Sequence record: MK509462
From: Shigella phage MK-13
DNA length: 64,000 bases
Strand: one strand, 5' to 3'
Made by a program: the position numbers and the translations under genes. The notes beneath the pieces were generated by a model, which saw only the letters and a program-made list of their open reading frames with translations, was not told where the DNA came from and made no database searches. Below are positions 1 to 64,000 of this stretch, one piece after another; positions within the stretch are counted from its first letter, which is position 1, and every line of letters begins with the position of its first letter.

Positions 1-20
1 CAAGTCTAACTAATGAACAA

Positions 21-42
21 GCCCTCTTCGGAGGGCTTTTTA
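21..42 (+). terminator. GC-rich hairpin (gccctc-ttcg-gagggc) followed by TTTTTATTT; rho-independent terminator-like
   Basis: Perfect 6-bp stem, 4-nt loop, T-run on plus strand; seen directly in sequence. Confidence 0.5.
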
Positions 43-984
43 TTTGCCCATCACGTCTTGCAATATCCCCAACAGGTTTGTCTTCTCCGCCGCCGTCAGG
101 TTATCGTTGCCCATGATGTCACGAGAGATACCCACCGAGATGCGCTCGAAGTCCTGTAGGCTGATCCCAGCCAGGTTGTTTACAAGTTGGTCAAGCTGTT
201 TGTAAGCCAGGAGAGCCTCTCCTGTGAAGTTTCCTTCTTTGACTTTCCGATAAAGCTGTCCGGCTTTTGAGGCCGCAGTTTCCCAGTCACCACTGGTAAG
301 AGCGTCAGCAATACCGAGAGGAAGAAAATCGCTGGAAAGGCTGCGTGTTTCATATTCTGTCTCCGATAGCACTTTGTTGTAAGAGAAAGAGATGTTGTAT
401 TGGTTGAACTGATCTGTAGCACCTTTGTCCAACTCGATGGAACTGAAGTTGATCGGATGAGCCTCGACGATGTAGACGCGGTGGACCACCTGATCTTCAG
501 TATCAAGTTGCTCAATGCAGATGTCGGTGACGAAGTCTTCGTAATAGCCCATCTTGGTCGTGTATGGATCAAAGATCAGGCTCTTCCACTTGTCCATTAC
601 AGACTTCTCGTAATAGTCATTGGCCAACAGGAATGACAGGTCGAGGTCGACGTTGGACTTGTTGTTCGGCATCTTGATGTGGTTGCCGTTGTTCGTCATT
701 GGAGTGGTGTCGATACCAACCCCTGGCAATGAGGCAACCATACACATCATCTGAAGGGAACGGGAAGTCTGGTTTGTCCCTCCAAAGAAAGCGTTTACAA
801 TACGGGCTGACTGCTTAAACAAGTCACCGAAAGATGAATTGGTGCTGTACGCCTTTCCGTCATTAGCCAGAGTGGCATTGGAGTCAAAGATCCCTGGTGG
901 TAGAGGGATGGTCACTCTGAAGCGGTTCTTGCGTGACAAGCCCCGCTGTAACACCTGTGTGATAAAATTGCGATAGTCTTCCAC
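40..984 (-). CDS. Tail tube family protein (T4 gp19/gp48/gp54-like; size fits a gp54-type baseplate-tube initiator)
   Basis: 314 aa ORF; N-terminal 'KNRFRVTIPLPPG' resembles the tail-tube family N-terminal motif; apparent GTG start; TATAAATA late promoter about 35 nt upstream. Confidence 0.45.
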   Translation of the reverse strand: MEDYRNFITQVLQRGLSRKNRFRVTIPLPPGIFDSNATLANDGKAYSTNSSFGDLFKQSARIVNAFFGGTNQTSRSLQMMCMVASLPGVGIDTTPMTNNGNHIKMPNNKSNVDLDLSFLLANDYYEKSVMDKWKSLIFDPYTTKMGYYEDFVTDICIEQLDTEDQVVHRVYIVEAHPINFSSIELDKGATDQFNQYNISFSYNKVLSETEYETRSLSSDFLPLGIADALTSGDWETAASKAGQLYRKVKEGNFTGEALLAYKQLDQLVNNLAGISLQDFERISVGISRDIMGNDNLTAAEKTNLLGILQDVMGK

Positions 985-1018
985 GGTGAGGACTCCACTT
1001 AAATAAGATAACTGTTGT

Positions 1019-1026
1019 TATTTATA
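1019..1026 (-). promoter_or_regulatory. T4-type late promoter core TATAAATA (minus strand) upstream of the tail-tube family gene
   Basis: Plus-strand tatttata = TATAAATA on minus strand; GGAG Shine-Dalgarno about 12 nt before the start codon. Confidence 0.5.
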
Positions 1027-1037
1027 GGAGTTGACAA

Positions 1038-1742
1038 ATGGCAAAGAATGCAGCTGGCGAAGAAGATCCGTTGCTGTTTCCGGCCGAGATGGACGCCCCT
1101 GAACTCGTCAAGCGATACATCCGAAAGTACCGCCAACACTTCGGTCCAGAGGCGAAGCGCAACATCCGCCGTTCGCATGTGTGGTTCATGGAGCGTGTGT
1201 CTAAGGACGCCAACCTGACTCCCAACCATATGAAACAGGCGTTCGCTGATCACAAGCGCCCCGTACAGGGTGTGCGGTATATGGTCGGGCGCATGTTCTA
1301 TTTCAAATATGATGCTCTGACGAAGGATGAACTACCCTACTGGGATATGTACCCTCTGGTATTCTTCTTCAACTTTGCCAAGGGTGATGGTATCACCTTT
1401 GGAGAGAAGGGCGTGACATACCTCTGGGGACTGAACATGCATTACCTGCCACCGAAGCTCAGGCTGTTAGTGTTCGAAGATCTCATCAAGTTGCGCAACG
1501 AACGGGCGTACCGCTCAAAGACGCGACTGAAGCTCACTTGGGATGCTCTGAAGCGCTTCGCCAACCATCCCCTGTACAATCACTGTGTGAAATTGTACCG
1601 CGCCGACCGCTTCCGTACTCAGCTCTATGAGATCGAGCCACAGTACTGGGAGATCGTCCTCTTCATGCGCACCGCTCGCTTCCAGAAACAGAGTCAGATG
1701 TCTGTTTGGAAAGATGCGCGTCGGATGCATAAGAAGAAATAG
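1038..1742 (+). CDS. Hypothetical protein
   Basis: 234 aa ORF with AGGAG RBS 7-11 nt upstream of ATG; no recognisable motif. Confidence 0.5.
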   Translation: MAKNAAGEEDPLLFPAEMDAPELVKRYIRKYRQHFGPEAKRNIRRSHVWFMERVSKDANLTPNHMKQAFADHKRPVQGVRYMVGRMFYFKYDALTKDELPYWDMYPLVFFFNFAKGDGITFGEKGVTYLWGLNMHYLPPKLRLLVFEDLIKLRNERAYRSKTRLKLTWDALKRFANHPLYNHCVKLYRADRFRTQLYEIEPQYWEIVLFMRTARFQKQSQMSVWKDARRMHKKK

Positions 1743-1804
1743 TTCTATAACCCGTTCCGAGGGATAATTCGTGAACGGGTAATCCTAAACAATGAGGCTA
1801 TAAC

Positions 1805-2554
1805 ATGTCACAATTTTATCGTATGTTCGGGTTGGAGTTCACCCCAGCTCGCCTTGATATGAAACTCCCAAATTTTGAAAAGAGTGGATTTGAAGTCGGT
1901 TGTATTCTAGGCTTTGATCGCAAAGGCAGATCCGTCCGTGAACACAACATCTTTGACGTGCTGGGTTTGAAATCAGACAGCGAGGCGGCAATCCGCTTCG
2001 AAGAGGACATCCGTTTTGGTCATGCCGACCTGTACGATTATGTCCGTGATGTGATCGCTGGTTATGAACACGCTAAAGCACATATGAAGATGGCCACCGA
2101 TGCATGCCTGAAACTGGCGCATTGTCTGTACTTCTTTAGTCGCAAGCGTCAGAATCTCGATATGGTATTCCCATCGGAACTACTTGAACGCTTCTCTGAA
2201 ACCGAATTCCTGCTGAAGCAAGCCGACGGGGTTGCTGTCAAATCTGGTGAAGTATTCCAATACCCGATAAATCTGGTGTCTGGACATCTGCTGGTAGGGC
2301 GTGATCAGGTCGACCTGGCGATTCATCCAGATATGGAGTATGATCAGAACTCCTGTCGTGCCATCCACAACTACGTAGGTGTCATTCTAGACAACTTGTA
2401 CTCCGCCATGGAAGAAGTGATGGCGATAGAACAACAGGAAGACATAATTCGTCGGATCCGCGAAGATATCGAAGGGAAGGTGAAGCAGGATATTCTGGGG
2501 GAATGTCTACCAGAGCATTTCCCTGAAGTTCCAAACTTCTACCTGTCCAAATAA
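1805..2554 (+). CDS. Hypothetical protein
   Basis: 249 aa ORF, RBS-like GAGG upstream; no recognisable motif. Confidence 0.5.
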   Translation: MSQFYRMFGLEFTPARLDMKLPNFEKSGFEVGCILGFDRKGRSVREHNIFDVLGLKSDSEAAIRFEEDIRFGHADLYDYVRDVIAGYEHAKAHMKMATDACLKLAHCLYFFSRKRQNLDMVFPSELLERFSETEFLLKQADGVAVKSGEVFQYPINLVSGHLLVGRDQVDLAIHPDMEYDQNSCRAIHNYVGVILDNLYSAMEEVMAIEQQEDIIRRIREDIEGKVKQDILGECLPEHFPEVPNFYLSK

Positions 2555-2574
2555 CCCCACTGTGTGAGGTGTGT

Positions 2575-2862
2575 ATGAAACGTTATCTGAAGCTGACGAC
2601 TGTCCTTGAGTCGATCATAGAGTATTTCATCATGCAACACCTCCGCGCTGACAACATGCATTTAGACGGTTGCCTGACGTATGACCACAAGATCATTGTC
2701 CATTCTGTTGAAGTGCTGGATGATGATCTGATGGTCGCAAATGTAGAACACTGTCTGTTTGATGAGTCAGTTGATGCGTACTGCCAACCACGGTTCGCAA
2801 AAGTCGAGCTAACAACTTGTTGGCCACCGGAAATGGTTTTCAATATTGACGTTGAAAGTTAA
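2575..2862 (+). CDS. Hypothetical small protein
   Basis: ORF 2569..2862, start moved to the ATG preceded by GAGGTG. Confidence 0.35.
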   Translation: MKRYLKLTTVLESIIEYFIMQHLRADNMHLDGCLTYDHKIIVHSVEVLDDDLMVANVEHCLFDESVDAYCQPRFAKVELTTCWPPEMVFNIDVES

Positions 2863-2940
2863 TATTCACGCAAGTTCGCGCTCCGCTTGGCTGGGCGCGG
2901 TTTAACACTAAGGTGTAAACTTCTTTTCAATAAAAAGTGG

Positions 2941-2970
2941 TTTACATTTATGAAAAATGCAGTATATTAT
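2941..2970 (+). promoter_or_regulatory. Sigma70-like early promoter (-35 TTTACA, 16-17 nt spacer, -10 TATATT)
   Basis: ggTTTACAtttatgaaaaatgcagTATATTat in the 177-nt intergenic region upstream of the 3040 gene; approximate coordinates. Confidence 0.45.
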
Positions 2971-3039
2971 GTTCTCACTACACGGTCAGAACAGCAATAT
3001 GCCGCGAAGACGGTCTTAATAACGAAAGGGTTTTTATTA

Positions 3040-3905
3040 TGTCATATATTCTTCATGTAGATTCTGGAACCAAAATTGAAATTGAAGGCAAAGACGTTAC
3101 GGCTATCCAGGCTGAAATCAAAGAAGCAGGCCTGATGATCGGCAACGTTACCCTGCGCCGTATGGTGGAAGGCGTTCTTCAGTCTGCCAACGGCTTCGAA
3201 CTGATTGAAGGTCTGAGCGCTGAAGAGAAGGAAGAAACTCAGCAGGCTCTGGCGCAAGCCCAAGAGCAAGCCCACGCTGAAGTATCCCTGAAAGACGCTG
3301 AAACCGTTGATGCTGAAGCGCCGATCTCCGCCGACGCAACCGCTGGTGCTGGTAACGCCGACGCAGGTGAAGCCCCAGTGTCCGACGCCCCGGTAGACGC
3401 GGTTAAAGACGCAGTCAACGCAGCTCTGGAAGAAGGTAATCAGCCGTCCGACGCGAAAGTGGGTTCCCTGGCGTCTTCTATGCTGAAAGAAGCGGCGAAG
3501 GGTAAGACCCTGACCCCGCAGGCGGCGCTGGAAGAGCGTAAACGCCGCCATACCAAACGTGAAGAAATGGTTGACGCGGCTCGCGCTTCTAACCACGGTC
3601 CGGTCTTGGCTGCGATTGAAGCAGGAGTTGTCCCAGGTGTGTTCCTGAGCTACGTGAACCCAGACATGCGCTGGTTCCAGTTCCCGGTCACCGAACTGGC
3701 CAACCCTGAAAACCTGCATGCCCGCACCAACACATACGTTGACGTCGCGCCTATCGTTTCCGGTGGCTGGGGCTTCAGTCTGTACGTGAACGGCAAGTCC
3801 TTCACCAAACGCCAGAAGATCAAAGAGGCCGATGCCGAGTCTCTGGTCAAAGCAATCAACGCCTGGTTGCCTCAGGCGCTGGCCGAAGCGAAAGCTGCCG
3901 CGTAA
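3040..3905 (+). CDS. Hypothetical protein (Ala/Glu/Asp-rich central region)
   Basis: ORF 2937..3905, start placed at ATG 3040 after AAAGGG RBS; low-complexity acidic/Ala-rich middle. Confidence 0.5.
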
Positions 3906-3935
3906 TTTAAGTTCAGAAGCTGTTCAATAGATGAA

Positions 3936-3966
3936 GGGGCTGCTATAATAGCAGCTCCTTTTGTTT
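3936..3966 (+). terminator. Hairpin (ggggctgctat-a-atagcagctcc) followed by TTTTGTTTATT; terminator with a TATAAT hexamer in its loop
   Basis: About 11-bp stem and T-rich tail directly after the 3905 stop; loop sequence TATAAT. Confidence 0.5.
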
Positions 3967-3979
3967 ATTGGAGCAGTCT

Positions 3980-4642
3980 ATGTCCTACTCCCTCAAGGGG
4001 TTGCTCAAGCGCCCCGTCCACACATTCATTAAACCGCCTGTCGTAAAGGGGATCTACCCAGCACGAGGGCAACTCTATTACGTCAAAGGCTCCAATGGTA
4101 GCGGCAAATCCACCGTACCGTCTCAGCTGGCGGAGAGGGATCCTCAGGCGTATGTTGTGACACATGACGGCAAGATTATGTTGACGGTCTGCCCGTCATT
4201 CAACGTGGTGTGTATCGGCAAATATGACAAGTCAAAGTCCAAGGGGGTTGATTCCCTGAAGGATACTGAACAAATGCTCTTCGCCCTGAGCATCGCTGAT
4301 CTACCTGAATATCAGGTATACGATGTGATCTTCGAAGGCATTATCCCTTCAACTCTACTGAGTTCCTGGATCCCCCGCCTGACGCGCCCACCGCGCGAAC
4401 TGGTTGTTCTCTTCATGGACACCCCTCTTGAAACCTGCATCGCCCGTGTTAAATCACGTAACGGCGGTGCGGACTTCAATGAGAGCCTCGTGGTAGAGAA
4501 GTGGGAGCGTGTTCAAGACCATCGCCAGCGCCATAAAGGCTTGTTCCCTACGGTGGCCGCAGGTATGATGAAGTCTCACGGTCTAACAGTAGACCAGGCT
4601 GTAATGGCATTCCTCTGTCGTGATTTTGGGAGTATTGATTGA
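3980..4642 (+). CDS. P-loop kinase (Walker A GSNGSGKST); candidate nucleotide or DNA-base kinase
   Basis: ORF 3968..4642, ATG at 3980; Walker A motif near residue 40; stop overlaps the start of the ThyA-fold gene (TGATG). Confidence 0.55.
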   Translation: MSYSLKGLLKRPVHTFIKPPVVKGIYPARGQLYYVKGSNGSGKSTVPSQLAERDPQAYVVTHDGKIMLTVCPSFNVVCIGKYDKSKSKGVDSLKDTEQMLFALSIADLPEYQVYDVIFEGIIPSTLLSSWIPRLTRPPRELVVLFMDTPLETCIARVKSRNGGADFNESLVVEKWERVQDHRQRHKGLFPTVAAGMMKSHGLTVDQAVMAFLCRDFGSID

Positions 4643-5688
4643 TGGAAATCAAAGCAATTAACAACAATGACATGCTGAAGCAGGCTGTCTTGGCTATCCG
4701 CGAATACGGAATTGAATCTGATCCTGGTAATGCGGAGATCAACACCGACGGCACCCGATTCCTTGATGGTGTGACGATTACCGTGGATGATATCCGCAGC
4801 CGCTGGCTGTCTGTTGAAGGTCGTAACTCATCGGCTATCGCTGCCATCGGCGAGACCTTCTGGGTTCTGTCCGGGCGCGATGACGTTCGCTTCCTGTCCC
4901 GCGTGTTGCCCCGCGCCGCCAACTTTTCCGACAACGGCCACACATGGCGAGCCGCTTATGGTCCGCGTCTGTACGCCCATGGCCAGCTGGATAGCGTCAT
5001 CAACCGTCTGCGCAAGAACCCAAACACCCGTCAGGCGTACCTCACCATCTATGACCCGGCTCTGGATTCAGATGCTGGCCTGGCGAAGTTCAGCGAGAGC
5101 GGCGAAGCGAAGACTAAAGACATGGTGTGTAACCTGGCTCTGTTGTTCGCCATCGTTGAAGGTCGTCTGAACCTGACGGTCATCAACCGCTCACAGGATG
5201 TTCTGTGGGGTATGAGTTCAATCAACTTCATTGAGTTCTCTATTCTTCAGGAAGTGATTGCTCGGGTGCTGGGTGTTGATGTCGGCCAGTACAAGCTCTT
5301 CTCTAACAATCTTCATTACTACAACAATGAAGTCAGCCAGAAGCAGCTGGGCAAGATCACGAAGGACACCAAAGTAGAAGCTGGGTTCATCAACTCAATG
5401 ATTCACTTCAAGAACGTGACCAACCAGAACCATATCCGCAATCTGTTCACTGGTGTGCTTCATCACTGTGATATCGGTAGCCCGTGGGAAACTGTGGTCG
5501 CCCACCTGAAGGAATATGATGCTGATCGCGGCCTGATTGTACAGATGGCGTACTGCCTGTACTGCAAGCTGAACGACAAACTCATCAACATGAACCTGAT
5601 TCAGGATCATGGTTTGAACATTGCGCTCACCCATTCTCCAGTTGACCGCAAGATCGTTGATCCTAAGTTCCTGGAAGGTGTGGTATGA
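4642..5688 (+). CDS. Thymidylate synthase-fold enzyme, divergent; candidate pyrimidine (dUMP/dCMP) hydroxymethylase
   Basis: Divergent counterparts of ThyA motifs: RQAYLTIYDP (ThyA RRIIxSAWNP), Cys in DMVCNLALLF (catalytic-Cys region), NRSQDVLWGMSSINF (ThyA QRSxDxxLGxPFN); recognised from memory of family motifs. Confidence 0.6.
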   Translation: MEIKAINNNDMLKQAVLAIREYGIESDPGNAEINTDGTRFLDGVTITVDDIRSRWLSVEGRNSSAIAAIGETFWVLSGRDDVRFLSRVLPRAANFSDNGHTWRAAYGPRLYAHGQLDSVINRLRKNPNTRQAYLTIYDPALDSDAGLAKFSESGEAKTKDMVCNLALLFAIVEGRLNLTVINRSQDVLWGMSSINFIEFSILQEVIARVLGVDVGQYKLFSNNLHYYNNEVSQKQLGKITKDTKVEAGFINSMIHFKNVTNQNHIRNLFTGVLHHCDIGSPWETVVAHLKEYDADRGLIVQMAYCLYCKLNDKLINMNLIQDHGLNIALTHSPVDRKIVDPKFLEGVV

Positions 5689-6254
5689 TGTACCCGAACC
5701 TTGAATTCTTTACGGGGCGCAAGCGCTCCGGTAAGGACTTCTGTTTGGAGTCCCTCATCAGCTATCACCATCTACAGGGTGATATGGATATCCAGCGCCT
5801 TTCGTTCTCAGACGAACTGCGCCGGGTCGCCAACTACATTTACCCGTGGCTGCCAGCGGAGGTAGAGGATGCCGTGAAGGACGTTCCTTACGTCCACCCT
5901 GATAACCCCAAGGGCTTAACCCCACGGCAGATCTGGCTTCATCTCGGCAGCGATACGGGCTTGCGTTATGTACAGCCTGATCTGTTCCTGGCATTCTTTA
6001 AGCGCTTCCAGCTTCCTCTGGTGGAGCAGAACCCTCATGTACATTATATCGTGAGTGACCTGCGCACCCCTCAGGAATATGAATGGGCGCTGAGTACGAA
6101 ATGCCCTATCACCCGCATTTCAAAGGCCGACCGCGCTGGTATCATAGAGGACGATATAGAGGCTTTCATTGACAAGATGGAAGTGGACTACGAATTCCTC
6201 AATCCATTTGATGGTTGGGCACCGTTCGTTAAATTCTACGGAGAACGTAAATGA
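5685..6254 (+). CDS. Deoxynucleoside monophosphate kinase (T4 gene 1-like)
   Basis: N-terminus FFTGRKRSGKD matches T4 gp1 FLSGVKRSGKD; ATGA start/stop overlap with the upstream gene. Confidence 0.6.
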   Translation: MMYPNLEFFTGRKRSGKDFCLESLISYHHLQGDMDIQRLSFSDELRRVANYIYPWLPAEVEDAVKDVPYVHPDNPKGLTPRQIWLHLGSDTGLRYVQPDLFLAFFKRFQLPLVEQNPHVHYIVSDLRTPQEYEWALSTKCPITRISKADRAGIIEDDIEAFIDKMEVDYEFLNPFDGWAPFVKFYGERK

Positions 6255-6805
6255 TCACAGCAGGGCATATCAAAAGCCTGCTCGAACTCCAAAAGGCCAC
6301 CAACGTGGCCTACTTTGGGGAAGAGTGGAAGAATGTATGGAGTCAGAACGCAGTCATCAACTCCATCTATCGTGAATGGGCAGAGTTCCTTGACGAAACC
6401 AGCCGCGACTGGAAGGTCTATGGCAACGACGTCGGGTTTCACCATGCGAACGCAGTCTATGAACTGGTGGACGTGGTACACTTCATGCTGTGCTTCATCC
6501 TTATGGACCGCACCAAAGGCGAGATCGAAGAAGAATTCGAAATCCTCGGTGGCCGCGAATTCACCCCATCTGCTTTGGGTGCTGTTGGGCATCGCGGTGT
6601 GACGTATCGTCTTGGGCAGTTCATGAACGAACCTTGTGTCGAGACCCTCATGTTCTTCCTGTCGGCTGCGTGTTCTTACATGGAGATCGATATTGAGACC
6701 TACATGCTGGCGCACAAGCGCAAGAACGATCGCAATCGTCTGCGTGCTGCTGGCGGCGCGGATTACGACAAGTCCACAGAAACCCCTCTGACCCTGGAGT
6801 TCTAA
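6251..6805 (+). CDS. All-alpha NTP pyrophosphohydrolase-like protein (MazG/dimeric dUTPase-like); candidate dUTP/dTTP/dCTP pyrophosphatase
   Basis: Acidic motifs (REWAEFLDE, YELVDVVHF) typical of the MazG/HisE-like fold; ATGA overlap with the dNMP kinase gene. Confidence 0.4.
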   Translation: MITAGHIKSLLELQKATNVAYFGEEWKNVWSQNAVINSIYREWAEFLDETSRDWKVYGNDVGFHHANAVYELVDVVHFMLCFILMDRTKGEIEEEFEILGGREFTPSALGAVGHRGVTYRLGQFMNEPCVETLMFFLSAACSYMEIDIETYMLAHKRKNDRNRLRAAGGADYDKSTETPLTLEF

Positions 6806-7347
6806 TGTTTACAGTCGTCGTTTCATATCATGCAGACAACGCGGCGAACGCATCCGCTAATTTCGCCGAGCACATCATCGGCGGCGGTCATAATGTATTC
6901 ATCACTGAATACACCAGGCCTGTTAAACTGGGTGATGGTCTTTCGGCGACTGTCACGCATAAGATCGCCAGCGAGCAACCAGAGTCTCTGTTCAGGATGA
7001 TCGAAGAGTATGCCAGCGGTGGCGTCGAGATACCAGAGGAACTGGTGGACGTCTACTTCGAAGGTTCGATCTATTACATCCACGCCATGCCAAAGGATGT
7101 AACCATTGAACAGATGATGTATATCCTGAATATTGCGCTGAACGCTGCGTGCATCAACCGCACGAACTACAACAATCTGCGCAATATGTACCTAACCGAC
7201 CGACATAATGACGCACCGTCGCCTGTTGAGATGATGTCTCTGAAGAGCATCCAAGAGGCGATTAACATTTTGTCCCAGAAGGTTATGGGTGTAGAATTAT
7301 TAACGACGATCAACAATAAAGAGGAAGTGAAATGGCCAGTTCATTAA
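6805..7347 (+). CDS. Hypothetical protein
   Basis: 180 aa ORF; TAATG overlap with upstream gene. Confidence 0.45.
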   Translation: MFTVVVSYHADNAANASANFAEHIIGGGHNVFITEYTRPVKLGDGLSATVTHKIASEQPESLFRMIEEYASGGVEIPEELVDVYFEGSIYYIHAMPKDVTIEQMMYILNIALNAACINRTNYNNLRNMYLTDRHNDAPSPVEMMSLKSIQEAINILSQKVMGVELLTTINNKEEVKWPVH

Positions 7348-8417
7348 TGGACCGCATGCTGAAGGTTGCCAAGAAACATGACGACCAGGCTTCAGTGCTG
7401 TCCCAATCAGACGCTCTGGAACCGTCTATCATCTGTTCTACTGGTATTCCCCTGATCGACATCGCCTGGTCCGGGCGTATTGACGGCGGCCTGATCTCCG
7501 GTATCAAGATGATGGTGGGTGATTCCCGTACCTTCAAAACGATGTTCGGTCTGGTGGATGTCAAGGCGTACATGGACAAGTTCCCTGATGCTATTTGCGT
7601 CTTTGCGGACTCGGAAAAGGGTGCCAACGCCGACTACTGGACTTCCATGGGCATTGACATGGACCGCGTCCTGTACGTTCCGATTGACAACGTTGAGCAG
7701 ACCAAGATCCGCCTGCTGCAAATCCTTCAGGAAGTGAAGAAGGGTGACAAGGTCATCGTGTTTATCGACTCAATCAGCCAGTTGCCGTCTACCAAGGAAG
7801 TTGAAGATGCGATCAAAGGTAATGACACCCAAGACATGACTCGCGCCCGTGCCCTCAACAGCTTCTGGCGTGTCATCACCCCTGAAATCAACAGCAAAGA
7901 CCTCGTGTTGGTGTGGATCAACTCCTATTACGATGAGATCGGCAACCAGTATGCCGAGCCTAACATCAAAGGCGGCAAGCAGGGCTTCCTGTCGTCTAAC
8001 CTGATCTGGTTCATCACCCGTTCTCAGGTGAAGGAAGACAAAGATCTGTTGGGCTGGAACTTCAACATCGGCATCATGAAAGGCCGCCATGTCAAAGAGA
8101 AAGCCAAACTCCCTGTGACAGTGCTGTACGACGGCGGCATTGACCGTTGGAGCGGCCTGCTTGAGATCGCTCGTGCTCTGGGTTACGTTGATATGCCGTC
8201 TTCCGGCTGGTATGTGCGTACAGCCAAGGGCGGCTTCGATCCTGAGAAGGAAAAGAAATATCAGAAGCGTCAGATGGATGATGATTTCTGGTATCCGCTG
8301 CTGGAGAATGTCGACTTCGCCGATGACGTGAAGAAGATGTTCGGTGTTTCTAACGGTACTATTATGCCTGCGAACATGCTGGAGCAGATGGACCATGTTA
8401 TCAACACATCCGAGTGA
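7332..8417 (+). CDS. uvsX: UvsX RecA-like recombinase
   Basis: 361 aa; long collinear similarity to T4 UvsX (IPLIDIAWSGRIDGG..., VIVFIDSISQL..., DMTRARALNSFWRVITP..., YDGGIDRWSGLLEIARALGYV). Confidence 0.85.
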   Translation: MASSLMDRMLKVAKKHDDQASVLSQSDALEPSIICSTGIPLIDIAWSGRIDGGLISGIKMMVGDSRTFKTMFGLVDVKAYMDKFPDAICVFADSEKGANADYWTSMGIDMDRVLYVPIDNVEQTKIRLLQILQEVKKGDKVIVFIDSISQLPSTKEVEDAIKGNDTQDMTRARALNSFWRVITPEINSKDLVLVWINSYYDEIGNQYAEPNIKGGKQGFLSSNLIWFITRSQVKEDKDLLGWNFNIGIMKGRHVKEKAKLPVTVLYDGGIDRWSGLLEIARALGYVDMPSSGWYVRTAKGGFDPEKEKKYQKRQMDDDFWYPLLENVDFADDVKKMFGVSNGTIMPANMLEQMDHVINTSE

Positions 8418-8724
8418 CAACGGAGGGGGAGGCAACTCCCCCAATAACTACACAATCATCGACCCTGGTGCTGATCAGCTGGCGATCATCAAGATCACTT
8501 CTGGCAAATTCCGTGGCGTTCAATTCCGGTTCGGCAAGGTTGCCATCAACGAAGTGGACGGCGAACCCCGCCTGTCTTTCGTGACCGATATATTGAAGAA
8601 ACCATTACGTCTGATGTTTGTGAATTTGAAAGAAAATGACTTGTTCACTGAGGTGACAGGGGATATCCTTGTAACCCTCATGCAGCGTAATGCTCAGGAA
8701 TACAATAAATTTTTGGTGGGGTAG
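8395..8724 (+). CDS. Hypothetical protein (position equivalent to T4 gene 40 between uvsX and 41)
   Basis: ORF 8344..8724; start placed at ATG 8395 preceded by GGAG; overlaps the uvsX 3' end. Confidence 0.35.
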   Translation: MLSTHPSDNGGGGNSPNNYTIIDPGADQLAIIKITSGKFRGVQFRFGKVAINEVDGEPRLSFVTDILKKPLRLMFVNLKENDLFTEVTGDILVTLMQRNAQEYNKFLVG

Positions 8725-8730
8725 TTGCCA

Positions 8731-10158
8731 ATGTTACTCGAATCTGTCGTGCTTTCACAGTTGATTTACAATGAAGATTACCAAAGAAAGATCCTGCCGT
8801 ACCTGAAAGCCGATTATTTTGACAACGAAGGCGAAAAGGTCATCTTTGGCCTGATTGACAGTTATGCCTCAGAGTATAATGCCCGCCCGTCTATCGAAGC
8901 ACTGTCTATCATTCTTGAACGGACAAAGCTGAACGAATATGTGTTTGACCAGGCGGTATCTGCCCTGGAGAACATCAACGACAACACCTTCAATGAAGAG
9001 TGGCTGGCGAAGGAAACAGAGACCTGGGCGCGGCAAAAGGCTGTACATAACGCAATCAAGACCGCCGTCAACATCTATGGGGATGAGAAGCGCAAGGACG
9101 AGATGAACAACATCCCGACCCTGTTGCAGGAAGCCCTGGCGATCCGGTTTGATTCATACCTCGGCCACATCTATTGGGAGATGGCGGCAGAGCAGTATGA
9201 CCATATGAACTCCAACGAGGCCAAGATCCCGTTCGCGGTTGAGATCTTCAACAAGGCGACGCGCGGCGGCGTTGGTAAGAAGACACTGAACATCGTAACA
9301 GGCGCGATCAACGCAGGTAAGACCACAACGCTGATTGACCTGACCGCAGGGTACTCGGAGCAGGGGCTGAACGTCTTTGTATTCACCCTCGAAGTGGCCG
9401 AGAACGTCTGGCGACACCGTCTTGATGCCCGTATCATGCGTCGCGACTTTGAGTCTTTAGAGAAACTCACAAGGCACGAGTACATCGCCACGATAGAGAA
9501 GCTCCGCAGTCGCCAAGATGGTGCACCCAAGGGTGATATCGTCATCAAGGAATATCCGTCCGGCGCTGGGCACACAGGTTTATTCCGCCGCGACATCCTT
9601 GAGTATATCCAGGCGACAGGTCGCGCTCCTGATGTTATCGTTATTGACTATCTTGGTGAAGCTGCTTCCTCGCGCCTGCCTGCCCACCTGATGCAGAACA
9701 CGAACGTCTATTACACGTCTGTGGCTCGTGAGTTTCGTGCGCTGGGATTTGAGTTTGATGTTCCTGTTTGGACTGGTATGCAGTTCAACCGTGAGAATCA
9801 GAATAGCACGGATGGTGGAATCAGTGACCTGGCAGATGCTATCGGTATCCCGAAGGTGGCCGACTTCATCATGGCATTCTATGCTCCTGACGAACTGGCG
9901 GCGGTCAAGAAAGCCCGAGCCTCAATACTCAAGAACCGTTATGCCAACAAGCAAAAGCTGAAGTCATTCCTGTTTGGTATGGACCAAGACAAACAGATCC
10001 TGTTTGACCTGGACTGGAATGAAGTTAAGAAGGACCTGACTGAGGCTGAGGCCAAATATGTTGAGAATGTACACATCAAACATGACCTCAACAAGTCAGG
10101 TTCGGCGGCGAGCGATGAGCAGAAAGCCCAAACAGTCAATAATTGGAATTTCGGCTAA
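8731..10158 (+). CDS. Replicative DNA helicase (T4 gp41-like, DnaB family)
   Basis: Walker A GAINAGKTT; FDSYLGHIYWEMAAEQYDHMNSNEAKIPF closely parallels T4 gp41; ATG 8731 after a GG-rich RBS (track start 8725 is TTG). Confidence 0.85.
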   Translation: MLLESVVLSQLIYNEDYQRKILPYLKADYFDNEGEKVIFGLIDSYASEYNARPSIEALSIILERTKLNEYVFDQAVSALENINDNTFNEEWLAKETETWARQKAVHNAIKTAVNIYGDEKRKDEMNNIPTLLQEALAIRFDSYLGHIYWEMAAEQYDHMNSNEAKIPFAVEIFNKATRGGVGKKTLNIVTGAINAGKTTTLIDLTAGYSEQGLNVFVFTLEVAENVWRHRLDARIMRRDFESLEKLTRHEYIATIEKLRSRQDGAPKGDIVIKEYPSGAGHTGLFRRDILEYIQATGRAPDVIVIDYLGEAASSRLPAHLMQNTNVYYTSVAREFRALGFEFDVPVWTGMQFNRENQNSTDGGISDLADAIGIPKVADFIMAFYAPDELAAVKKARASILKNRYANKQKLKSFLFGMDQDKQILFDLDWNEVKKDLTEAEAKYVENVHIKHDLNKSGSAASDEQKAQTVNNWNFG

Positions 10159-10220
10159 ATTCAATATCGTGGGTCATAGGGTATAATTCTATGATCTGAA
10201 TGTTAAACCAGGAGCACATC

Positions 10221-10556
10221 ATGTTACACAATGATTTTATGGCTGGCCTGGTGCAGGCCACCAAACAGGTGTGCCACACCAAACAAGCGATTGAGCTGAG
10301 TCCGGAGCAGACTCTGGAGTTCTTTGACAATCGTAAAATCTGGGAGGAATATGGCATCGGCATGATCTGCCAAGAGGGTGAACTCGTACAGCTGGATCTG
10401 CCGTCATTCCCCCTTCCAGTGCGCACCAACACAGTGGAATGGTATACGACGGAAGACGGTGTAGAGATCATCCCGAAGTTCCAATATCACTCCATCGTAA
10501 ACTTCTTTTTACGCCGCCGTGGGGCTAATCTGATCCCACAAGGCATGAGATCTTAA
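10221..10556 (+). CDS. Hypothetical protein
   Basis: ORF 10200..10556, start at ATG 10221 after AGGAG. Confidence 0.4.
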   Translation: MLHNDFMAGLVQATKQVCHTKQAIELSPEQTLEFFDNRKIWEEYGIGMICQEGELVQLDLPSFPLPVRTNTVEWYTTEDGVEIIPKFQYHSIVNFFLRRRGANLIPQGMRS

Positions 10557-10571
10557 CAAGAGGAACAACAA

Positions 10572-10892
10572 ATGTCTGTAGAACAAATCGGCTTTTATGC
10601 ACTACCGTCCGATCCCGAGTCTCGCCGCAAGCTGATGGGCGCGATTGAAAACTGCCGCGCCGCCCAGGTACGCATCAAATCGGAACAGACTTTCATTACT
10701 GAGACTCTGGCCGAGCTGGCGAAAGACACGGGCATTAAGGCCAGCGACCTGCGTAAGGTTGTGTCTGACCGCGCGAACGGCACCTACCAGAAAACGATCG
10801 AAACGAGCGAGAAGTATCAGGATCTTTATGAATCCTTGTTCCCGAACGCCAAGCCGGATCGCGACCCAAACGTTGATTCTGCTGAAGAATAA
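10572..10892 (+). CDS. Hypothetical protein
   Basis: 106 aa ORF with RBS (AGAGGAA) upstream. Confidence 0.45.
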   Translation: MSVEQIGFYALPSDPESRRKLMGAIENCRAAQVRIKSEQTFITETLAELAKDTGIKASDLRKVVSDRANGTYQKTIETSEKYQDLYESLFPNAKPDRDPNVDSAEE

Positions 10893-10912
10893 ACGGACCG
10901 AACACCAAGAAG

Positions 10913-10940
10913 CCCAGTCAAGTACTGGGCTTTTTAATTT
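10913..10940 (+). terminator. Rho-independent terminator (gcccagt-caagt-actgggc + TTTTTAATTT)
   Basis: 7-bp GC stem followed by T-run, 20 nt after the 10892 stop. Confidence 0.55.
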
Positions 10941-10948
10941 CAATAACT

Positions 10949-10977
10949 TTACTTTCAAGAATAAAGCGCCTAATATT
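10949..10977 (+). promoter_or_regulatory. Sigma70-like early promoter (-35 TTTACT, 17-nt spacer, -10 TAATAT)
   Basis: aactTTTACTttcaagaataaagcgccTAATATtt about 30 nt upstream of ATG 11008; approximate coordinates. Confidence 0.4.
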
Positions 10978-11007
10978 TAATCTCTATTGAAGAGTTGTTA
11001 CTAAATC

Positions 11008-12213
11008 ATGAGGCTGGAAATGAACGCCAAAACATTCAACATTCCGATCGACAATGAAGAACTGGTCGTTGAGCGACTGAAGAAGCTCGAGCGCACTGCC
11101 GAAAGGCTGGGTGTCCCGTTCCCGACTGTGACTTATGGTGAACCCTTCAAGACCCACACCCGCGACATCACTGGTGAGATTCTCACTCACTGGTGGAAAC
11201 CCGTCGCCCTCGAAGGAGAAGGCATTGACCGCCCGGTTTCTTACGGCGGATGGAAGATTATCGGTCAGTTCAATCACGAATACCCAAAGGTCATCCTGAA
11301 CAAACTGTCTGACAACATCAATGCCGACTTCATCCGCCGCTTCGAGGGAGAGAACGTCTCTTGGTGCCAGCACTGCAATCTGCTCATCAATCGCAAGAAC
11401 ACATATGTGATTGAGAATGAGCAGACCCACACCCAGATGCTGATTGGTAGCACCTGCATGCATCACTACGTACCGCATCAGAAATCGCTTGATGCGATTA
11501 TGTCTTATTATCTGGGCATCACCGAATTCTTCATGCCGGATGAAGACGACCCAGAGGGGATCTATCGCGTCCGGAATGAACGCTTCGCGGACACCCACGG
11601 TTATTTGCGTGCATGCTTCCAGGTGCTGCTGGCTGGAGTGGACATCAAATCAGAACTGTTTGACCAGGTGCTGGGCTACCTGCGTGCTGGGCAGAAGCCA
11701 AAGGCGGGTTCTGATGCCGAGATGTTTCTGATTAAGGCTCGTGAATATCGCGAAGACGCCGAGTCAGAAATGTACCACATGAAGCTCTTCATCAGCGCGC
11801 TGTCTGAATCCAACGAATTCAATGTTCGCTTGAAACGCATGTGTGAACCTGGCTATCACCTCATCAAGGACAATAACACAGTCCGTTGGGGTGCCAAGAA
11901 GTATTACGATTACATCCATCGTCCTCGCACCGACCGCAAGACGGAGAACAAGTGGGTAGCAGAAGTCGGTGAAATGCTGGAAGTCCGCGTCACGTTTGAC
12001 AAGCGTACCTTCCTCTTCTCTAATGAATACGGCGACAGCTACCTGTTCACTTTCAAAACAGCAGAAGGTAATACAATTACCTGGAAGACCTCGTACATGG
12101 ATACCGAGTTCCTGCAGGGCGACATGATCATCCGTGGTCGTGTCAAAGAACTGACCGAGTATAATGGCGTTAAACAAACTCAGGTCACCAGAGCCAAATT
12201 GAGGAAGTTATGA
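11008..12213 (+). CDS. Hypothetical protein with a putative zinc-binding Cys/His cluster
   Basis: 401 aa; WCQHCN...STCMHH cluster; no Toprim or other recognisable catalytic motif, so not called primase. Confidence 0.5.
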   Translation: MRLEMNAKTFNIPIDNEELVVERLKKLERTAERLGVPFPTVTYGEPFKTHTRDITGEILTHWWKPVALEGEGIDRPVSYGGWKIIGQFNHEYPKVILNKLSDNINADFIRRFEGENVSWCQHCNLLINRKNTYVIENEQTHTQMLIGSTCMHHYVPHQKSLDAIMSYYLGITEFFMPDEDDPEGIYRVRNERFADTHGYLRACFQVLLAGVDIKSELFDQVLGYLRAGQKPKAGSDAEMFLIKAREYREDAESEMYHMKLFISALSESNEFNVRLKRMCEPGYHLIKDNNTVRWGAKKYYDYIHRPRTDRKTENKWVAEVGEMLEVRVTFDKRTFLFSNEYGDSYLFTFKTAEGNTITWKTSYMDTEFLQGDMIIRGRVKELTEYNGVKQTQVTRAKLRKL

Positions 12214-12326
12214 ATTTGATTGAGTTTGTTCTGAAGTCGTTCGCCTTTGGTCTGATAGCATGCGGGGTGATTACAGCTATGCTTGTCATCATAGCTCTGA
12301 TCATCCCCTTTAAGAGGAAACGTTGA
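12210..12326 (+). CDS. Small hydrophobic protein (about 38 aa, one predicted TM helix)
   Basis: ATGA overlap with the upstream stop; translation MNLIEFVLKSFAFGLIACGVITAMLVIIALIIPFKRKR; below the ORF-track size cutoff. Confidence 0.3.
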   Translation: MNLIEFVLKSFAFGLIACGVITAMLVIIALIIPFKRKR

Positions 12327-12538
12327 TGGAATGTTCATGCGGAGGGCAGGGTACAAGTGCTTACCTGCCATTCACCACCGTGAAGGAAGCCGAAGCCGCC
12401 GGATTTGCCGTGGACAAGGCTCCCTGTGTAATCGCCACGAAGGATTGCCCGTGCTGTAAGAGGCACTCTCAGGACGTCTTCTACGCCCCTGATGCGCGCC
12501 CGGCTACGGTCAACCTCCTTTCACTGATGAGGAAGTGA
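12323..12538 (+). CDS. Small Cys-rich protein
   Basis: 71 aa with CSCGG...CPCC cysteine pattern; TTG/ATG start. Confidence 0.35.
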   Translation: MMECSCGGQGTSAYLPFTTVKEAEAAGFAVDKAPCVIATKDCPCCKRHSQDVFYAPDARPATVNLLSLMRK

Positions 12539-12539
12539 C

Positions 12540-12890
12540 ATGATCAAGTTTATCAACTGGTTGTTCTGTATACCACCACTGAGCGCCGAAATCCGTTGTC
12601 TAATCGATGCCATTGACGCCGATGACGTTGAATGGAACGGAGAGCGACTGGTTGGGATCGATGCTGTGATCTATAACGGTGTCAAAGTGTATGCTTACAC
12701 GGTCAACAGCTGTTCAGGCTACACAGTCGATATTGGTTATCACACAGATTGCCTGCCTCACCATGAAGCCAAGGCTGTGTACAGAGCCCTCGTCCGACAT
12801 CATAAGCGCCGGATTGATCGCACAGAGGCTCAGAAAGAGCTGAAACACCGTGAAGAAGTCCGCAAGGCTCTGGGATTTCATAACAAATAA
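12540..12890 (+). CDS. Hypothetical protein
   Basis: 116 aa ORF immediately following the upstream stop. Confidence 0.45.
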   Translation: MIKFINWLFCIPPLSAEIRCLIDAIDADDVEWNGERLVGIDAVIYNGVKVYAYTVNSCSGYTVDIGYHTDCLPHHEAKAVYRALVRHHKRRIDRTEAQKELKHREEVRKALGFHNK

Positions 12891-12950
12891 TTCATTAAAC
12901 GATTCACCCCATATAATACATGGGAACTTACACAAACGAGGACCACACTA

Positions 12951-13559
12951 ATGTCACTGAAAAACTTTCTGAAACGCATCTTCACCACTGTTGAAGCCAA
13001 CGTCACCACGGGTCTGGATAAACTGACCGGCACCGAAAAGCGCCTGAACCTGGCCGCTCGCAAGCTGTCTGATGAAATCCGCCGCCTGGAAGAAGCCCGT
13101 GTCGCCAACGTTCGCAACGGCGTCAAGCTGAAGAAGACCGCAGAACAGAACCTGGGTGAAGCTGCCAAGCGCGAAGAAGTCCTGAAGGACGCCATCGCTC
13201 GCGGTGTCACGCCAACCCGCGCCGACGCCCTGATTGTCCTGCATCGCCGTCGTATTGGCGAAGCCCTGTTGGCTCAGGTGAAGGACATCGAAGCAAGCAG
13301 CGACAAACTGAACGGTGCGATCATTCAGCTGGGTGACAAACTGGACGAAGTGAAGTCCAACCTCGAGCTGGTTCGTGTTCAAAAAGAGACGAACGACCTG
13401 GGTCTGGTGCTCCCTGAAGATATCGATTATGCCGCTGGCATGACCACCATCGATATCGATGCCATCCTGCGCGAAACCGAAATCGCTGATTCGAGCTACT
13501 CAGCTAACAGCCCGTCGTCTATCGAAGCTGACAACTACCTCGCCAGCCTGAGCAAATAA
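12951..13559 (+). CDS. PspA/IM30-like coiled-coil protein (candidate membrane-stress or remodelling protein)
   Basis: N-terminal amphipathic FLKRIFTTVEANV resembles the PspA N-terminus (FSRFADIVNANI); rest is heptad-rich coiled coil; inference only. Confidence 0.4.
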   Translation: MSLKNFLKRIFTTVEANVTTGLDKLTGTEKRLNLAARKLSDEIRRLEEARVANVRNGVKLKKTAEQNLGEAAKREEVLKDAIARGVTPTRADALIVLHRRRIGEALLAQVKDIEASSDKLNGAIIQLGDKLDEVKSNLELVRVQKETNDLGLVLPEDIDYAAGMTTIDIDAILRETEIADSSYSANSPSSIEADNYLASLSK

Positions 13560-13601
13560 CATCGGAGGGGCTTATGCCCCTCTATCACTTCGGGGGATCT
13601 T

Positions 13602-14135
13602 ATGATCAATCTTGATTCTTTCGGCATACTCACTGGTGTTGCTGCTTTCGTTCTTTTGTGTATTGGCAGTGCCTGGCTGAGAGGTCGACTGGAGAAACGG
13701 GAAGTCTTGAAGCGAGATCGTGTTGACATCCACAAAATAATGCTGGATAGAACTTGCAAACATGGTCCCAGCGGTGACTTCCGTTTGTATTATTTGTCGG
13801 ATGAAGTCACCCCTTCGGAATTCTTCAATTATGCGATGACTGGGCTGCATTGGCCGGAGATAAATGGCGTTGTTCAGAAAAACGATTACGTGTGCGCGAA
13901 TATGTTCTATCTGAACAAGCATGGGGAACGTGACGATCTGCGGATGTGGTTCTTTGGAAGAGAGGAACAAAGAGGGTTCGTAAAAGAACTTGCTCTCTTG
14001 CTTAACACGTACGAAAAGGCTGGTTGCCCGCCACTAGAGGTGGAAGAATCAGTAGAATCCATCGTGGCTCGCGCCCGTGGTGAAACCGTGGATCTACTGA
14101 ACAAATACGGCTTTGTCTGGGCGGAGGGTTCGTGA
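13602..14135 (+). CDS. Membrane-anchored protein (N-terminal TM helix)
   Basis: 177 aa; hydrophobic N-terminus ILTGVAAFVLLCIGSAWL. Confidence 0.45.
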   Translation: MINLDSFGILTGVAAFVLLCIGSAWLRGRLEKREVLKRDRVDIHKIMLDRTCKHGPSGDFRLYYLSDEVTPSEFFNYAMTGLHWPEINGVVQKNDYVCANMFYLNKHGERDDLRMWFFGREEQRGFVKELALLLNTYEKAGCPPLEVEESVESIVARARGETVDLLNKYGFVWAEGS

Positions 14136-14326
14136 TGGATACAGAAACATTTGCGGTCATCATCAGCATAACAATCGCTCTGGCATCCATTGGTATGCTT
14201 GGGCATTTTGAATCCTTGGTAGGCGCGTTTAGGGAGTTCTTGCAAAAACGCAAGCGTGCTAGAGAATTGGACCGACTTCCACATACTGACCTCATCGTGC
14301 ATAATGCCAGGAGGAGGCGCAAATGA
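14132..14326 (+). CDS. Small membrane protein
   Basis: 64 aa, hydrophobic segment AVIISITIALASIGMLG; ATGA overlap. Confidence 0.35.
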   Translation: MMDTETFAVIISITIALASIGMLGHFESLVGAFREFLQKRKRARELDRLPHTDLIVHNARRRRK

Positions 14327-14514
14327 AGTTCATTGAGACGGTAATGTCGGTTGTTATGACAGTCGGGGCATTGTTTGGCATAGCGTTGCTGTTCTTATGG
14401 TTCTTCTACATCGGTGTACGGTACTTAGAACACAAGAAACGCCGTACTAAGAAAGGGCGTCCAAAGAACGTCGACATCATTATCAGCCAAGCAAGATCCC
14501 GCACCCGCCAATAA
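14323..14514 (+). CDS. Small membrane protein with basic C-terminus
   Basis: 63 aa; TM-like VMSVVMTVGALFGIALLFLWFFYIGV followed by a KR-rich tail; ATGA overlap. Confidence 0.4.
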   Translation: MKFIETVMSVVMTVGALFGIALLFLWFFYIGVRYLEHKKRRTKKGRPKNVDIIISQARSRTRQ

Positions 14515-14525
14515 TCTATTGAAGT

Positions 14526-14560
14526 CCCCAGGGTTATAATAGCAGCACATATAACCCTGG
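14526..14560 (+). other. Intergenic hairpin (cagggttata...tataaccctg) carrying TATAAT in its 5' arm, directly upstream of the ligase RBS
   Basis: 10-bp inverted repeat; shares the 12-mer tataatagcagc with the hairpin at 3941. Confidence 0.4.
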
Positions 14561-14569
14561 AGACACCAC

Positions 14570-15994
14570 ATGATCCCTATCCTCGAAACAGTTCACCGAC
14601 TTCGCGAGACCAAAGGTAGCAATGCGAAGAAAGCTGTACTGACCGAAGCATTCAAGAACAATCCTGACTTGGCAGACTTCCTGCAATATGTCTATGACCC
14701 AATGACGTCTTTCTATCGTACCGAGTTGAAGCTCAGCGCGTACCCTCGCATGCTCGTGCGTGAAAAGACTGACGACATCAGCGAAGTCTATGACGTCCTC
14801 GATCAGATGGCGCAGCGTCTTGTCGGCGGTCAAAAGGCTGATGCCCTGCTGGCCTCTGTTGCTCTGAAGATGGACCCACAGTACCACGAACTCATCCAGA
14901 TGATCCTGGACCGTGATATCAAGGCGGGTATCGCCGAGAAGGGTATTAACGCCGCATTCAACGCTGCTGGGGGTACAGGTCGCCTGATCAACATTCTTCC
15001 GTATCATCGTTATGACAACATGACGATTGACCTGCTGAAGAAGATGGACTTCAAGCGCGGTGTCTACAGCCAGCTGAAGTCAGACGGTATGTTCGCCAAC
15101 ATCATCTGTCGATACAATAAAGAGCCTGAGATTCGCTCGCGCTCCGGTTCCCTTATCGCAGGCGGTTCGGTCGACAATCTGTCGCTGGTATTCAAAGATC
15201 TGATCTACGATGCGGGGATTGGTGAGAGTGTGTTCCATGGTGAACTTCTCGTTGTTGACCTCAAGTCGAATGCTATCCTACCTCGTGCTGTCGGCAACGG
15301 CAAACTCAACAGTGTGATTCAGACGGGTGAACCTCTGGAAGATCGTTATCAGGTGATCTACCGGGTGTGGGACGTCGTTCCTTACGAACAATGGTTCAAT
15401 GCCGAGCGCGTGGGCACCCCGTATGAGCGCCGCTTCGATATCATCCAGCAGTTGTTTGACGAAGACGATGGTCTGGTGCAGGTGCAGGAAACTCGTGTTG
15501 TTCACTCATTTGCCGAAGCTGTCGACCACTTCAAAGACGCGCTGGCTCGTAAAGAAGAAGGCACGATCTGTAAGGCCGCCGACATGCCGTGGGAAGATGG
15601 GACTTCCTCTGAAGGTCTGAAGCTGAAAATGGAAGTGGAGTGTGACCTTGAAATTGTTGGTTTCAACGAAGCCGACAAGAAGGGCAAACACGCCAAGACC
15701 TTTGGCTCCCTGCTGTGTAAGACTTCCGATGGCTTGCTTGTTGTTGGCGTCTCAGGGATCTCGGATGAGCTGAGGCTCCGGATGTGGGAGAACCAGGGCG
15801 ACTACATTGGCAAGATTGCCGCAGTGCTCTCCAATGGCGTACAGGATAAGACAGATGATGCGCTGAAGTCATTGTTCCTGCCACGCCTTGCGGAAATCCG
15901 TATTGACAAGAAAGTGGCCAACACGCTGGATGAAGTCTATGCGATTCAAAAAGCGTACATCGAAAACATCGTGTTCCTGTTGGAGTCTGCATAA
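14570..15994 (+). CDS. ATP-dependent DNA ligase (T4 gp30-like)
   Basis: 474 aa; adenylation motif I SQLKSDGMFA (T4 AQLKADGARC) with collinear flanking similarity. Confidence 0.8.
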   Translation: MIPILETVHRLRETKGSNAKKAVLTEAFKNNPDLADFLQYVYDPMTSFYRTELKLSAYPRMLVREKTDDISEVYDVLDQMAQRLVGGQKADALLASVALKMDPQYHELIQMILDRDIKAGIAEKGINAAFNAAGGTGRLINILPYHRYDNMTIDLLKKMDFKRGVYSQLKSDGMFANIICRYNKEPEIRSRSGSLIAGGSVDNLSLVFKDLIYDAGIGESVFHGELLVVDLKSNAILPRAVGNGKLNSVIQTGEPLEDRYQVIYRVWDVVPYEQWFNAERVGTPYERRFDIIQQLFDEDDGLVQVQETRVVHSFAEAVDHFKDALARKEEGTICKAADMPWEDGTSSEGLKLKMEVECDLEIVGFNEADKKGKHAKTFGSLLCKTSDGLLVVGVSGISDELRLRMWENQGDYIGKIAAVLSNGVQDKTDDALKSLFLPRLAEIRIDKKVANTLDEVYAIQKAYIENIVFLLESA

Positions 15995-16209
15995 TGAAAG
16001 TGTATTTGCTGCAGTATCATGATGGGTGTGACGGTCTACAGGTTCAATCCGTGTCCGGGACGCCAGAGGACGCCCAAAACTCCTTTCTTGAGAAAGCAGA
16101 GGCCTGGGGATTTACCCCAAAAGTGGCGACCCAGCATTTCAGTATTGAGATCTGGGACACAGAGACGGGTTGTTATGTTGATGACCTGAAAATCGAACTG
16201 AAGGGGTGA
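15994..16209 (+). CDS. Hypothetical small protein
   Basis: 71 aa ORF, start overlaps the ligase stop. Confidence 0.35.
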   Translation: MKVYLLQYHDGCDGLQVQSVSGTPEDAQNSFLEKAEAWGFTPKVATQHFSIEIWDTETGCYVDDLKIELKG

Positions 16210-16213
16210 TCTG

Positions 16214-16471
16214 ATGGACGAGCTATTCGCATTGGTGTGTACATTAACGTTCTTGCTGTCCTTGGTTGTCAGCTCGCTTGTGATGGTGCTGGTGTGGATA
16301 GCTATTCCCGACATCAAGAATCACAGGGTTCTCATCGCCGTGATGATCCTCGGCCTGAGCGCTTCCCTTACTCTTCACTATTCCAAACAGGAGTATAATC
16401 CTGACAAACATTACAAGACATTAGCGGACAGATACCATGAGTTTAAGAATGAAAGAGCTTCCGGTAAATGA
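16214..16471 (+). CDS. Small membrane protein
   Basis: 85 aa with two hydrophobic helices. Confidence 0.35.
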   Translation: MDELFALVCTLTFLLSLVVSSLVMVLVWIAIPDIKNHRVLIAVMILGLSASLTLHYSKQEYNPDKHYKTLADRYHEFKNERASGK

Positions 16472-16691
16472 CAAGAAGTACATGTACAAGGTTCTGCTGA
16501 GCCTGGGTGTGTCACAATCTGGGCTGGCTCGTTTATTGGATTGTTCTAATGTTGTGAACCACTGGGCGAAGGGTTATCGTGTTGTCCCCCGCTCCTTCCG
16601 TCGCTTCATCCTGGTGTTACAGTTCATCAAGAAGAAAGGGCTGATGGAAGAGTTGTTGCAATTTGTCAAAGAAGAGGAACGCAAATGCTGA
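16437..16691 (+). CDS. Small protein with helix-turn-helix-like segment
   Basis: 84 aa; LSLGVSQSGLARLLDCSNVVNHWAKG resembles an XRE/Cro-type HTH. Confidence 0.35.
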   Translation: MSLRMKELPVNDKKYMYKVLLSLGVSQSGLARLLDCSNVVNHWAKGYRVVPRSFRRFILVLQFIKKKGLMEELLQFVKEEERKC

Positions 16692-17344
16692 CAGAGTGGC
16701 AGAAGATGGAATATGAACGGGCGTTCAACGTGTATTGTGTCTTCATGGCGATTAAGTTGCACTTCACCACCAAGGACTTCGACTACAGTTTGTATGGACC
16801 GATGAACTACAAGTTCGAAACCTTCTTGGCGAAGGAAGCCGTGTGCAAACAGTTTGCTCGTCTGGCTCGTCGGTTCGAAACATCCCAGGGTGAAGTGGTA
16901 GAGAACTACATCATCGCCAACTTCATCAAATCACCGAAGACCTGGGTGACAACATTGCTTACCCGCCAGGCGCAATCGAATTATGATGAATATCGCAAGC
17001 TGTACGACAACTTCACATACAACTTCCTTGAGGAGTTCGAGAGGGAGATGATCCCGGCCATCAAAGAGCGCAACCTGTCGTTCATTGATTATGTGAAGGG
17101 TACAGGCCAGGGGCACCCGGCGCTGCTGACAGACATCATCACCAAGCGGTTCCCGATGTGGTTCCTGGTTGGTCTGAACAAGATAGTGGGGTTCATCCAC
17201 CTGTATGACACCCAGCTGCGGGAGGACATCTACTGGAACTCTGAGGCTTTCCTGCTCAGGAAGACGAATGCTGTAGTTCCGGATGAGGATACAACGTACT
17301 CGAAAGTGAGACTCCGTGAGCTAATCCAAGCCCACGGAATCTGA
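16685..17344 (+). CDS. Hypothetical protein
   Basis: 219 aa ORF. Confidence 0.45.
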   Translation: MLTEWQKMEYERAFNVYCVFMAIKLHFTTKDFDYSLYGPMNYKFETFLAKEAVCKQFARLARRFETSQGEVVENYIIANFIKSPKTWVTTLLTRQAQSNYDEYRKLYDNFTYNFLEEFEREMIPAIKERNLSFIDYVKGTGQGHPALLTDIITKRFPMWFLVGLNKIVGFIHLYDTQLREDIYWNSEAFLLRKTNAVVPDEDTTYSKVRLRELIQAHGI

Positions 17345-19291
17345 TTACCATTCCCACAGGATGCGGGAATTATCTGTTTTGTTCTCAGGCTCAAGGGATG
17401 AGCTGTTGAAGTTATTGGTCGTGTTGATCTTCTTAGAAGCATCCACATTCTGCTGCACTGGCATTACGACGCTGGCTGGAGGCGGTGAATAGCCGCCTTG
17501 CACTTGTTCAATATTAGACAGCGCCCTCCCTTGTGATGGCATAGCCCCACCCAGAGTACCACCCCCAATAGAACCATACGCATCTTTCAGCTGAGAGGTG
17601 CGGTCATCAGTCACATTCTTGTAATCTGAAGACACACCAGAAGGTATCGGAGTCAGCGTTTGTGGATCAATGTTCGGTTGTGGTGGCATCTGTGGCTGCG
17701 AGGCCGCTGTCGTATTAGGAGACGGATTCTCATCAGTGCCAATCAGCATAGACTGGCGAGCCTCATCCATCTTCTGCTTCGCAGCCTGTCCACCCAGAGC
17801 GTCTGGGATGATACTGACGAATTTGTCAACGATATCGAACATCGCGTTGGTGATAGCGTTCAGCATGTTGAAGAAAGGCTTCTTCACGTTTTCAGCAAAT
17901 CCCTTCTTGATATCGTCAATGACCTTGTTGGCCACACCCATGCCCTCGTCGATCACACTACCGATACCCCCTGTGATCCAGTCGACCAGCTTCATCAATT
18001 CCGACTGAAGGTTGTCTGCCAGCTTGCCAGGGATATCCGTAAGAGACGTGCCTCTCCCGATCCCTGCAAACAAGTCGTTACTAATCCAGTCTACAATGCC
18101 ATTCAGCCAGCGAGCAGGAGCCTCAGTGAGCATGAGGGTATATTTGCGCAGGGTTTCTCCCGCCTCTGTATCGAAGCCAAAGATCTTGGACACCCAGTCA
18201 AATAGATCACCAAAGCCGCCGACCAACTCGGATATGCCCGCCCGTACTCGGTCAACTATCGTGACAGCACCTTTACCCAGGATCTCCTTCGCATCAATGA
18301 AGCCTTTACCGAAGTCCCAGATCATAGACAGAAGAGCCAGTGGACCGACTTTCAGGAACTTGAACACCTTCCCAAATGGACCCAGAAGTTTGGTGATACC
18401 TTCTCCCAGCTTGGAGAACATACCGAGGAAAGCCCCGACAACGCCACCGATGATCTTGAATGGCTTGAGCAGGAATCCCTTCAGTGCATTCAGGCCAAGC
18501 ATGGCCGCCACCGCCGCCCCGATACCGGAGGAATCGTCTTTCTGGTCATCGTCTTTGGGTATAACAGAACTCGCCTGAGGATGACCACCCGTCTCTTTGT
18601 CGGTTTCCCCACGGCGCATCTCTTCCTTCTCACGCCACTTCTGGTCTTCATCAAAGATGCGCGTCAACGCTCCAACGATATGACCACCCGTGCGCCCAAT
18701 CTTGTCTTCAATGCTAGACAAGCGAGTAAGGCTGTCATCGGAGTTCTTTTTCAGTTCAGCAACATCATCACGAACCTCGATCATCACTCCGTCGATCATG
18801 TTCAGGAATGATCCTACACGGACCAGAGACACACTCTGCTCGTCCATGCGCTTGAGGCTGTCATCATTGGCCGACTTCAACTGATCTGAGATCAGGTTCA
18901 GATACTCCAGGGACGTGTCATCTGTTGGCATGCGGGTGATCTCACCGAGGCGGTCAATTTTGCCTGCGATGTTCTCCAGTTCCCGATTGCCTTCGTTGCC
19001 CACATCGACAGTATCCTTCATCCATACGCCGAAGTCGCGGGTGAAGATCGGAGACATGCGAGCGAATCCCATGACGATCTCATTGACCGTCGGGATGCGG
19101 ATTTCAAATGGCTTGGGCTCGGCCTTGGTGTCCTGTTTAGCAGCAGATTCCAGCTTGGCCAGATTCTTGTTCATCCGGTCAAGCTGTTTGTTGGTTTCAT
19201 TCTGAGCGCGGAGTTGTTTGCGCTGCATCATCTCCGCCTTGATCTTGTCTAGAACTTTGACAACATCATTGTTCGTTGCTTCCTGTGCCAT
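17345..19291 (-). CDS. Tail tape-measure-like protein (T4 gp29-like architecture)
   Basis: 648 aa; N-terminal coiled coil, central Gly-rich hydrophobic segments, Pro/Gln-rich C-terminus; assigned by composition and position only. Confidence 0.4.
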   Translation of the reverse strand: MAQEATNNDVVKVLDKIKAEMMQRKQLRAQNETNKQLDRMNKNLAKLESAAKQDTKAEPKPFEIRIPTVNEIVMGFARMSPIFTRDFGVWMKDTVDVGNEGNRELENIAGKIDRLGEITRMPTDDTSLEYLNLISDQLKSANDDSLKRMDEQSVSLVRVGSFLNMIDGVMIEVRDDVAELKKNSDDSLTRLSSIEDKIGRTGGHIVGALTRIFDEDQKWREKEEMRRGETDKETGGHPQASSVIPKDDDQKDDSSGIGAAVAAMLGLNALKGFLLKPFKIIGGVVGAFLGMFSKLGEGITKLLGPFGKVFKFLKVGPLALLSMIWDFGKGFIDAKEILGKGAVTIVDRVRAGISELVGGFGDLFDWVSKIFGFDTEAGETLRKYTLMLTEAPARWLNGIVDWISNDLFAGIGRGTSLTDIPGKLADNLQSELMKLVDWITGGIGSVIDEGMGVANKVIDDIKKGFAENVKKPFFNMLNAITNAMFDIVDKFVSIIPDALGGQAAKQKMDEARQSMLIGTDENPSPNTTAASQPQMPPQPNIDPQTLTPIPSGVSSDYKNVTDDRTSQLKDAYGSIGGGTLGGAMPSQGRALSNIEQVQGGYSPPPASVVMPVQQNVDASKKINTTNNFNSSSLEPENKTDNSRILWEW

Positions 19292-19302
19292 GGGTCACCT
19301 CG

Positions 19303-20691
19303 TTAAACCTTCTGTGCTTGGCCTTTCTCAATCGCCTGAGGAGTAGTGGTGGAAGCAGTTGTCTGATTGGTCTGAGGTGGAAGCACCTGCTCCAGCAAAC
19401 TGTCCTTGGCAATCTCAGCGATGCACTGATAATCTTTGGTCAGGCGGGAAATCTTGTGACGTACTTTGGTCACGATATAGTGGCCTGTCGATAGCTTACT
19501 TAACTCTGCCAGGTTTTCGTTCTTCTTAGGACGGTTGGACTGGTCTTCGATGTAGAACACCTGGCCGACGTTCAGGCGGTTATCACCAACGAGCAACACG
19601 CGCATCACAGTACTGGCAAGACTGAAGTTGATAACACGACGAGCATAATCAATCTGCTCCGCTCCATCCGGTTGGGCTTCAATATAACGGACGTTCTGAC
19701 GATCGAATTCATCTGAGAACATCGGGAATGGGTCAAGGTGAGCCGTCTCTGCAAACCACTCAGTGTAGATGCGCTGTGTTGGGGTGACTGTCTTGGTCTC
19801 AAAGTCGTAGACACGCTCGTTCACCGCTAGGACATCACGGTAGTTTGCCATGAACTGGTCACGCGCCAGCTTCTTCTCTGCCTTAATGATAGTGCGCATG
19901 AAACGCTCAGAGTTGAAGTTGTTATCCTGCATGAGCGGCGCGTCCTGAGGATCACGGAATAACTTGTTCTGCTGAGCCAGTTCCTGCTTCTCTTCTGCCG
20001 TCAATGACTGGCTTCCCTGGTTGAACAACGTCGTCAGGCTCTTGAAGTGATAGCCATTGAAGTCTTCATAGAACACGAATGGCATGAACAATTCGTCATA
20101 AGAACGGCTCGCCATATAATCAATAGATCGCAGCACAGGCCAGAGAGGGGTGGCGAACCGCTCTTGAATACCATATGACGGGTCTATGTCTTCGAACTTG
20201 GTGCGCGACTCCAGCTGATTGAAGATTACCTTTGCCATGTCAGAGTACGAACCGTCAAGACCGAGGGAGCAGCGGATCATGCTGTCCTTGTAGGCATCGG
20301 TAGTCACCATGTGCAACCAGAATGCTTTCTTGGACGAGCTGTTGGACTCATCGGCCACGCGCCCTACCCGCGCCACGCGCAGAGAAAGGGTTGTGTAATC
20401 CGAGGCCGCCGGACTCTTGAATGACACCACAACTTCTTCACCACCCAAGATAGGCATTGTGTCCAGAATGTCCCACCCCTCTTTTATCAAGACATTGGCT
20501 GTGAGCGATGGAGATGACTTCCCTTCAAGACCCAGATCCTGGAAGACGTTGAACTCCTCAAACAACGCCGTCAGGTCATATGGCGTTGGTGTTCCGCCCT
20601 GGGGTGTATGAGGGAGGATCGCCATATACTTCAGGTCAAATGTTGTTGACGGTGTTACAATACCGTCTTGGGTTTCTCTGTTTTCGATCAT
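19303..20691 (-). CDS. Baseplate or tail structural protein (possibly hub-like)
   Basis: 462 aa ORF in an operon with tape-measure-like and tail-tube-like genes; no diagnostic motif. Confidence 0.35.
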   Translation of the reverse strand: MIENRETQDGIVTPSTTFDLKYMAILPHTPQGGTPTPYDLTALFEEFNVFQDLGLEGKSSPSLTANVLIKEGWDILDTMPILGGEEVVVSFKSPAASDYTTLSLRVARVGRVADESNSSSKKAFWLHMVTTDAYKDSMIRCSLGLDGSYSDMAKVIFNQLESRTKFEDIDPSYGIQERFATPLWPVLRSIDYMASRSYDELFMPFVFYEDFNGYHFKSLTTLFNQGSQSLTAEEKQELAQQNKLFRDPQDAPLMQDNNFNSERFMRTIIKAEKKLARDQFMANYRDVLAVNERVYDFETKTVTPTQRIYTEWFAETAHLDPFPMFSDEFDRQNVRYIEAQPDGAEQIDYARRVINFSLASTVMRVLLVGDNRLNVGQVFYIEDQSNRPKKNENLAELSKLSTGHYIVTKVRHKISRLTKDYQCIAEIAKDSLLEQVLPPQTNQTTASTTTPQAIEKGQAQKV

Positions 20692-21242
20692 TTCGCCAAC
20701 TCCTGCTCCAGCTGATTGACAAACGAAGACACATAATCTGGGTCGAGTACTTGGATGTTCCGTTTGGCTTCGTTCTTACTGATTGCGTCATCATGATATG
20801 AAACTGCCGTCAGGCCATAGTTAGCAATTATGGACGGCTCATCCAGGTCCAGGTTATATGCAAATTTGATAGCACGGGCGTCAGTCACATTGTTGAACTG
20901 GTCGACATAATAGGCTGTATCCCACATACCATCGATGCCATAGTCCGCAGTCAGTTCTTCAACAATACGACGTTCCGGTTTCGGCCAGTCCTTATTGATG
21001 TCCATGATGCCGTTTATCAGGCAAGGTATCCAAAACAACTCGAAGGATCCGTAAACGCGTTCTGCGAAAGACCTTGGGGTTTCCCCCTCTTGGATCGTAT
21101 ACGGCAGGAGAAGCCCTTCGATGTCCTTAATTTTCTGTAAGATCATTACCCGGCGCGTTAAGTTCTGTAACAGCACCTGATCATTCTCTTGGACATCTTG
21201 CAATTGATGCCAAACAAGGGGAAACTTCTCAAAATATTTCAT
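20688..21242 (-). CDS. Hypothetical structural-module protein
   Basis: 184 aa; ATGA-type coupling within the tail operon. Confidence 0.4.
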   Translation of the reverse strand: MKYFEKFPLVWHQLQDVQENDQVLLQNLTRRVMILQKIKDIEGLLLPYTIQEGETPRSFAERVYGSFELFWIPCLINGIMDINKDWPKPERRIVEELTADYGIDGMWDTAYYVDQFNNVTDARAIKFAYNLDLDEPSIIANYGLTAVSYHDDAISKNEAKRNIQVLDPDYVSSFVNQLEQELAK

Positions 21243-21253
21243 GGCATCCTCTC

Positions 21254-22222
21254 TTAGAAGCTATCGCCTTCGGTTTCAAAGCGCCCTTTATGCAGAGGCT
21301 CCAGTTCGATGAAGGTCATGTCAACCTGTGTAGACACGATCCCATCATCCTTGTGTACTGCATATGAACTGTCCGGCGTTTCGTTGACGAACATGTTGGA
21401 CAGCACGCAGGTGGAGATGCGGTGGAGCCATTGGTTACGCTCACCATTGACCATGAACGTGATATCAAAGGTCGATGGATGCAGATAGAAGGCACTAGAG
21501 TTCTTGTTGTACTTGTACTCAGGGTACATGTGCATCTTGAACAAACGGATGATCTCACGGACCATCTTGGCTTCCTTCTGAGATCGCGGCGTGAATTTGA
21601 ATGTAAATGGAATCTCACGGTTGCGGACGCCCTGGAAGATCATCTCCACATACGGGTTGGTCATGGTGCCTGTGAACAACTCAAGGGTGTCATGGGCGTT
21701 AATGGTCGGTAGGAATGGAATGGACTCCGACGCAGATTGGATGGCCTTGGTGGCAGCGAATCGCCCCATCTCCTTCCCGACGTTCAATGCATCACCCAGT
21801 TTAAACTGAGTCATGTCTTGGGCGGCGCGGGAAAGGAACTGTGCCCCCATTCCAGCCAGCCCCAGCTCACTGCCATTCCAGCCAACGCCATAGTTGGTTG
21901 TAATGGACTCTGGCATACACAGAACAATAGATTCGTTCGAGCGAACGTGGCGCGCCCATGCATATTTGGTGATGGAACCAGACTTGGACCCATAGACCAC
22001 AGGAGTATTCCCCAGAGGGTTCTGTATTGGGTTCTCGACAGTCTGGGTAGCCGTGTCACCGTAAGATGAACCGGAGATGCGGTTGATGTTGAATAGGACA
22101 TAGTGTCCCAGGGTCTTACCCCCAGTGACGTCCAGGGGATAGGTCAATTGCTTCTGAGCCTGGGACAATCCCTTCGTGTTCAGAACTTTGATCTTATCGA
22201 TTGTCTTTTTGAAGTCGGACAT
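21254..22222 (-). CDS. Tail-tube/baseplate family protein (gp48/gp54-like)
   Basis: 322 aa; divergent from gp4 as gene 53 is in T4; N-terminal HYVLFNINRI weakly resembles the tube family motif. Confidence 0.4.
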   Translation of the reverse strand: MSDFKKTIDKIKVLNTKGLSQAQKQLTYPLDVTGGKTLGHYVLFNINRISGSSYGDTATQTVENPIQNPLGNTPVVYGSKSGSITKYAWARHVRSNESIVLCMPESITTNYGVGWNGSELGLAGMGAQFLSRAAQDMTQFKLGDALNVGKEMGRFAATKAIQSASESIPFLPTINAHDTLELFTGTMTNPYVEMIFQGVRNREIPFTFKFTPRSQKEAKMVREIIRLFKMHMYPEYKYNKNSSAFYLHPSTFDITFMVNGERNQWLHRISTCVLSNMFVNETPDSSYAVHKDDGIVSTQVDMTFIELEPLHKGRFETEGDSF

Positions 22223-22272
22223 GGTCTCAGCCCTTAAATAGATAGAGTGTTATGGCTATTTAGGACTAAATT

Positions 22273-22887
22273 ATGAGCAACTATCTTCAGGGGAAGTATA
22301 CCCCGGTTAATCCCAAGAAGTATCAGGGGAATGTGAACAACATCATCTTCCGCTCTTCGCTGGAGTTGGTGGCTTTCAAGTTCTGTGATATGAACTCCGC
22401 GATAGTGAAGTGGTCGAGCGAGGAGACTGTAATCCCTTACATTTCCCCAGTCGACGGGCGCACCCATCGTTACTTCATGGACCTCAAGGTCTGGACGCGC
22501 CGTGAAGGGCAAGAGGAACTGCAGGTCACCCTCATTGAGATCAAGCCCAAAGACCAGATCAAGCAGCCGAAGAAGACTCCGAACATGAAGGAGTCGACAT
22601 TCAACAATGCGATGCGAACCTGGTTGGTCAACTCTGCCAAGTGGGAGGCTACCCGTGAACTGTGTGCTAAGAAGAACTGGAAGTTCATTATCTGGACTGA
22701 AGAACATCTTGTTCCAGGTGAAGATCCGGATGTCCGCAAACAGTTTGAGCTGAAGTCGAAGAAGAAACGGGATATGGAGATGCAAGATCGCCGACATGCC
22801 GAACGCGTCAGGGTGCTGAAGGAACAGATGCGGAAGGAGATTAAACCCGCCCCAACGGAGCGGGATGATGGACTTCTATTACCTTAA
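22273..22887 (+). CDS. Head completion protein (T4 gp4-like)
   Basis: N-terminus YLQGKYTPVNPKKYQGNVNNIIFRSSLEL...IPYISPVDGRTHRYF parallels T4 gp4 (LYKGKFRPKNPEKYEGDINNIIYRSSWEL...IPYRSPIDNRYHRYF). Confidence 0.75.
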   Translation: MSNYLQGKYTPVNPKKYQGNVNNIIFRSSLELVAFKFCDMNSAIVKWSSEETVIPYISPVDGRTHRYFMDLKVWTRREGQEELQVTLIEIKPKDQIKQPKKTPNMKESTFNNAMRTWLVNSAKWEATRELCAKKNWKFIIWTEEHLVPGEDPDVRKQFELKSKKKRDMEMQDRRHAERVRVLKEQMRKEIKPAPTERDDGLLLP

Positions 22888-23153
22888 CTTCTTTTGTGGC
22901 CAGGGGCGTAGCAGGTATATCTGTCACGCCCGATTTGCCAGCCGTCTGCTCGCGCCTGTTTGACACACTCACCCCAAGTCTCACCAGAGTACTGCTTGAA
23001 CCCGCATTTGGGGTGGTGTTCTTCCCAAGCCCAACTACATGATTTGCAGTCGGAGCATTCACAATACAGGTCGATGGTGTAGCCTGAAGTGATCACAATC
23101 AATCGTCCAGCTGGTCGTAGATCTTCTGGCGGAACGCATTGCCGCCAGCACAA
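22884..23153 (-). CDS. Small Cys-rich (zinc-ribbon-like) protein
   Basis: 89 aa with CxC...CxxC...C pattern. Confidence 0.35.
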   Translation of the reverse strand: MCWRQCVPPEDLRPAGRLIVITSGYTIDLYCECSDCKSCSWAWEEHHPKCGFKQYSGETWGECVKQARADGWQIGRDRYTCYAPGHKRS

Positions 23154-23506
23154 CCCGTGGCCAGCAGGCGAGTGCCGCCCGTACCGATGACACTGATGGT
23201 AGAGAAGCCCAGGATGCGACCTGTGATGGACTGGTCGACCTTCACTGTTTCCACCTTGCCGATGCGCAACTCATCAGCATCACGACGGATGAAACCACGT
23301 TTGACGATGACACGCTTGTTGGTCACAGCGAATTCAGTGGTCAGGACGTTCAGTACAGTCGGGATCAGGAACAACAGACTGATGCCGAAGGTTGGCACAA
23401 ACAGCAGCACAACCAACACATACATCCAGAAGCCGCTCCACCAAGTCGGGCGGGTGAAGGCAATAACGTGCTCGTCTTTGCCGAGCATACGATCTACATA
23501 ACGCAT
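23099..23506 (-). CDS. Membrane protein with bacterial PH-like (bPH_2/YdbS-like) domain
   Basis: Two TM helices followed by TEFAVTNKRVIVKRGFIRRDADELRIGKVETV, typical of bPH_2 domains. Confidence 0.45.
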   Translation of the reverse strand: MRYVDRMLGKDEHVIAFTRPTWWSGFWMYVLVVLLFVPTFGISLLFLIPTVLNVLTTEFAVTNKRVIVKRGFIRRDADELRIGKVETVKVDQSITGRILGFSTISVIGTGGTRLLATGCAGGNAFRQKIYDQLDD

Positions 23507-23516
23507 GATAAATTCC

Positions 23517-24026
23517 TTACTTGTCAGGGTTCACTAAAACAGGGGTGGATACCAGTTCGCCGTTCTTCACAGAATGCTGGACTACAGCACACTGATCGAC
23601 CATGCGATATACTTCAATTCCAGCAGCCAGCATTTCAATAATGCCGTCTGTGATTCGGTACGGTATATTGTAGATGACCTTCTTGATAGCGCAGCTTTTG
23701 ATTATCAGCTGAGTACAAACAGGGCATGGGCTGTGTGAGACGAACATCGTCAGATCAACGCGGTTGTCCAATGCTTCAGGGATGCGCATCAAAGCGTTCT
23801 CTTCTGCGTGGACAACCCCGACTGATACCAACTCACCGTCTACTTCCTGCTCACAGACATTAGGAGCGCCAGGAGCAGTCCCGTTCCAACCGATGGCAAC
23901 AGGTTGGTCGGTCTGTTCATCAACGATAACACAGCCGACCTTCAGGCGCCGAGCATAGCTGGACAGTGCATATGCATGAGCCGAGCGCATGTGCGCAAAC
24001 ATCATACGGGGCTTGATAGTCATCAC
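23517..24026 (-). CDS. dCMP deaminase (T4 cd-like)
   Basis: Zinc-binding cytidine/deoxycytidylate deaminase motifs HAEENA and SPCPVC. Confidence 0.75.
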   Translation of the reverse strand: MMTIKPRMMFAHMRSAHAYALSSYARRLKVGCVIVDEQTDQPVAIGWNGTAPGAPNVCEQEVDGELVSVGVVHAEENALMRIPEALDNRVDLTMFVSHSPCPVCTQLIIKSCAIKKVIYNIPYRITDGIIEMLAAGIEVYRMVDQCAVVQHSVKNGELVSTPVLVNPDK

Positions 24027-24424
24027 TCACCTCTCAGAAGACGGGCGAAACGTTCAACAATCCGGTTGCGCGGTTTCACAGGGACGACTTCATTAATTGT
24101 GATCGCCATCCTGTAATTGGTGGAAAAGTCACAATCCGATTCGAAGGTGTAAACCTTCTCACCAGAGTACCCACTTTTGTAGTAATCCTCACAGAGTTGT
24201 GAAGACTCTACGATGGAATTTGCCACCCTCCAGTGCCCTAAAAGATATTGCCCCTGCACATCATCTTTGATGACATCCAAAACTGCTTCGAATTCACCTG
24301 ACATGACGGTCCTGAACGCCACGTTCGCTTCGTCGCCCTCTGGAAGGTATGCGTGGGTTCTGGACCAAATTTCTACGCCATCATCAACTCGGACTAGGGA
24401 GAACCCCAGCAAATATCTTTTCAT
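24023..24424 (-). CDS. Hypothetical protein
   Basis: 133 aa; ATGA coupling. Confidence 0.4.
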   Translation of the reverse strand: MKRYLLGFSLVRVDDGVEIWSRTHAYLPEGDEANVAFRTVMSGEFEAVLDVIKDDVQGQYLLGHWRVANSIVESSQLCEDYYKSGYSGEKVYTFESDCDFSTNYRMAITINEVVPVKPRNRIVERFARLLRGE

Positions 24425-24735
24425 GACACCAACGCCTTTTCCAGGAAGAAGATCATATCGTCCTGGTCTGCACGACCGAAGATCTGACCCATGGCGACCA
24501 TCTGGTGAACTTCCCTGGCAATGATTTCTTTACCAGGAGTAACTTCATCCAGGTCCATGATAGTGCTGACGCGGTCTACCATGCGCGGCGGGTGATTGAT
24601 GTAGCGCTGCAGGTACTTCTCGCGAGTGGCGATCAGGTTGTTCAGCTCGGCGATTTCAGACTCATCTTCTGAGAAGCGCTTTTCCTTCGCCTGCAGTTCA
24701 GCCAGGCGCTCATACATTTCTTTTAATGGGGTCAT
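24421..24735 (-). CDS. Hypothetical protein
   Basis: 104 aa, coiled-coil-like. Confidence 0.4.
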   Translation of the reverse strand: MTPLKEMYERLAELQAKEKRFSEDESEIAELNNLIATREKYLQRYINHPPRMVDRVSTIMDLDEVTPGKEIIAREVHQMVAMGQIFGRADQDDMIFFLEKALVS

Positions 24736-24744
24736 TTCCGGTTC

Positions 24745-24779
24745 CTCTTAATAAACTAAGGGGAAGTATATACTCCCCC
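24745..24779 (-). terminator. Hairpin (ggggaag-tatata-cttcccc type) with T-rich tail on the minus strand
   Basis: GC stem with TATATAC loop between minus-strand genes; approximate coordinates. Confidence 0.4.
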
Positions 24780-24805
24780 TTCTTCAATAACCGCTGAATC
24801 TTTAT

Positions 24806-25144
24806 TCAGAGATAAGACTTACCGAGTTCAGTCAGGCGGTAGAACGTCACCTCAGTGTTCGGCCAGTTCACGTACGAGCCGTCATGAACCATTGAGCCAG
24901 CTGGTTCAATCAGCCCTTTGGCCAACAGGGAAGCCCCAGTGCGGGTATCCCACGGATCACCTTTGACGGAGGTGAAACCACCAGCGTTCGGGCATACCTG
25001 GAACGTCCAGACGGTGTTGCCCTTGTCATTGGCCCAGGATTTGGGATGCAAGTACCGTTCACCATAACGGCGATGACCTTTCTCAAAGTTCTCTATTCCG
25101 TAGAGAACCAAGAGTTGGTGCCCTGTAATACGCGGCTTTTTCAT
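24806..25144 (-). CDS. Hypothetical protein
   Basis: ORF 24806..25237; start moved to the internal ATG that forms an ATGA overlap with the upstream gene. Confidence 0.35.
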   Translation of the reverse strand: MKKPRITGHQLLVLYGIENFEKGHRRYGERYLHPKSWANDKGNTVWTFQVCPNAGGFTSVKGDPWDTRTGASLLAKGLIEPAGSMVHDGSYVNWPNTEVTFYRLTELGKSYL

Positions 25145-25458
25145 AACAATACCCCTTTCAGAGCCAAAACAGAAAGCACACCGATAATCAACCATGTCGG
25201 GATAATCGGCTTGCAATTCATGTGGGTTATCCCACATGTAATCTCTGGGCTGCCTTGTATAGAAACATGGTCGGCGGTTGCTCTTAATGTCATCACACTA
25301 CCCATCAATACGATAGGTCTGACGTAATAGCCCGTTTCTGTTCTTTTCACGATACAAGGAGAGGAGAAACGCAAGTTGGGATCTCCTCCCCGATAACCCG
25401 TGAACTCCACCTTCTCCACTTCAGAAGGCACTTTCTGACCAGGAAAATAAATTTTCAT
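25141..25458 (-). CDS. Small protein with C-terminal TM helix
   Basis: 105 aa; C-terminal [19 protein letters not shown]. Confidence 0.35.
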
Positions 25459-26033
25459 ATTTCAATCCCCAGATTGGTATAGAGCAGCTCGGCCAATGTC
25501 ACAGGGCGCTTGAATTGTTCCCAGCTGCAGTTCAGGTATTCGCGTTCTTCACGCATTTCGCCGTGAAGATGACCATGGATATTATACGCCCAGCGGTCTA
25601 ATTGATAAGGAACGTGAGTGGTCAGCACACGACCAACCGGAGTGTCACGCTCATACATGGCACCGAAGGAGCTAATCCATCCCTCTTGATACAGCTGCAT
25701 CAACATCTTGAAGCTGTCATGGTTGCCTTGCGCCACCCTGATGATAAAGTTCGGACGCCAGTCATCGGGAACTGGGCGGCGCTTGAACTCATCAATGTTC
25801 CGCTTGGCACCCTCGCGCATCAGGCGAATGAACCCCTCAGCCCCGATGAAGCAGATGTCGCCTGCAAGTTCAAGGACGTCTCGGGACTTCAGTCCCTGAT
25901 AGATACTGTCAATGACCGCAGCGTCGTGGGCTTCCTGTGTGTCGAACCCACGGGGCTTGAAGATCTTCTTGTGTCCAAGGTGGGTGTCGCCCAGATACTT
26001 TACAATTCCTGCCATTATGGTCTCCTCAACCAT
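25455..26033 (-). CDS. Calcineurin-like metallophosphoesterase
   Basis: GDTHLG, GDICF, GNHD and HGHLHG motifs in canonical order. Confidence 0.65.
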
Positions 26034-26341
26034 TCTAAAATCGGTACGTTCACAAATCCTTTATGCCAGCGATGTGGTTTGTGACCTCTGTTGTGTTCGA
26101 GCAAACACGTGTCCGGTGGGACACTGAAGTGGATGCCGTCGATGTCGTAATAATTCCCATCAATCAGAGTGTACACGTGGCCTTCAATCTGACTGTAATG
26201 GATCTCTGCTTGAGGGTACACGTGCTTCAACAACAGAGCAACCTGATAGCACTTCCCGTTCTTTCCAACATATTCGACATCCACCTGTTGTGGAAACACA
26301 TCCTTGACGAGGTTTATCAACATAGTGATGTCGTTCACCAC
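26015..26341 (-). CDS. Hypothetical protein
   Basis: 108 aa ORF. Confidence 0.4.
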
Positions 26342-26421
26342 AACAGACGGTTTTCATATCGCCTCTCCCGAGGATTCATTGGTGAAACAATGATACTCTA
26401 TCCTGGATATAGAAAAGCCCC

Positions 26422-26781
26422 TCACGGGGCTTCATCTTCTTCAGATTTGAATACTTGCCATCGGCCTATTCCACACCATTCTCCGGTGTTGTTAGAGTAG
26501 CGGGTTGTTCTGGGTCCACCGATTTCATATCCCCATTTGAAGAAACTCCATCTCTCTTTCAGGGTCGGCGGCTTGTTACCCACCGACAAGGAGCAAGCGG
26601 TGATCCAGCGCATGATACTGATGGCCTGGAACGCTGGATGAACAAACAGAGAGTACAGAACTCCCAACGTCACCACGAGGAATACTGTCACTGTTATGAC
26701 GCCGACGAATTCGAAGAATGCGCTCATCCTACCACCTCCAGACCCATCAAGTCTTCCATAGTCTTTTGAATGCGCAGCCAA
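26422..26781 (-). CDS. Membrane protein
   Basis: 119 aa with hydrophobic helix VGVITVTVFLVVTLGVLYSLFV; true start may be the internal Met. Confidence 0.35.
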   Translation of the reverse strand: MAAHSKDYGRLDGSGGGRMSAFFEFVGVITVTVFLVVTLGVLYSLFVHPAFQAISIMRWITACSLSVGNKPPTLKERWSFFKWGYEIGGPRTTRYSNNTGEWCGIGRWQVFKSEEDEAP

Positions 26782-27356
26782 TCAAGCGCGGCGTCATAAC
26801 GAGGATCATGATAGACCATGCCTTCCAGTTCCCACGCCTTGATGCCAGCGTAGCGATCCTGTTGCCCGACACCCTTCACCCAGCTCACGATGTCGAAGGT
26901 GTGGTGGTAATCCCATGGCTCGTTGGAGTCCTGCTTGCACGTCACCTCAATGATGTGCTGAGCCTTGCGCAGATCGAACAAGTTACGGTCACACCAGTCA
27001 ACCGAGCGCGGGTCTACCCCAAGACGATGGCATCCCTTGCGGATTTCATCGGCCAGCTGGAAGATAGAGATGTCCTGCTCAGTCGGGTATAGACTGACGG
27101 CGCGAGCCGCATCACACGGGTTGCGTTTACCCGTCCCCAACCACCATTCTACCGTCCCCTGGTCCTTCACGCGACCGAGTTCGATCTGCTCTTTGACATT
27201 CAGCTTGATGAACGTCGTGCGCTCCTCAACCAGTTGCTGAAGAGTATAACGCTTGGTCAGGTCGGCGATGGTATGTGCCCAGGACAACACGACTGCATCA
27301 TCCCAGCGACCCAGAGTCTCGCTGTCGGCCACTGCCAAGAAGTTAGACTTGTACAT
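26724..27356 (-). CDS. Hypothetical protein (possible DEDD-type 3'-5' exonuclease)
   Basis: 210 aa; weak DxE (ADSET), H..FD and Y...D spacing reminiscent of DnaQ-like exonucleases; low confidence. Confidence 0.3.
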   Translation of the reverse strand: MYKSNFLAVADSETLGRWDDAVVLSWAHTIADLTKRYTLQQLVEERTTFIKLNVKEQIELGRVKDQGTVEWWLGTGKRNPCDAARAVSLYPTEQDISIFQLADEIRKGCHRLGVDPRSVDWCDRNLFDLRKAQHIIEVTCKQDSNEPWDYHHTFDIVSWVKGVGQQDRYAGIKAWELEGMVYHDPRYDAALDWLRIQKTMEDLMGLEVVG

Positions 27357-27971
27357 TTACGCCTCCTCGTCGATGATTTCTTGTTCATCTTCGACAATCA
27401 TGATACCATCTTCAATCAGATCCGACAGATCCATCAGATCATCATCGAACCCGTCTCCTTCCCTGATATAGAAGACTGGGACGACACGACGGCGGGTCTC
27501 TTCATACACGCTTTCAGCGATCCGGTTAATATGGCGCACTACGCTGTAGAGGTTCAGACCACCGATGCCACAGCCGATAGCAGGCAGGCCGACATAGACG
27601 GTTTCGTCTTTAGTTGCTTCCACAATTTCGTGAACCTGCTCAAACAGGGTCTGAACAGAACTGATGACAGACGGCATGCGGGCATTCGGACCTGGATAGA
27701 ACTGAGTGTAGAGGTTCGCGCCCCAAACGCCCTTGCTGTGGTCGAATGCATAGGACATGCCACCCAGGCGTTGCTCTGGACCACGAGGGTCGTTCGCATC
27801 GGCTTCACGCAGGGCGGGGAAGTTGTTGCCGATATGCAGAGCAATACCCGCGCCCATGGTAGACCAGCAGTTGGCACCATGGGCAAAGATGTTGATCAGA
27901 TTAAAGCTGCAGGCGGCTTTCAGTAAATCACCACCGTTGATTACATATGTGGTCATGCGTACTGTCTCCAT
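27357..27971 (-). CDS. Macro domain protein (ADP-ribose binding/processing)
   Basis: HGANCWSTMGAGIALHI matches the macro N-x(4)-GGG-VxxAI region and VGLPAIGCGIGGLN matches the PAISTG-VYGYP region. Confidence 0.5.
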   Translation of the reverse strand: METVRMTTYVINGGDLLKAACSFNLINIFAHGANCWSTMGAGIALHIGNNFPALREADANDPRGPEQRLGGMSYAFDHSKGVWGANLYTQFYPGPNARMPSVISSVQTLFEQVHEIVEATKDETVYVGLPAIGCGIGGLNLYSVVRHINRIAESVYEETRRRVVPVFYIREGDGFDDDLMDLSDLIEDGIMIVEDEQEIIDEEA

Positions 27972-28195
27972 TCAATAATGCTGTTGTCAATGCATTTAAC
28001 GTAGAAGATGCCAGAACGATGACGACAGTCGGACATCTGTATGATGAAGTTGTCACCGTTGCGCACAAGCGTACCAACATGGATACCCCGCGCTGCCAAA
28101 CGAGAGATGATCTCTTTGCTCAGTCTGTCCATGTAACCCGCAACAGACGCAGGCTCAAAACAACGCTCAAACAGGTTTTCAAATTCTGGGTTCAT
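27953..28195 (-). CDS. Hypothetical small protein
   Basis: 80 aa ORF. Confidence 0.4.
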   Translation of the reverse strand: MNPEFENLFERCFEPASVAGYMDRLSKEIISRLAARGIHVGTLVRNGDNFIIQMSDCRHRSGIFYVKCIDNSIIEWRQYA

Positions 28196-28220
28196 TTTGT
28201 CTTACCAAACAAGGGGTCAA

Positions 28221-28238
28221 GGCGGTAATGATACCGCC
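28221..28238 (-). other. Intergenic hairpin ggcggtaatgataccgcc flanked by T-runs
   Basis: 6-bp GC stem; TTTTTCTTC on plus strand; TATTGAAGAA motif adjacent on the minus strand. Confidence 0.4.
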
Positions 28239-28245
28239 TTTTTCT

Positions 28246-28656
28246 TCAATAGAGGTCTTCGGAAAAGAGTTCACGGAATGGGGTTGTCTTCAGGCGCACC
28301 TGATTGATTTGTCCGGCTTCACGGGCTACGACGCAAGCCTCTTCACGAGTGAGGAAGTTGCCCTGATTGTCGATAAAGCCCTGTTCACGGGTATGGGTGG
28401 ATTTAATCACACCAGCCTCTTTCAGGATCTTGAGCTGGCTGTTCATGAATTTGCTGTGGTGACGGTCGGCAACGACGATCACGTCACCATATTTGTTGGC
28501 GGCAGCGACCACACGGCGCTCCCAGGCACCTTCGGCAGGAAGGTCACGGGTGTACAATGGAACCATCGTATCACCGATGTCATTCCCCTTCACCTGTGAG
28601 AACAACTTGCCTTCAGTGCCCGTTGGGAGTTCGCGAAAATAACCTAGTAATTTCAT
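28246..28656 (-). CDS. Hypothetical protein
   Basis: 136 aa ORF. Confidence 0.45.
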   Translation of the reverse strand: MKLLGYFRELPTGTEGKLFSQVKGNDIGDTMVPLYTRDLPAEGAWERRVVAAANKYGDVIVVADRHHSKFMNSQLKILKEAGVIKSTHTREQGFIDNQGNFLTREEACVVAREAGQINQVRLKTTPFRELFSEDLY

Positions 28657-28659
28657 AAT

Positions 28660-28977
28660 CTATTCAATCCAAATTTCAGGTTCAGGGATGTCGACCATAT
28701 CCACTGTCTGGTTCTTCAGATCATGGAAACAGTCGCCGAGGAATTGTATTTTGCCGTCGGTCAGGAACAGATGGCAACGTGATGCTGGATCAGATGCATC
28801 CACCAGCAGGCTCGGCGTGAACGTAGGAGCAACGACATTGTTGTTCCACGACCACATCGGACCTTGGGCATCACCCTTCACGCGATATGGGTGAAGCATA
28901 TCACATCCAGGGCAGTGAAAATACAGGGAATCACCCATAGACAGAAGTTTAGGACTCAGAAGCTGTGACATGGTCAA
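28660..28977 (-). CDS. Hypothetical protein with Cys/His cluster
   Basis: 105 aa; HCPGCD...H...CH pattern. Confidence 0.4.
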   Translation of the reverse strand: MTMSQLLSPKLLSMGDSLYFHCPGCDMLHPYRVKGDAQGPMWSWNNNVVAPTFTPSLLVDASDPASRCHLFLTDGKIQFLGDCFHDLKNQTVDMVDIPEPEIWIE

Positions 28978-29261
28978 CCCTCTACAGTAGCATCAGGATC
29001 GTATGGGCGCAATTCACCAACCAGCTTCGGAAAGAGTGCAAGCCCAAACAGGTTGAAAGAACGCATGGTGCCGACCATTGCAACATCTTCTCCTTCCTCG
29101 ATATCTTTCAGGGCGCACATTGGGTAATATTCATCGACCTCTGGGTCTTCCGTCTCACCATAGAGACCAAACGCCACCTCTTCTTTGATAAAGCGAGGAA
29201 CCAGGAAATCAAATAGGAAAATGATGAATACCACAGGTGCCGCAGAACGGAGATAGAACAT
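28974..29261 (-). CDS. Hypothetical protein
   Basis: 95 aa ORF; ATGA coupling. Confidence 0.4.
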   Translation of the reverse strand: MFYLRSAAPVVFIIFLFDFLVPRFIKEEVAFGLYGETEDPEVDEYYPMCALKDIEEGEDVAMVGTMRSFNLFGLALFPKLVGELRPYDPDATVEG

Positions 29262-29303
29262 AGCACAACCCTCGCAGGTGAGGAGGGGCGAACCCCTCCT
29301 ATG

Positions 29304-30635
29304 TTATAGGCCAAGAGCCTTTTCAAGGTCATCAAGGTCTTCAGTGTAAAGATCGATGTCCTCTTTCTTACTTAATTCCTTGTGCTGTGCTTCAAGGTTC
29401 TCAATCTGCTTGAGTAGGCGCTCACGGGCGTCCAGGGTGATGGATGACAGCGGCATCTTGAACAACTCGTCAAGATCACCGCCAAAGTCCGGGTAGTCCT
29501 GCATGAACAGAGACTTCAGCACGTCAATCTTTTGGCGGAGATCAACACGCGTCGCCCATTCAATGAACACCGCCCGGTCACCCAGCTTGCGGATCCTGTC
29601 TGCCATGTCCTTCAACAGATACTGGCGACGATCTTCATACCGCGACAGGCGATAATTGAAGAACGGCAGCAACATATCCTGCCAACCCGCATAACGATGG
29701 ATTACCCCGTCTTCATCCCATGCTGTCCAAACAGGCTTGTTAGCAGAGTACAACTTGAACATCTGCTCAACCTGTTCATCACTCAGCTTAGAGAGTTCAC
29801 CCCGCTTGAATACAACCGTGATATCCCAGCCGTCTTCGGTCGTGTCGTTGGCGTACTCGGTCAGGATACCAGCCTTGTACAGAGGCAGCAACACCTTGGT
29901 CTCATAGGTCTTGGCGAACCAACCCACTGGGACTTCGGTGATATGCAGGGTGGTGGCATTGACGCGACGGAAGATGCCGCGACTGTATGCTCTTCCTTCC
30001 TCAGTATAGCCTGTCTCCCCTTTGTAGCCGTTCCAGTACGGTTTTAAGTCTTTCGGGTCTTCGCCACGGAGAAGCGCTCTCAGGGCACTGAGCACGGACT
30101 TAACGCAATGACACGGGGTGTCGGTGGAATATCCGGTGCCGATACCATTGATCCCATTCACCAGGAACATAGGGAGGATAGGCAGGAAGAACTTCGGTTC
30201 CAGTCTTTCTTCACCAAGGTAATTGTATTCTAAAATACCCTCATCCTCCTTGCGGAAGATCTTGCGGATAACATCAGATATAGCCACCGAAATGTATCGG
30301 GCAGATGAAGCATCACGCCCCATGATAGAACCAAACTGGCCGTCGCGGTCAAAGTACGGGATGTTGTTCGTACCTGGGAACCCCTGAGCCATGTTCACGA
30401 TAGTGCCGCTCATGTTCTCACCACCAGACTTGTAGTTGGTCCGGGCGGCGGCGAACATACCAAGGCGGTCAACGATCTCCTCCTTGTTGTACTCAAGAGC
30501 AGCGAAAAGGATCTTGCGCTGGCTCGGCTTGAGGCTGTCAATCAGCTGAGGAATTTGACGGATGCTGTTGACCACAGAAAACTGCTTATGGTCAGTGTTG
30601 ACAAAGTCCGTTACAGTAATGCTCTTGGCAACCAT
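29304..30635 (-). CDS. DNA topoisomerase II medium subunit (T4 gp52-like, GyrA-like)
   Basis: Lies immediately downstream of the GyrB-like large subunit gene; start moved to the internal ATG preceded by AGGA just after the upstream stop. Confidence 0.6.
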   Translation of the reverse strand: MVAKSITVTDFVNTDHKQFSVVNSIRQIPQLIDSLKPSQRKILFAALEYNKEEIVDRLGMFAAARTNYKSGGENMSGTIVNMAQGFPGTNNIPYFDRDGQFGSIMGRDASSARYISVAISDVIRKIFRKEDEGILEYNYLGEERLEPKFFLPILPMFLVNGINGIGTGYSTDTPCHCVKSVLSALRALLRGEDPKDLKPYWNGYKGETGYTEEGRAYSRGIFRRVNATTLHITEVPVGWFAKTYETKVLLPLYKAGILTEYANDTTEDGWDITVVFKRGELSKLSDEQVEQMFKLYSANKPVWTAWDEDGVIHRYAGWQDMLLPFFNYRLSRYEDRRQYLLKDMADRIRKLGDRAVFIEWATRVDLRQKIDVLKSLFMQDYPDFGGDLDELFKMPLSSITLDARERLLKQIENLEAQHKELSKKEDIDLYTEDLDDLEKALGL

Positions 30636-30636
30636 C

Positions 30637-32550
30637 TTATTCATCCTCAGTTTCAAACAGGCAAACATCGCTAAACCAGGTTTTGCGGTAATCGGCGGCC
30701 TCATCACCGAAGCCATTCTTCAGTGACTGTTGATAGCCATCGTCCAGCGTGACCGTCGTAGTATACGCATCCAGGTTGTTTAGAATACGTTTGAAGTCTT
30801 CAGTGCTGTTACCGCCAAGACCTTTCAGATATTTCTTCTTCGTGATCTTCTTGGCATCAGGCGTCTTCAGGAACTCCTCATACTCGGCGTTGTTCATGAA
30901 CTCATGCATCACCTTACCACACCATACACGCATGTAAGGGGTGCGCAGGAGCTTCAGCCTGCCCTGACGGACGTACTCCGGCCAGTAGGTGCAATACAGG
31001 GTGATCAACAACCCACGGATGTGAATACCGTCATCGTCCGCATCGGTAGCCACAACAGTCTGTGGGTAGCGGCTGATGTCAAGTGGCTGACCGGGCACTG
31101 CGCCGCCGTGAATCGTACACAGGTTCTTGAACTCTTCATTGTTCATCACCTTTGTGCGCGGGGCGTTCAGGCAGTTGATGAACTTACCACGAAGCGGGAA
31201 CAATCCGATCTTTTTGGTGTCACGGGCGTTCAGGATAGGATTGGAGGCGCTATCACCCTCGGTCAGTAGCAGGGAGCATCCGCTGCGGTCACCACGGGCG
31301 GTCGCCGGGTAATACTTCTCAATCTCACGATAATCCCGCTTGCTGATATCCTTCTTGGCCTTTTCAAACTCAGCATCATCCTGCTCATTGCGCAGGGAAG
31401 CCAGTTCTTTGCTCAGACCAGCCATAACGAACTCAAGCGCCTTGCGGATGAGTTTGTCACTCGGTTTGTACGACGTACCGAACTGGCTTACAGGAGTGGT
31501 CATGCGCTCCTTGGTCTGGCTGTCAAAGCGCGGGTTGTTGATGTCGACGGCAATGAACAAGGACATGTGGTTCTTGATCATGGCAGGTTTCAGCTCGGTC
31601 TTGAACTTCTTCACCAGCTGAGGACGAATCGCAGCCACGATCTGGTCGGCGACATAATCAACGTGAGGACCACCGATGTGGGTGGCAATAGAGTTCACGT
31701 ATGATGCGTGCATGAACGTACCGGATGAAGGGGCTACAGCAACCGACCATTCACCAGATTCATCAACAGCGGAACCAGCATGGAAGTAATCAACGAAGTG
31801 ACCAAAGCGGTCAATCCGGATTTGCTTCCCGTTCAGCACAACCTTCAGGCGCGGGTTACACGCAGCCACTTCAAACGCGCGGCGATAGATCATCAGCAGG
31901 TTGTTCTGGTCAAGCCCTTTGACGCCCAGGCGAGCATAGTCAGGAATCCAGGCGATGGTGGTGCCGAACTCTTTCGGTGTATTGCTGATGACCGGATTAG
32001 ACTTCTTGCTCATGTTGTCTTCAAACAGCTGGGCATAAGACTTCTTGCCGTCGCTGGTAGCAACACGGAACCACTTTGAGAACACGTTGACGAGCGAAGC
32101 CCCTTCACCGTTCTGGCCACCAGACTTCTGGTTGTTGTACTCTTCGTCTTCGTCGTTGAAGTTGCTGCCTGCATACAGGGAGCCGAAGAGCATCTCAGGC
32201 AACCACTCGTTGGTAACACCGTGCTTCACAACAGGGATGCCCCCGTTATCGGCCACGATGATTTGACCGTTCATCGGGGAAACCGTGACAGTGATTTCCG
32301 TCAGGGATTTACCCTCAGGCGTCTTGCTGTGGTCAACACAGTTGGTGATGATTTCATCAAACTGTTTGATCAGGGCGGGGGAGTACTCAAAGTTGTCACG
32401 GAAAATGACTTGGTCTTTGGTTGGGTCGTACACCCACACCGTACCAACAGACGAACGGATGCTGCCCAGATGACGCTCTGGGCGAAGGAGGATATGCTCG
32501 ACGTGAGTGAGCTTCTTGTACTTGCGTTCAATATCAATTTTATCAGACAT
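30637..32550 (-). CDS. DNA topoisomerase II large subunit (T4 gp39-like, GyrB-like ATPase + Toprim), single unsplit ORF
   Basis: 637 aa; N-terminal GHKL region (HILLRPERHLGS, FDEIITNCVDH, VADNGGIPV) as in T4 gp39; continuous reading frame. Confidence 0.75.
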   Translation of the reverse strand: MSDKIDIERKYKKLTHVEHILLRPERHLGSIRSSVGTVWVYDPTKDQVIFRDNFEYSPALIKQFDEIITNCVDHSKTPEGKSLTEITVTVSPMNGQIIVADNGGIPVVKHGVTNEWLPEMLFGSLYAGSNFNDEDEEYNNQKSGGQNGEGASLVNVFSKWFRVATSDGKKSYAQLFEDNMSKKSNPVISNTPKEFGTTIAWIPDYARLGVKGLDQNNLLMIYRRAFEVAACNPRLKVVLNGKQIRIDRFGHFVDYFHAGSAVDESGEWSVAVAPSSGTFMHASYVNSIATHIGGPHVDYVADQIVAAIRPQLVKKFKTELKPAMIKNHMSLFIAVDINNPRFDSQTKERMTTPVSQFGTSYKPSDKLIRKALEFVMAGLSKELASLRNEQDDAEFEKAKKDISKRDYREIEKYYPATARGDRSGCSLLLTEGDSASNPILNARDTKKIGLFPLRGKFINCLNAPRTKVMNNEEFKNLCTIHGGAVPGQPLDISRYPQTVVATDADDDGIHIRGLLITLYCTYWPEYVRQGRLKLLRTPYMRVWCGKVMHEFMNNAEYEEFLKTPDAKKITKKKYLKGLGGNSTEDFKRILNNLDAYTTTVTLDDGYQQSLKNGFGDEAADYRKTWFSDVCLFETEDE

Positions 32551-32599
32551 CGGTCTATCCCGTCAATGGTAAACACACAAGATTATGTATGGGCTTGGG

Positions 32600-33184
32600 T
32601 TATAGACCAAATTTAGTACGCCACTTTTCAACTTTGTGTTCAATAGCGTGCTCTACCTTAACAATAGTGCTTTTGAGATTATTGTTATGGTCGCAAGCCA
32701 ATTTGGCTGTGTGTTTGATGACACCGTTCACCAACTCGACCAGATTATCATCTGTTCTTTGTGGTTGATTGAGCAACCTGGTAATGCGACCTTTGTAGTG
32801 GTTGATCATCGCCATTTGCTTGTCGAGACTATCAACCCCACCACAGAACCAGTAATCTTCCAGGGTGTGTTGTGTAAGATCACTTGTTCGGTTAGCCTGT
32901 GACAGAGAGAATATCAATGAATCGAATATCTCGTCTTTGGTCATAGAACCGTGTTGTTGAGTATGCTGGTAGTCGCAAACATACAGCAAGTCCAGAGCAG
33001 AGATAATAACGTCAGCCACTTCACCGTTTAAAGGTTCTGACCCAGCGATACCATACAACACATCAGACAGTTCGCAAGTTTCTTCAACGAGTTTGCAATA
33101 CACAAAAAAGGATGGTCGATTTGGCGTAATCTGGCTCAGTTCGTATGATGTTTCTAACACACGACGAATAAAATTCATTTTCAT
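32600..33184 (-). CDS. MazG-like nucleotide pyrophosphohydrolase domain protein
   Basis: KLVEETCELSDV ... GEVADVIISALDLLYV resembles the MazG EExxEL / DxxxxL signature. Confidence 0.4.
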   Translation of the reverse strand: MKMNFIRRVLETSYELSQITPNRPSFFVYCKLVEETCELSDVLYGIAGSEPLNGEVADVIISALDLLYVCDYQHTQQHGSMTKDEIFDSLIFSLSQANRTSDLTQHTLEDYWFCGGVDSLDKQMAMINHYKGRITRLLNQPQRTDDNLVELVNGVIKHTAKLACDHNNNLKSTIVKVEHAIEHKVEKWRTKFGL

Positions 33185-33684
33185 TTCAGAGTTCCTTGTA
33201 TACGGATACGATTAATGTGTGCAATGATATAGTCCATAGAGGTTTGAAAACTATATTTCCCGTTCCGAACGTATGCATGGATCAGAGGGAGTCGACTGTA
33301 CGCCAATCTGATCTTCAGCAGGTCGGGCATTGTCTGGAGTTTCATGCTGGTGGCAAACAGAATGTCCCGCTTGAATTCTTCGGATGATGGATCAAGGACA
33401 GCGATGCGAGTGGCCGCCAACCCCTGCCCATATTGCTTGGCTTCGTAGCCGTCGAGCAAGCGCAGGTTGTCATCCCTGTACTTTAGCCAATACCAGTAGC
33501 CTTCCATGGAGTTGAACACGCCGTGCTCATAGGTAGTCACTGGATGATGGGCAAAATGCGAGAGGAAGCGCCCGAGTTCCGTTTGGCTCTGGCTGTAGAT
33601 GTTGAAGTGATTCTTACCCTCTGTTTCAGGGGTCATCTTGTTCTGTGGAACGCTCATTAACAGCATCATGATGTAGTTTCTCAA
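33181..33684 (-). CDS. NADAR-like (YbiA-like) domain protein
   Basis: FNIYSQSQTELGRFLSHFAHHPV...G.FNSMEGYW parallels YbiA INFYSTSDDYGDFSNFAAWPI...SEHYF; C-terminal part diverges. Confidence 0.4.
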   Translation of the reverse strand: MRNYIMMLLMSVPQNKMTPETEGKNHFNIYSQSQTELGRFLSHFAHHPVTTYEHGVFNSMEGYWYWLKYRDDNLRLLDGYEAKQYGQGLAATRIAVLDPSSEEFKRDILFATSMKLQTMPDLLKIRLAYSRLPLIHAYVRNGKYSFQTSMDYIIAHINRIRIQGTLK

Positions 33685-33711
33685 ATCAAAGTATTGCTGT
33701 GTGCAGCCAGT

Positions 33712-33909
33712 TTATTTCTTCACACACCCCAAATAGGAGCAGAGTAAACCGACAGCAGAAAATATAATGGCAAGTAGGTAACGAGTCACCTGCATTTGTG
33801 ATGTTGTAAGCAGGCTGACAACGCTTTCGAGCGCCAGGAACAAACAAACTCCAGCGACTACACCGAACTTGAACGAATTACGTTCTCTGTTAATTCTGAA
33901 CTTGTACAT
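33712..33909 (-). CDS. Small membrane protein
   Basis: 65 aa with two hydrophobic helices. Confidence 0.35.
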   Translation of the reverse strand: MYKFRINRERNSFKFGVVAGVCLFLALESVVSLLTTSQMQVTRYLLAIIFSAVGLLCSYLGCVKK

Positions 33910-33958
33910 TGTGCGCCTCCTGTTAGGGAAATAGGGGAGTTTCCTCCCCTGTAACTAT

Positions 33959-34459
33959 CTAGCCCAGAAACACTACTAAAGTCAAATTTGTGAAAGCACT
34001 GCGGCTATTGCGCAACATTTCATGGGCGGCAGCCAAGCGTTTCGGATCATGAAGTGTATCAGAGAACACGATGATGTTTGCTTTATCGATACCCGTGCCC
34101 ATGTAATGGGAGATGGTTGTCGTGTGCTGTTTCTTGTCTACATCGGGTGGCGGTACATCCGCGCCTGCTCGGGAGTGGAAGAAATAATCGCGTTCACGAA
34201 CGCTATGGAAGACGCCCATGATGTTGAGGTTGTTCTCTGTCTGGAAATCATAGGACAGAATCTTCTTCAGCGCGGCGGTATGCCCAGTCTGGCGCAGCAT
34301 GCGATAGTACAGTATGTTTCCAGGACAGGTGGGGTCCGTCACGCCTCCCCTCGATTGGCGATCTTTCTGGATTTCATACGCATCCAGGATAAGTTGTTGG
34401 ACCATTCCAATATGGGCAGTCAGGGAGATTTCTACTTTACGCTTGATCATGGATTTCAT
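33959..34459 (-). CDS. Hypothetical protein
   Basis: 166 aa ORF. Confidence 0.45.
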   Translation of the reverse strand: MKSMIKRKVEISLTAHIGMVQQLILDAYEIQKDRQSRGGVTDPTCPGNILYYRMLRQTGHTAALKKILSYDFQTENNLNIMGVFHSVRERDYFFHSRAGADVPPPDVDKKQHTTTISHYMGTGIDKANIIVFSDTLHDPKRLAAAHEMLRNSRSAFTNLTLVVFLG

Positions 34460-34530
34460 TTGGTGTATCCTCAGTTAGGTTCCGCTCATGGGGAACGGGT
34501 CCATTATACACCGAATACTGGAAATGAAAA

Positions 34531-34546
34531 AGAGGCCGGAGCCTCT
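34531..34546 (-). terminator. Hairpin agaggc-cgga-gcctct with T-runs on both sides
   Basis: 6-bp stem; TTTGTT on plus, TTTTTC on minus; downstream of minus gene 34578..34811. Confidence 0.45.
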
Positions 34547-34577
34547 TTTGTTAACCCATGATGATCGCGTTCATGAC

Positions 34578-34811
34578 TTATTCCTCTTCATATTTGCCTG
34601 TCCTGAAGTTCCACCTTCGTGCATTCTTCAGGTCGAGGTCTTTGAAGATATTCCCAAAGATCTTTTGGAAGTCGGTCTGCTCTTGTTCTTCCTCAAGATC
34701 CTTGGGTTTCTTGACAGGCTCTTTCACCATACCACCTTCGGGTTTCCCCACATCGGTGGTAGTGGTGCCAGGGGCTGCCGAGTCTTCAAGAAAGTCCTGG
34801 AAGCCCTTCAT
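34578..34811 (-). CDS. Hypothetical small protein
   Basis: 77 aa ORF. Confidence 0.35.
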   Translation of the reverse strand: MKGFQDFLEDSAAPGTTTTDVGKPEGGMVKEPVKKPKDLEEEQEQTDFQKIFGNIFKDLDLKNARRWNFRTGKYEEE

Positions 34812-34813
34812 GA

Positions 34814-35635
34814 TTAGACCACAGCCATTTCACAACGGGTGGAGGCCACAGAGTGGCCGTCGGCGTCTTCAACAACACACCAGTACTCACCCTCGTCTGC
34901 GGCATCAACTGCAGTGATAACCAGGCTCGCAGTTGCAGCAGTGGCGTTGGCGCCAGCATCGATCACCACACCTTCACCGCCAGGGACATCAGAGAAGTAC
35001 CAAGCATATGTGTATGGGGTAGTGCCGCCTGTAGCAGCGATGGTGAAGGTTGCGTCTTCACCTGCTGTTACATCCTGAGAAGCAGCCAGATCAGTAGACA
35101 GAGCCAGCGCACCCGCCACTGTGATGACGGTAGAGTCAGTGTGACCACCTTCGATGGTAACACCGTACACAGTCACAGAACCAGGAGCCAGCAGCTTGAA
35201 TTTACCACCGCCGATGTGTACAGCTTTGGTGATGTCACCAGAGTACCAGTTGACACCCTGGTAGGTCGCGTTCGCCGGAGCGACGGTCGCCAGCAGTTCA
35301 ACAACCTGACCGACTTCACCACCAGCAGTCGCAGGGGTGATGGTCAGGCCAGTGGTCAGCACGGCGCTTGGGTCGTGGATTTCGTAAGAGATCTCGAAGC
35401 CGATAGGCTTGGTTGGATCAACTTTGGTCACGCCATCAGCCTGAAGATTGCTCTTGGTCAGAAGTGCATCCAGGCCTTTACACTCGGTCAGGATCTCGTC
35501 AGGGTCTTGGTTAAGACTGGTCTTTTCCCAACCCTTGGCAGTGCCTGTCACGGTGTGCAGACGCTCGGTTTCCGGTTTGTTGCGAACAACTTCCGGTGCT
35601 ACTAATACAGTGATTGTTGGCATGGTTTCCTCCAC
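34814..35635 (-). CDS. Ig-like domain protein (Big_2 plus I-set-like domains; Hoc-like surface decoration candidate)
   Basis: 273 aa; Big_2-like APANATYQGVNWYSGDITKAVHIGGGKFKLLAPGSVTVYGV and Ig-like ...ASLVITAVDAADEGEYWCVVEDADGH... Confidence 0.55.
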   Translation of the reverse strand: MEETMPTITVLVAPEVVRNKPETERLHTVTGTAKGWEKTSLNQDPDEILTECKGLDALLTKSNLQADGVTKVDPTKPIGFEISYEIHDPSAVLTTGLTITPATAGGEVGQVVELLATVAPANATYQGVNWYSGDITKAVHIGGGKFKLLAPGSVTVYGVTIEGGHTDSTVITVAGALALSTDLAASQDVTAGEDATFTIAATGGTTPYTYAWYFSDVPGGEGVVIDAGANATAATASLVITAVDAADEGEYWCVVEDADGHSVASTRCEMAVV

Positions 35636-35994
35636 TCGCCCAAATCGTTGTTCAGAGCCATTAATAGCTCGTTATCTGGTTCGTATGAACCGGAACATAA
35701 ATCATCACGCCATACGCCTAACGTCAACAAAGCAGCCTTGAGGCGCGGAAGCTGAGACTTATCCGTTTTCAACACAAGCATACGACAGACTGCTTCTGCT
35801 TCGAACGTATTGAAGAGAGTGATCAGCTGATTCAATATGAGCCTTGGACTCTTGCCAGGCACAAATCTCTTCAATGATTGGTTAATTAGCGAAATTCGCT
35901 GTATGTCTGTCAGCAACTCATCCCGTGAGATAGAATCAACAATGTAATGCCTCAAGGCATACTCTATCAGATTGCTTTCGTCAACGATAACCAT
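35602..35994 (-). CDS. Hypothetical protein
   Basis: 130 aa ORF. Confidence 0.4.
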   Translation of the reverse strand: MVIVDESNLIEYALRHYIVDSISRDELLTDIQRISLINQSLKRFVPGKSPRLILNQLITLFNTFEAEAVCRMLVLKTDKSQLPRLKAALLTLGVWRDDLCSGSYEPDNELLMALNNDLGEWRKPCQQSLY

Positions 35995-36023
35995 ATAGAT
36001 TAATTCAGCTGTTGTACACTGCT

Positions 36024-36449
36024 TTATTTAATCTGCAATTTTTCGATCAGTTGAGCAATCAACGTAATGCGATCTTCTACTGTGATACCCAAAGGTTCAG
36101 CCAGCAGCTTCAGGTCGTCCATACCCAGAAGGTTCAGAGTATCTGCTGTAATGTTGGTGGAGATGACAGCGCCCTTCTCAAACGGCTTGCCATACTTGTC
36201 GCGACCATAACGCTTCAGCGTGGACGCCAACCCTGGAAGCTCCTGGAGGAGTTCTTTGGTGCCGTCTTGGTATTCGCACACCCAACCGTACCCGCCAGCG
36301 TAGACGACGCCTCCATCCCCGCCTGTAGGCATGTTGTCTACAGCGCGTTGCAGGTAGGTAGGTAACACACCTTCCTCCTTCGCCTGGATGTCATCAACGG
36401 GGGCTGCAGTTGCGGTTTCAACTTTCTTGGTTTCGGGTTTCTTCGCCAT
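36024..36449 (-). CDS. Hypothetical protein
   Basis: 141 aa ORF with basic N-terminus. Confidence 0.4.
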   Translation of the reverse strand: MAKKPETKKVETATAAPVDDIQAKEEGVLPTYLQRAVDNMPTGGDGGVVYAGGYGWVCEYQDGTKELLQELPGLASTLKRYGRDKYGKPFEKGAVISTNITADTLNLLGMDDLKLLAEPLGITVEDRITLIAQLIEKLQIK

Positions 36450-36723
36450 GATTGGTTCTCCTATAGACTGTTATGTATTTACCACAGCAATTGCAGCAGT
36501 ATACGTGCATTGCATACCCATCATCTGTGAAGTCACAACCACCACAGCGACAGAACAACTTCACGAACTGGTCGCCATGCACTTCACGGGGAGGGAATTG
36601 TTTGTGGGAGTATTCCCTGGTCTCTCCTTCGAATTGGAAAGAGTCAATCAGGAACTTCGTTATCCGGCGGTGTGGTCCATATGCTTGCTGGGCATATTTG
36701 AAGTAGACATCAGTGGTTAACAT
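36418..36723 (-). CDS. Cys-rich small protein
   Basis: 101 aa; CRCGGCD...CCNCCGK pattern. Confidence 0.35.
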   Translation of the reverse strand: MLTTDVYFKYAQQAYGPHRRITKFLIDSFQFEGETREYSHKQFPPREVHGDQFVKLFCRCGGCDFTDDGYAMHVYCCNCCGKYITVYRRTNHGEETRNQES

Positions 36724-36740
36724 ATCGACCTCAAAGAAAA

Positions 36741-36756
36741 GGAGGCCGAAGCCCCC
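36741..36756 (-). terminator. Hairpin (ggaggc-cgaa-gccccc) with minus-strand T-run
   Basis: GC stem between minus genes; TTTTCTTTG follows on the minus strand. Confidence 0.4.
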
Positions 36757-36774
36757 TTGCAGGTTTACTGAAGA

Positions 36775-38337
36775 TTACTTGTACAGGCCAGTGACGTCAA
36801 TAGACTTGTGCTGGCGGTTGTACTCAGCAGTGTAGTCATCCAACACCAGGTATTCGCAGCAGCGGATTTTACTGGAGCCATAATCGTTGGTGATAGACAC
36901 GATATCTTTCGGGTTCAGCTTACAGCGAACAACGCGCTGGCCAACAGAACCGAAACACTGTTTCAGGTAGGCCAGGGAGCACACATGCAGACCGTATGAA
37001 CACAGGTCGGAGTTGTTGTCGTTCACGAATGAGCGAGCCATGCGCACGATAGTGCCTGGTGCGTTGCTGATCGTGTTGCTGTGTTTGTCCATGTAGTTGC
37101 CGCGCACCGATTTGTAGAGGATGATGTCACCATCGTCGTCAATTTCGATGTCGGAGTACGCCATGAACTCATAGATGCGCCCAGACTGAACCAGAGCAGC
37201 CGACGGGTTCTGGAACATTTTGTCCATAAACTTCGCCATGCGGTCCAGGTTGTGGAAGTCACCCTTCAGCATCAGCGCCAGTACACGCTTGGCGATGGAT
37301 GTGCCTGTGATGTCATGGCCAGACCAGCGGACACGGTTGTCAGACACGTCTACCAGACCTTCAGCGTACTTCGCGATGGCATCACGAGGGCGCATCAGCG
37401 AGTATGCCAGCTTCACGTCTTTGTCTTTGATCGCCTGTACGATGCGGTCATATGCTGGATGTGAAGTGGTGATCGTTTCCGGCTTGCCGTCAATTGCGAT
37501 AACAACGCTGTCAGGCAGAATCAGGATCTGGTGTTCGTTCAGGAACACGTCCAGGTCTTTCGCGCCGAAGTCCTGCTTGGTCTTCTTGTCATCAGCCACT
37601 TCTTCAACTTCTTTGATAGCGACAGCGAATTCCACAGAAGACAGAGCCAGGCGCAGGGTGCGGCCGAGGATGGCATCGAAGTAACCAACACGACGACGGG
37701 CATCCAAGGATCCACGAATAGGATAGGTTTCCCCGTCAACCACAACGCTGATTTCAACGTTGCTCGGAACTTTATCCGCACCTTCTGACAGCGCCACAGA
37801 AATTTCTGCCATCTTACCGATAGCTTCAACGCCGAAAGCGCGGCTGTTTCCTTCAACAGGAGTCAGTTCGGATTTTTCAAAGAAAGCCCCTTTGAAATTG
37901 CCGTCGTTAGTGAGACACAGATACTTGTTGTGGTTCGGTAGATATGCCCCAACATACCATTCTGAGTCATCTTTGTCTTTGGCCGTGCCGCCCGGTTGCA
38001 CCTCGAACACTTCCTGCTCTTCCTGCTTGATAGGAGAGATCACAGTTACCTTGTTTTCCTCCTCAGTAATCCGGACCAGCAGAGCGCGAGCAATGGTCTT
38101 GGCGCTTACAGCAAAGAACTCAGCCAGGGCGCGGTTGCTTTCGCCAGCCTTGCTCTTCACCTGAATCTGCTGAATCTCTTCAGTGGTCAGAGATTTCAGC
38201 GATAACGGGTTAACACCGAGTTCCGTGTCTGCAACACGTTGTACAGTCGAGCGGGGTATGCCCAACAGAGTGGCAATTGCGCTCTGGCTCATGCCTGCCT
38301 TCAAATGCTTGAGGATCTTTTCGTCAATCTTGTTCAT
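36775..38337 (-). CDS. Protein with tandem N-terminal helix-turn-helix motifs, in the rIIB position downstream of rIIA
   Basis: ORF 36775..38424; start moved to the internal Met to avoid overlap with rIIA; two HTH-like segments (MSQSAIATLLGIPRSTVQRV; SNRALAEFFAVSAKTIARAL); rIIB identity not established. Confidence 0.4.
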   Translation of the reverse strand: MNKIDEKILKHLKAGMSQSAIATLLGIPRSTVQRVADTELGVNPLSLKSLTTEEIQQIQVKSKAGESNRALAEFFAVSAKTIARALLVRITEEENKVTVISPIKQEEQEVFEVQPGGTAKDKDDSEWYVGAYLPNHNKYLCLTNDGNFKGAFFEKSELTPVEGNSRAFGVEAIGKMAEISVALSEGADKVPSNVEISVVVDGETYPIRGSLDARRRVGYFDAILGRTLRLALSSVEFAVAIKEVEEVADDKKTKQDFGAKDLDVFLNEHQILILPDSVVIAIDGKPETITTSHPAYDRIVQAIKDKDVKLAYSLMRPRDAIAKYAEGLVDVSDNRVRWSGHDITGTSIAKRVLALMLKGDFHNLDRMAKFMDKMFQNPSAALVQSGRIYEFMAYSDIEIDDDGDIILYKSVRGNYMDKHSNTISNAPGTIVRMARSFVNDNNSDLCSYGLHVCSLAYLKQCFGSVGQRVVRCKLNPKDIVSITNDYGSSKIRCCEYLVLDDYTAEYNRQHKSIDVTGLYK

Positions 38338-38368
38338 CTTGTAGTTCCCACGTTGGTTAACAGGACTA

Positions 38369-41125
38369 TTATGCCCTGATGATGGAATTTGAAATAACGT
38401 CCAAGTAATCCGAAGAATTTTCAATCGGGTTCAGAGCGCTTGGTTTGTAGTTCTCTTTCAAGAACCGGATAACACGGTGGCGCTCGATGGTCAATCGGTT
38501 TTCCCGCCTTGCTTTCAATGACGGAGTCCTCGATATATCAAACGGCGTAAATCCATGAGACCGCAACACATCCGAAGCGTAGCCAAAGATCTGTAGCATC
38601 TGATGTTCTGAACGGAAGATCTTTTCGTCACGCTCGTTGGCGTACAAATTCACGTTAAGAGAATGTATTGTGTCCTGGAAATGGCTAAAGCGGCGCTTGT
38701 CATTGATTGAAACCGGGGCTTTCGCCAGGCTTTGGTAATGACGTACAGTCTGCTCATCCAAGATATCGTCCACGACTTTCATTAACTTGTTGTAACGGCT
38801 GACCAATTTGCCATAACGATCGTCTTCAACATCACCAAACGCCTGGTGAACCAGACGGCTCCCGTATTTTAAACGATCCGCCCCAAGGCGCATGCGGCGG
38901 TATGATTCCAGTATGCGCCTGGCGCTATCGCGCTCCAACATAGGCTTCACGTTTTCCAACATGATCTTCAGGATTTCATCGATCGGGATGAAGACTTCTG
39001 GGAACTTCTTCATCATTGGCACGGATTTACGGCGAGCCAGGAAGATCCTTCTGTGAACGTTCAGTATGTCGCTGATATACACTGGCTTGCCTTCATCGTC
39101 AACACTGACTGCGTGCTCGTACAGAGATTTACGAATACCCCGAGCCGCCGCCGTCGTCAACGTTCTGTCCATCACCTGATGGATACACTCATGGCCGGAC
39201 ACCTCAATGTAGACGATGCGCTCGCCCTTGTTGATAATATCTGAGATCTGGTCGCCCGTCAGTTCTTCTTGCAGGCAGATATCGAAGTTGCTGGATGTGA
39301 ACGGAAACAGGCCAGGGTCTTTGGTGACCGGAGGCGTGACATACGTCAGTTCGTTCATGAACTTGACTTCAGCAGGCTCCAGCACCGCACTCAGCCAATC
39401 GACGAACTTGTCAGCGAAGCACAGATAATCAACCGTCGTTTCTTCTTTACCAATCCAAGTTTCAAAGAAATCATAGAGAGCCTGAGAATTATTGAACGCA
39501 GGGTTGTCCTTAGATTGGTTGCGCTTGGTGACATAGGATGTGTTCGGCTTGGCCACGATGACCATCGTTCCTGTATCTTTCAGCTGCTTGATCTTCAGAT
39601 TACGTGCACGAACACTATCTTCGATCACCACAGTAACGTGCTGTCCACGATCAATCCACTTCTGGATTTCTGAAATGGTCAGGGTACTGGACTCACCCCA
39701 GTCATAGAAGATCTCCATAGAGAACGGCGATGACAGCTCATTGAACGGCGCGGTATGGCCATAATCGCGATCAATCTCAACAGGCAGCGGGTAACGGTAA
39801 TATGAATCATGGAAGCGCTTGTCCGCCGGGTATTCCTTTTCAACCATCTTACGGAACCCGCTACCGAACATTTCGCTCAGTCTTGCCTTCTCCATATACA
39901 GGGCAAGAGGACCACGCTTACACGCCAACTCCAGGTCGCGCATCTTTTCTGCCAAGATTGCATTGGCGGTGCCCTTAAACTCCTCAGAGAGCGTCTCACG
40001 CGTGAATTCGTCATACGACAGGTCTTCACGCGACGGCGGTACGTTCAGGGAACCGAGTTCGAAGAACGTATAGGACGACGGGAACTTGCTCATGATGGAA
40101 GCAGTGTCCGGGTCCAGCTGGTCCAGGTCAATCGGGTACGACACACCACCCATCACAGCATAATGGGTGTTCCCCTGGCCTTTCGGCTGGATGTACGTAT
40201 TGTTGACCTTGAAATCATAACTGATATCTTCCCAGCTGAAGCGGTATGAAGCGTTCTCAACAATTGGGCGTTGTTCAGGGCGCATAACACGACCAAGACG
40301 GACCAGTTCATCGGAGAATGCAGAGAAACGAGCGTTCTTCACCGGGATCTTCACCGTCATACCGTTGAACTCATCAGTGTCTTCCGGCTTTGGATCACGG
40401 GTTTCAAGATCTTTGGTGATCAGATCAACAGTCGGGATGCGCTTGGCGTTCAGGTACATCAGGAAGCGATGGAGTTTACCGTTCATGCGGCTTTCCACAG
40501 TGAACGAATCCGATACCGCAAATGGTGATTTGGAGCCAAGACCGAATGCCCCAATCTGATCATCATCTTCTTCCTTCGTACTGTGGAAGAGGGTGGTGTA
40601 CAATCCAGGCGTACGAATGATCTCGCCGTCTTCACGACGGAACACCAAAGACCCATTGTAGAACCCTGGAATACCGATGACTTCGGCCGAATCGGGGATC
40701 TCGTCTTCCTTCACGACCATGTTGCCTTCCAGCAGCACCTCATCTTCCTGCGCTGGGATGGCTTCACCGATGATCTTCTCAAGCGGCAGACCGATACCGT
40801 AATCACGGATTTCCAGCCATGGCTCAAAGTCATCAGGCAAATGCACAACAACTCGTGTGCCCTTCGGTGCCAGGTATTTGCTGTGGCGGGCAGGAGGGGG
40901 AGTGAGAGGCGCGTAGTGGGATGCTACCATGCGGTGCATACGATCACGCATGCCATGGGAGTCGATGGCGTTACAGGTGGTTTCACGCAGGGCTGCAGCC
41001 TCTTTGTAACGATACAATGATGAGAACAGAGTCTCAAACATCTTGTCGTTCATTTTGACGTTAAACGCCTGCCCCTGAATGGAAGACGACGAGCGGATGA
41101 AGTGCTCGGACTTGCGCATTTTCAT
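38369..41125 (-). CDS. rIIA: rIIA-like protein with N-terminal GHKL (HATPase_c) ATPase domain
   Basis: 918 aa; N-box ETTCNAIDS, G1 box DYGIGLP, G2 box GAFGLGSKS; within 6 kb of the topoisomerase genes, as in the T4 rII-60-39 region. Confidence 0.55.
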   Translation of the reverse strand: MKMRKSEHFIRSSSSIQGQAFNVKMNDKMFETLFSSLYRYKEAAALRETTCNAIDSHGMRDRMHRMVASHYAPLTPPPARHSKYLAPKGTRVVVHLPDDFEPWLEIRDYGIGLPLEKIIGEAIPAQEDEVLLEGNMVVKEDEIPDSAEVIGIPGFYNGSLVFRREDGEIIRTPGLYTTLFHSTKEEDDDQIGAFGLGSKSPFAVSDSFTVESRMNGKLHRFLMYLNAKRIPTVDLITKDLETRDPKPEDTDEFNGMTVKIPVKNARFSAFSDELVRLGRVMRPEQRPIVENASYRFSWEDISYDFKVNNTYIQPKGQGNTHYAVMGGVSYPIDLDQLDPDTASIMSKFPSSYTFFELGSLNVPPSREDLSYDEFTRETLSEEFKGTANAILAEKMRDLELACKRGPLALYMEKARLSEMFGSGFRKMVEKEYPADKRFHDSYYRYPLPVEIDRDYGHTAPFNELSSPFSMEIFYDWGESSTLTISEIQKWIDRGQHVTVVIEDSVRARNLKIKQLKDTGTMVIVAKPNTSYVTKRNQSKDNPAFNNSQALYDFFETWIGKEETTVDYLCFADKFVDWLSAVLEPAEVKFMNELTYVTPPVTKDPGLFPFTSSNFDICLQEELTGDQISDIINKGERIVYIEVSGHECIHQVMDRTLTTAAARGIRKSLYEHAVSVDDEGKPVYISDILNVHRRIFLARRKSVPMMKKFPEVFIPIDEILKIMLENVKPMLERDSARRILESYRRMRLGADRLKYGSRLVHQAFGDVEDDRYGKLVSRYNKLMKVVDDILDEQTVRHYQSLAKAPVSINDKRRFSHFQDTIHSLNVNLYANERDEKIFRSEHQMLQIFGYASDVLRSHGFTPFDISRTPSLKARRENRLTIERHRVIRFLKENYKPSALNPIENSSDYLDVISNSIIRA

Positions 41126-41204
41126 AGTATAGAAATCCTATCAATGTCAAAGGGAAACATATTGATTGAGTGGGTATGATACTGTGGTGGGCTTCAATTG
41201 AAAA

Positions 41205-41222
41205 AGCCCTCGGCTGAGGGCT
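41205..41222 (-). terminator. Hairpin gccctc-ggct-gagggc with flanking T/A runs
   Basis: 6-bp GC stem; TTTTTC on the minus strand downstream of gene 41232..41579. Confidence 0.45.
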
Positions 41223-41231
41223 TTGTTCAGA

Positions 41232-41579
41232 TCAATCTTCGGTGGCAAATCGTGCCTGGAAGTTGAATGTCGGTCGGGTTGCCCCAGGCTCAAGGGTTTC
41301 CTCAAGATAGCCCACGACGGTGCGGGTGACTGACACAGGCTCTTTGCGAGGGTTGACCGGAGTGGCCAGTGCGATGATAGAGGACTGCTGCTCTTCTACA
41401 CGCGTGTAGTCCACATTGAAGTGATAACGGCTACCGAACGCGGCCACTTCAACTTCAGTGATCTGTAGATCTTTCAGGTCAGTGCTGCTCAGGGTTCCCA
41501 CGTTCAACTGTGAGCGCAGATGCTCAACAATGTTGGAGTACACATACTGTGGGGTGATCAGCTGTTCAATAGAACTCAT
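41232..41579 (-). CDS. Hypothetical protein
   Basis: 115 aa ORF. Confidence 0.4.
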   Translation of the reverse strand: MSSIEQLITPQYVYSNIVEHLRSQLNVGTLSSTDLKDLQITEVEVAAFGSRYHFNVDYTRVEEQQSSIIALATPVNPRKEPVSVTRTVVGYLEETLEPGATRPTFNFQARFATED

Positions 41580-41931
41580 AACATATCCTCTACTTTTTGG
41601 GTTCGGTTTTACTTAATCGAGCGACCTCTGCTCGAAGGAAGATGATCTCGTCGGCCATCATCTTACCTTCTTCAAACATCACCCATGATCTGGCTAACTT
41701 GGGATTGCCAACGGACAAATCCTTCAGGCGCTCCTCACTTACGTTTGCGCTTGTTCTTTCCATTGGTCTTCGCCTTCTTCTTGCGGGTTACAGATGGACG
41801 GCCATGTCCCGGTTCGCCGGGTGTGCCACCCTGAGTGTAACGACGCCCCCACATGTCATCACCACGATGCGCGGCGACGATTTCCATTTCTGACAGCGCT
41901 AGCATAGCAGCAACAGCCGCAGATGATTTCT

Positions 41932-42384
41932 TCATTTCGTTTCCCCCTTGGCAGCATAGGACAGCGCCTGAACAATCATCACAGCCAGGCCAATAGAAGC
42001 CTCCAGCCCTTCGCGAACGCTCTGCTCGATTTCATAATCAGACTGAACTTCAGGGCAGTTCTTTTCCTGGCGTCGGCGTTCTGCGTTGATCATATCACGC
42101 AGGAGCAGGTCGGTGAAGGAGTACTCATCAAAGTTCTCCAGATAATTCTGAATCCCCGTGGATACAGGGGCTGGCTCCGGCTCCGGTTCCTGTACCCCAG
42201 GATCTTTCAGGGCAGCAACAGTGGCATCAATATCCCACAGAGGGTTCAGCAGTAACAGAAGATTGACTGTGTTGCCTGACTCCGAAGTCGGGTTATTCCC
42301 CAGCACCTTGTACAGATTCTTCAGCGTCTTGTCAAAGGTCAGAACCACCTGAACGAGTTCTTCATAAGTTGGTTTGGTAGTCAT
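41932..42384 (-). CDS. Hypothetical protein
   Basis: 150 aa ORF. Confidence 0.4.
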   Translation of the reverse strand: MTTKPTYEELVQVVLTFDKTLKNLYKVLGNNPTSESGNTVNLLLLLNPLWDIDATVAALKDPGVQEPEPEPAPVSTGIQNYLENFDEYSFTDLLLRDMINAERRRQEKNCPEVQSDYEIEQSVREGLEASIGLAVMIVQALSYAAKGETK

Positions 42385-42761
42385 TTGCGTTTGCTCCGGC
42401 GTTTATTCTTCATTTTAGCGGCCTGACGTTTGTGAGCAGCGGCTCCACGCAGGCGTGTGGGTTCTTGATAGCGGCGGTCGGCGTAAAATTCACGCATGCT
42501 GGCCTCGGCTGGTAATTCTCTTTCATCCAGTCGTTTCAGCTTGGCGATCAATTCCTTGGTGTCTGGCATCTGTTGTAGCTCGTCACAGATGATCATACGC
42601 TCACCAGGCTCACTCCGACGCTTCGGAATATCGTCGGGAGTGATGTGTACAACCTCAACTCCTGGTAGCTTCTCTTCCAGTAGAACTTTGATCAACCGAG
42701 AGCCCAGTCCGGCTCCAATAATCGCAATCTTTCTTGGCTTGTCTGTCATGTTCCTGTCCAC
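42381..42761 (-). CDS. Hypothetical protein with Gly-rich dinucleotide-binding-like N-terminus and basic C-terminus
   Basis: KIAIIGAGLGSRL (GxGxxG-like) and a lysine/arginine-rich tail. Confidence 0.4.
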   Translation of the reverse strand: MDRNMTDKPRKIAIIGAGLGSRLIKVLLEEKLPGVEVVHITPDDIPKRRSEPGERMIICDELQQMPDTKELIAKLKRLDERELPAEASMREFYADRRYQEPTRLRGAAAHKRQAAKMKNKRRSKRK

Positions 42762-42762
42762 G

Positions 42763-42800
42763 AAAAAGGGGATAGAGCAATAATACCCTATCCCCTTTTA
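42763..42800 (-). terminator. Bidirectional terminator-like hairpin (ggggatag...ctatcccc) flanked by A-run and T-run
   Basis: 8-bp stem; AAAAA upstream and TTTTATTGAAGAA downstream on the plus strand. Confidence 0.5.
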
Positions 42801-42811
42801 TTGAAGAACGA

Positions 42812-43243
42812 TTAGTCTTCAGATTCTACAACCCCACCGCGCAAATCCTGAACAGGCTTTCCGTCAGGTGCCATAATATAGATGGTGTTGATAGTCTCAA
42901 ACCAAGACAGCTGGTCGATCCCTTCAGTATACGGCGTTACTGGAACAGAAGTCTTGACCTCTTTGCCTTTCGTGTTCGGATGTTCAACCACATCCAAGAA
43001 CGCACAGTTCCCGCTCGGGTGGATCACACCATCAGTAAACAGCACGATCTTCTTGCGAGGGTTGCTGGCCTCACCCAGGCACACCACCAGATGATGAATC
43101 ATCTCGGGGCGGGTAATCAACGTGTCGTCACGGATGATACCTTGCTTGATAGCAGAGATCACCACTTCGTCTAACAGCGCCTGCTGCTGGTCCAGCGTCA
43201 GTGATTCAGTAAGTTTCAGAGCCATTATTCGTACCCCAAACAT
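42812..43243 (-). CDS. Hypothetical protein
   Basis: 143 aa ORF. Confidence 0.4.
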   Translation of the reverse strand: MFGVRIMALKLTESLTLDQQQALLDEVVISAIKQGIIRDDTLITRPEMIHHLVVCLGEASNPRKKIVLFTDGVIHPSGNCAFLDVVEHPNTKGKEVKTSVPVTPYTEGIDQLSWFETINTIYIMAPDGKPVQDLRGGVVESED

Positions 43244-43357
43244 TTGTTTAAGAAAGTCAGAACGTCATCCATGTTCTTGACTTCAATTTCAATGCCAAGC
43301 TCCTTTGCCAGCGTGTTGGCGTGCTTGACGATTTCTTTATCACGTTCTGACATGATA

Positions 43358-43933
43358 TCAGCCTTTGAAGTTGATCGGTTTCTGAACCCCAGCGTCGAAC
43401 GCGGCCTGGGTACGGGTATCGCTCACCACCTGACAGGTCTTGTCAAGATCGATGCGCGGGTAGCCAAACATGCCAGCGATCAACGAACCAGGGAACTGAG
43501 CCAGCTTGGTTTCGTACATTGCGCAGATATCCAGCTTCTTGGTCTGACTGATGCGGAATTCATCACGCCCAGAACTGATCACCACCTGGATCTCTTTGTA
43601 CAGGCTGGAATCGAACTGAATGTTCTGCTCCTGGATCCACTGCATAACAGCCTTGGAACCATCAGCGCCATAACGCCCTTCGAACGTGCCTTTGATCACT
43701 TCCTTCAGGCCGTCTTTGTACATGTCAGGAATCTGCGCCGTCTCCTGAACTTTGAGCGTGTAGTTGCTCAGGTAGTTCTCTGAGTCTTTGTTGAACTTCT
43801 TGACCTGTTGCTCAGTGCGGTTGAAGTCGTTGAAGTAGCTGATGACTGTGCCGATGCCGACAATCACCATGCCCAGCAAAGCCAAACCAACGATCCAACC
43901 TGTTGCAATACCCTTAGATTGAGACATTCTCAC
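43358..43933 (-). CDS. LemA-like membrane protein
   Basis: N-terminal TM helix then YFNDFNRTEQQVKKFNKDSENYLSNY...; overall resemblance to the LemA family; inference. Confidence 0.35.
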   Translation of the reverse strand: MRMSQSKGIATGWIVGLALLGMVIVGIGTVISYFNDFNRTEQQVKKFNKDSENYLSNYTLKVQETAQIPDMYKDGLKEVIKGTFEGRYGADGSKAVMQWIQEQNIQFDSSLYKEIQVVISSGRDEFRISQTKKLDICAMYETKLAQFPGSLIAGMFGYPRIDLDKTCQVVSDTRTQAAFDAGVQKPINFKG

Positions 43934-43945
43934 TTCCTCTTTTGA

Positions 43946-45061
43946 TTAAAAATTAAACGGATAACGACGACGGCCACCATTGTACTCCATTCGCTGCAAT
44001 ATGAAAATTGCGGTGAACGGCAAGCAGCCCAGCAGAACAACAACCACAACTTCCCAGGTCTTGAGTTCCCGCCACTTCAGGTACTCCATTTCCTTCATCT
44101 CAACGCGGTTGTAGCCTTTGGTGATGTTGGCGACAACGTCTGTCATGACGCCGATACCCATATCATGTCCAATCAGGTCCATACCGTTGCGGGAGTGAAG
44201 TTCACGGTTGTGCATACCATCAGCGAACGAAGTGCTCTTACCCCAATTGATCTTCAGGTCTTTGCTGATGTCGGTGACGACAATGACGTCGTTCTTTTTA
44301 CCGCCATCCCATGCATAGACCAAGCCCTGGAAATATTCAACTGGCTGACCGGATGTCACAACCCAGACGATGTTCACCTGCTTGGCCGCGCCCAGCTTCT
44401 TCAGAACATCATTCAGATAGTCGTTCCAGTATGTGGTTGGCAAAGCCAGGCCGGACACGTTCAGGACACGAGTGACACGATAGTAGTCATAGACCTCAGG
44501 GTACTTGGGAATCTTGTCTTTGAAGCGCTCAGCAAACTGCTGGTCTGAGCGGGAGAACAGAGAGTCCTTGTTGCCCAGCACATAGTTCATGTAGGAGTGC
44601 TCACGGGCGGCTGGCTCACCAATCTGAACCTGCGCCCAGCGCGGCGGCTGGCCAAGACCACGGCGATCAATGCGGTCAATCGTCAGATTACCAACAGTCG
44701 TCAGCACATCCCAGTCCACGTCATACGAATGCTCATAGCAGGTGCTGCAATGGCGAGTACGGGTACAGGACTTGCTGCTACCGGAACCGGAGCATGATGT
44801 GGTGTAGTAGCAGTTGCACTGATACGAGTGCTCGCAGCTCACCTTATTGCGCTCCTTGCCAGTGACGTATCCGTTCAGGATCTCAACGTCCCCTGAACTG
44901 CCGAGGGAGAACGCAGCATAAGCCCCGACCTGAATCAGACAGGACAGCACCACCACAATCGCCGTCGCAATCAGAGTCTCTTTCGGCTCATGGGTCTTGC
45001 GGTGGTAGACCACAAACAGGATGGCCAGTATCAATGGCACACCAAACAGGAGATAGATCAT
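43946..45061 (-). CDS. Cys-rich membrane protein (TM helices at both ends)
   Basis: 371 aa; N-terminal TM segments, Cys-rich block SCEHSYQCNCYYTTSCSGSGSSKSCTRTRHCSTCYEH, C-terminal TM helix. Confidence 0.45.
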   Translation of the reverse strand: MIYLLFGVPLILAILFVVYHRKTHEPKETLIATAIVVVLSCLIQVGAYAAFSLGSSGDVEILNGYVTGKERNKVSCEHSYQCNCYYTTSCSGSGSSKSCTRTRHCSTCYEHSYDVDWDVLTTVGNLTIDRIDRRGLGQPPRWAQVQIGEPAAREHSYMNYVLGNKDSLFSRSDQQFAERFKDKIPKYPEVYDYYRVTRVLNVSGLALPTTYWNDYLNDVLKKLGAAKQVNIVWVVTSGQPVEYFQGLVYAWDGGKKNDVIVVTDISKDLKINWGKSTSFADGMHNRELHSRNGMDLIGHDMGIGVMTDVVANITKGYNRVEMKEMEYLKWRELKTWEVVVVVLLGCLPFTAIFILQRMEYNGGRRRYPFNF

Positions 45062-45444
45062 AACTCACCATCCACGAGTTGTGCCTTGGTCATCCCAAGG
45101 AGTTGATCTTTGTACTCAGGCTTGGCACCGTTCTTTAACAACAGATCCCAACGCTCTTCATGGTACTGTGGGTCCAGCGCTTCATCAAATGTGATGTGAT
45201 GGCGGAACATAACAGTTGCCACTGAATGGACGCAGTGAGCGATTGCGCGCTTCAGAGTGCGTTCTGGCGTAATGTGCTTTTTATATTCAATGCCCATCAG
45301 ATCCAATTCTTTGAAAAGATAGGAGAATGACAGGGCGCCTTGTGAATGCAGCACGACGATAGTGGCTTTCTTAGGGTGGAGTGTACCATCCGTTTCTTTC
45401 ATGAACAGATCGTACAGGTACTGTTTGTATTCGGACTGTGTCAT
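45058..45444 (-). CDS. Hypothetical protein
   Basis: 128 aa; ATGA coupling with the upstream gene. Confidence 0.4.
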   Translation of the reverse strand: MTQSEYKQYLYDLFMKETDGTLHPKKATIVVLHSQGALSFSYLFKELDLMGIEYKKHITPERTLKRAIAHCVHSVATVMFRHHITFDEALDPQYHEERWDLLLKNGAKPEYKDQLLGMTKAQLVDGEL

Positions 45445-45653
45445 TTAGATTCACCCATGACGATAACGGAAGCGCCATTACGGAAGCGCCCATATTCAGG
45501 CGGAAGACCTTCGCGAACTTTCTGTGCGAACGCTTCAGAAACCACCAGACGGCCAACCAGAGGGTCTTTTTGTTTCGGAGTGGACTCAAAGTAATCACCA
45601 AAAGTCGCTTCCATATCCAGTAGGGACATATCTTCAATTCGTTTCATTGCCAT
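45441..45653 (-). CDS. Hypothetical small protein
   Basis: 70 aa ORF. Confidence 0.35.
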   Translation of the reverse strand: MAMKRIEDMSLLDMEATFGDYFESTPKQKDPLVGRLVVSEAFAQKVREGLPPEYGRFRNGASVIVMGESK

Positions 45654-45677
45654 GATGTATTTCCTTGCAAAAAGAAA

Positions 45678-45712
45678 GGGGAACGGGCTAATATTAACCC
45701 ATTCCCCTTTAT
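45678..45712 (-). terminator. Hairpin (ggggaacggg...cccattcccc) with T-runs
   Basis: Long GC-rich stem; TTTCTTTTT follows on the minus strand. Confidence 0.45.
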
Positions 45713-45736
45713 TGAAGAACGCAATCGCAATCAGAT

Positions 45737-45903
45737 TACTTTTTCTTCAGCTCGTCCAGTTTGGCTTCGATTTGTTCCAGGATGTCTTTACCCTTCTGAA
45801 CAATCACTTCACCGTCTTGCGCGTGTTTGCGGAATACCAGAGCGCCAGCTACGAAGCCGACAACCACACCAGGAAGCGCATAAACCAGCAGATCTTGTAA
45901 CAT
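45737..45903 (-). CDS. Small membrane protein (about 55 aa)
   Basis: Hand translation MLQDLLVYALPGVVVGFVAGALVFRKHAQDGEVIVQKGKDILEQIEAKLDELKKK; below the track size cutoff. Confidence 0.3.
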
Positions 45904-45939
45904 GATAATATCCTCACTTTATAGGTGAGGATATTTATA

Positions 45940-47172
45940 TCAGCGTTTCAAGAGTGCCATGAGGTTGACGCTGCTGGGCTTCGACTTGTCTTCAGGCTTG
46001 ACAGCTGTCTTCGGGCGTTCACACACCTCAGATGGTTCCCAGCGCGTACCCTTTTGCAGGTGCCAAATGTGCAGAGGGATGCCAGTATCAAAGAACACAG
46101 GCATCTTCCACTTCTGGACGCCTGGAACGTGCCCTGCAGGAGCCTTTTCGCATAACAGGGTATCTGGTAACCAGAGTGAACGGGCTTCCCAGAGCGCTGC
46201 ACAGGAGTACTCCGGCCAGATGCGTTCCATGTAGTCGATCTCATCCCAGGTACGCTCGGCATCCCACCCAATGTAACGGGTATTCTTCTCACGGAAGAAC
46301 TTCTTCAGCCAGCATGCACCGGAGGTTTCAAAGTTCAGGCGATTGATGAACGTCAGATGCCCGAACTCAGCCACGCATTCCTTGAACGCCTGTTCAAGGT
46401 CGGCCTCAAGGATGTCACACTCTTCATCAGTGATAGGACAACCATTGATCTTTTTCTTCCCATGCTTGGTCACCCAATCATCACGGTTGGACAAGAACGC
46501 CGCGCCGTTGCGGTTGGACTCGCTGCCATCACGATCACGCAGCATGAAGCCAGGGACGTCGATATCCCACATATTGCCAAACACCATGTTCAGAGCTTCC
46601 AGGAAGTTCCAGGCGCTCAGGCGGCCGAAGTATTTCCAGGACATCGCCGTTTCCCACAACTTAGTGAACTGGTCGCCCTGGGGCTTGGTCTCCAACATCG
46701 GTCGGAATGCTTCCATCTGGGAGCGCCCTGCCAGCCAGTCAATGTAGGACTGAACACATGGGATCATCTTCGACTTGCGATAGCGGCAGTCGGTATCGAA
46801 GCGCATGCGCTCAAAGTTCAGGTTGTACCAATCAGAGAAGCGCTGCATCTCTTCTTTGGACTGAGGGGGTACAGGGAACTCACTGTAGATTGTCCATGGA
46901 CCGATGGCGTTGTAACAGCAGCCCCAAAGGAATGCCATCCAGATTTTGCGCTCGATCTTCTCAAGCTGCGTGATGCCTTCTGTGACTTCGATCGCATAAT
47001 CCATCAGACGCATCTGCTGGTTGTGCTCTTCGGTGTAGGACAGCGCCTCCACCCAAGCCTTGAGCAGGTACATGCGATTCTCAGGCTTGCGATAATCAAC
47101 AGCCAGGTCAATCGGGTACTTCCATTCAGCCGGGGGTGTATAGCCCGTCGGCATTTTAGATAGATGCGTCAT
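45940..47172 (-). CDS. Large conserved-looking hypothetical protein (Trp/Cys-rich); candidate enzyme of the nucleotide/DNA-modification module
   Basis: 410 aa with no recognisable motif; sits between the kinase/HAD genes and the small-protein cluster. Confidence 0.45.
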   Translation of the reverse strand: MTHLSKMPTGYTPPAEWKYPIDLAVDYRKPENRMYLLKAWVEALSYTEEHNQQMRLMDYAIEVTEGITQLEKIERKIWMAFLWGCCYNAIGPWTIYSEFPVPPQSKEEMQRFSDWYNLNFERMRFDTDCRYRKSKMIPCVQSYIDWLAGRSQMEAFRPMLETKPQGDQFTKLWETAMSWKYFGRLSAWNFLEALNMVFGNMWDIDVPGFMLRDRDGSESNRNGAAFLSNRDDWVTKHGKKKINGCPITDEECDILEADLEQAFKECVAEFGHLTFINRLNFETSGACWLKKFFREKNTRYIGWDAERTWDEIDYMERIWPEYSCAALWEARSLWLPDTLLCEKAPAGHVPGVQKWKMPVFFDTGIPLHIWHLQKGTRWEPSEVCERPKTAVKPEDKSKPSSVNLMALLKR

Positions 47173-47647
47173 CTTTCGCTTCCTCTTCAGGAGCCAGCTG
47201 AATATCTTCCGGTTTCACGAACCCCATCGGGCGTTCCCACATATCGATAAAGCGACGGTCAGCGGTCACGAACCACAGACGGGCTGCAGTGTGGGTCTTA
47301 CCCGAGATGAACATCTGGGCATTCGTCTGGGTGCGGAACGGAGCCGCTTGCAGCCACTGACCGAAGTCTTTGGACGACGGGTTGGCGTTCAGCTGGAACT
47401 GAGGGATGACACAGTTCTTTTCAGGGATCAGGCGCACAGCCGTAATGTGCTGGGCGTTTCCGGTGTAGTCAATTGCAACGGCCACAGCATTGCGAGGGAT
47501 TTCGATTTTCATTTTGGTTCCTTGAATATTTTGTAACCAGCAGCGCCGATAGACATCACCGCGCCAATACAGTACATCACAGTCACGTTCAACTTCTCTG
47601 AGGTTGTTAAGTCCAGAGGGGTGAAATGATAGGCCAGGGCAGCGCAC
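47156..47647 (-). CDS. Hypothetical protein
   Basis: 163 aa ORF; true start may be the internal MKIEIP. Confidence 0.35.
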   Translation of the reverse strand: MRCPGLSFHPSGLNNLREVERDCDVLYWRGDVYRRCWLQNIQGTKMKIEIPRNAVAVAIDYTGNAQHITAVRLIPEKNCVIPQFQLNANPSSKDFGQWLQAAPFRTQTNAQMFISGKTHTAARLWFVTADRRFIDMWERPMGFVKPEDIQLAPEEEAKDDASI

Positions 47648-47708
47648 ATTGAAACGGCTGCCATAACCAGACCGACGAATAACAGATAATTAGACAACCG
47701 TTTCATGA

Positions 47709-48626
47709 TCACCCCTTCTTCATCAGGTCAAGGAGAGAGCGCGACGCTGCCTTCGGTGCTTCCGGCTGGGCACTCGCCTTGGTTTTAGTTTTAGATGCCT
47801 TCTGCGGCTTCTCAGGCACTCTGTGCGCCAAAGGATCATTACCGCCGACCTCACGGGTCATCGGATTGGTTTCGCAGTAGGCGTAGAAGTCTTTGGTGTG
47901 CATGTCAACATCGCGCAGTTCAGAGCGTGTCTGATGACAAATCGCATTACCCACAACCCACAGCGGGGCGTCGTATGGGAGCACCGCCAACTCGGACTGC
48001 TGTTTGGTCGTGAACTCCTGGGTGTTGGCCTCTGGTGCTTTATACAGGATATCCTGTCCGCTGTAATCATCAACAGCCACAGTGAAGCCCAGCGTCAACA
48101 TTTCGGTCTTCGATTTCTCAAACTCCTTGGAGTAAGATTCGTTGCGCGACCAGCCGGAGTCCCCTGCTTCTTTACCAGAGCGACCACGGATGCGGGCATC
48201 GTACTGATAGCGGTCGGGGTACGCAAAGTACAGCAGCGCCAATGATTCAATCGGATAATTCTTGAACATCCACTCAGGACGCCATTTGTCCGACAGCATG
48301 AGGGGTTCGCCCTCGCACACCAGAGTGTAACCCTGCGCCAGCCAGCCCTTGACCAGATCACGGGCGATATCACCCGAGCCTGTGGCAGCATGAATGGCGT
48401 CCATGGAAGTCCAGGAAGCCAGGCCGGATTTGTTGGACACAGTGTACTGGCCGACGAAGATCAACTTCAGCTCTTCGAATTTCAGGCCAAACGGGCGCGT
48501 CTTATCACCAATGGTGTAGGTGAGTTCGGTAGGCTCCAGCTTCGTACGGAGCCATTCGATGAACTGTACAACACGAGTACCCTTACCCGTGCCGCTGGTT
48601 CCTTTGATTACGATGATCTTTGCCAT
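47709..48626 (-). CDS. P-loop kinase with adenylate/NMP-kinase-type Walker A (GTSGTGKGT)
   Basis: N-terminal KIIVIKGTSGTGKGTRV resembles the GxPGxGKGT P-loop of NMP kinases; 305 aa. Confidence 0.45.
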   Translation of the reverse strand: MAKIIVIKGTSGTGKGTRVVQFIEWLRTKLEPTELTYTIGDKTRPFGLKFEELKLIFVGQYTVSNKSGLASWTSMDAIHAATGSGDIARDLVKGWLAQGYTLVCEGEPLMLSDKWRPEWMFKNYPIESLALLYFAYPDRYQYDARIRGRSGKEAGDSGWSRNESYSKEFEKSKTEMLTLGFTVAVDDYSGQDILYKAPEANTQEFTTKQQSELAVLPYDAPLWVVGNAICHQTRSELRDVDMHTKDFYAYCETNPMTREVGGNDPLAHRVPEKPQKASKTKTKASAQPEAPKAASRSLLDLMKKG

Positions 48627-48931
48627 TATACAGCATCCTCAATACGCCAGCTCACGCCGCCCATCCATGGTGCCCAGAATACAGCAACCTGTGGGCGGCC
48701 ATTCTCTTCAAACTTCACTTTATACTGGTCGTCGAAGTTATAGAAGATTTCATCCGCTTCAGAGCGCTGACCGATCTCCACCAGTACGTCATGAAGAGCC
48801 TTGGCTGCGCCGATAGGAGTCGGAGTCTCCTGCTGGCGAATGAAGTTGTTGACATGGATAATCACGCCATCCATATCGCTATCACCGGAACGCTTGTCTG
48901 GGGTTTCCCCAAACTTGGATTGTTCTTGCAC
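48626..48931 (-). CDS. Hypothetical protein
   Basis: 101 aa ORF. Confidence 0.35.
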   Translation of the reverse strand: MQEQSKFGETPDKRSGDSDMDGVIIHVNNFIRQQETPTPIGAAKALHDVLVEIGQRSEADEIFYNFDDQYKVKFEENGRPQVAVFWAPWMGGVSWRIEDAV

Positions 48932-48940
48932 GATGTCCTC

Positions 48941-49720
48941 CTATCGGACGTATTGATAATGACCAATCAAGCGGTTCACCACTTCAACAATATTGTGATT
49001 CAGGAAGTCGAAGTGGTTCTGGCCTTCTACTGGTTTAATATAAAGCATATCTTCCGAGTTCGAAAGATCCAGTTTTTCATAATTGCCCTGAGGAACAAAG
49101 ATGACGAAGATATTGTTCAGGCCGCACGGCTCAACATACTTCGGATTGTCATCAATCAAGACATCGCCTGCCAGCAGATGCTTTTCGTCAGTACTGACAA
49201 ATCCGTTGAAGATACCAGGGAACTTGTCGTAGACAAACTGGCGCTTGCTGCGCTCGTGTTCCGGCTCACACTTGGACACTGCGATGAATTCAACATTGTC
49301 AAAGTCTTCGAGCAGAATCTTCTTCAGATTCACCAGGAACTCGTAAGCACCAGGAAGCGGGTTCATCTTGGCGTACAGGTCAGGGCGACGCCACCAGTCC
49401 ATAGGATCACGCCCTGTAGGAGCATACATCCATTGCCCAGCGAGGTACACGCGGCGTATCAACCACGCCGGATGTGCACGTTCTCGCATCAGAATAGCCA
49501 GGTCGCCAGCATGAGCCATATAGCACTCTTTGGTGATCGGCTGGAACTGATATGACTTATGTTCCCCCGTAGCAATAGCAGCGGCAGCGATGTTCTCTTC
49601 GTTGAACCACTGCACCCAAGGGGAGAGGCTGTCGACCAGCGTCAGGTCAACATCCACGAGGACGCGATACAGACCACCGACCTTTGATTTCATATCATAG
49701 AGACAGACCAGGTTGTTCAT
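48941..49720 (-). CDS. HAD-superfamily phosphatase-like protein (possible 5'(3')-deoxyribonucleotidase or polynucleotide phosphatase)
   Basis: HAD motif I-like VLVDVDLTLVDS near the N-terminus. Confidence 0.4.
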   Translation of the reverse strand: MNNLVCLYDMKSKVGGLYRVLVDVDLTLVDSLSPWVQWFNEENIAAAAIATGEHKSYQFQPITKECYMAHAGDLAILMRERAHPAWLIRRVYLAGQWMYAPTGRDPMDWWRRPDLYAKMNPLPGAYEFLVNLKKILLEDFDNVEFIAVSKCEPEHERSKRQFVYDKFPGIFNGFVSTDEKHLLAGDVLIDDNPKYVEPCGLNNIFVIFVPQGNYEKLDLSNSEDMLYIKPVEGQNHFDFLNHNIVEVVNRLIGHYQYVR

Positions 49721-50067
49721 TTGTCTTCCTCAACTTTGTCGTAGCCCGTAGCAACGCACTGTTCTTCGGTACAATCCGCATACAGAACAACAGACGCCTG
49801 CTTCACGTAGGTGGTGCAGTGGTAGGTTTCGTCTTCCTGGATGGAATCGTCATAGTTGCAGACAGTTTGGAGCGGACCTGGGGTGGTGTTATCCAGCGCT
49901 GCATGTGCCTTGATGGTGTCTTCCATCTTGGCCACGGCTTGTTCGTTGGTGAACGTCGGCGCGTCGAGGTCAGGGGTTGACACGACGTCCGCCAGGGTAG
50001 AGCATGCGGTGGTAGAGAAAGCCAGAGCGCACACCAGAAGAATCTTATTGAGTTTCATTTCAATCAC
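49717..50067 (-). CDS. Putative lipoprotein
   Basis: Signal peptide with lipobox-like LAFSTTAC; 116 aa. Confidence 0.45.
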   Translation of the reverse strand: MIEMKLNKILLVCALAFSTTACSTLADVVSTPDLDAPTFTNEQAVAKMEDTIKAHAALDNTTPGPLQTVCNYDDSIQEDETYHCTTYVKQASVVLYADCTEEQCVATGYDKVEEDK

Positions 50068-50094
50068 CTGTTTGTCAAAGGGTTAACAGGGGGA

Positions 50095-50124
50095 ATTATA
50101 TCCCCCTTTGGTTTATTGAATCAA
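50095..50124 (-). promoter_or_regulatory. Sigma70-like promoter (-35 TTGATT, 18-nt spacer, -10 TATAAT inside a GGGGG/CCCCC hairpin) upstream of the lipoprotein gene
   Basis: Minus strand aaggTTGATTcaataaaccaaagggggaTATAATtccccc; overlaps the polymerase stop; approximate coordinates. Confidence 0.45.
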
Positions 50125-53120
50125 CCTTTCTTCTTTTGCATCATGGCAAGAAGGTTCACACGACGCTTGTGTGACCAGCCGACCACGTCAAGGATGGACT
50201 GAATCGGGTCGATGAAGGACTTCTCAAAGGCTGTGTGGTAATCCACCCATTTACCCATACCCAGTTCCTCGGGGAAGAACTCAGGATATGCGAAGTAATT
50301 CTGGCCAAACGGGTTGCCATTCTTCAGCAGTACCATGTTGACCTTATCACCCGACTCAATCATTGGCAGGCCGAGGTCTTCGTTCTTCTCAACCAGACGG
50401 TTGTAACCCACACAAGCCTTGGCAGCGTAGTGAGCACCAGAGATGAACGAGCCGTCGGCGGCCACACACTTCTCTATGTCGGACACACCGGATGCCTTGG
50501 CGATATCGTCTACAGAGAGCTTCATGTACTCCTCTTTGTACTGGGAGATGAGCGTCTGTACTTCCTCTTCTGTGCCGAGCAGGATCTTCTCATAGCACTT
50601 GACAAGGCGCTCACGACACCATTCCGGCGTGGTGGACTTACGGGCTTCCAGACCTTTGAACTTGATCTTCGGCTTCTCGTACTTGATACCCTCACTGTCG
50701 TACACGGCCATGGCATACATCTTCTTGGCTCGCCAGACGGCAGCTGATGCAATTACTTCACGCTCCCACACCATGCGCTGTTCAAATCCGTTCATGGTGT
50801 TACACAGAAGCTGTGCCCACTCATTGGTCTTCGGCTGGTAGTTGTCTTTGATCCATTGGTCGATATTATCAACCATAGCATGATGGTCAGTAACATCAGG
50901 CCACAACTGCTTGACAAGACGCTCAATGCAGATGTAGTTGGAGTCGGTATCACCCGCGATGACGAAGTCCTGGCCTGTCGTGCCGCACAGCTTGTTCAGA
51001 TAGTCATCGGTGTAGCGCTTGTTCCACTTGTTGATCAGCTGACCGGACGTTGTGATGGCTTCGGCGATGTTGAGGTTGAAGTACTCTTTGAACCAGACGT
51101 TTGAGATCGCGCCATAGCCCGCGTTCATCAAGATCTTCAGACCTTGCTGTAGGGTCTCTTGAGCAACGCCCAGATCTTCCCACTTCTTCATCACTTCGGT
51201 CAGTGCATCAAGATCGATGTTCTTGTGCTCTTCATACCACTCTGGATCGTAGTAGCGGGACTTCATCGCAGACTCAAGATGGAAGTCACCCTTCGACATC
51301 TCTTTACACCATCCAGCCCACTGCTCGTACTTCAGCCCCTTGGCTTTCTCTACTTTACGGTCGCTGTAGATGCCGCGCATGATTTCAGACAGGAACGACA
51401 TCTTCTCGTTGCTGAAGAACTGAACGTTCGGCGTGAAGGACACGTTGTAGCGGCGCAGGGTTTCAAAGTGGAACTCACCCAGGGCAACCAGTTCATCAAC
51501 AACCTGCAGGCGTTCGTCAATCGCACGCAACAGCTTATCGTGAAGGGCTTTCATCAACCGACGTTTGTGCATCGGTGTTGCCATGTTATTCATCTGAGCA
51601 GCCAGCTCTTCACACATAGCCTCAATGATCTCACGGCGCTGGTGTTTGTCGCCAACGATAGTCTCAGGACCGAGGTTGTATTGCTGGATGATGTGAGGGT
51701 AGAGGGAGTTCAAGTCCTCAGAGAAGACCCAGAAGTAGATTCCTGGTGTCACCTCCATGACGTATGCGCCCTCAAAATCGGTCGGACCATCGTATACACG
51801 CTGGATCTTAGGCACTATCCCCTTCTCATACAGACGATAGTAGCACATGGCCAGCCACGGAGCCACAGTTCCCAGGCCGTCTTCATAGTTGGACTTGGTG
51901 CGGTACGCAAGGACGAACATCAGCTGAAGCAAACGCAGCTTCTGTTCTAGACGCCACACCAGCTTGACGTCCTTGATACCATATCGGGTGTGTTTGGCAT
52001 AGTCGTTGAAGTACAGGTCAAAGAGCGACTTGCTCTCACTGTAGTCCATCTTCTTCTCACCCAGCTCACAGTAAGCAATCCAGTCAAGAGAGTAGCGCTC
52101 ACGGGTGGTGTACGTGTGCTTCTTGTAGATCTGCATATAATCGAGCATAGGACAGCCCACGAACTGATACGTCGTGATATCGCCCTTCTTATCGCGAATG
52201 ATACGCTTCTTGATGACACCCCATGGGCTGAGGCGGTTGGTTTCGGCTTCGCCCAGTACCTGGTTCATGCGCTCAACAAGATACGGGCTATCGAACGTTT
52301 CAATGTTCCAGCCTGTCCAGCCGTCGAACTGACGCTGTGACCAGAAGTCAAGGAAAGATCGCAGCAGATCCTGCTCGGTGACAAACTCCTTGTACTCCAC
52401 CTCAAGTCCACCGATCTCCGCGTCTTCTGGATCGTATCTGAACTTCGCACGATCCTTCGCGCACGGCATACCCCACACCATGAACTTATTGGTCGCCATG
52501 TCCTGAAGCTGGATAAGCGTGATAGGGAACGCCGCATTCATGTCCTGGGTGATCTTGCCATTGCTATCAATGATAGGGAACTGGTCGGTCACGTTGTTGC
52601 TGATAAAGGAACTGGGGAAGTGCTCACGGATGAAGTCATGGTTGGCCAGTACCTGCTGATGGAAGCGGCGGATGCGTGCCTCGCTACCTTTGAACGTCTG
52701 CTGCTCAATAGTCGGATGAGGGAATGGACCCTTGGTCATCTCCCCATCTTTCCACCCGGCGGTGAACACTTCGATATCGAGGTTGGCGATATGGATATTG
52801 GAGTAATCCGGCTCGATCTTCCCAGGAAAGCTGTGGGCGATGAACTGGTATGCATAATCGGTCTGCCCGTAAATGGCTGCACCCTGGACTTCCTTATACT
52901 CCTCAAGGTAGTTGTCGGCAGTGCGCATGTCAGGGAACTTCTTAGAGACCAGGGGTTCGTTGAGCAAGCCGACCTTTTCAACATTTGAATAATCAGCCGT
53001 GGGTAAATAGAGAGTGGGTTCGAATTTCTTTTTCAACAGACGGCGATTACCCATGTCATCTGCGATTCGAATCAACAGGTCATTGCCCCGGCGGGCAACG
53101 TTCGTATAGAAAACGGTCAT
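50121..53120 (-). CDS. DNA polymerase, family B (T4 gp43-like)
   Basis: 999 aa; motif C IAGDTDSNYI, exonuclease and polymerase regions collinear with T4 gp43. Confidence 0.9.
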   Translation of the reverse strand: MTVFYTNVARRGNDLLIRIADDMGNRRLLKKKFEPTLYLPTADYSNVEKVGLLNEPLVSKKFPDMRTADNYLEEYKEVQGAAIYGQTDYAYQFIAHSFPGKIEPDYSNIHIANLDIEVFTAGWKDGEMTKGPFPHPTIEQQTFKGSEARIRRFHQQVLANHDFIREHFPSSFISNNVTDQFPIIDSNGKITQDMNAAFPITLIQLQDMATNKFMVWGMPCAKDRAKFRYDPEDAEIGGLEVEYKEFVTEQDLLRSFLDFWSQRQFDGWTGWNIETFDSPYLVERMNQVLGEAETNRLSPWGVIKKRIIRDKKGDITTYQFVGCPMLDYMQIYKKHTYTTRERYSLDWIAYCELGEKKMDYSESKSLFDLYFNDYAKHTRYGIKDVKLVWRLEQKLRLLQLMFVLAYRTKSNYEDGLGTVAPWLAMCYYRLYEKGIVPKIQRVYDGPTDFEGAYVMEVTPGIYFWVFSEDLNSLYPHIIQQYNLGPETIVGDKHQRREIIEAMCEELAAQMNNMATPMHKRRLMKALHDKLLRAIDERLQVVDELVALGEFHFETLRRYNVSFTPNVQFFSNEKMSFLSEIMRGIYSDRKVEKAKGLKYEQWAGWCKEMSKGDFHLESAMKSRYYDPEWYEEHKNIDLDALTEVMKKWEDLGVAQETLQQGLKILMNAGYGAISNVWFKEYFNLNIAEAITTSGQLINKWNKRYTDDYLNKLCGTTGQDFVIAGDTDSNYICIERLVKQLWPDVTDHHAMVDNIDQWIKDNYQPKTNEWAQLLCNTMNGFEQRMVWEREVIASAAVWRAKKMYAMAVYDSEGIKYEKPKIKFKGLEARKSTTPEWCRERLVKCYEKILLGTEEEVQTLISQYKEEYMKLSVDDIAKASGVSDIEKCVAADGSFISGAHYAAKACVGYNRLVEKNEDLGLPMIESGDKVNMVLLKNGNPFGQNYFAYPEFFPEELGMGKWVDYHTAFEKSFIDPIQSILDVVGWSHKRRVNLLAMMQKKKG

Positions 53121-53181
53121 GTAATTCTCCAGGTTATCCGTGCCGTTAGCACGTGAGCATATTTAACCATAGAGCCATTCA

Positions 53182-53772
53182 TTGACCAAGGAGTTTATTA
53201 TGGCAATCCCCCTCGTTGGTATGATCCCAGGGGCGCTCAAGCAACTCTGGAACCTCGGGACTGATTTGATCCAATATAAGCGGGAAGTTGTTCAAGCCAA
53301 ACACGACGTCAAGCTGGAGGCCATCAAGTCCTCCTCAGATTGGGAGCTGTCTAAGATCACCGAAGTCGGCGGATCTTGGAAAGACGAATTCTGGACTATC
53401 GTGTTAGCCGTACCCGCTATCCTCGTCATGACTGCTCCGGTTGTGGAACTGATTTTGTTCCCTGGTGAGTATCATAAAGGGGATTTCATCAAAGCAGTAA
53501 TCGGTGGCCTCCAGGCGCTCGATACCGCACCTGAATGGTATACCTATTCATTATTGACAGCAATTAGTGCATCATTCGGTATCAAAGGCTACAACCACTA
53601 CAAAAGCAACGGGCGAAAAGCCCAGGCTGTGGATGCTCTCAAGCAGTTTGGGGTCAGGGTCGTACAAAAAGATCCCACTGTTGTTACTCAGTCGGGTGCT
53701 CCCGATCTTGAGTCTGCTCCCCCAGCTGGGTCTACTGCGACCTCTGGTGCGTGGCCTAATCTGAAGAAATAA
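53182..53772 (+). CDS. Membrane protein
   Basis: 196 aa with hydrophobic helices; start may be the second Met. Confidence 0.4.
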   Translation: MTKEFIMAIPLVGMIPGALKQLWNLGTDLIQYKREVVQAKHDVKLEAIKSSSDWELSKITEVGGSWKDEFWTIVLAVPAILVMTAPVVELILFPGEYHKGDFIKAVIGGLQALDTAPEWYTYSLLTAISASFGIKGYNHYKSNGRKAQAVDALKQFGVRVVQKDPTVVTQSGAPDLESAPPAGSTATSGAWPNLKK

Positions 53773-53777
53773 GTTCA

Positions 53778-53805
53778 AGGGGAGGAAACTCCCCTTTCTT
53801 TTGGT
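53778..53805 (+). terminator. Rho-independent terminator (aggggag-gaaa-ctcccct + TTCTTTTGGTGTTT)
   Basis: 7-bp stem with T-rich tail directly after the 53772 stop. Confidence 0.55.
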
Positions 53806-53814
53806 GTTTAGGGA

Positions 53815-54027
53815 ATGAAAGTGGTAAACAAGAGATTGCTCGTCACCCAAGGCGGGGCGACGATAGTGCGCGGAAGGATCTATGAACAGACACAGCTGGG
53901 TGATCACAAGACACGCCTGACTGTTAAGGCTCCCGATGGTGGTTGGCCGACAAAGGTGATTGTCCCAGACGGTCTCATAGAACGAGGGTCGGCAACGTAC
54001 AAGGGAGCAGAGTTCAAAATTTATTAA
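53815..54027 (+). CDS. Hypothetical small protein
   Basis: 70 aa ORF. Confidence 0.3.
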   Translation: MKVVNKRLLVTQGGATIVRGRIYEQTQLGDHKTRLTVKAPDGGWPTKVIVPDGLIERGSATYKGAEFKIY

Positions 54028-54044
54028 AATATTTATTGAATAAA

Positions 54045-54073
54045 GTTTACTTCTTCAATAACTGGCGTATACT
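54045..54073 (+). promoter_or_regulatory. Sigma70-like early promoter (-35 GTTTAC, 17-nt spacer TTCTTCAATAACTGGCG, -10 TATACT)
   Basis: Intergenic 54028..54119 upstream of ATG 54120; approximate coordinates. Confidence 0.45.
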
Positions 54074-54119
54074 TCTAATTGTAGTACGAGCAAACAACAA
54101 TCTGAAGAGAAGGAAATAC

Positions 54120-54680
54120 ATCATGGCAATCGAAATTATCGCTCAATCCAAATCAGGCAAGACTGTAATGTACGGTACTGAAGAAGGCCGCTGCATCATC
54201 AACTACGGCACCATCACTGGCGAGTCTCCAGAGAAAGGCGGTCGCTACCTGGTTGAGTACGGTTCACGCCTGCTGATGGTAAGCAAAGTCGATGGCCGTG
54301 AAATCATGATCCCTCGTAAAGAATACTTTGATTCACGCATTGAAGCCATGCAGTTCTTTTTCTTCCAGAAACGTCACGAACTCTTCGTTGAAGCGAAAGA
54401 CGCAGGTCTGGACGATGCCACTGCCGAACTGATTGCCGAAGGTAAAATGACTCTTGAGGCTGCTCTGGGTGACATGGATTGCGAAGCCGAAGCCCATTAT
54501 ATCGAATATTCCGCTTACCAGAATGAATGTGAAGACGATCCTGAAGACGACGGCTTCGACCCTGACCTTCACGGCGGCGAGGACGACAATACTCCTTCCC
54601 TGGAAGTGATCATGGCAGGCGGTCAGGCCGCTTGGGAGTGGCAGAACGAAAAGAACGCCTGGCTGGATTCCCGTCTTTAA
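54120..54680 (+). CDS. Hypothetical protein with strongly acidic C-terminal half
   Basis: ORF 53943..54680, start placed at ATG 54120 after AGAAGGAAA; C-terminus rich in D/E (EDDPEDDGFDPDLHGGEDD). Confidence 0.45.
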   Translation: MMAIEIIAQSKSGKTVMYGTEEGRCIINYGTITGESPEKGGRYLVEYGSRLLMVSKVDGREIMIPRKEYFDSRIEAMQFFFFQKRHELFVEAKDAGLDDATAELIAEGKMTLEAALGDMDCEAEAHYIEYSAYQNECEDDPEDDGFDPDLHGGEDDNTPSLEVIMAGGQAAWEWQNEKNAWLDSRL

Positions 54681-54727
54681 TATGATGAAGCCCCTGTGGG
54701 GGCTTACTTTGAACTGAAGGACTATAT

Positions 54728-54893
54728 CATGGCAATCGAATATACCGAATCAGAGCACCGGAAGGTGGGCGCGAAATTGGAAGAATTGGCCAAACTCCTC
54801 CGCGAGTACCCATTCTCCGCTGATGTCAAAGAAGAACTCACTCGTGCCATGATGTCTATGGTGACCCTGTTGGCATTTGAAGTATCTGAATGA
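54728..54893 (+). CDS. Hypothetical small protein
   Basis: Start placed at the ATG following the repeated AAGGACTATATC context. Confidence 0.35.
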
Positions 54894-54904
54894 AGGACTA
54901 TATC

Positions 54905-55456
54905 ATGAGCATTCCAAAAACTCCTGTCCGTATCGCTGTTGAGCCTCTGTTGTCGCAGGCCGAAGAAGCTGCCGAGCAGTACGCGAACAAAATCATCAAG
55001 AACGTGATGGACGACCTGGCCGCCAACGGCTGGGATCTTCAGAAGTGCGCTCCTTGGCCATCAACTGTCGGCATCCGAATGGGGCATCACGATTACCATC
55101 GCATGAAGGCAAAGCAGTCTTTGTATATGAGCCTGACTGCCGACAATAACCCACCAACCCGCTCTTATCGACCAGGTGCACCGAACATCGTCAAGGCCGA
55201 TCCAGAGCGCCAACGTCTGTTCATCAAGGAAGCCCGTCGCAACGCTGCACATCAGTATGAGTCTTTCATCTGCAAACTGGAAGACAAGATTGGCGGTCAC
55301 AGCGCGGCTGTGCTGGACGGTTCCCATATTTGGGGGCATTCAATTCTGACCGTGACTACTCCGGAAGGGATCCAGCGCTGGAAGACCCAGACTATCATCA
55401 ACGTGTCGAAGCTGGGTAAACTCTTTAACCAATATCCAACTCGGAAGGTGAAATGA
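54905..55456 (+). CDS. Hypothetical protein
   Basis: Start placed at the ATG following the second AAGGACTATATC context. Confidence 0.45.
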   Translation: MSIPKTPVRIAVEPLLSQAEEAAEQYANKIIKNVMDDLAANGWDLQKCAPWPSTVGIRMGHHDYHRMKAKQSLYMSLTADNNPPTRSYRPGAPNIVKADPERQRLFIKEARRNAAHQYESFICKLEDKIGGHSAAVLDGSHIWGHSILTVTTPEGIQRWKTQTIINVSKLGKLFNQYPTRKVK

Positions 55457-55827
55457 TGAACAACTTCGCACAGGAACTACAAGCAACCATAACCCAGGCT
55501 CAGGCCTGGAATGCTATGAGCAAAGTTGAAAAAGCCGTCGACATCTTTGTCAAGGAAGTGAAGAAAAACCTTATGCTCGAGGCGTCACGAGGCGTTGAAA
55601 TTGACGATATGGCATACGTCGTTTGTGGGCATACCTTTGACAATATGTTCACGGCATTCCACCAGGCTTACAGATGTTCACACTATCCGTCAGAGCACGA
55701 AATGAAAAAGTTCAAGAAGTTGCTGGGAGAAAGGATGCTCCAGGAAGGTCTGAAATTCGAATTCCGAAAGAATGAGCGAACCGAAATCGTTACCATGAGA
55801 TTCACAGCCCACACGGGCGAGATTTAA
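55453..55827 (+). CDS. Hypothetical protein
   Basis: 124 aa; ATGA coupling. Confidence 0.45.
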   Translation: MMNNFAQELQATITQAQAWNAMSKVEKAVDIFVKEVKKNLMLEASRGVEIDDMAYVVCGHTFDNMFTAFHQAYRCSHYPSEHEMKKFKKLLGERMLQEGLKFEFRKNERTEIVTMRFTAHTGEI

Positions 55828-55832
55828 AAGAA

Positions 55833-55853
55833 AGGGGCTTAATGCCCCTTTTG
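55833..55853. terminator. Bidirectional terminator (aggggc-ttaat-gcccct) between convergent genes
   Basis: 6-bp GC stem flanked by A-run and T-run, between the + gene ending 55827 and the - gene ending 55854. Confidence 0.55.
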
Positions 55854-56312
55854 TTATTCTTCCCAGAAGTCGTCATCGTCCCCGACGGCGGCCAGTTCCG
55901 TGTCCAGGTCTTCATCAGTGAACGGCGGTAGTACCCCATTCTGAATCAGATAATCCATTTCATCGTCTTCCAGCTGCAGGTCAGTGGCAATATACAGCGC
56001 TCCGCTGCCCTCTTCGTCCGTCTCGATACTGTACGAAGTGTATGGCACCCCATTCACTGTAATGATGATAGACGTTGGATCCTCGGGATCTACGTGCGCC
56101 TCGAACGGCACACCATCAATCGGCGCATCTTCCAGGAAGGTGGCAAGGGCTACAGCGGCGCGAACAACATCAGTGCCTTCAACGCCTGCATAGATCTCTT
56201 CCGCGCCCGTCTCTTCACGATCAAACAGCTCAATCGTGATACCGTCTTGAACACCAGTCCATACGGGGATGTCATTGGTGTATTCTGATTCAAACAATTT
56301 GGAGGTTGGCAT
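55854..56312 (-). CDS. Highly acidic protein (candidate DNA-mimic-type anti-restriction protein)
   Basis: 152 aa with very high Asp/Glu content throughout; function inferred only from composition. Confidence 0.4.
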   Translation of the reverse strand: MPTSKLFESEYTNDIPVWTGVQDGITIELFDREETGAEEIYAGVEGTDVVRAAVALATFLEDAPIDGVPFEAHVDPEDPTSIIITVNGVPYTSYSIETDEEGSGALYIATDLQLEDDEMDYLIQNGVLPPFTDEDLDTELAAVGDDDDFWEE

Positions 56313-56457
56313 GTTGGGTTCCTCAGTGGGTTAGCCATATGGGGTATTTAGGCTTCCCGCACCGCCAGGCCTGGTTTGTACAGGACGATCTCACGGAAAT
56401 ATTCAAGAAAGGTTTCATAGATACCCCACACGGGTTGTATGGGGTATTTAGAAGGGA

Positions 56458-57756
56458 TCAGGAAGGGGTGAAGCCGTTTACGGGTACTGTTTCAGGGATA
56501 GCCAGCTCAGGGCATGCAGCCTTCATTGGCTCGATGTACGGCTTGCTACCCACAATCCAGAACAGAGTGTTCTCATTGAGCAACTCGGGCTTGTTCTGCT
56601 GGATCCAGGTCATGACCTTGCCTTCATAGCGAGGGTGCAACTCAATATCACCCCACTGATAATCCATCAGGTCATTGTAACGAACCCAGTTGGTGGTGTG
56701 AAGATCCCAATGGTGTACCTCAAAACGAGGAAGCGTTATCTCTGGCTCGTCCTTCTGCCTGATACCACTTAGGAGGCCAGCCAGCGAAACGCTCTTAGAG
56801 GCATGCTGAAGCTCCTTCTTGCCGTGGACATAGTCTGGGTTGTCGTGATAACGGCGGGTGAAGTCGACAATGTGAGGCAGATTGGCTTGCTTACCAATGA
56901 TACGCAGGCGGCTCTCAATGAAGTCCAGGCGGTTTGGTCCAATCCCAATCAGATAAACACGCTTCAGATTAGGCTTAGGATGCATCGCCAGCCCGGTCAG
57001 GATGCTTGTGCATGAGTTGCATGATCCAGCAGGGATGATCAGATCGGTGATGTGGTCTGGGATGTTAGCAACCTGCTCGCCACCCAGCATATGGAAGCCA
57101 GCGATGCGCTCTGGGGAGTGAGCCGTGTGGTCCAGGGTGATACCATATTCCAGGTAGTACGCCTTTGGATTCACCTGCTCAATGAGTTTCTTACAGCGCG
57201 GCTGGATCGTGCTGTTGTAACCCGAGCCGACGAAGTTGAACTCACTGCCGAACCAGGCGCTCATCTCAACCATCCCATGGTTCATGCAAGTGGTTGGTTT
57301 GGTCGCGCCGAGTACAGTGGTTGTCTTTCCGCCGAAGTGCCGAGAGACTGCCGTCGCCATAGGGGATTGCGGACTACCAACGACAGTACCGTGGATGATG
57401 TCAGGGGAACCTCCGGCCTTCAGGTGCTCAACCATCAGCCAGATGGCCTGGCGCAACTTACTGCCATTGATGCCCTGCTGACCATTTGCGTAATTGGACA
57501 GCGGTGCAAAGTAATCTTCACGCTTGAACCAGACCTGCTGATTGGTTTCGGGGTTGGCAACGAGTTCGCACGGGGTGTGCTTGTAGAGATAGTCTTCCCA
57601 GTGGATGACATTGCGGTCAAGCGAGAGAGCATTGAAGATAGTTTTGCGGTCGCCCATAAGGGCATCCGGGGTATATGGAGCAAAGATAAAAGGGCTGGCG
57701 TTTTCTTCTATCGCCTGTTTGGTGATATCTATAAGTTTCTGAGTTTTGTCGTTCAT
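56458..57756 (-). CDS. PLP-dependent enzyme, fold type II (tryptophan synthase beta / ACC deaminase-like superfamily)
   Basis: WFKREDYFAPLSNYANGQQGINGSKLRQAI parallels the KRDDL...GGNKxRKLE lysine motif region of ACC/D-cysteine desulfhydrase-type enzymes; 432 aa. Confidence 0.5.
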   Translation of the reverse strand: MNDKTQKLIDITKQAIEENASPFIFAPYTPDALMGDRKTIFNALSLDRNVIHWEDYLYKHTPCELVANPETNQQVWFKREDYFAPLSNYANGQQGINGSKLRQAIWLMVEHLKAGGSPDIIHGTVVGSPQSPMATAVSRHFGGKTTTVLGATKPTTCMNHGMVEMSAWFGSEFNFVGSGYNSTIQPRCKKLIEQVNPKAYYLEYGITLDHTAHSPERIAGFHMLGGEQVANIPDHITDLIIPAGSCNSCTSILTGLAMHPKPNLKRVYLIGIGPNRLDFIESRLRIIGKQANLPHIVDFTRRYHDNPDYVHGKKELQHASKSVSLAGLLSGIRQKDEPEITLPRFEVHHWDLHTTNWVRYNDLMDYQWGDIELHPRYEGKVMTWIQQNKPELLNENTLFWIVGSKPYIEPMKAACPELAIPETVPVNGFTPS

Positions 57757-57825
57757 TCTATTTCTCCTGTAGACATTGGCTTATCATAGCGTATCTACAG
57801 GAGTATAGAAAAGGAGAATCTCGGC

Positions 57826-58524
57826 TTACTTCTTGAACAGACGAAGGAACTTCATCATGTTTTCCATGAAAGTCGGCTTCTTGACCTTTTGTTTTACCGG
57901 AGCACCCTGATCATTCAGAACACGACTGGCCGGAGGGGTAGGAGCCACAGGTGGCTCTACATATTTTCGATTCAGGCTTTCTTCAATCTCGCCCAATGAG
58001 GCGTCCTTCGTAGCCGGAACGATATTCACTGTATGACGCGGGGATTCAGCGACGTATTTGTTGTCAACCACAGTGACAGGCTTGACGAGATTCTTTTCGT
58101 ACTCGCGAGCCATGGCCTGGTACTTCCGATTCTCTGCGTCGAAGTCCATAGAAACGGCTTTACGACAACGGCGGGTTGCGCTTTCATCACCATAGAAATA
58201 GAAGAAGTTTTTGACCAGCCAATGGATTGCCTGTTCACGCGTATAGAATACTTTGAACGGCTGACCGTCGCCCTCTTCGGCGGCGGTAATACTAGAGTAA
58301 CCCATAAGGACAACCTGCCCCTTCACGCCGAGATCAAAGGGTGTGCATTCGCCAGGCTGGTTGAGATCACGCGGAGCGAGCTGGGAGCCGCGATGGATAT
58401 AATTCGGCGACAAGAACTCGTTCAGAGTACGCTTGTTGCCTTTGTATTGGAACATACGGATTATAGTTGGGGTGGACTGCAATTCCCATTCTTCAGTATT
58501 TTCCCAGATAGAAACATTACGCAT
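57826..58524 (-). CDS. Hypothetical protein
   Basis: 232 aa ORF. Confidence 0.45.
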   Translation of the reverse strand: MRNVSIWENTEEWELQSTPTIIRMFQYKGNKRTLNEFLSPNYIHRGSQLAPRDLNQPGECTPFDLGVKGQVVLMGYSSITAAEEGDGQPFKVFYTREQAIHWLVKNFFYFYGDESATRRCRKAVSMDFDAENRKYQAMAREYEKNLVKPVTVVDNKYVAESPRHTVNIVPATKDASLGEIEESLNRKYVEPPVAPTPPASRVLNDQGAPVKQKVKKPTFMENMMKFLRLFKK

Positions 58525-58546
58525 TGGTGTATCCTCAAATCAATGA

Positions 58547-58579
58547 TAGGGGTTTAACGGTTAAATTTTAAACCCCTAT
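58547..58579 (-). other. Intergenic AT-rich hairpin (taggggttt...aaacccctat)
   Basis: About 10-bp inverted repeat between minus-strand genes. Confidence 0.35.
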
Positions 58580-58594
58580 TGGTTGTTGAACAAA

Positions 58595-59113
58595 TTAGAT
58601 GGTGCTCATGTAGAGAGGAACCACCTGCTCTGCGATCAGAACGATCTCATTAATGGTGAAGTCGCCACCATAAGAATACAGCTTCATCTGCGCCCCGTTG
58701 GTTGCGAGGTTCCCTGCCTTGTCAACACTGAAGAACGTGATAAAGGAGAGAACGTCTGGGGGCGGTACGCTGGAATCTCGACTCTTAGACAATTGGTTGC
58801 CTGTAGAGCCAACAAAGTCCAGCAACATCGTCCTGTTGGATGTCGAACCAGACCATGTTCCGATGATGTTCACCTTGACAGGCAAGATAGAATCGACCGG
58901 AAATGCATGGAACTTATGGTCGGACAATTTGAAGAAAGGGGCTAACCCAGTCACAGACGAAGGATGCGGTGTTTTACCGTCCAACAACGTTAAGAGATCA
59001 ACACCAGTCGCTCCAGCAGGCAAAGCCGCTGTGAGGCCAGAGAACCTCACTTCAACTTTGATGCGGTGCGTCTGGAGCATATTGCCCAGGTAAGGAGAAG
59101 GTAGAATGGCCAT
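58595..59113 (-). CDS. Hypothetical protein (late-transcribed, possibly virion-associated)
   Basis: 172 aa; immediately downstream of a gene with a TATAAATA late promoter. Confidence 0.4.
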   Translation of the reverse strand: MAILPSPYLGNMLQTHRIKVEVRFSGLTAALPAGATGVDLLTLLDGKTPHPSSVTGLAPFFKLSDHKFHAFPVDSILPVKVNIIGTWSGSTSNRTMLLDFVGSTGNQLSKSRDSSVPPPDVLSFITFFSVDKAGNLATNGAQMKLYSYGGDFTINEIVLIAEQVVPLYMSTI

Positions 59114-59121
59114 GGCTCCTC

Positions 59122-59357
59122 CTAGGAAACGATAACAGAGGAAGCAGAAGACGCGCTCTTAACCCACCCAACAGTCGGCGGGGTGAGCACAACGATATTA
59201 CCTTGATAGAGAGTATGAGCCGGAGAGGAAGCACTCGGCGTGGTTGGACTATCACACAAATACACAGAACCTTGAGTCACTTGTATTGTTTTCAATGATG
59301 TGCCATCTGAGACTTGCGTCCATGTACTTGCATCCAGAGTAAACTTGGCTGTTGCCA
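59122..59357 (-). CDS. Hypothetical small protein (late gene)
   Basis: ORF 59122..59376; start placed at the ATG preceded by AGGAGG; TATAAATA about 30 nt upstream. Confidence 0.4.
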
Positions 59358-59386
59358 TGATACACCTCCTGTACAAGTTCAGATCT

Positions 59387-59394
59387 ATTTATAC
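59387..59394 (-). promoter_or_regulatory. T4-type late promoter core TATAAATA (minus strand)
   Basis: Plus-strand tatttata = TATAAATA on minus, followed by an AGGAGG RBS and ATG. Confidence 0.5.
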
Positions 59395-59786
59395 CGGACA
59401 AAAGAAAGCCGGATATCCTTATCCGGCTATACCACATCGATGGGATGGGTGGAAAGACTACACACTTTGCACTGGTACTGCCCTATGGGAGAGCGCGTCA
59501 GGAGTCGAACCTGAAGTCGTCGGCGTAGAGAAAGCTATTTGCATTTCACTATCCTCGCCGCGATTTTCTTAACTTCCTAAACACCCGATTACGAGAGAGT
59601 CGGCATGCACACCTTCTAACTCTTCAGGAAGTCACGCCCACAATTTGGTGCCCGTTAGAGGGGTTGAACCTCAGCACTCTGGTGATCAACCCAGAGAGTC
59701 GCGCCTCATCCGTTTGTTAGTCAGATTTGGGTCTTGCAAAACCTTAACCGACCGTCTACAAACAGACTGCTTGACCGAGCGTAATT

Positions 59787-59870
59787 TGGAGCGGGAGAGC
59801 AGGATTCGAACCTGTCCAGTGATCGTCGCCGATGATCAGTCGGCTACTGTCCAACCCCTATGGCTCCCGC
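59787..59870 (-). tRNA. tRNA-like gene, atypical (anticodon unresolved; GAT if the central hairpin is the anticodon arm)
   Basis: Hand-folded: 7-bp acceptor gcgggag/ctcccgc, T-loop TTCGAAT, encoded CCA, 5-bp hairpin gccga-ctGATca-tcggc; one extra nucleotide between T-stem and acceptor and a long variable region. Confidence 0.35.
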
Positions 59871-60093
59871 GAAATAAGGACGGGCTTCACACCCGATTGA
59901 GCATTTGATCTGCCGTAGCCCAACTCCCCGCGCTTCTCAGCGCCGATTGGTTAACTGGCGACCAGTGCCTTCTGGTTCGATCTCCTGGAACTTTACAGGC
60001 TTTGCGCCCGACCATTTCTGGAAGTTGGGGCATCGTTTCCGATGTGGAGTCACCCCATTTTATACACAGCGTGGCTGCAACGCTTACTGTGTT

Positions 60094-60177
60094 TGGTGTG
60101 AGTGGATGGATTCGAACCACCGCGCTGTTACGGGGAGATTTACAGTCTCCTGCATTCGACCGCTCTGCCACACTCAC
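60094..60177 (-). tRNA. tRNA-Tyr (anticodon GTA), class II with long variable arm
   Basis: Hand-folded: acceptor gtgagtg/cactcac, anticodon arm ggaga-ctGTAaa-tctcc, T-arm ggtgg-TTCGAAT-ccatc, encoded CCA; anticodon loop matches E. coli tRNA-Tyr from memory. Confidence 0.7.
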
Positions 60178-60187
60178 ATTTGGTCTA

Positions 60188-60251
60188 CCGCTGCGTGCTG
60201 GGCCACGCTCGAGGACATCGGCCATCCTTCCTCAGCTAATCCACGCAGCGG
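60188..60251 (-). other. Long hairpin (10-bp inverted repeat ccgctgcgtg / cacgcagcgg, about 44-nt loop) adjacent to tRNA-Tyr
   Basis: Inverted repeat seen directly; possible processing signal or small RNA. Confidence 0.35.
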
Positions 60252-60434
60252 CAGATTTGTTTCAGAGTGTCCGGTGTAGCAACCCGTGAGGTGCGCACTA
60301 CTGTAGCCTCTACACTCTGAATTTGGTGGGCGTTACTATCGTCGTCTTCGGATTCCGTTCGGCTATTGGACAGAGGCTTGGAGCTTGTCGGTCGCGTACT
60401 TCGTGCCTATTCACTTTCGTTCACACCCATTGTC

Positions 60435-60510
60435 TGGCGACGATGACAGGACTTGAACCTGTGACATATGGATTAACAGTCCACCGTTCTACCGACTGAA
60501 CTACATCGTC
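60435..60510 (-). tRNA. tRNA-Asn (anticodon GTT)
   Basis: Hand-folded canonical cloverleaf: acceptor gacgatg/catcgtc, D-arm gttc/gaac, anticodon loop ctGTTaa, T-arm acagg-TTCAAGT-cctgt, encoded CCA; near-identical core to E. coli tRNA-Asn from memory. Confidence 0.75.
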
Positions 60511-60939
60511 TTTATCCGTGCTTGTTCGCTTCAATCGCCCTTAATTGGGCATCAGCGTCAGCTTTGGTGTCATGTGTACCAAGAACCTTCGTCTTGGTGT
60601 GGTCAAGGACAACCCACTTGTCACCTCGCTTTTCAACAAACTCGACAATCTCTTTGTTGTCGGTAGCGAGGCCATCCCACTCAGCAATAAAATCACCGAA
60701 CGTTTTCATCATACTCACCAATTGTTTATTGAACAACTGGTTTATTTAGGTGCTCCCAAGGCGGTATTTGAATCCCGCGATCCCATCACACCTGCCGTAG
60801 ACCGGAGCTTGCTGGCAGTCCAACAATGTTTGGCGGGGTTTGAGGATTTTCACCTCACCTGCTGGGTTTGGCCGCCCAGCCGTTCTCTATGAGGATTCGC
60901 TGTCCGGACAACTATCCCTTAAACTATCGCCCCTCAATT

Positions 60940-61019
60940 TGGTTGGAGGAGAAGGATTCGAACCTTCAACGGCTGCCGCCATCCCCTCAGGGAATGTCTA
61001 CCCCTTCCATCATCCTCCA
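60940..61019 (-). tRNA. tRNA, isotype uncertain (possible anticodon TGA)
   Basis: Perfect 7-bp acceptor tggagga/tcctcca, perfect T-arm gaagg-TTCGAAT-ccttc, encoded CCA; D and anticodon arms fold ambiguously by hand. Confidence 0.45.
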
Positions 61020-62540
61020 AATTATTGTGTGACCAACCAAGGACTGTCAACCCTTTATCCCGTTTGTGCATGATCAGTTCATGCAGGCCTGTTTGTGCGC
61101 CTCACAGCATGCGCTTCTGTTGGTCATTGGCTTGCACCGTAGCCTCGCAACAGGCGTTTATTTTTCCAGGGCTTTCCACTTGCAAGTCTTAACCATACAG
61201 GGATACGGGCTTGCAAGATCGGGTTGGTCACAACTCTGATGGCTCTCGCCTTTCCGCTCATTTACCTGTCATCCACAACCGATATACATTATGGAATCTT
61301 GAGAGCCATCAGAGTTGCAGCCATGCTACAACCCGCACCTGGGAGAGGACAAGGTGATCGACCCCAGATACTTGCCTGCTTTCGCCAGGCCAAACGGTTT
61401 AGCGTCGGGTGCCTCCCGATGCCATTATCATGGCGAATAATGGCGTTGACTTATCCTCAGGTGGTTCTTGCCACTCAACCCTTGCGCTTAGCAGGATTCA
61501 CTAAACAACCCGCACTTCAGTGTCTTCGTCACACTTCAGCACTTGTCCTCTAACGTTCAGACCAAACGAGGCTGGCCGATAGCAAACTTGTTCTCTGGTA
61601 TTTTGTGACCCGCCAGAACGGTATGGGTTGATAGCCCGAACTCAGTTTGTATCGTAGAGTGATCACACTTGTCAGGATGATCACTATTTTGCGAACTCGA
61701 GAATACTGCACCTGTCTCGGGTTTCCCCTTAGTACGGTCACTCATTGTTCGAAGCAGTCAGGGAGCTACCCTTGATGACCGCGCTTATCTTGAGCTGTTC
61801 CTGGTGCCCACCAGTGTCCGGAATGTATAGGCATCGCAGCTTTACAAGGCAATGGTCTATTTCACCCATCGCTCTCCCAAGTTCGCAAAGTAGAGTTCTC
61901 TGAACTTCAATGACCCCTCATCTTGTACTATCGCCGCCGGGAACGTTCACCATGTGAATCAACCCTTGGGTTAAGTTCAACGTCCAGAGGACTCTACTTT
62001 GCGTTGTGGGGGCTGACCCCCACACGGCTACTTCTTTAACAGGGATTGCCAGCCCTGGGGATTCCACTGTTTAAGGCTTCATCCCATAACGCCTTAGGCG
62101 TGTTCTCAAATTATTGAGCTTGCTTAACTGCAAACTGATGCGCTGTGAGACACATCTTTGAGGGCACTCAGTGTGCAACAGGCTCCGATATTTCATAGGG
62201 CATTACTGCCTCGGATTTGAGTTGCCTTTCTCCTGAAACTCCATGCAGTCTCGCGTCTGACGCGGAATGCCCTCAAAGATGTGGAGCCGCTTTAGGGAGT
62301 CGAACCCAAGTGATTGGCCAGCGCTGACCTCACACCCCACCTGATATGTTCACCGGAACTTGCCTACTCAGGAGCTTATCCCCTTTTGACAATCAGGTAT
62401 AGCGGCATTGTAAATCTGTTTGGGCGGAGGCCTGTAACCAGCAGGCATCTCCTAGCGAACTTCTGAACACCAGGCTCGGGTGCGCCTGTCGCTGTGGTGA
62501 GTTCGACTTAACTCCTGAGCGGTTATTCCCAGTCGTCGAC

Positions 62541-62624
62541 ACCCCCCAAACAGATTTTAGTCGGCGGGAGCTTATTAATCACACCCCCCAAACAGATTTT
62601 AGTCGGCGGGAGCTTATTAATCAC
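62541..62624. repeat. Perfect tandem duplication of a 42-bp unit (accccccaaacagattttagtcggcgggagcttattaatcac x2)
   Basis: Two identical adjacent copies; a partial inverted copy (aaatctgtttggg) lies about 120 nt upstream. Confidence 0.7.
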
Positions 62625-63357
62625 ACCCTCCCGCCTATTGTAGTGCGCCGAATTTTGTTATGAGGAGTCGGAAGACCTCACTGACTTATAGGCTATTACG
62701 CCGCCATCAGAACTACATCATCGTTTGCATTTATTTTTGTGGTCTGTTTCTTAAAACCCGCAAAGTCACGCACAACGAAAACGAAAACCTGTTTGAGCAC
62801 AAGACGCCATGTCCTGGGTTCACATCGAAGTGTTTGTCTAATGCCCAAACAGCTTTTCGTTCAATGGGTTAACTATACTCTGCAACCCGTTATTGACAAA
62901 ACTTTAAATCTGCCGGAACTTACGCATCCGGCCTCGCCTGTTGGTGCTCCTTCGAATCCGGGAAGATCAGCAGGAACTATGAATCAAGTTAATTCAACCA
63001 ACAGGAACCTTTGTGTTGCCCTTTGACGCAACATTATGAACCCTCTGTGAAGATCCATAATGTTGTCGGCGTGATGGAACCTGGCAGATCCGTCCTCCCC
63101 TATATGTTGGTGTCGACTTGCCAACGGGGTGCTCTCAAGCATCTGAGCTAATCACGCTACAACAGGGAGTTTCGTTCTCCGACGGTCAGTGCGTCCACTA
63201 ACACCATGCAAGGTGGATGTCACGCCTCTATTCACGCATGCCCCTGAGACTGGGATTAGTGAGGTCGGCTTTAGATGCCTAACTCAATGCGCTGTTCGCC
63301 TCACGTTTAATACTTTACCACAGCCCAGCTAATTTGAAAAGTCCTCTCCTCTTTGAG

Positions 63358-63504
63358 TTACACTGCCCACAGCAGTGCGGACGAACCTTCACTCAAAACC
63401 GGATGCACCGAAGTGGGCGACTGTTTACCGGACTGATCGGGTAGACCCAGGAGAGTAAAGGTAATCCCGATCAGGAGGATGAGGAGTAACATCATGTAAA
63501 ACAT
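63358..63504 (-). CDS. Small hydrophobic protein (about 48 aa)
   Basis: Hand translation MFYMMLLLILLIGITFTLLGLPDQSGKQ... preceded by a strong GGAGGG RBS; approximate coordinates. Confidence 0.3.
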   Translation of the reverse strand: MFYMMLLLILLIGITFTLLGLPDQSGKQSPTSVHPVLSEGSSALLWAV

Positions 63505-63561
63505 AGTGTTCCCTCCCTTCCATGCAACTAACTTTACTGCAATTCTTTATTGAATAAAGCG

Positions 63562-64000
63562 TTATTTTACCACTTTTAACTTCACATCACGCTCGAGCAG
63601 ATACACATATTCACGGGCGGCTGCGAGCGACATATAATGGGTGGATGGGGTGCTGTGTTTGTTCAGCGTCTCTTTTAATTCAACTCGCTCAGCCCACCCA
63701 TTGATGGAGGTGCCGTAGAAGCCGATGATAGCAGCGAAATAAATGCGTTGAGTTTCCGGCTCCAGGATGTAGTTCACGGTGAAGCAAACTTCAGAGCGAA
63801 TGCCAGAAGGTTTGATACCAATACGAAAATATGGCATCTCATTGCTAACACACAAATGGCGAAAACGATCACGACGGGCTTGTGTTGACTCCGTAAGTTC
63901 TTTACGCAGATGTATATCGTCGATGTTAAAAGAGAATGTGTTGTTGCTCTTTAGATCTGATTTAGCCAGGTCGATAGCAGAAGGAAGGACACGGCGGAAA
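63562..64000 (-). CDS. Hypothetical protein, partial (5' end beyond the window)
   Basis: Track ORF 63562..63855 starts at TTG, but the frame stays open upstream to position 64000 with no stop. Confidence 0.4.
   Translation of the reverse strand, partial: FRRVLPSAIDLAKSDLKSNNTFSFNIDDIHLRKELTESTQARRDRFRHLCVSNEMPYFRIGIKPSGIRSEVCFTVNYILEPETQRIYFAAIIGFYGTSINGWAERVELKETLNKHSTPSTHYMSLAAAREYVYLLERDVKLKVVK

Follow-up and report, generated by a model that had tools for sequence, protein, structure and literature searches.

Near one end of a 64,000-nt stretch of the Shigella phage MK-13 genome (MK509462; the whole stretch is referred to below as the window), a 42-bp sequence is found twice in immediate succession. 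The question raised by this locus is what such a repeat represents: an element that acts as DNA, the trace of a replication accident, or a part of some gene that annotation has passed over.

The 42-bp tandem repeat and its inverted partner

A single array was reported at this place by Tandem Repeats Finder:

62539–62628, no strand assigned: perfect tandem array from repeat finding, a 42-bp unit present twice and followed by a third ACACCC

The array has a period of 42, 2.1 copies (2.14), 100% matches and a score of 180, while the runner-up in these 64 kb has a score of 53. In the repeat search, positions 62539–62580 are identical to 62581–62622, and ACACCC occurs at 62539, 62581 and 62623; because the third occurrence spans 62623–62628, the length of the array is 2 × 42 + 6 nt. 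Such a run of 48 matched positions is beyond chance in 64 kb. An earlier note on this DNA had described two identical adjacent units at 62541–62582 and 62583–62624, and these frames are identical too, since both lie inside one perfect period-42 stretch. The same note had proposed a self-alignment; repeat finding recovered both the period-42 array and the partial inverted copy claimed near 62415. The inverted copy occupies 62412–62427, where 16 nt are 94% complementary to both 62542–62557 and 62584–62599, and its 13-nt core CCCAAACAGATTT is exact on the minus strand at 62412–62424. When up to two mismatches are allowed, the window contains eight occurrences of this core, where 1.57 would be expected and none of 100 shuffles gives as many; five of the eight fall within 62412–62856. 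The ORF list agrees with the description of the surroundings as ORF-poor. About 1.4 kb separate the array from the end of the window, and the records of some relatives ('barely', 'maane') are linearised nearby, which is probably an arbitrary linearisation.

Origin of the duplication

The copy-number comparison in related phages, which had also been proposed, gives one unit in each of seven relatives that carry the segment, including Vi01, GEC_N6, May, cp19, IME250 and KP6F1; the close relatives Gloob, CBA120 and SeKF_19 are without the whole segment. In the single-copy relatives, the 42-bp unit already has a short direct repeat, ACACCC(C)TCCC, at each end, in the contexts ...GACACCCCTCCCAAAC... 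and ...TCACACCCTCCCGCC..., which are spaced 42 bp apart. The junction of the repeat was not found in IMG/VR, in JGI metagenomes or in any other genome record searched. The tandem duplication is recent and peculiar to Shigella phage MK-13. Of the origins offered in the earlier note, slippage during replication is the one borne out, with identical head-to-tail copies, flanking microhomology that pre-exists in single-copy relatives, and a duplication that none of the other genomes and metagenomes searched contain. Slippage or unequal exchange took place between the short direct repeats (ACACCC) lying 42 bp apart. Compared with slipped-strand microhomology duplications in general, the MK-13 case matches throughout, in its head-to-tail order, perfect identity and pre-existing bounding repeat, and it is an ordinary example of them.

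A structured RNA on the minus strand

The repeat lies antisense to a structured RNA encoded on the minus strand, which extends from a predicted promoter at 62872–62899 to a tRNA-like element starting at 62406. This RNA heads the phage tRNA cluster, the tRNA genes being on the same strand, and it comprises the following features in the order of transcription:

62872–62899, minus strand: predicted sigma70-type promoter TTGTCA-16-TATAGT, 10/12 matches
62781–62860, minus strand: 5′ hairpin specific to Ackermannviridae, with arms ACGAAAAGCUGUUUGGGCA (62842–62860) and UGCUCAAACAGGUUUUCGU (62781–62799), from the predicted fold and the repeat finder
62729–62767, minus strand: conserved pre-tag region GACUUUGCGGGUUUUAAGAAACAGACCACAAAAAUAAAU, ending directly before the resume codon, from alignment A4
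62693–62728, minus strand: startless tmRNA-like tag frame, from a pattern scan and sequence comparison
62681–62710, minus strand: stop-codon helix like helix 5 of tmRNA, CUGA (62707–62710) with UCAG (62681–62684), from covariation
62648–62680, minus strand: hairpin A (UGAGG 62676–62680 with CCUCA 62661–62665) and an H-type pseudoknot, from covariation
62605–62635, minus strand: hairpin B, GGCGGGAG (62628–62635), loop GGUGUGAUUAAUAAG (62613–62627) and CUCCCGCC (62605–62612), from covariation
62412–62599, minus strand: optional domain closed by a long helix, from repeat finding, predicted fold and conservation
62282–62406, minus strand: 125-nt tRNA-like RNA, the 3′ boundary of the unit, with 8 co-varying pairs in 9 phages

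The promoter, the ends of the RNA and its processing are read from sequence, and transcription would start at about 62865. The –10 element TATAGT is kept in Gloob, CBA120 and SeKF_19, wV8, KMM4, Panisse and DS8 have promoters in the corresponding position, and no terminator was found in 61000–63600. The 5′ hairpin holds a third CCCAAACAG-like motif. The pre-tag region, defined in alignment A4 (52 dereplicated copies of the module), aligns below threshold to the Rfam models tmRNA_permuted and alpha_tmRNA. At the other end, the 125-nt tRNA-like RNA has the acceptor GCCGCUA/AAGCGGC, the T arm UUGGG-UUCGACU-CCCUA, U73 and an encoded CCA, and its anticodon arm is absent. It has no alanine identity because its 3:70 pair is C:G, and it was called by neither ARAGORN nor Rfam.

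Across the 52 dereplicated copies, 87.5% of cells pair, compared with at most 51% in slid controls, and the covariation score is 0.323, compared with at most 0.12 in the controls and reached in 0 of 500 shuffles. The stop-codon helix is paired in 99% of cells, with exchange between GC and AU in 24 of the 52 sequences. Hairpin A is 97% paired and has compensatory changes at three of its five pairs; in the pseudoknot, the loop CCGA (62668–62671) pairs with UCGG (62648–62651), 94% paired and with compensatory changes at all four pairs. Hairpin B has six pairs with compensatory changes, and its loop is conserved across phage families. No PK1-like pseudoknot could be defined upstream of the resume codon, where the pairs given by RNAalifold in the highly conserved pre-tag region never vary.

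The optional domain is missing in Gloob, CBA120 and SeKF_19. The 5′ arm of its closing helix, AAAUCUGUUUGGGGGG, is present twice, at 62584–62599 and 62542–62557, and the 3′ arm, CCGCCCAAACAGAUUU (62412–62427), is the inverted copy mentioned above. Both arms are invariant in the seven carriers and the interior diverges; since the helix never varies among these carriers, it is proposed from conservation rather than from covariation. At the RNA level, the duplication repeats most of the loop of hairpin B, its 3′ arm, the linker and the 5′ arm of the closing helix, with the extra 3′ arm of hairpin B at 62563–62570. Folds predicted with one unit and with two units both keep hairpin B and the closing helix. 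Either copy may supply each arm, so that both native helices would form and the extra 42 nt would loop out. Because both helices are still able to form, the duplication is probably tolerated, and the folding model makes it most likely neutral or nearly so.

Other explanations of the repeat

Direct repeats accompanied by an inverted copy, in DNA without protein genes, resemble replication origins in general, and iteron-like origin elements had been among the suggestions for this array. Iteron origins have at least three regularly spaced direct repeats of about 17–22 bp, which are conserved and lie beside an AT-rich region or an initiator gene. The MK-13 array has only two copies of a unit about twice the usual iteron length, with a single copy in seven relatives and none in several close relatives; neither an AT-rich unwinding element nor any inflection of GC skew is present near the repeat, and the repeated sequence coincides with RNA helices whose covariation extends across phage families. 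Iterons of an origin, or another double-stranded DNA array bound by an initiator or regulator, are thus very improbable. A packaging site had also been suggested, and a pac site or genome terminus is very improbable here: nothing specific speaks in its favour, relatives that share the packaging machinery do not conserve the segment (one copy in seven, absent from Gloob, CBA120 and SeKF_19), and the location is a tRNA/ncRNA cluster away from the terminase genes. The repeat is most probably not a cis-acting DNA element.

If the true genome were single-copy and the duplication had arisen in assembly or sequencing, the perfection of the repeat and the lack of its junction in any other assembly would be expected; a recent real duplication would be equally perfect, an array of 90 bp is below ordinary read length and is normally resolved correctly, and the flanking microhomology supplies a natural mechanism, which leaves an artefact improbable. 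A gene for a small protein has also been considered, as a 33-aa minus-strand ORF with an internal repeat is present at 62523–62624 and the May and GEC_vB_N6 records annotate short 'hypothetical proteins' here. This ORF begins with GTG and was rejected as a small protein, since its frame is not conserved and is shifted by a 1-nt indel relative to the relatives (alignment A5, column 13); the co-varying RNA helices account for the sequence and close relatives are without the segment, so that coding in this frame is very unlikely. The promoter scan detected no promoter created by the duplication. It is highly probable that the repeat is a slippage duplication private to MK-13, located inside a minus-strand structured RNA with a tmRNA-like core and, as we infer, tolerated by it.

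The tag reading frame

The frame at 62693–62728 reads GCA AAC GAT GAT GTA GTT CTG ATG GCG GCG TAA TAG, which corresponds to ANDDVVLMAA followed by two stops. Its resume codon GCA is at 62728, within the resume site AUAAAU-GCA, and there is no start codon; direct reading of the sequences places an in-frame UAG eight codons upstream of the tag in most copies, with AUG absent between the two. All 130 copies that match the scan pattern, which come from many phage lineages, have exactly 10 codons and a stop. These copies contain 31 coding variants, many of them synonymous, and encode 16 peptides of the form AN(D/E)(D/E/N)xx(L/M)x(A/V)A. Between CBA120 and Vi01, the tag differs by three synonymous and no non-synonymous changes. 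The variable sites of the tag are distributed over the codon positions as 6:4:7, and the single-base codon differences comprise 504 synonymous and 696 non-synonymous ones; with this spread and this split, the coding signal is suggestive, not decisive. When the phage tag profile is aligned to the tag of E. coli ssrA, the two are in register and free of gaps, with a score that 0 of 500 shuffles equal, and the likeness in sequence to real tmRNA is weak (6.5 bits) and confined to about 50 nt.

Distribution and genomic context of the module

The module is common to hundreds of unrelated enterobacterial phages: a 2.5-kb query matches 737 phage records, and the sampled matches outside Ackermannviridae all fall on the module. 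By blastn, 656 of 5,426 complete E. coli genomes contain a match, mostly on plasmids of about 90–136 kb; the places matched are 150 chromosomal ones, presumably in prophages, and 554 on plasmids, and chromosomal ssrA was not matched in any of the 5,426 genomes. Same-strand tRNAs are found downstream in 75 of the 130 copies and a tRNA on the opposite strand in none of them. The sites occupied include the leader of the late transcript in HK633, the wV8 tRNA cluster and a position beside the tRNAs of a P1-like plasmid, and minimal modules run from a promoter some 50 nt ahead of the tag to an ordinary tRNA. In genome records, the module is unannotated or overlaid with spurious small ORFs. No earlier description of the module was found in the literature searched, nor any match for the tag peptides there, and the tag-bearing phage RNA has apparently not been described before.

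Possible functions of the tag-bearing RNA

The RNA would act as a tag template when ribosomes are rescued during infection, with SmpB and a tRNA-like partner coming in trans; a partner supplied in trans is proposed because an alanine-accepting domain is missing from the conserved module itself. This function is put forward tentatively. A wider proposal, held with somewhat greater reserve, is that the module belongs to an unrecognised class of tmRNA-derived RNAs that carry only the tag template, have spread horizontally and are decoded in rescue together with a trans-acting tRNA-like RNA and SmpB. Such a class would extend over Ackermannviridae, Ounavirinae, lambdoid, T1-like and N4-like phages and P1-like plasmids. 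If this is true, the phage rewrites the degradation tag (e.g., ANDDVVLMAA, ANDNTFLAVA) or boosts rescue capacity, and trans-translation has a new split architecture that is the mirror image of the DS6A RNA, which consists of the tRNA-like domain only.

The module may instead be untranslated, as a tmRNA mimic or decoy that titrates a host factor or as a leader or processing scaffold of the tRNA operon, the tag being conserved as RNA. The lack of an alanine-type tRNA-like domain in the module would fit this, as would its position ahead of tRNAs and the fact that the 3′ codons of the tag belong to a helix; codons 1 and 2 are also invariant at all positions in the 31 coding variants, though the scan pattern largely fixed them. 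The constant length of ten codons plus stop in every pattern-matched copy, the frequency of synonymous variants and a peptide that keeps the degron chemistry of SsrA (AND... and ...AA/AVA) argue against an untranslated module, which we consider possible and rather doubtful. Tethering to host tmRNA by base pairing was tried and rejected, as RNAduplex, a crude method, gave no significant or consistent site against E. coli ssrA (z from –2.0 to +0.9).

As a mutation, the duplication is nothing unusual. Its location is what matters, as it exposes a conserved, unannotated RNA gene that heads phage tRNA clusters and has the tag half of tmRNA (resume codon, 10-codon degron, stop-codon helix and pseudoknot), with the alanine-accepting half missing. 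If the tag is decoded, this would be an undescribed phage control of ribosome rescue and degradation tagging, with an architecture outside current models of trans-translation; if it is not decoded, the module would clearly be a molecular mimic of tmRNA. A covariance model for the family would end its being missed in genome annotation.

Comparison with tmRNA and other known RNAs

The conserved core of the RNA resembles the mRNA-like half of tmRNA. The tag of E. coli ssrA (SsrA, RF00023) is ANDENYALAA, and the phage frame likewise is startless, resumes at a GCA alanine codon behind an A-rich stretch, opens its ten codons with AND or ANE and ends in small hydrophobic, alanine-rich residues before the stop. 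In both, the stop codon lies inside a helix (helix 5-like in the phage RNA) that is directly followed by a pseudoknot, here of H type and PK2-like. Unlike tmRNA, the phage module has no tRNA-like domain formed by its 5′ and 3′ ends (7-bp acceptor with G3:U70, A73, CCA and T arm), PK1 was not identified in it, and its minimal forms are about 200 nt long, with their own promoter and ordinary tRNA genes directly after. A scan for an acceptor/T-arm domain with G3:U70, either around the tag or alongside it, recovers E. coli ssrA and found nothing consistent in the phages, and ARAGORN found no tmRNA in the 130 module contexts. Two candidates for the tRNA-like half were rejected. The 125-nt tRNA-like RNA is real and structured, but it has C3:G70 and U73, and both of its acceptor strands are downstream of the tag. 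The G3:U70/A73/CCA element of wV8 is no more than the tRNA-like gene that comes next, since the corresponding position in Kolesnikvirus and Mooglevirus is taken by ordinary tRNA-Leu and tRNA-Arg.

Two-piece (permuted) tmRNAs occur in alpha- and beta-proteobacteria and cyanobacteria (RF01849–51, RF04321), and they share with the phage module a tag piece that is separate from the 3′ acceptor piece. ARAGORN, and Rfam at the gathering threshold, gave only tRNAs in the window and in seven other phage contexts, and the permuted models are the best Rfam matches below that threshold: tmRNA_permuted (RF04321) with 30.5 bits against a threshold of 47 (E = 3e-4 on 901 nt) and alpha_tmRNA (RF01849) with 20.3 bits against 50 (E = 7e-4 on 901 nt). 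In permuted tmRNAs, however, the acceptor piece is upstream and its pairing partner, the 5′ acceptor strand, opens the coding piece; neither is seen here, as DS8 and Ounavirinae have a promoter immediately ahead of the leader and the window contains no pairing partner.

Stable structured RNAs other than tRNAs are known from phage tRNA clusters, the species 1 and 2 RNAs of T4 (rnaC/rnaD) being examples; RNAs of this type lie among the phage tRNA genes in the same orientation, and the enzymes that process tRNAs presumably release them. The 125-nt tRNA-like RNA at 62282–62406 would be of the same general kind, and no tag frame is known in the T4 species 1 and 2 RNAs.

Among phages, complete tmRNAs have been reported in Bxz1-type mycobacteriophages and Bacillus phage G, and mycobacteriophage DS6A has a tmRNA relative that consists of the tRNA-like domain only, with the tag absent (PMC4131195, PMC11915505). 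The MK-13-type element is not listed in these surveys of phage tmRNA. Like the DS6A RNA, it would be a phage-borne derivative of a trans-translation RNA, and DS6A illustrates that a phage can carry only one half of tmRNA; in contrast to DS6A, the MK-13-type element is the reverse form, in which the tag half is kept and the tRNA-like half is missing, and its hosts are enterobacteria.

Tandem array and origin of the duplication

The window contains a single strong tandem array, at 62539-62628 (Tandem Repeats Finder: period 42, 2.1 copies, 100% identity, score 180), while the runner-up scores 53. A repeat search places the identical units at 62539-62580 and 62581-62622, and because ACACCC recurs at 62623-62628 as a third copy, the array measures 2×42+6 nt. 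The earlier note had described two identical adjacent 42-bp units with a partial inverted copy upstream; its two frames are indeed identical because both sit within the perfect period-42 stretch, and the inverted partner is found at 62412-62427, 94% complementary to each repeat copy over 16 nt with an exact 13-nt core. With ≤2 mismatches allowed, the window holds 8 sequences resembling CCCAAACAGATTT, where 1.6 would be expected, and 5 of the 8 cluster in 62412-62856.

The segment with the repeat is carried by seven phages, Vi01, SJ2, GEC_vB_N6, May, cp19, IME250, and KP6F1, in which the match is 283-287 bp long, compared with 319-321 bp in MK-13; the whole segment is absent from Gloob, CBA120, and SeKF_19. 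The comparison of copy number in related phages that had been proposed gives exactly one 42-bp unit in all six carriers aligned, of the seven, and the duplication junction was found neither in the phage records searched nor in IMG/VR or JGI metagenomes. Slipped-strand mispairing and unequal exchange typically act on short direct repeats that bracket a unit, and in the single-copy relatives such a repeat already flanks the unit, as ...GACACCCCTCCCAAAC... and, at a distance of 42 bp, ...TCACACCCTCCCGCC.... Among the origins suggested earlier, replication slippage is thus upheld, the duplication being private to MK-13 and the flanking microhomology pre-existing in single-copy relatives; the iteron-like origin and packaging-site readings are unsupported because there are only two copies, they are not conserved, GC skew near the array has no inflection, and no promoter created by the duplication was detected. 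The flagged repeat is a recent slippage duplication of an ordinary kind, and nothing found points to a function in replication origin or packaging.

Anatomy of the RNA and effect of the duplication

The repeat touches the tag module, a minus-strand structured RNA with a tmRNA-like 10-codon tag frame at the head of a tRNA cluster.

Features of the tag module and adjoining elements in the window
62872-62899 (-), predicted promoter TTGTCA-16-TATAGT
62781-62860 (-), family-specific 5' hairpin
62729-62767 (-), pre-tag region
62693-62728 (-), tag frame and stops
62707-62710 with 62681-62684 (-), stop-codon helix
62661-62680 (-), hairpin A
62668-62671 with 62648-62651 (-), pseudoknot
62605-62635 (-), hairpin B
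62412-62599 (-), optional domain and closing helix
62282-62406 (-), tRNA-like RNA of 125 nt

In the closing helix that bounds the optional domain, AAAUCUGUUUGGG... pairs with ...CCCAAACAGAUUU at 62412-62427. The 125-nt RNA combines an acceptor stem and a UUCGACU T arm with U73 and an encoded CCA, lacks an anticodon arm, and shows eight co-varying pairs across 9 Ackermannviridae phages; it is missed by ARAGORN, Rfam, and the deposited annotations. No intrinsic terminator was found in 61000-63600. A 67-nt tRNA-like gene, by eye without an anticodon arm, with U:G or C:G at 3:70 and annotated "tRNA-Ala" in SeKF_19, lies just upstream of the tag-module promoter in SeKF_19 (L015:1918-1984), Gloob, and CBA120, and is absent from the window near 62905; MK-13 either lost this gene or never acquired one.

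In RNA terms, the 42-nt duplication covers the final 13 nt (3' side) of the loop of hairpin B, that hairpin's 3' arm, a GACUAA linker, and the 5' arm of the closing helix, so that each of these two arms is available twice: 62605-62612 or 62563-62570 for hairpin B, and 62584-62599 or 62542-62557 for the closing helix. Both helices are retained in the predicted folds (the MFE structure forms hairpin B with the first 3' arm, the centroid structure with the second), and a one-copy version gives the same predicted fold minus the extra loop. None of the seven carriers shows any change in the arms of the closing helix, while the domain interior diverges, a pattern of conservation consistent with a structural role; a protein gene across the repeat is unlikely because the 33-aa ORF spanning it is thrown out of frame by a 1-nt indel. 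Relatives have nothing, this optional domain, or a different module at this position. Given predicted folds that keep both helices, the most plausible reading is that the RNA tolerates the duplication, as one more insertion where insertions and deletions were already frequent.

Genomic neighbourhood and distribution

MK-13 belongs to Ackermannviridae; over 61000-63500 the closest record is Shigella phage Gloob (Agtrevirus, 95.5% identity), and Kuttervirus phages match at ~85%. The ORF-poor stretch, which in most deposited genomes is unannotated or filled with short "hypothetical proteins", adjoins four minus-strand tRNA genes at 59787-61019. Two of ARAGORN's calls on the minus strand, tRNA-Ile(gat) at 59787-59870 and tRNA-Ser(tga) at 60940-61019, appear atypical or degenerate because the Rfam tRNA model misses gathering on both, leaving weak tRNA-Sec matches only. 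The Rfam model of the gammaproteobacterial sRNA STnc100 matches 61397-61506 (-) below its gathering cutoff (33.4 versus 47 bits; E = 1.3e-4 on 5 kb). Long hairpins at 61231-61317 (17 nt, perfect), 61884-62003 (22 nt, 91%), and 62151-62283 (24 nt, 88%) are likely to be additional structured RNAs located downstream of the module. The 43 nt at 61595-61637 match the 75-kb Erwinia phage vB_EamP_Rexella, which is not a member of Ackermannviridae, at 95.5% and may represent a further small element common to several phage families. An HNH homing endonuclease gene has been inserted into the same tRNA/ncRNA region in CBA120 (orf221, L002:2562-2975) and likewise in some other Kuttervirus phages, which fits a hot spot for mobile insertions.

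The interval ~62600-62790 is 90-99% conserved in Ackermannviridae and, unexpectedly, has matches in unrelated phages too, each time in a gap free of ORFs: T1-like DS8, N4-like IME11, lambdoid HK633, FelixO1-like wV8, Dhillonvirus-like phages, and Erwinia phages. The same interval matches 656 of 5,426 complete E. coli genomes, at 150 chromosomal places and 554 on plasmids of ~90-136 kb, and at blastn sensitivity chromosomal ssrA in these genomes is unmatched. The module is unannotated both in the P1-like plasmid p91 (L014:1288-1962), between dmt and tRNA-Asn/Thr, and in HK633 (L012:950-1900), between PR'/qut and the holin gene in the late-transcript leader. Downstream tRNAs are on the same strand in 75 of the 130 contexts listed and on the opposite strand in none; the genomic grammar is constant, with same-strand tRNAs downstream or a late-transcript leader as in HK633.

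Tag frame and its possible decoding

The shared core on the tRNA strand reads AUAAAU GCA AAC GAU GAU GUA GUU CUG AUG GCG GCG UAA UAG, which in MK-13 gives ANDDVVLMAA and two stops at 62693-62728 (-). The peptide is ANDNTFLAVA in Vi01, CBA120, May, and IME250, ANDNAYLAVA in Gloob, ANEEMYLAVA in HK633, ANDNVFLAVA in wV8, ANDAQFLAVA in Panisse, and ANDDLMMVAA in the P1-like plasmid; between CBA120 and Vi01 there are 3 synonymous and no non-synonymous changes. A degenerate-pattern scan of IMG/VR, together with other loci of the module, yielded at least 130 copies; the tag is exactly 10 codons plus stop in all 130 among the matches listed, with at least 16 peptides and at least 31 coding variants, many synonymous, and the other two frames meet stops after a few codons in most of them. 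Ordinary initiation is excluded because most copies of the alignment described below have an in-frame UAG 8 codons upstream of the resume codon and no AUG between.

Such peptide-like conservation of a start-less frame argues for decoding as in tmRNA. A true tmRNA requires an alanine-accepting tRNA-like domain; no alanine-type acceptor/T-arm domain was found around the phage tags by a scan that does recover the E. coli domain, which argues that the module cannot be decoded alone. Decoding during ribosome rescue, helped by a partner that is provided in trans, is put forward tentatively, as a possibility on the doubtful side; a coarse screen for complementarity to host tmRNA found no convincing site. 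A role as a non-decoded mimic or as a tRNA-operon leader is given about the same weight.

Structure and relation to tmRNA

The structure was tested on an alignment of 52 dereplicated copies, with slid partners and 500 shuffles as controls, and has four elements: a helix in which tag codons 7-8 pair with sequence past the stop; hairpin A; a pseudoknot joining the loop of that hairpin to a downstream strand; and hairpin B with the invariant loop GGUGUGAUUAAUAAG. Paired cells amount to 87.5%, versus 31-51% with partners slid; the covariation score is 0.323 versus ≤0.12 in controls and is reached by none of the 500 shuffles. Compensatory changes affect 15 of 24 pairs, including six in hairpin B and all four of the pseudoknot (CCGA/UCGG, CCAG/CUGG, CCAA/UUGG, GUCG/CGAC). 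Downstream of the tag, loci L003, L004, and L012 (HK633) and many IMG/VR loci show a recurrent closing helix, ACAACAGGUAAGAGCA.../...UGCUCUUUCCGUUGU, around highly variable inserts, and a 3' domain GUGGUG...CACCACA abutting a T-arm-like hairpin, whose loop in L024 and L113 is the canonical UUCGACU; taken together, these features suggest a modular, indel-prone RNA architecture.

In wV8, an unannotated tRNA-like gene with alanine identity elements (L013:1355-1433 (-); G3:U70, A73, encoded CCA; marginal tRNA score of 31.7 bits) lies 155 nt downstream of the tag. It was rejected as part of the module and is the next tRNA-like gene, because minimal modules in Kolesnikvirus and Mooglevirus, running from a sigma70 promoter ~50 nt before the tag to an end ~150 nt after it, stop directly at ordinary tRNA-Leu or tRNA-Arg genes.

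ARAGORN called a tmRNA in none of the 130 contexts listed, and in seven further phages the module gave no above-threshold hit to any Rfam family. The phage tmRNAs of curated surveys are limited to Bxz1-type mycobacteriophages, DS6A ("TLD only"), and Bacillus phage G (PMC4131195; PMC11915505), and no published description of the tag module was found in the literature searched. The value of the flagged repeat is that it points to this unannotated, widespread RNA. Below threshold, in 901 nt, tmRNA_permuted (30.5 bits, E = 3e-4) and alpha_tmRNA (20.3 bits, E = 7e-4) match at the tag/pseudoknot spot. An ungapped alignment of the module profile to the E. coli ssrA tag, in which the two resume codons coincide and so do the stops, scores 6.5 bits (E = 0.003), the best of 500 shuffles reaching 5.3 bits; the E. 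coli SsrA tag is ANDENYALAA, compared with ANDDVVLMAA in MK-13. Tag, stop-codon helix, and pseudoknot follow the same layout as tmRNA helix 5/PK2, and the tag module, overlooked by annotation and widespread among phages, amounts to a new variation on tmRNA that has no tRNA-like domain.
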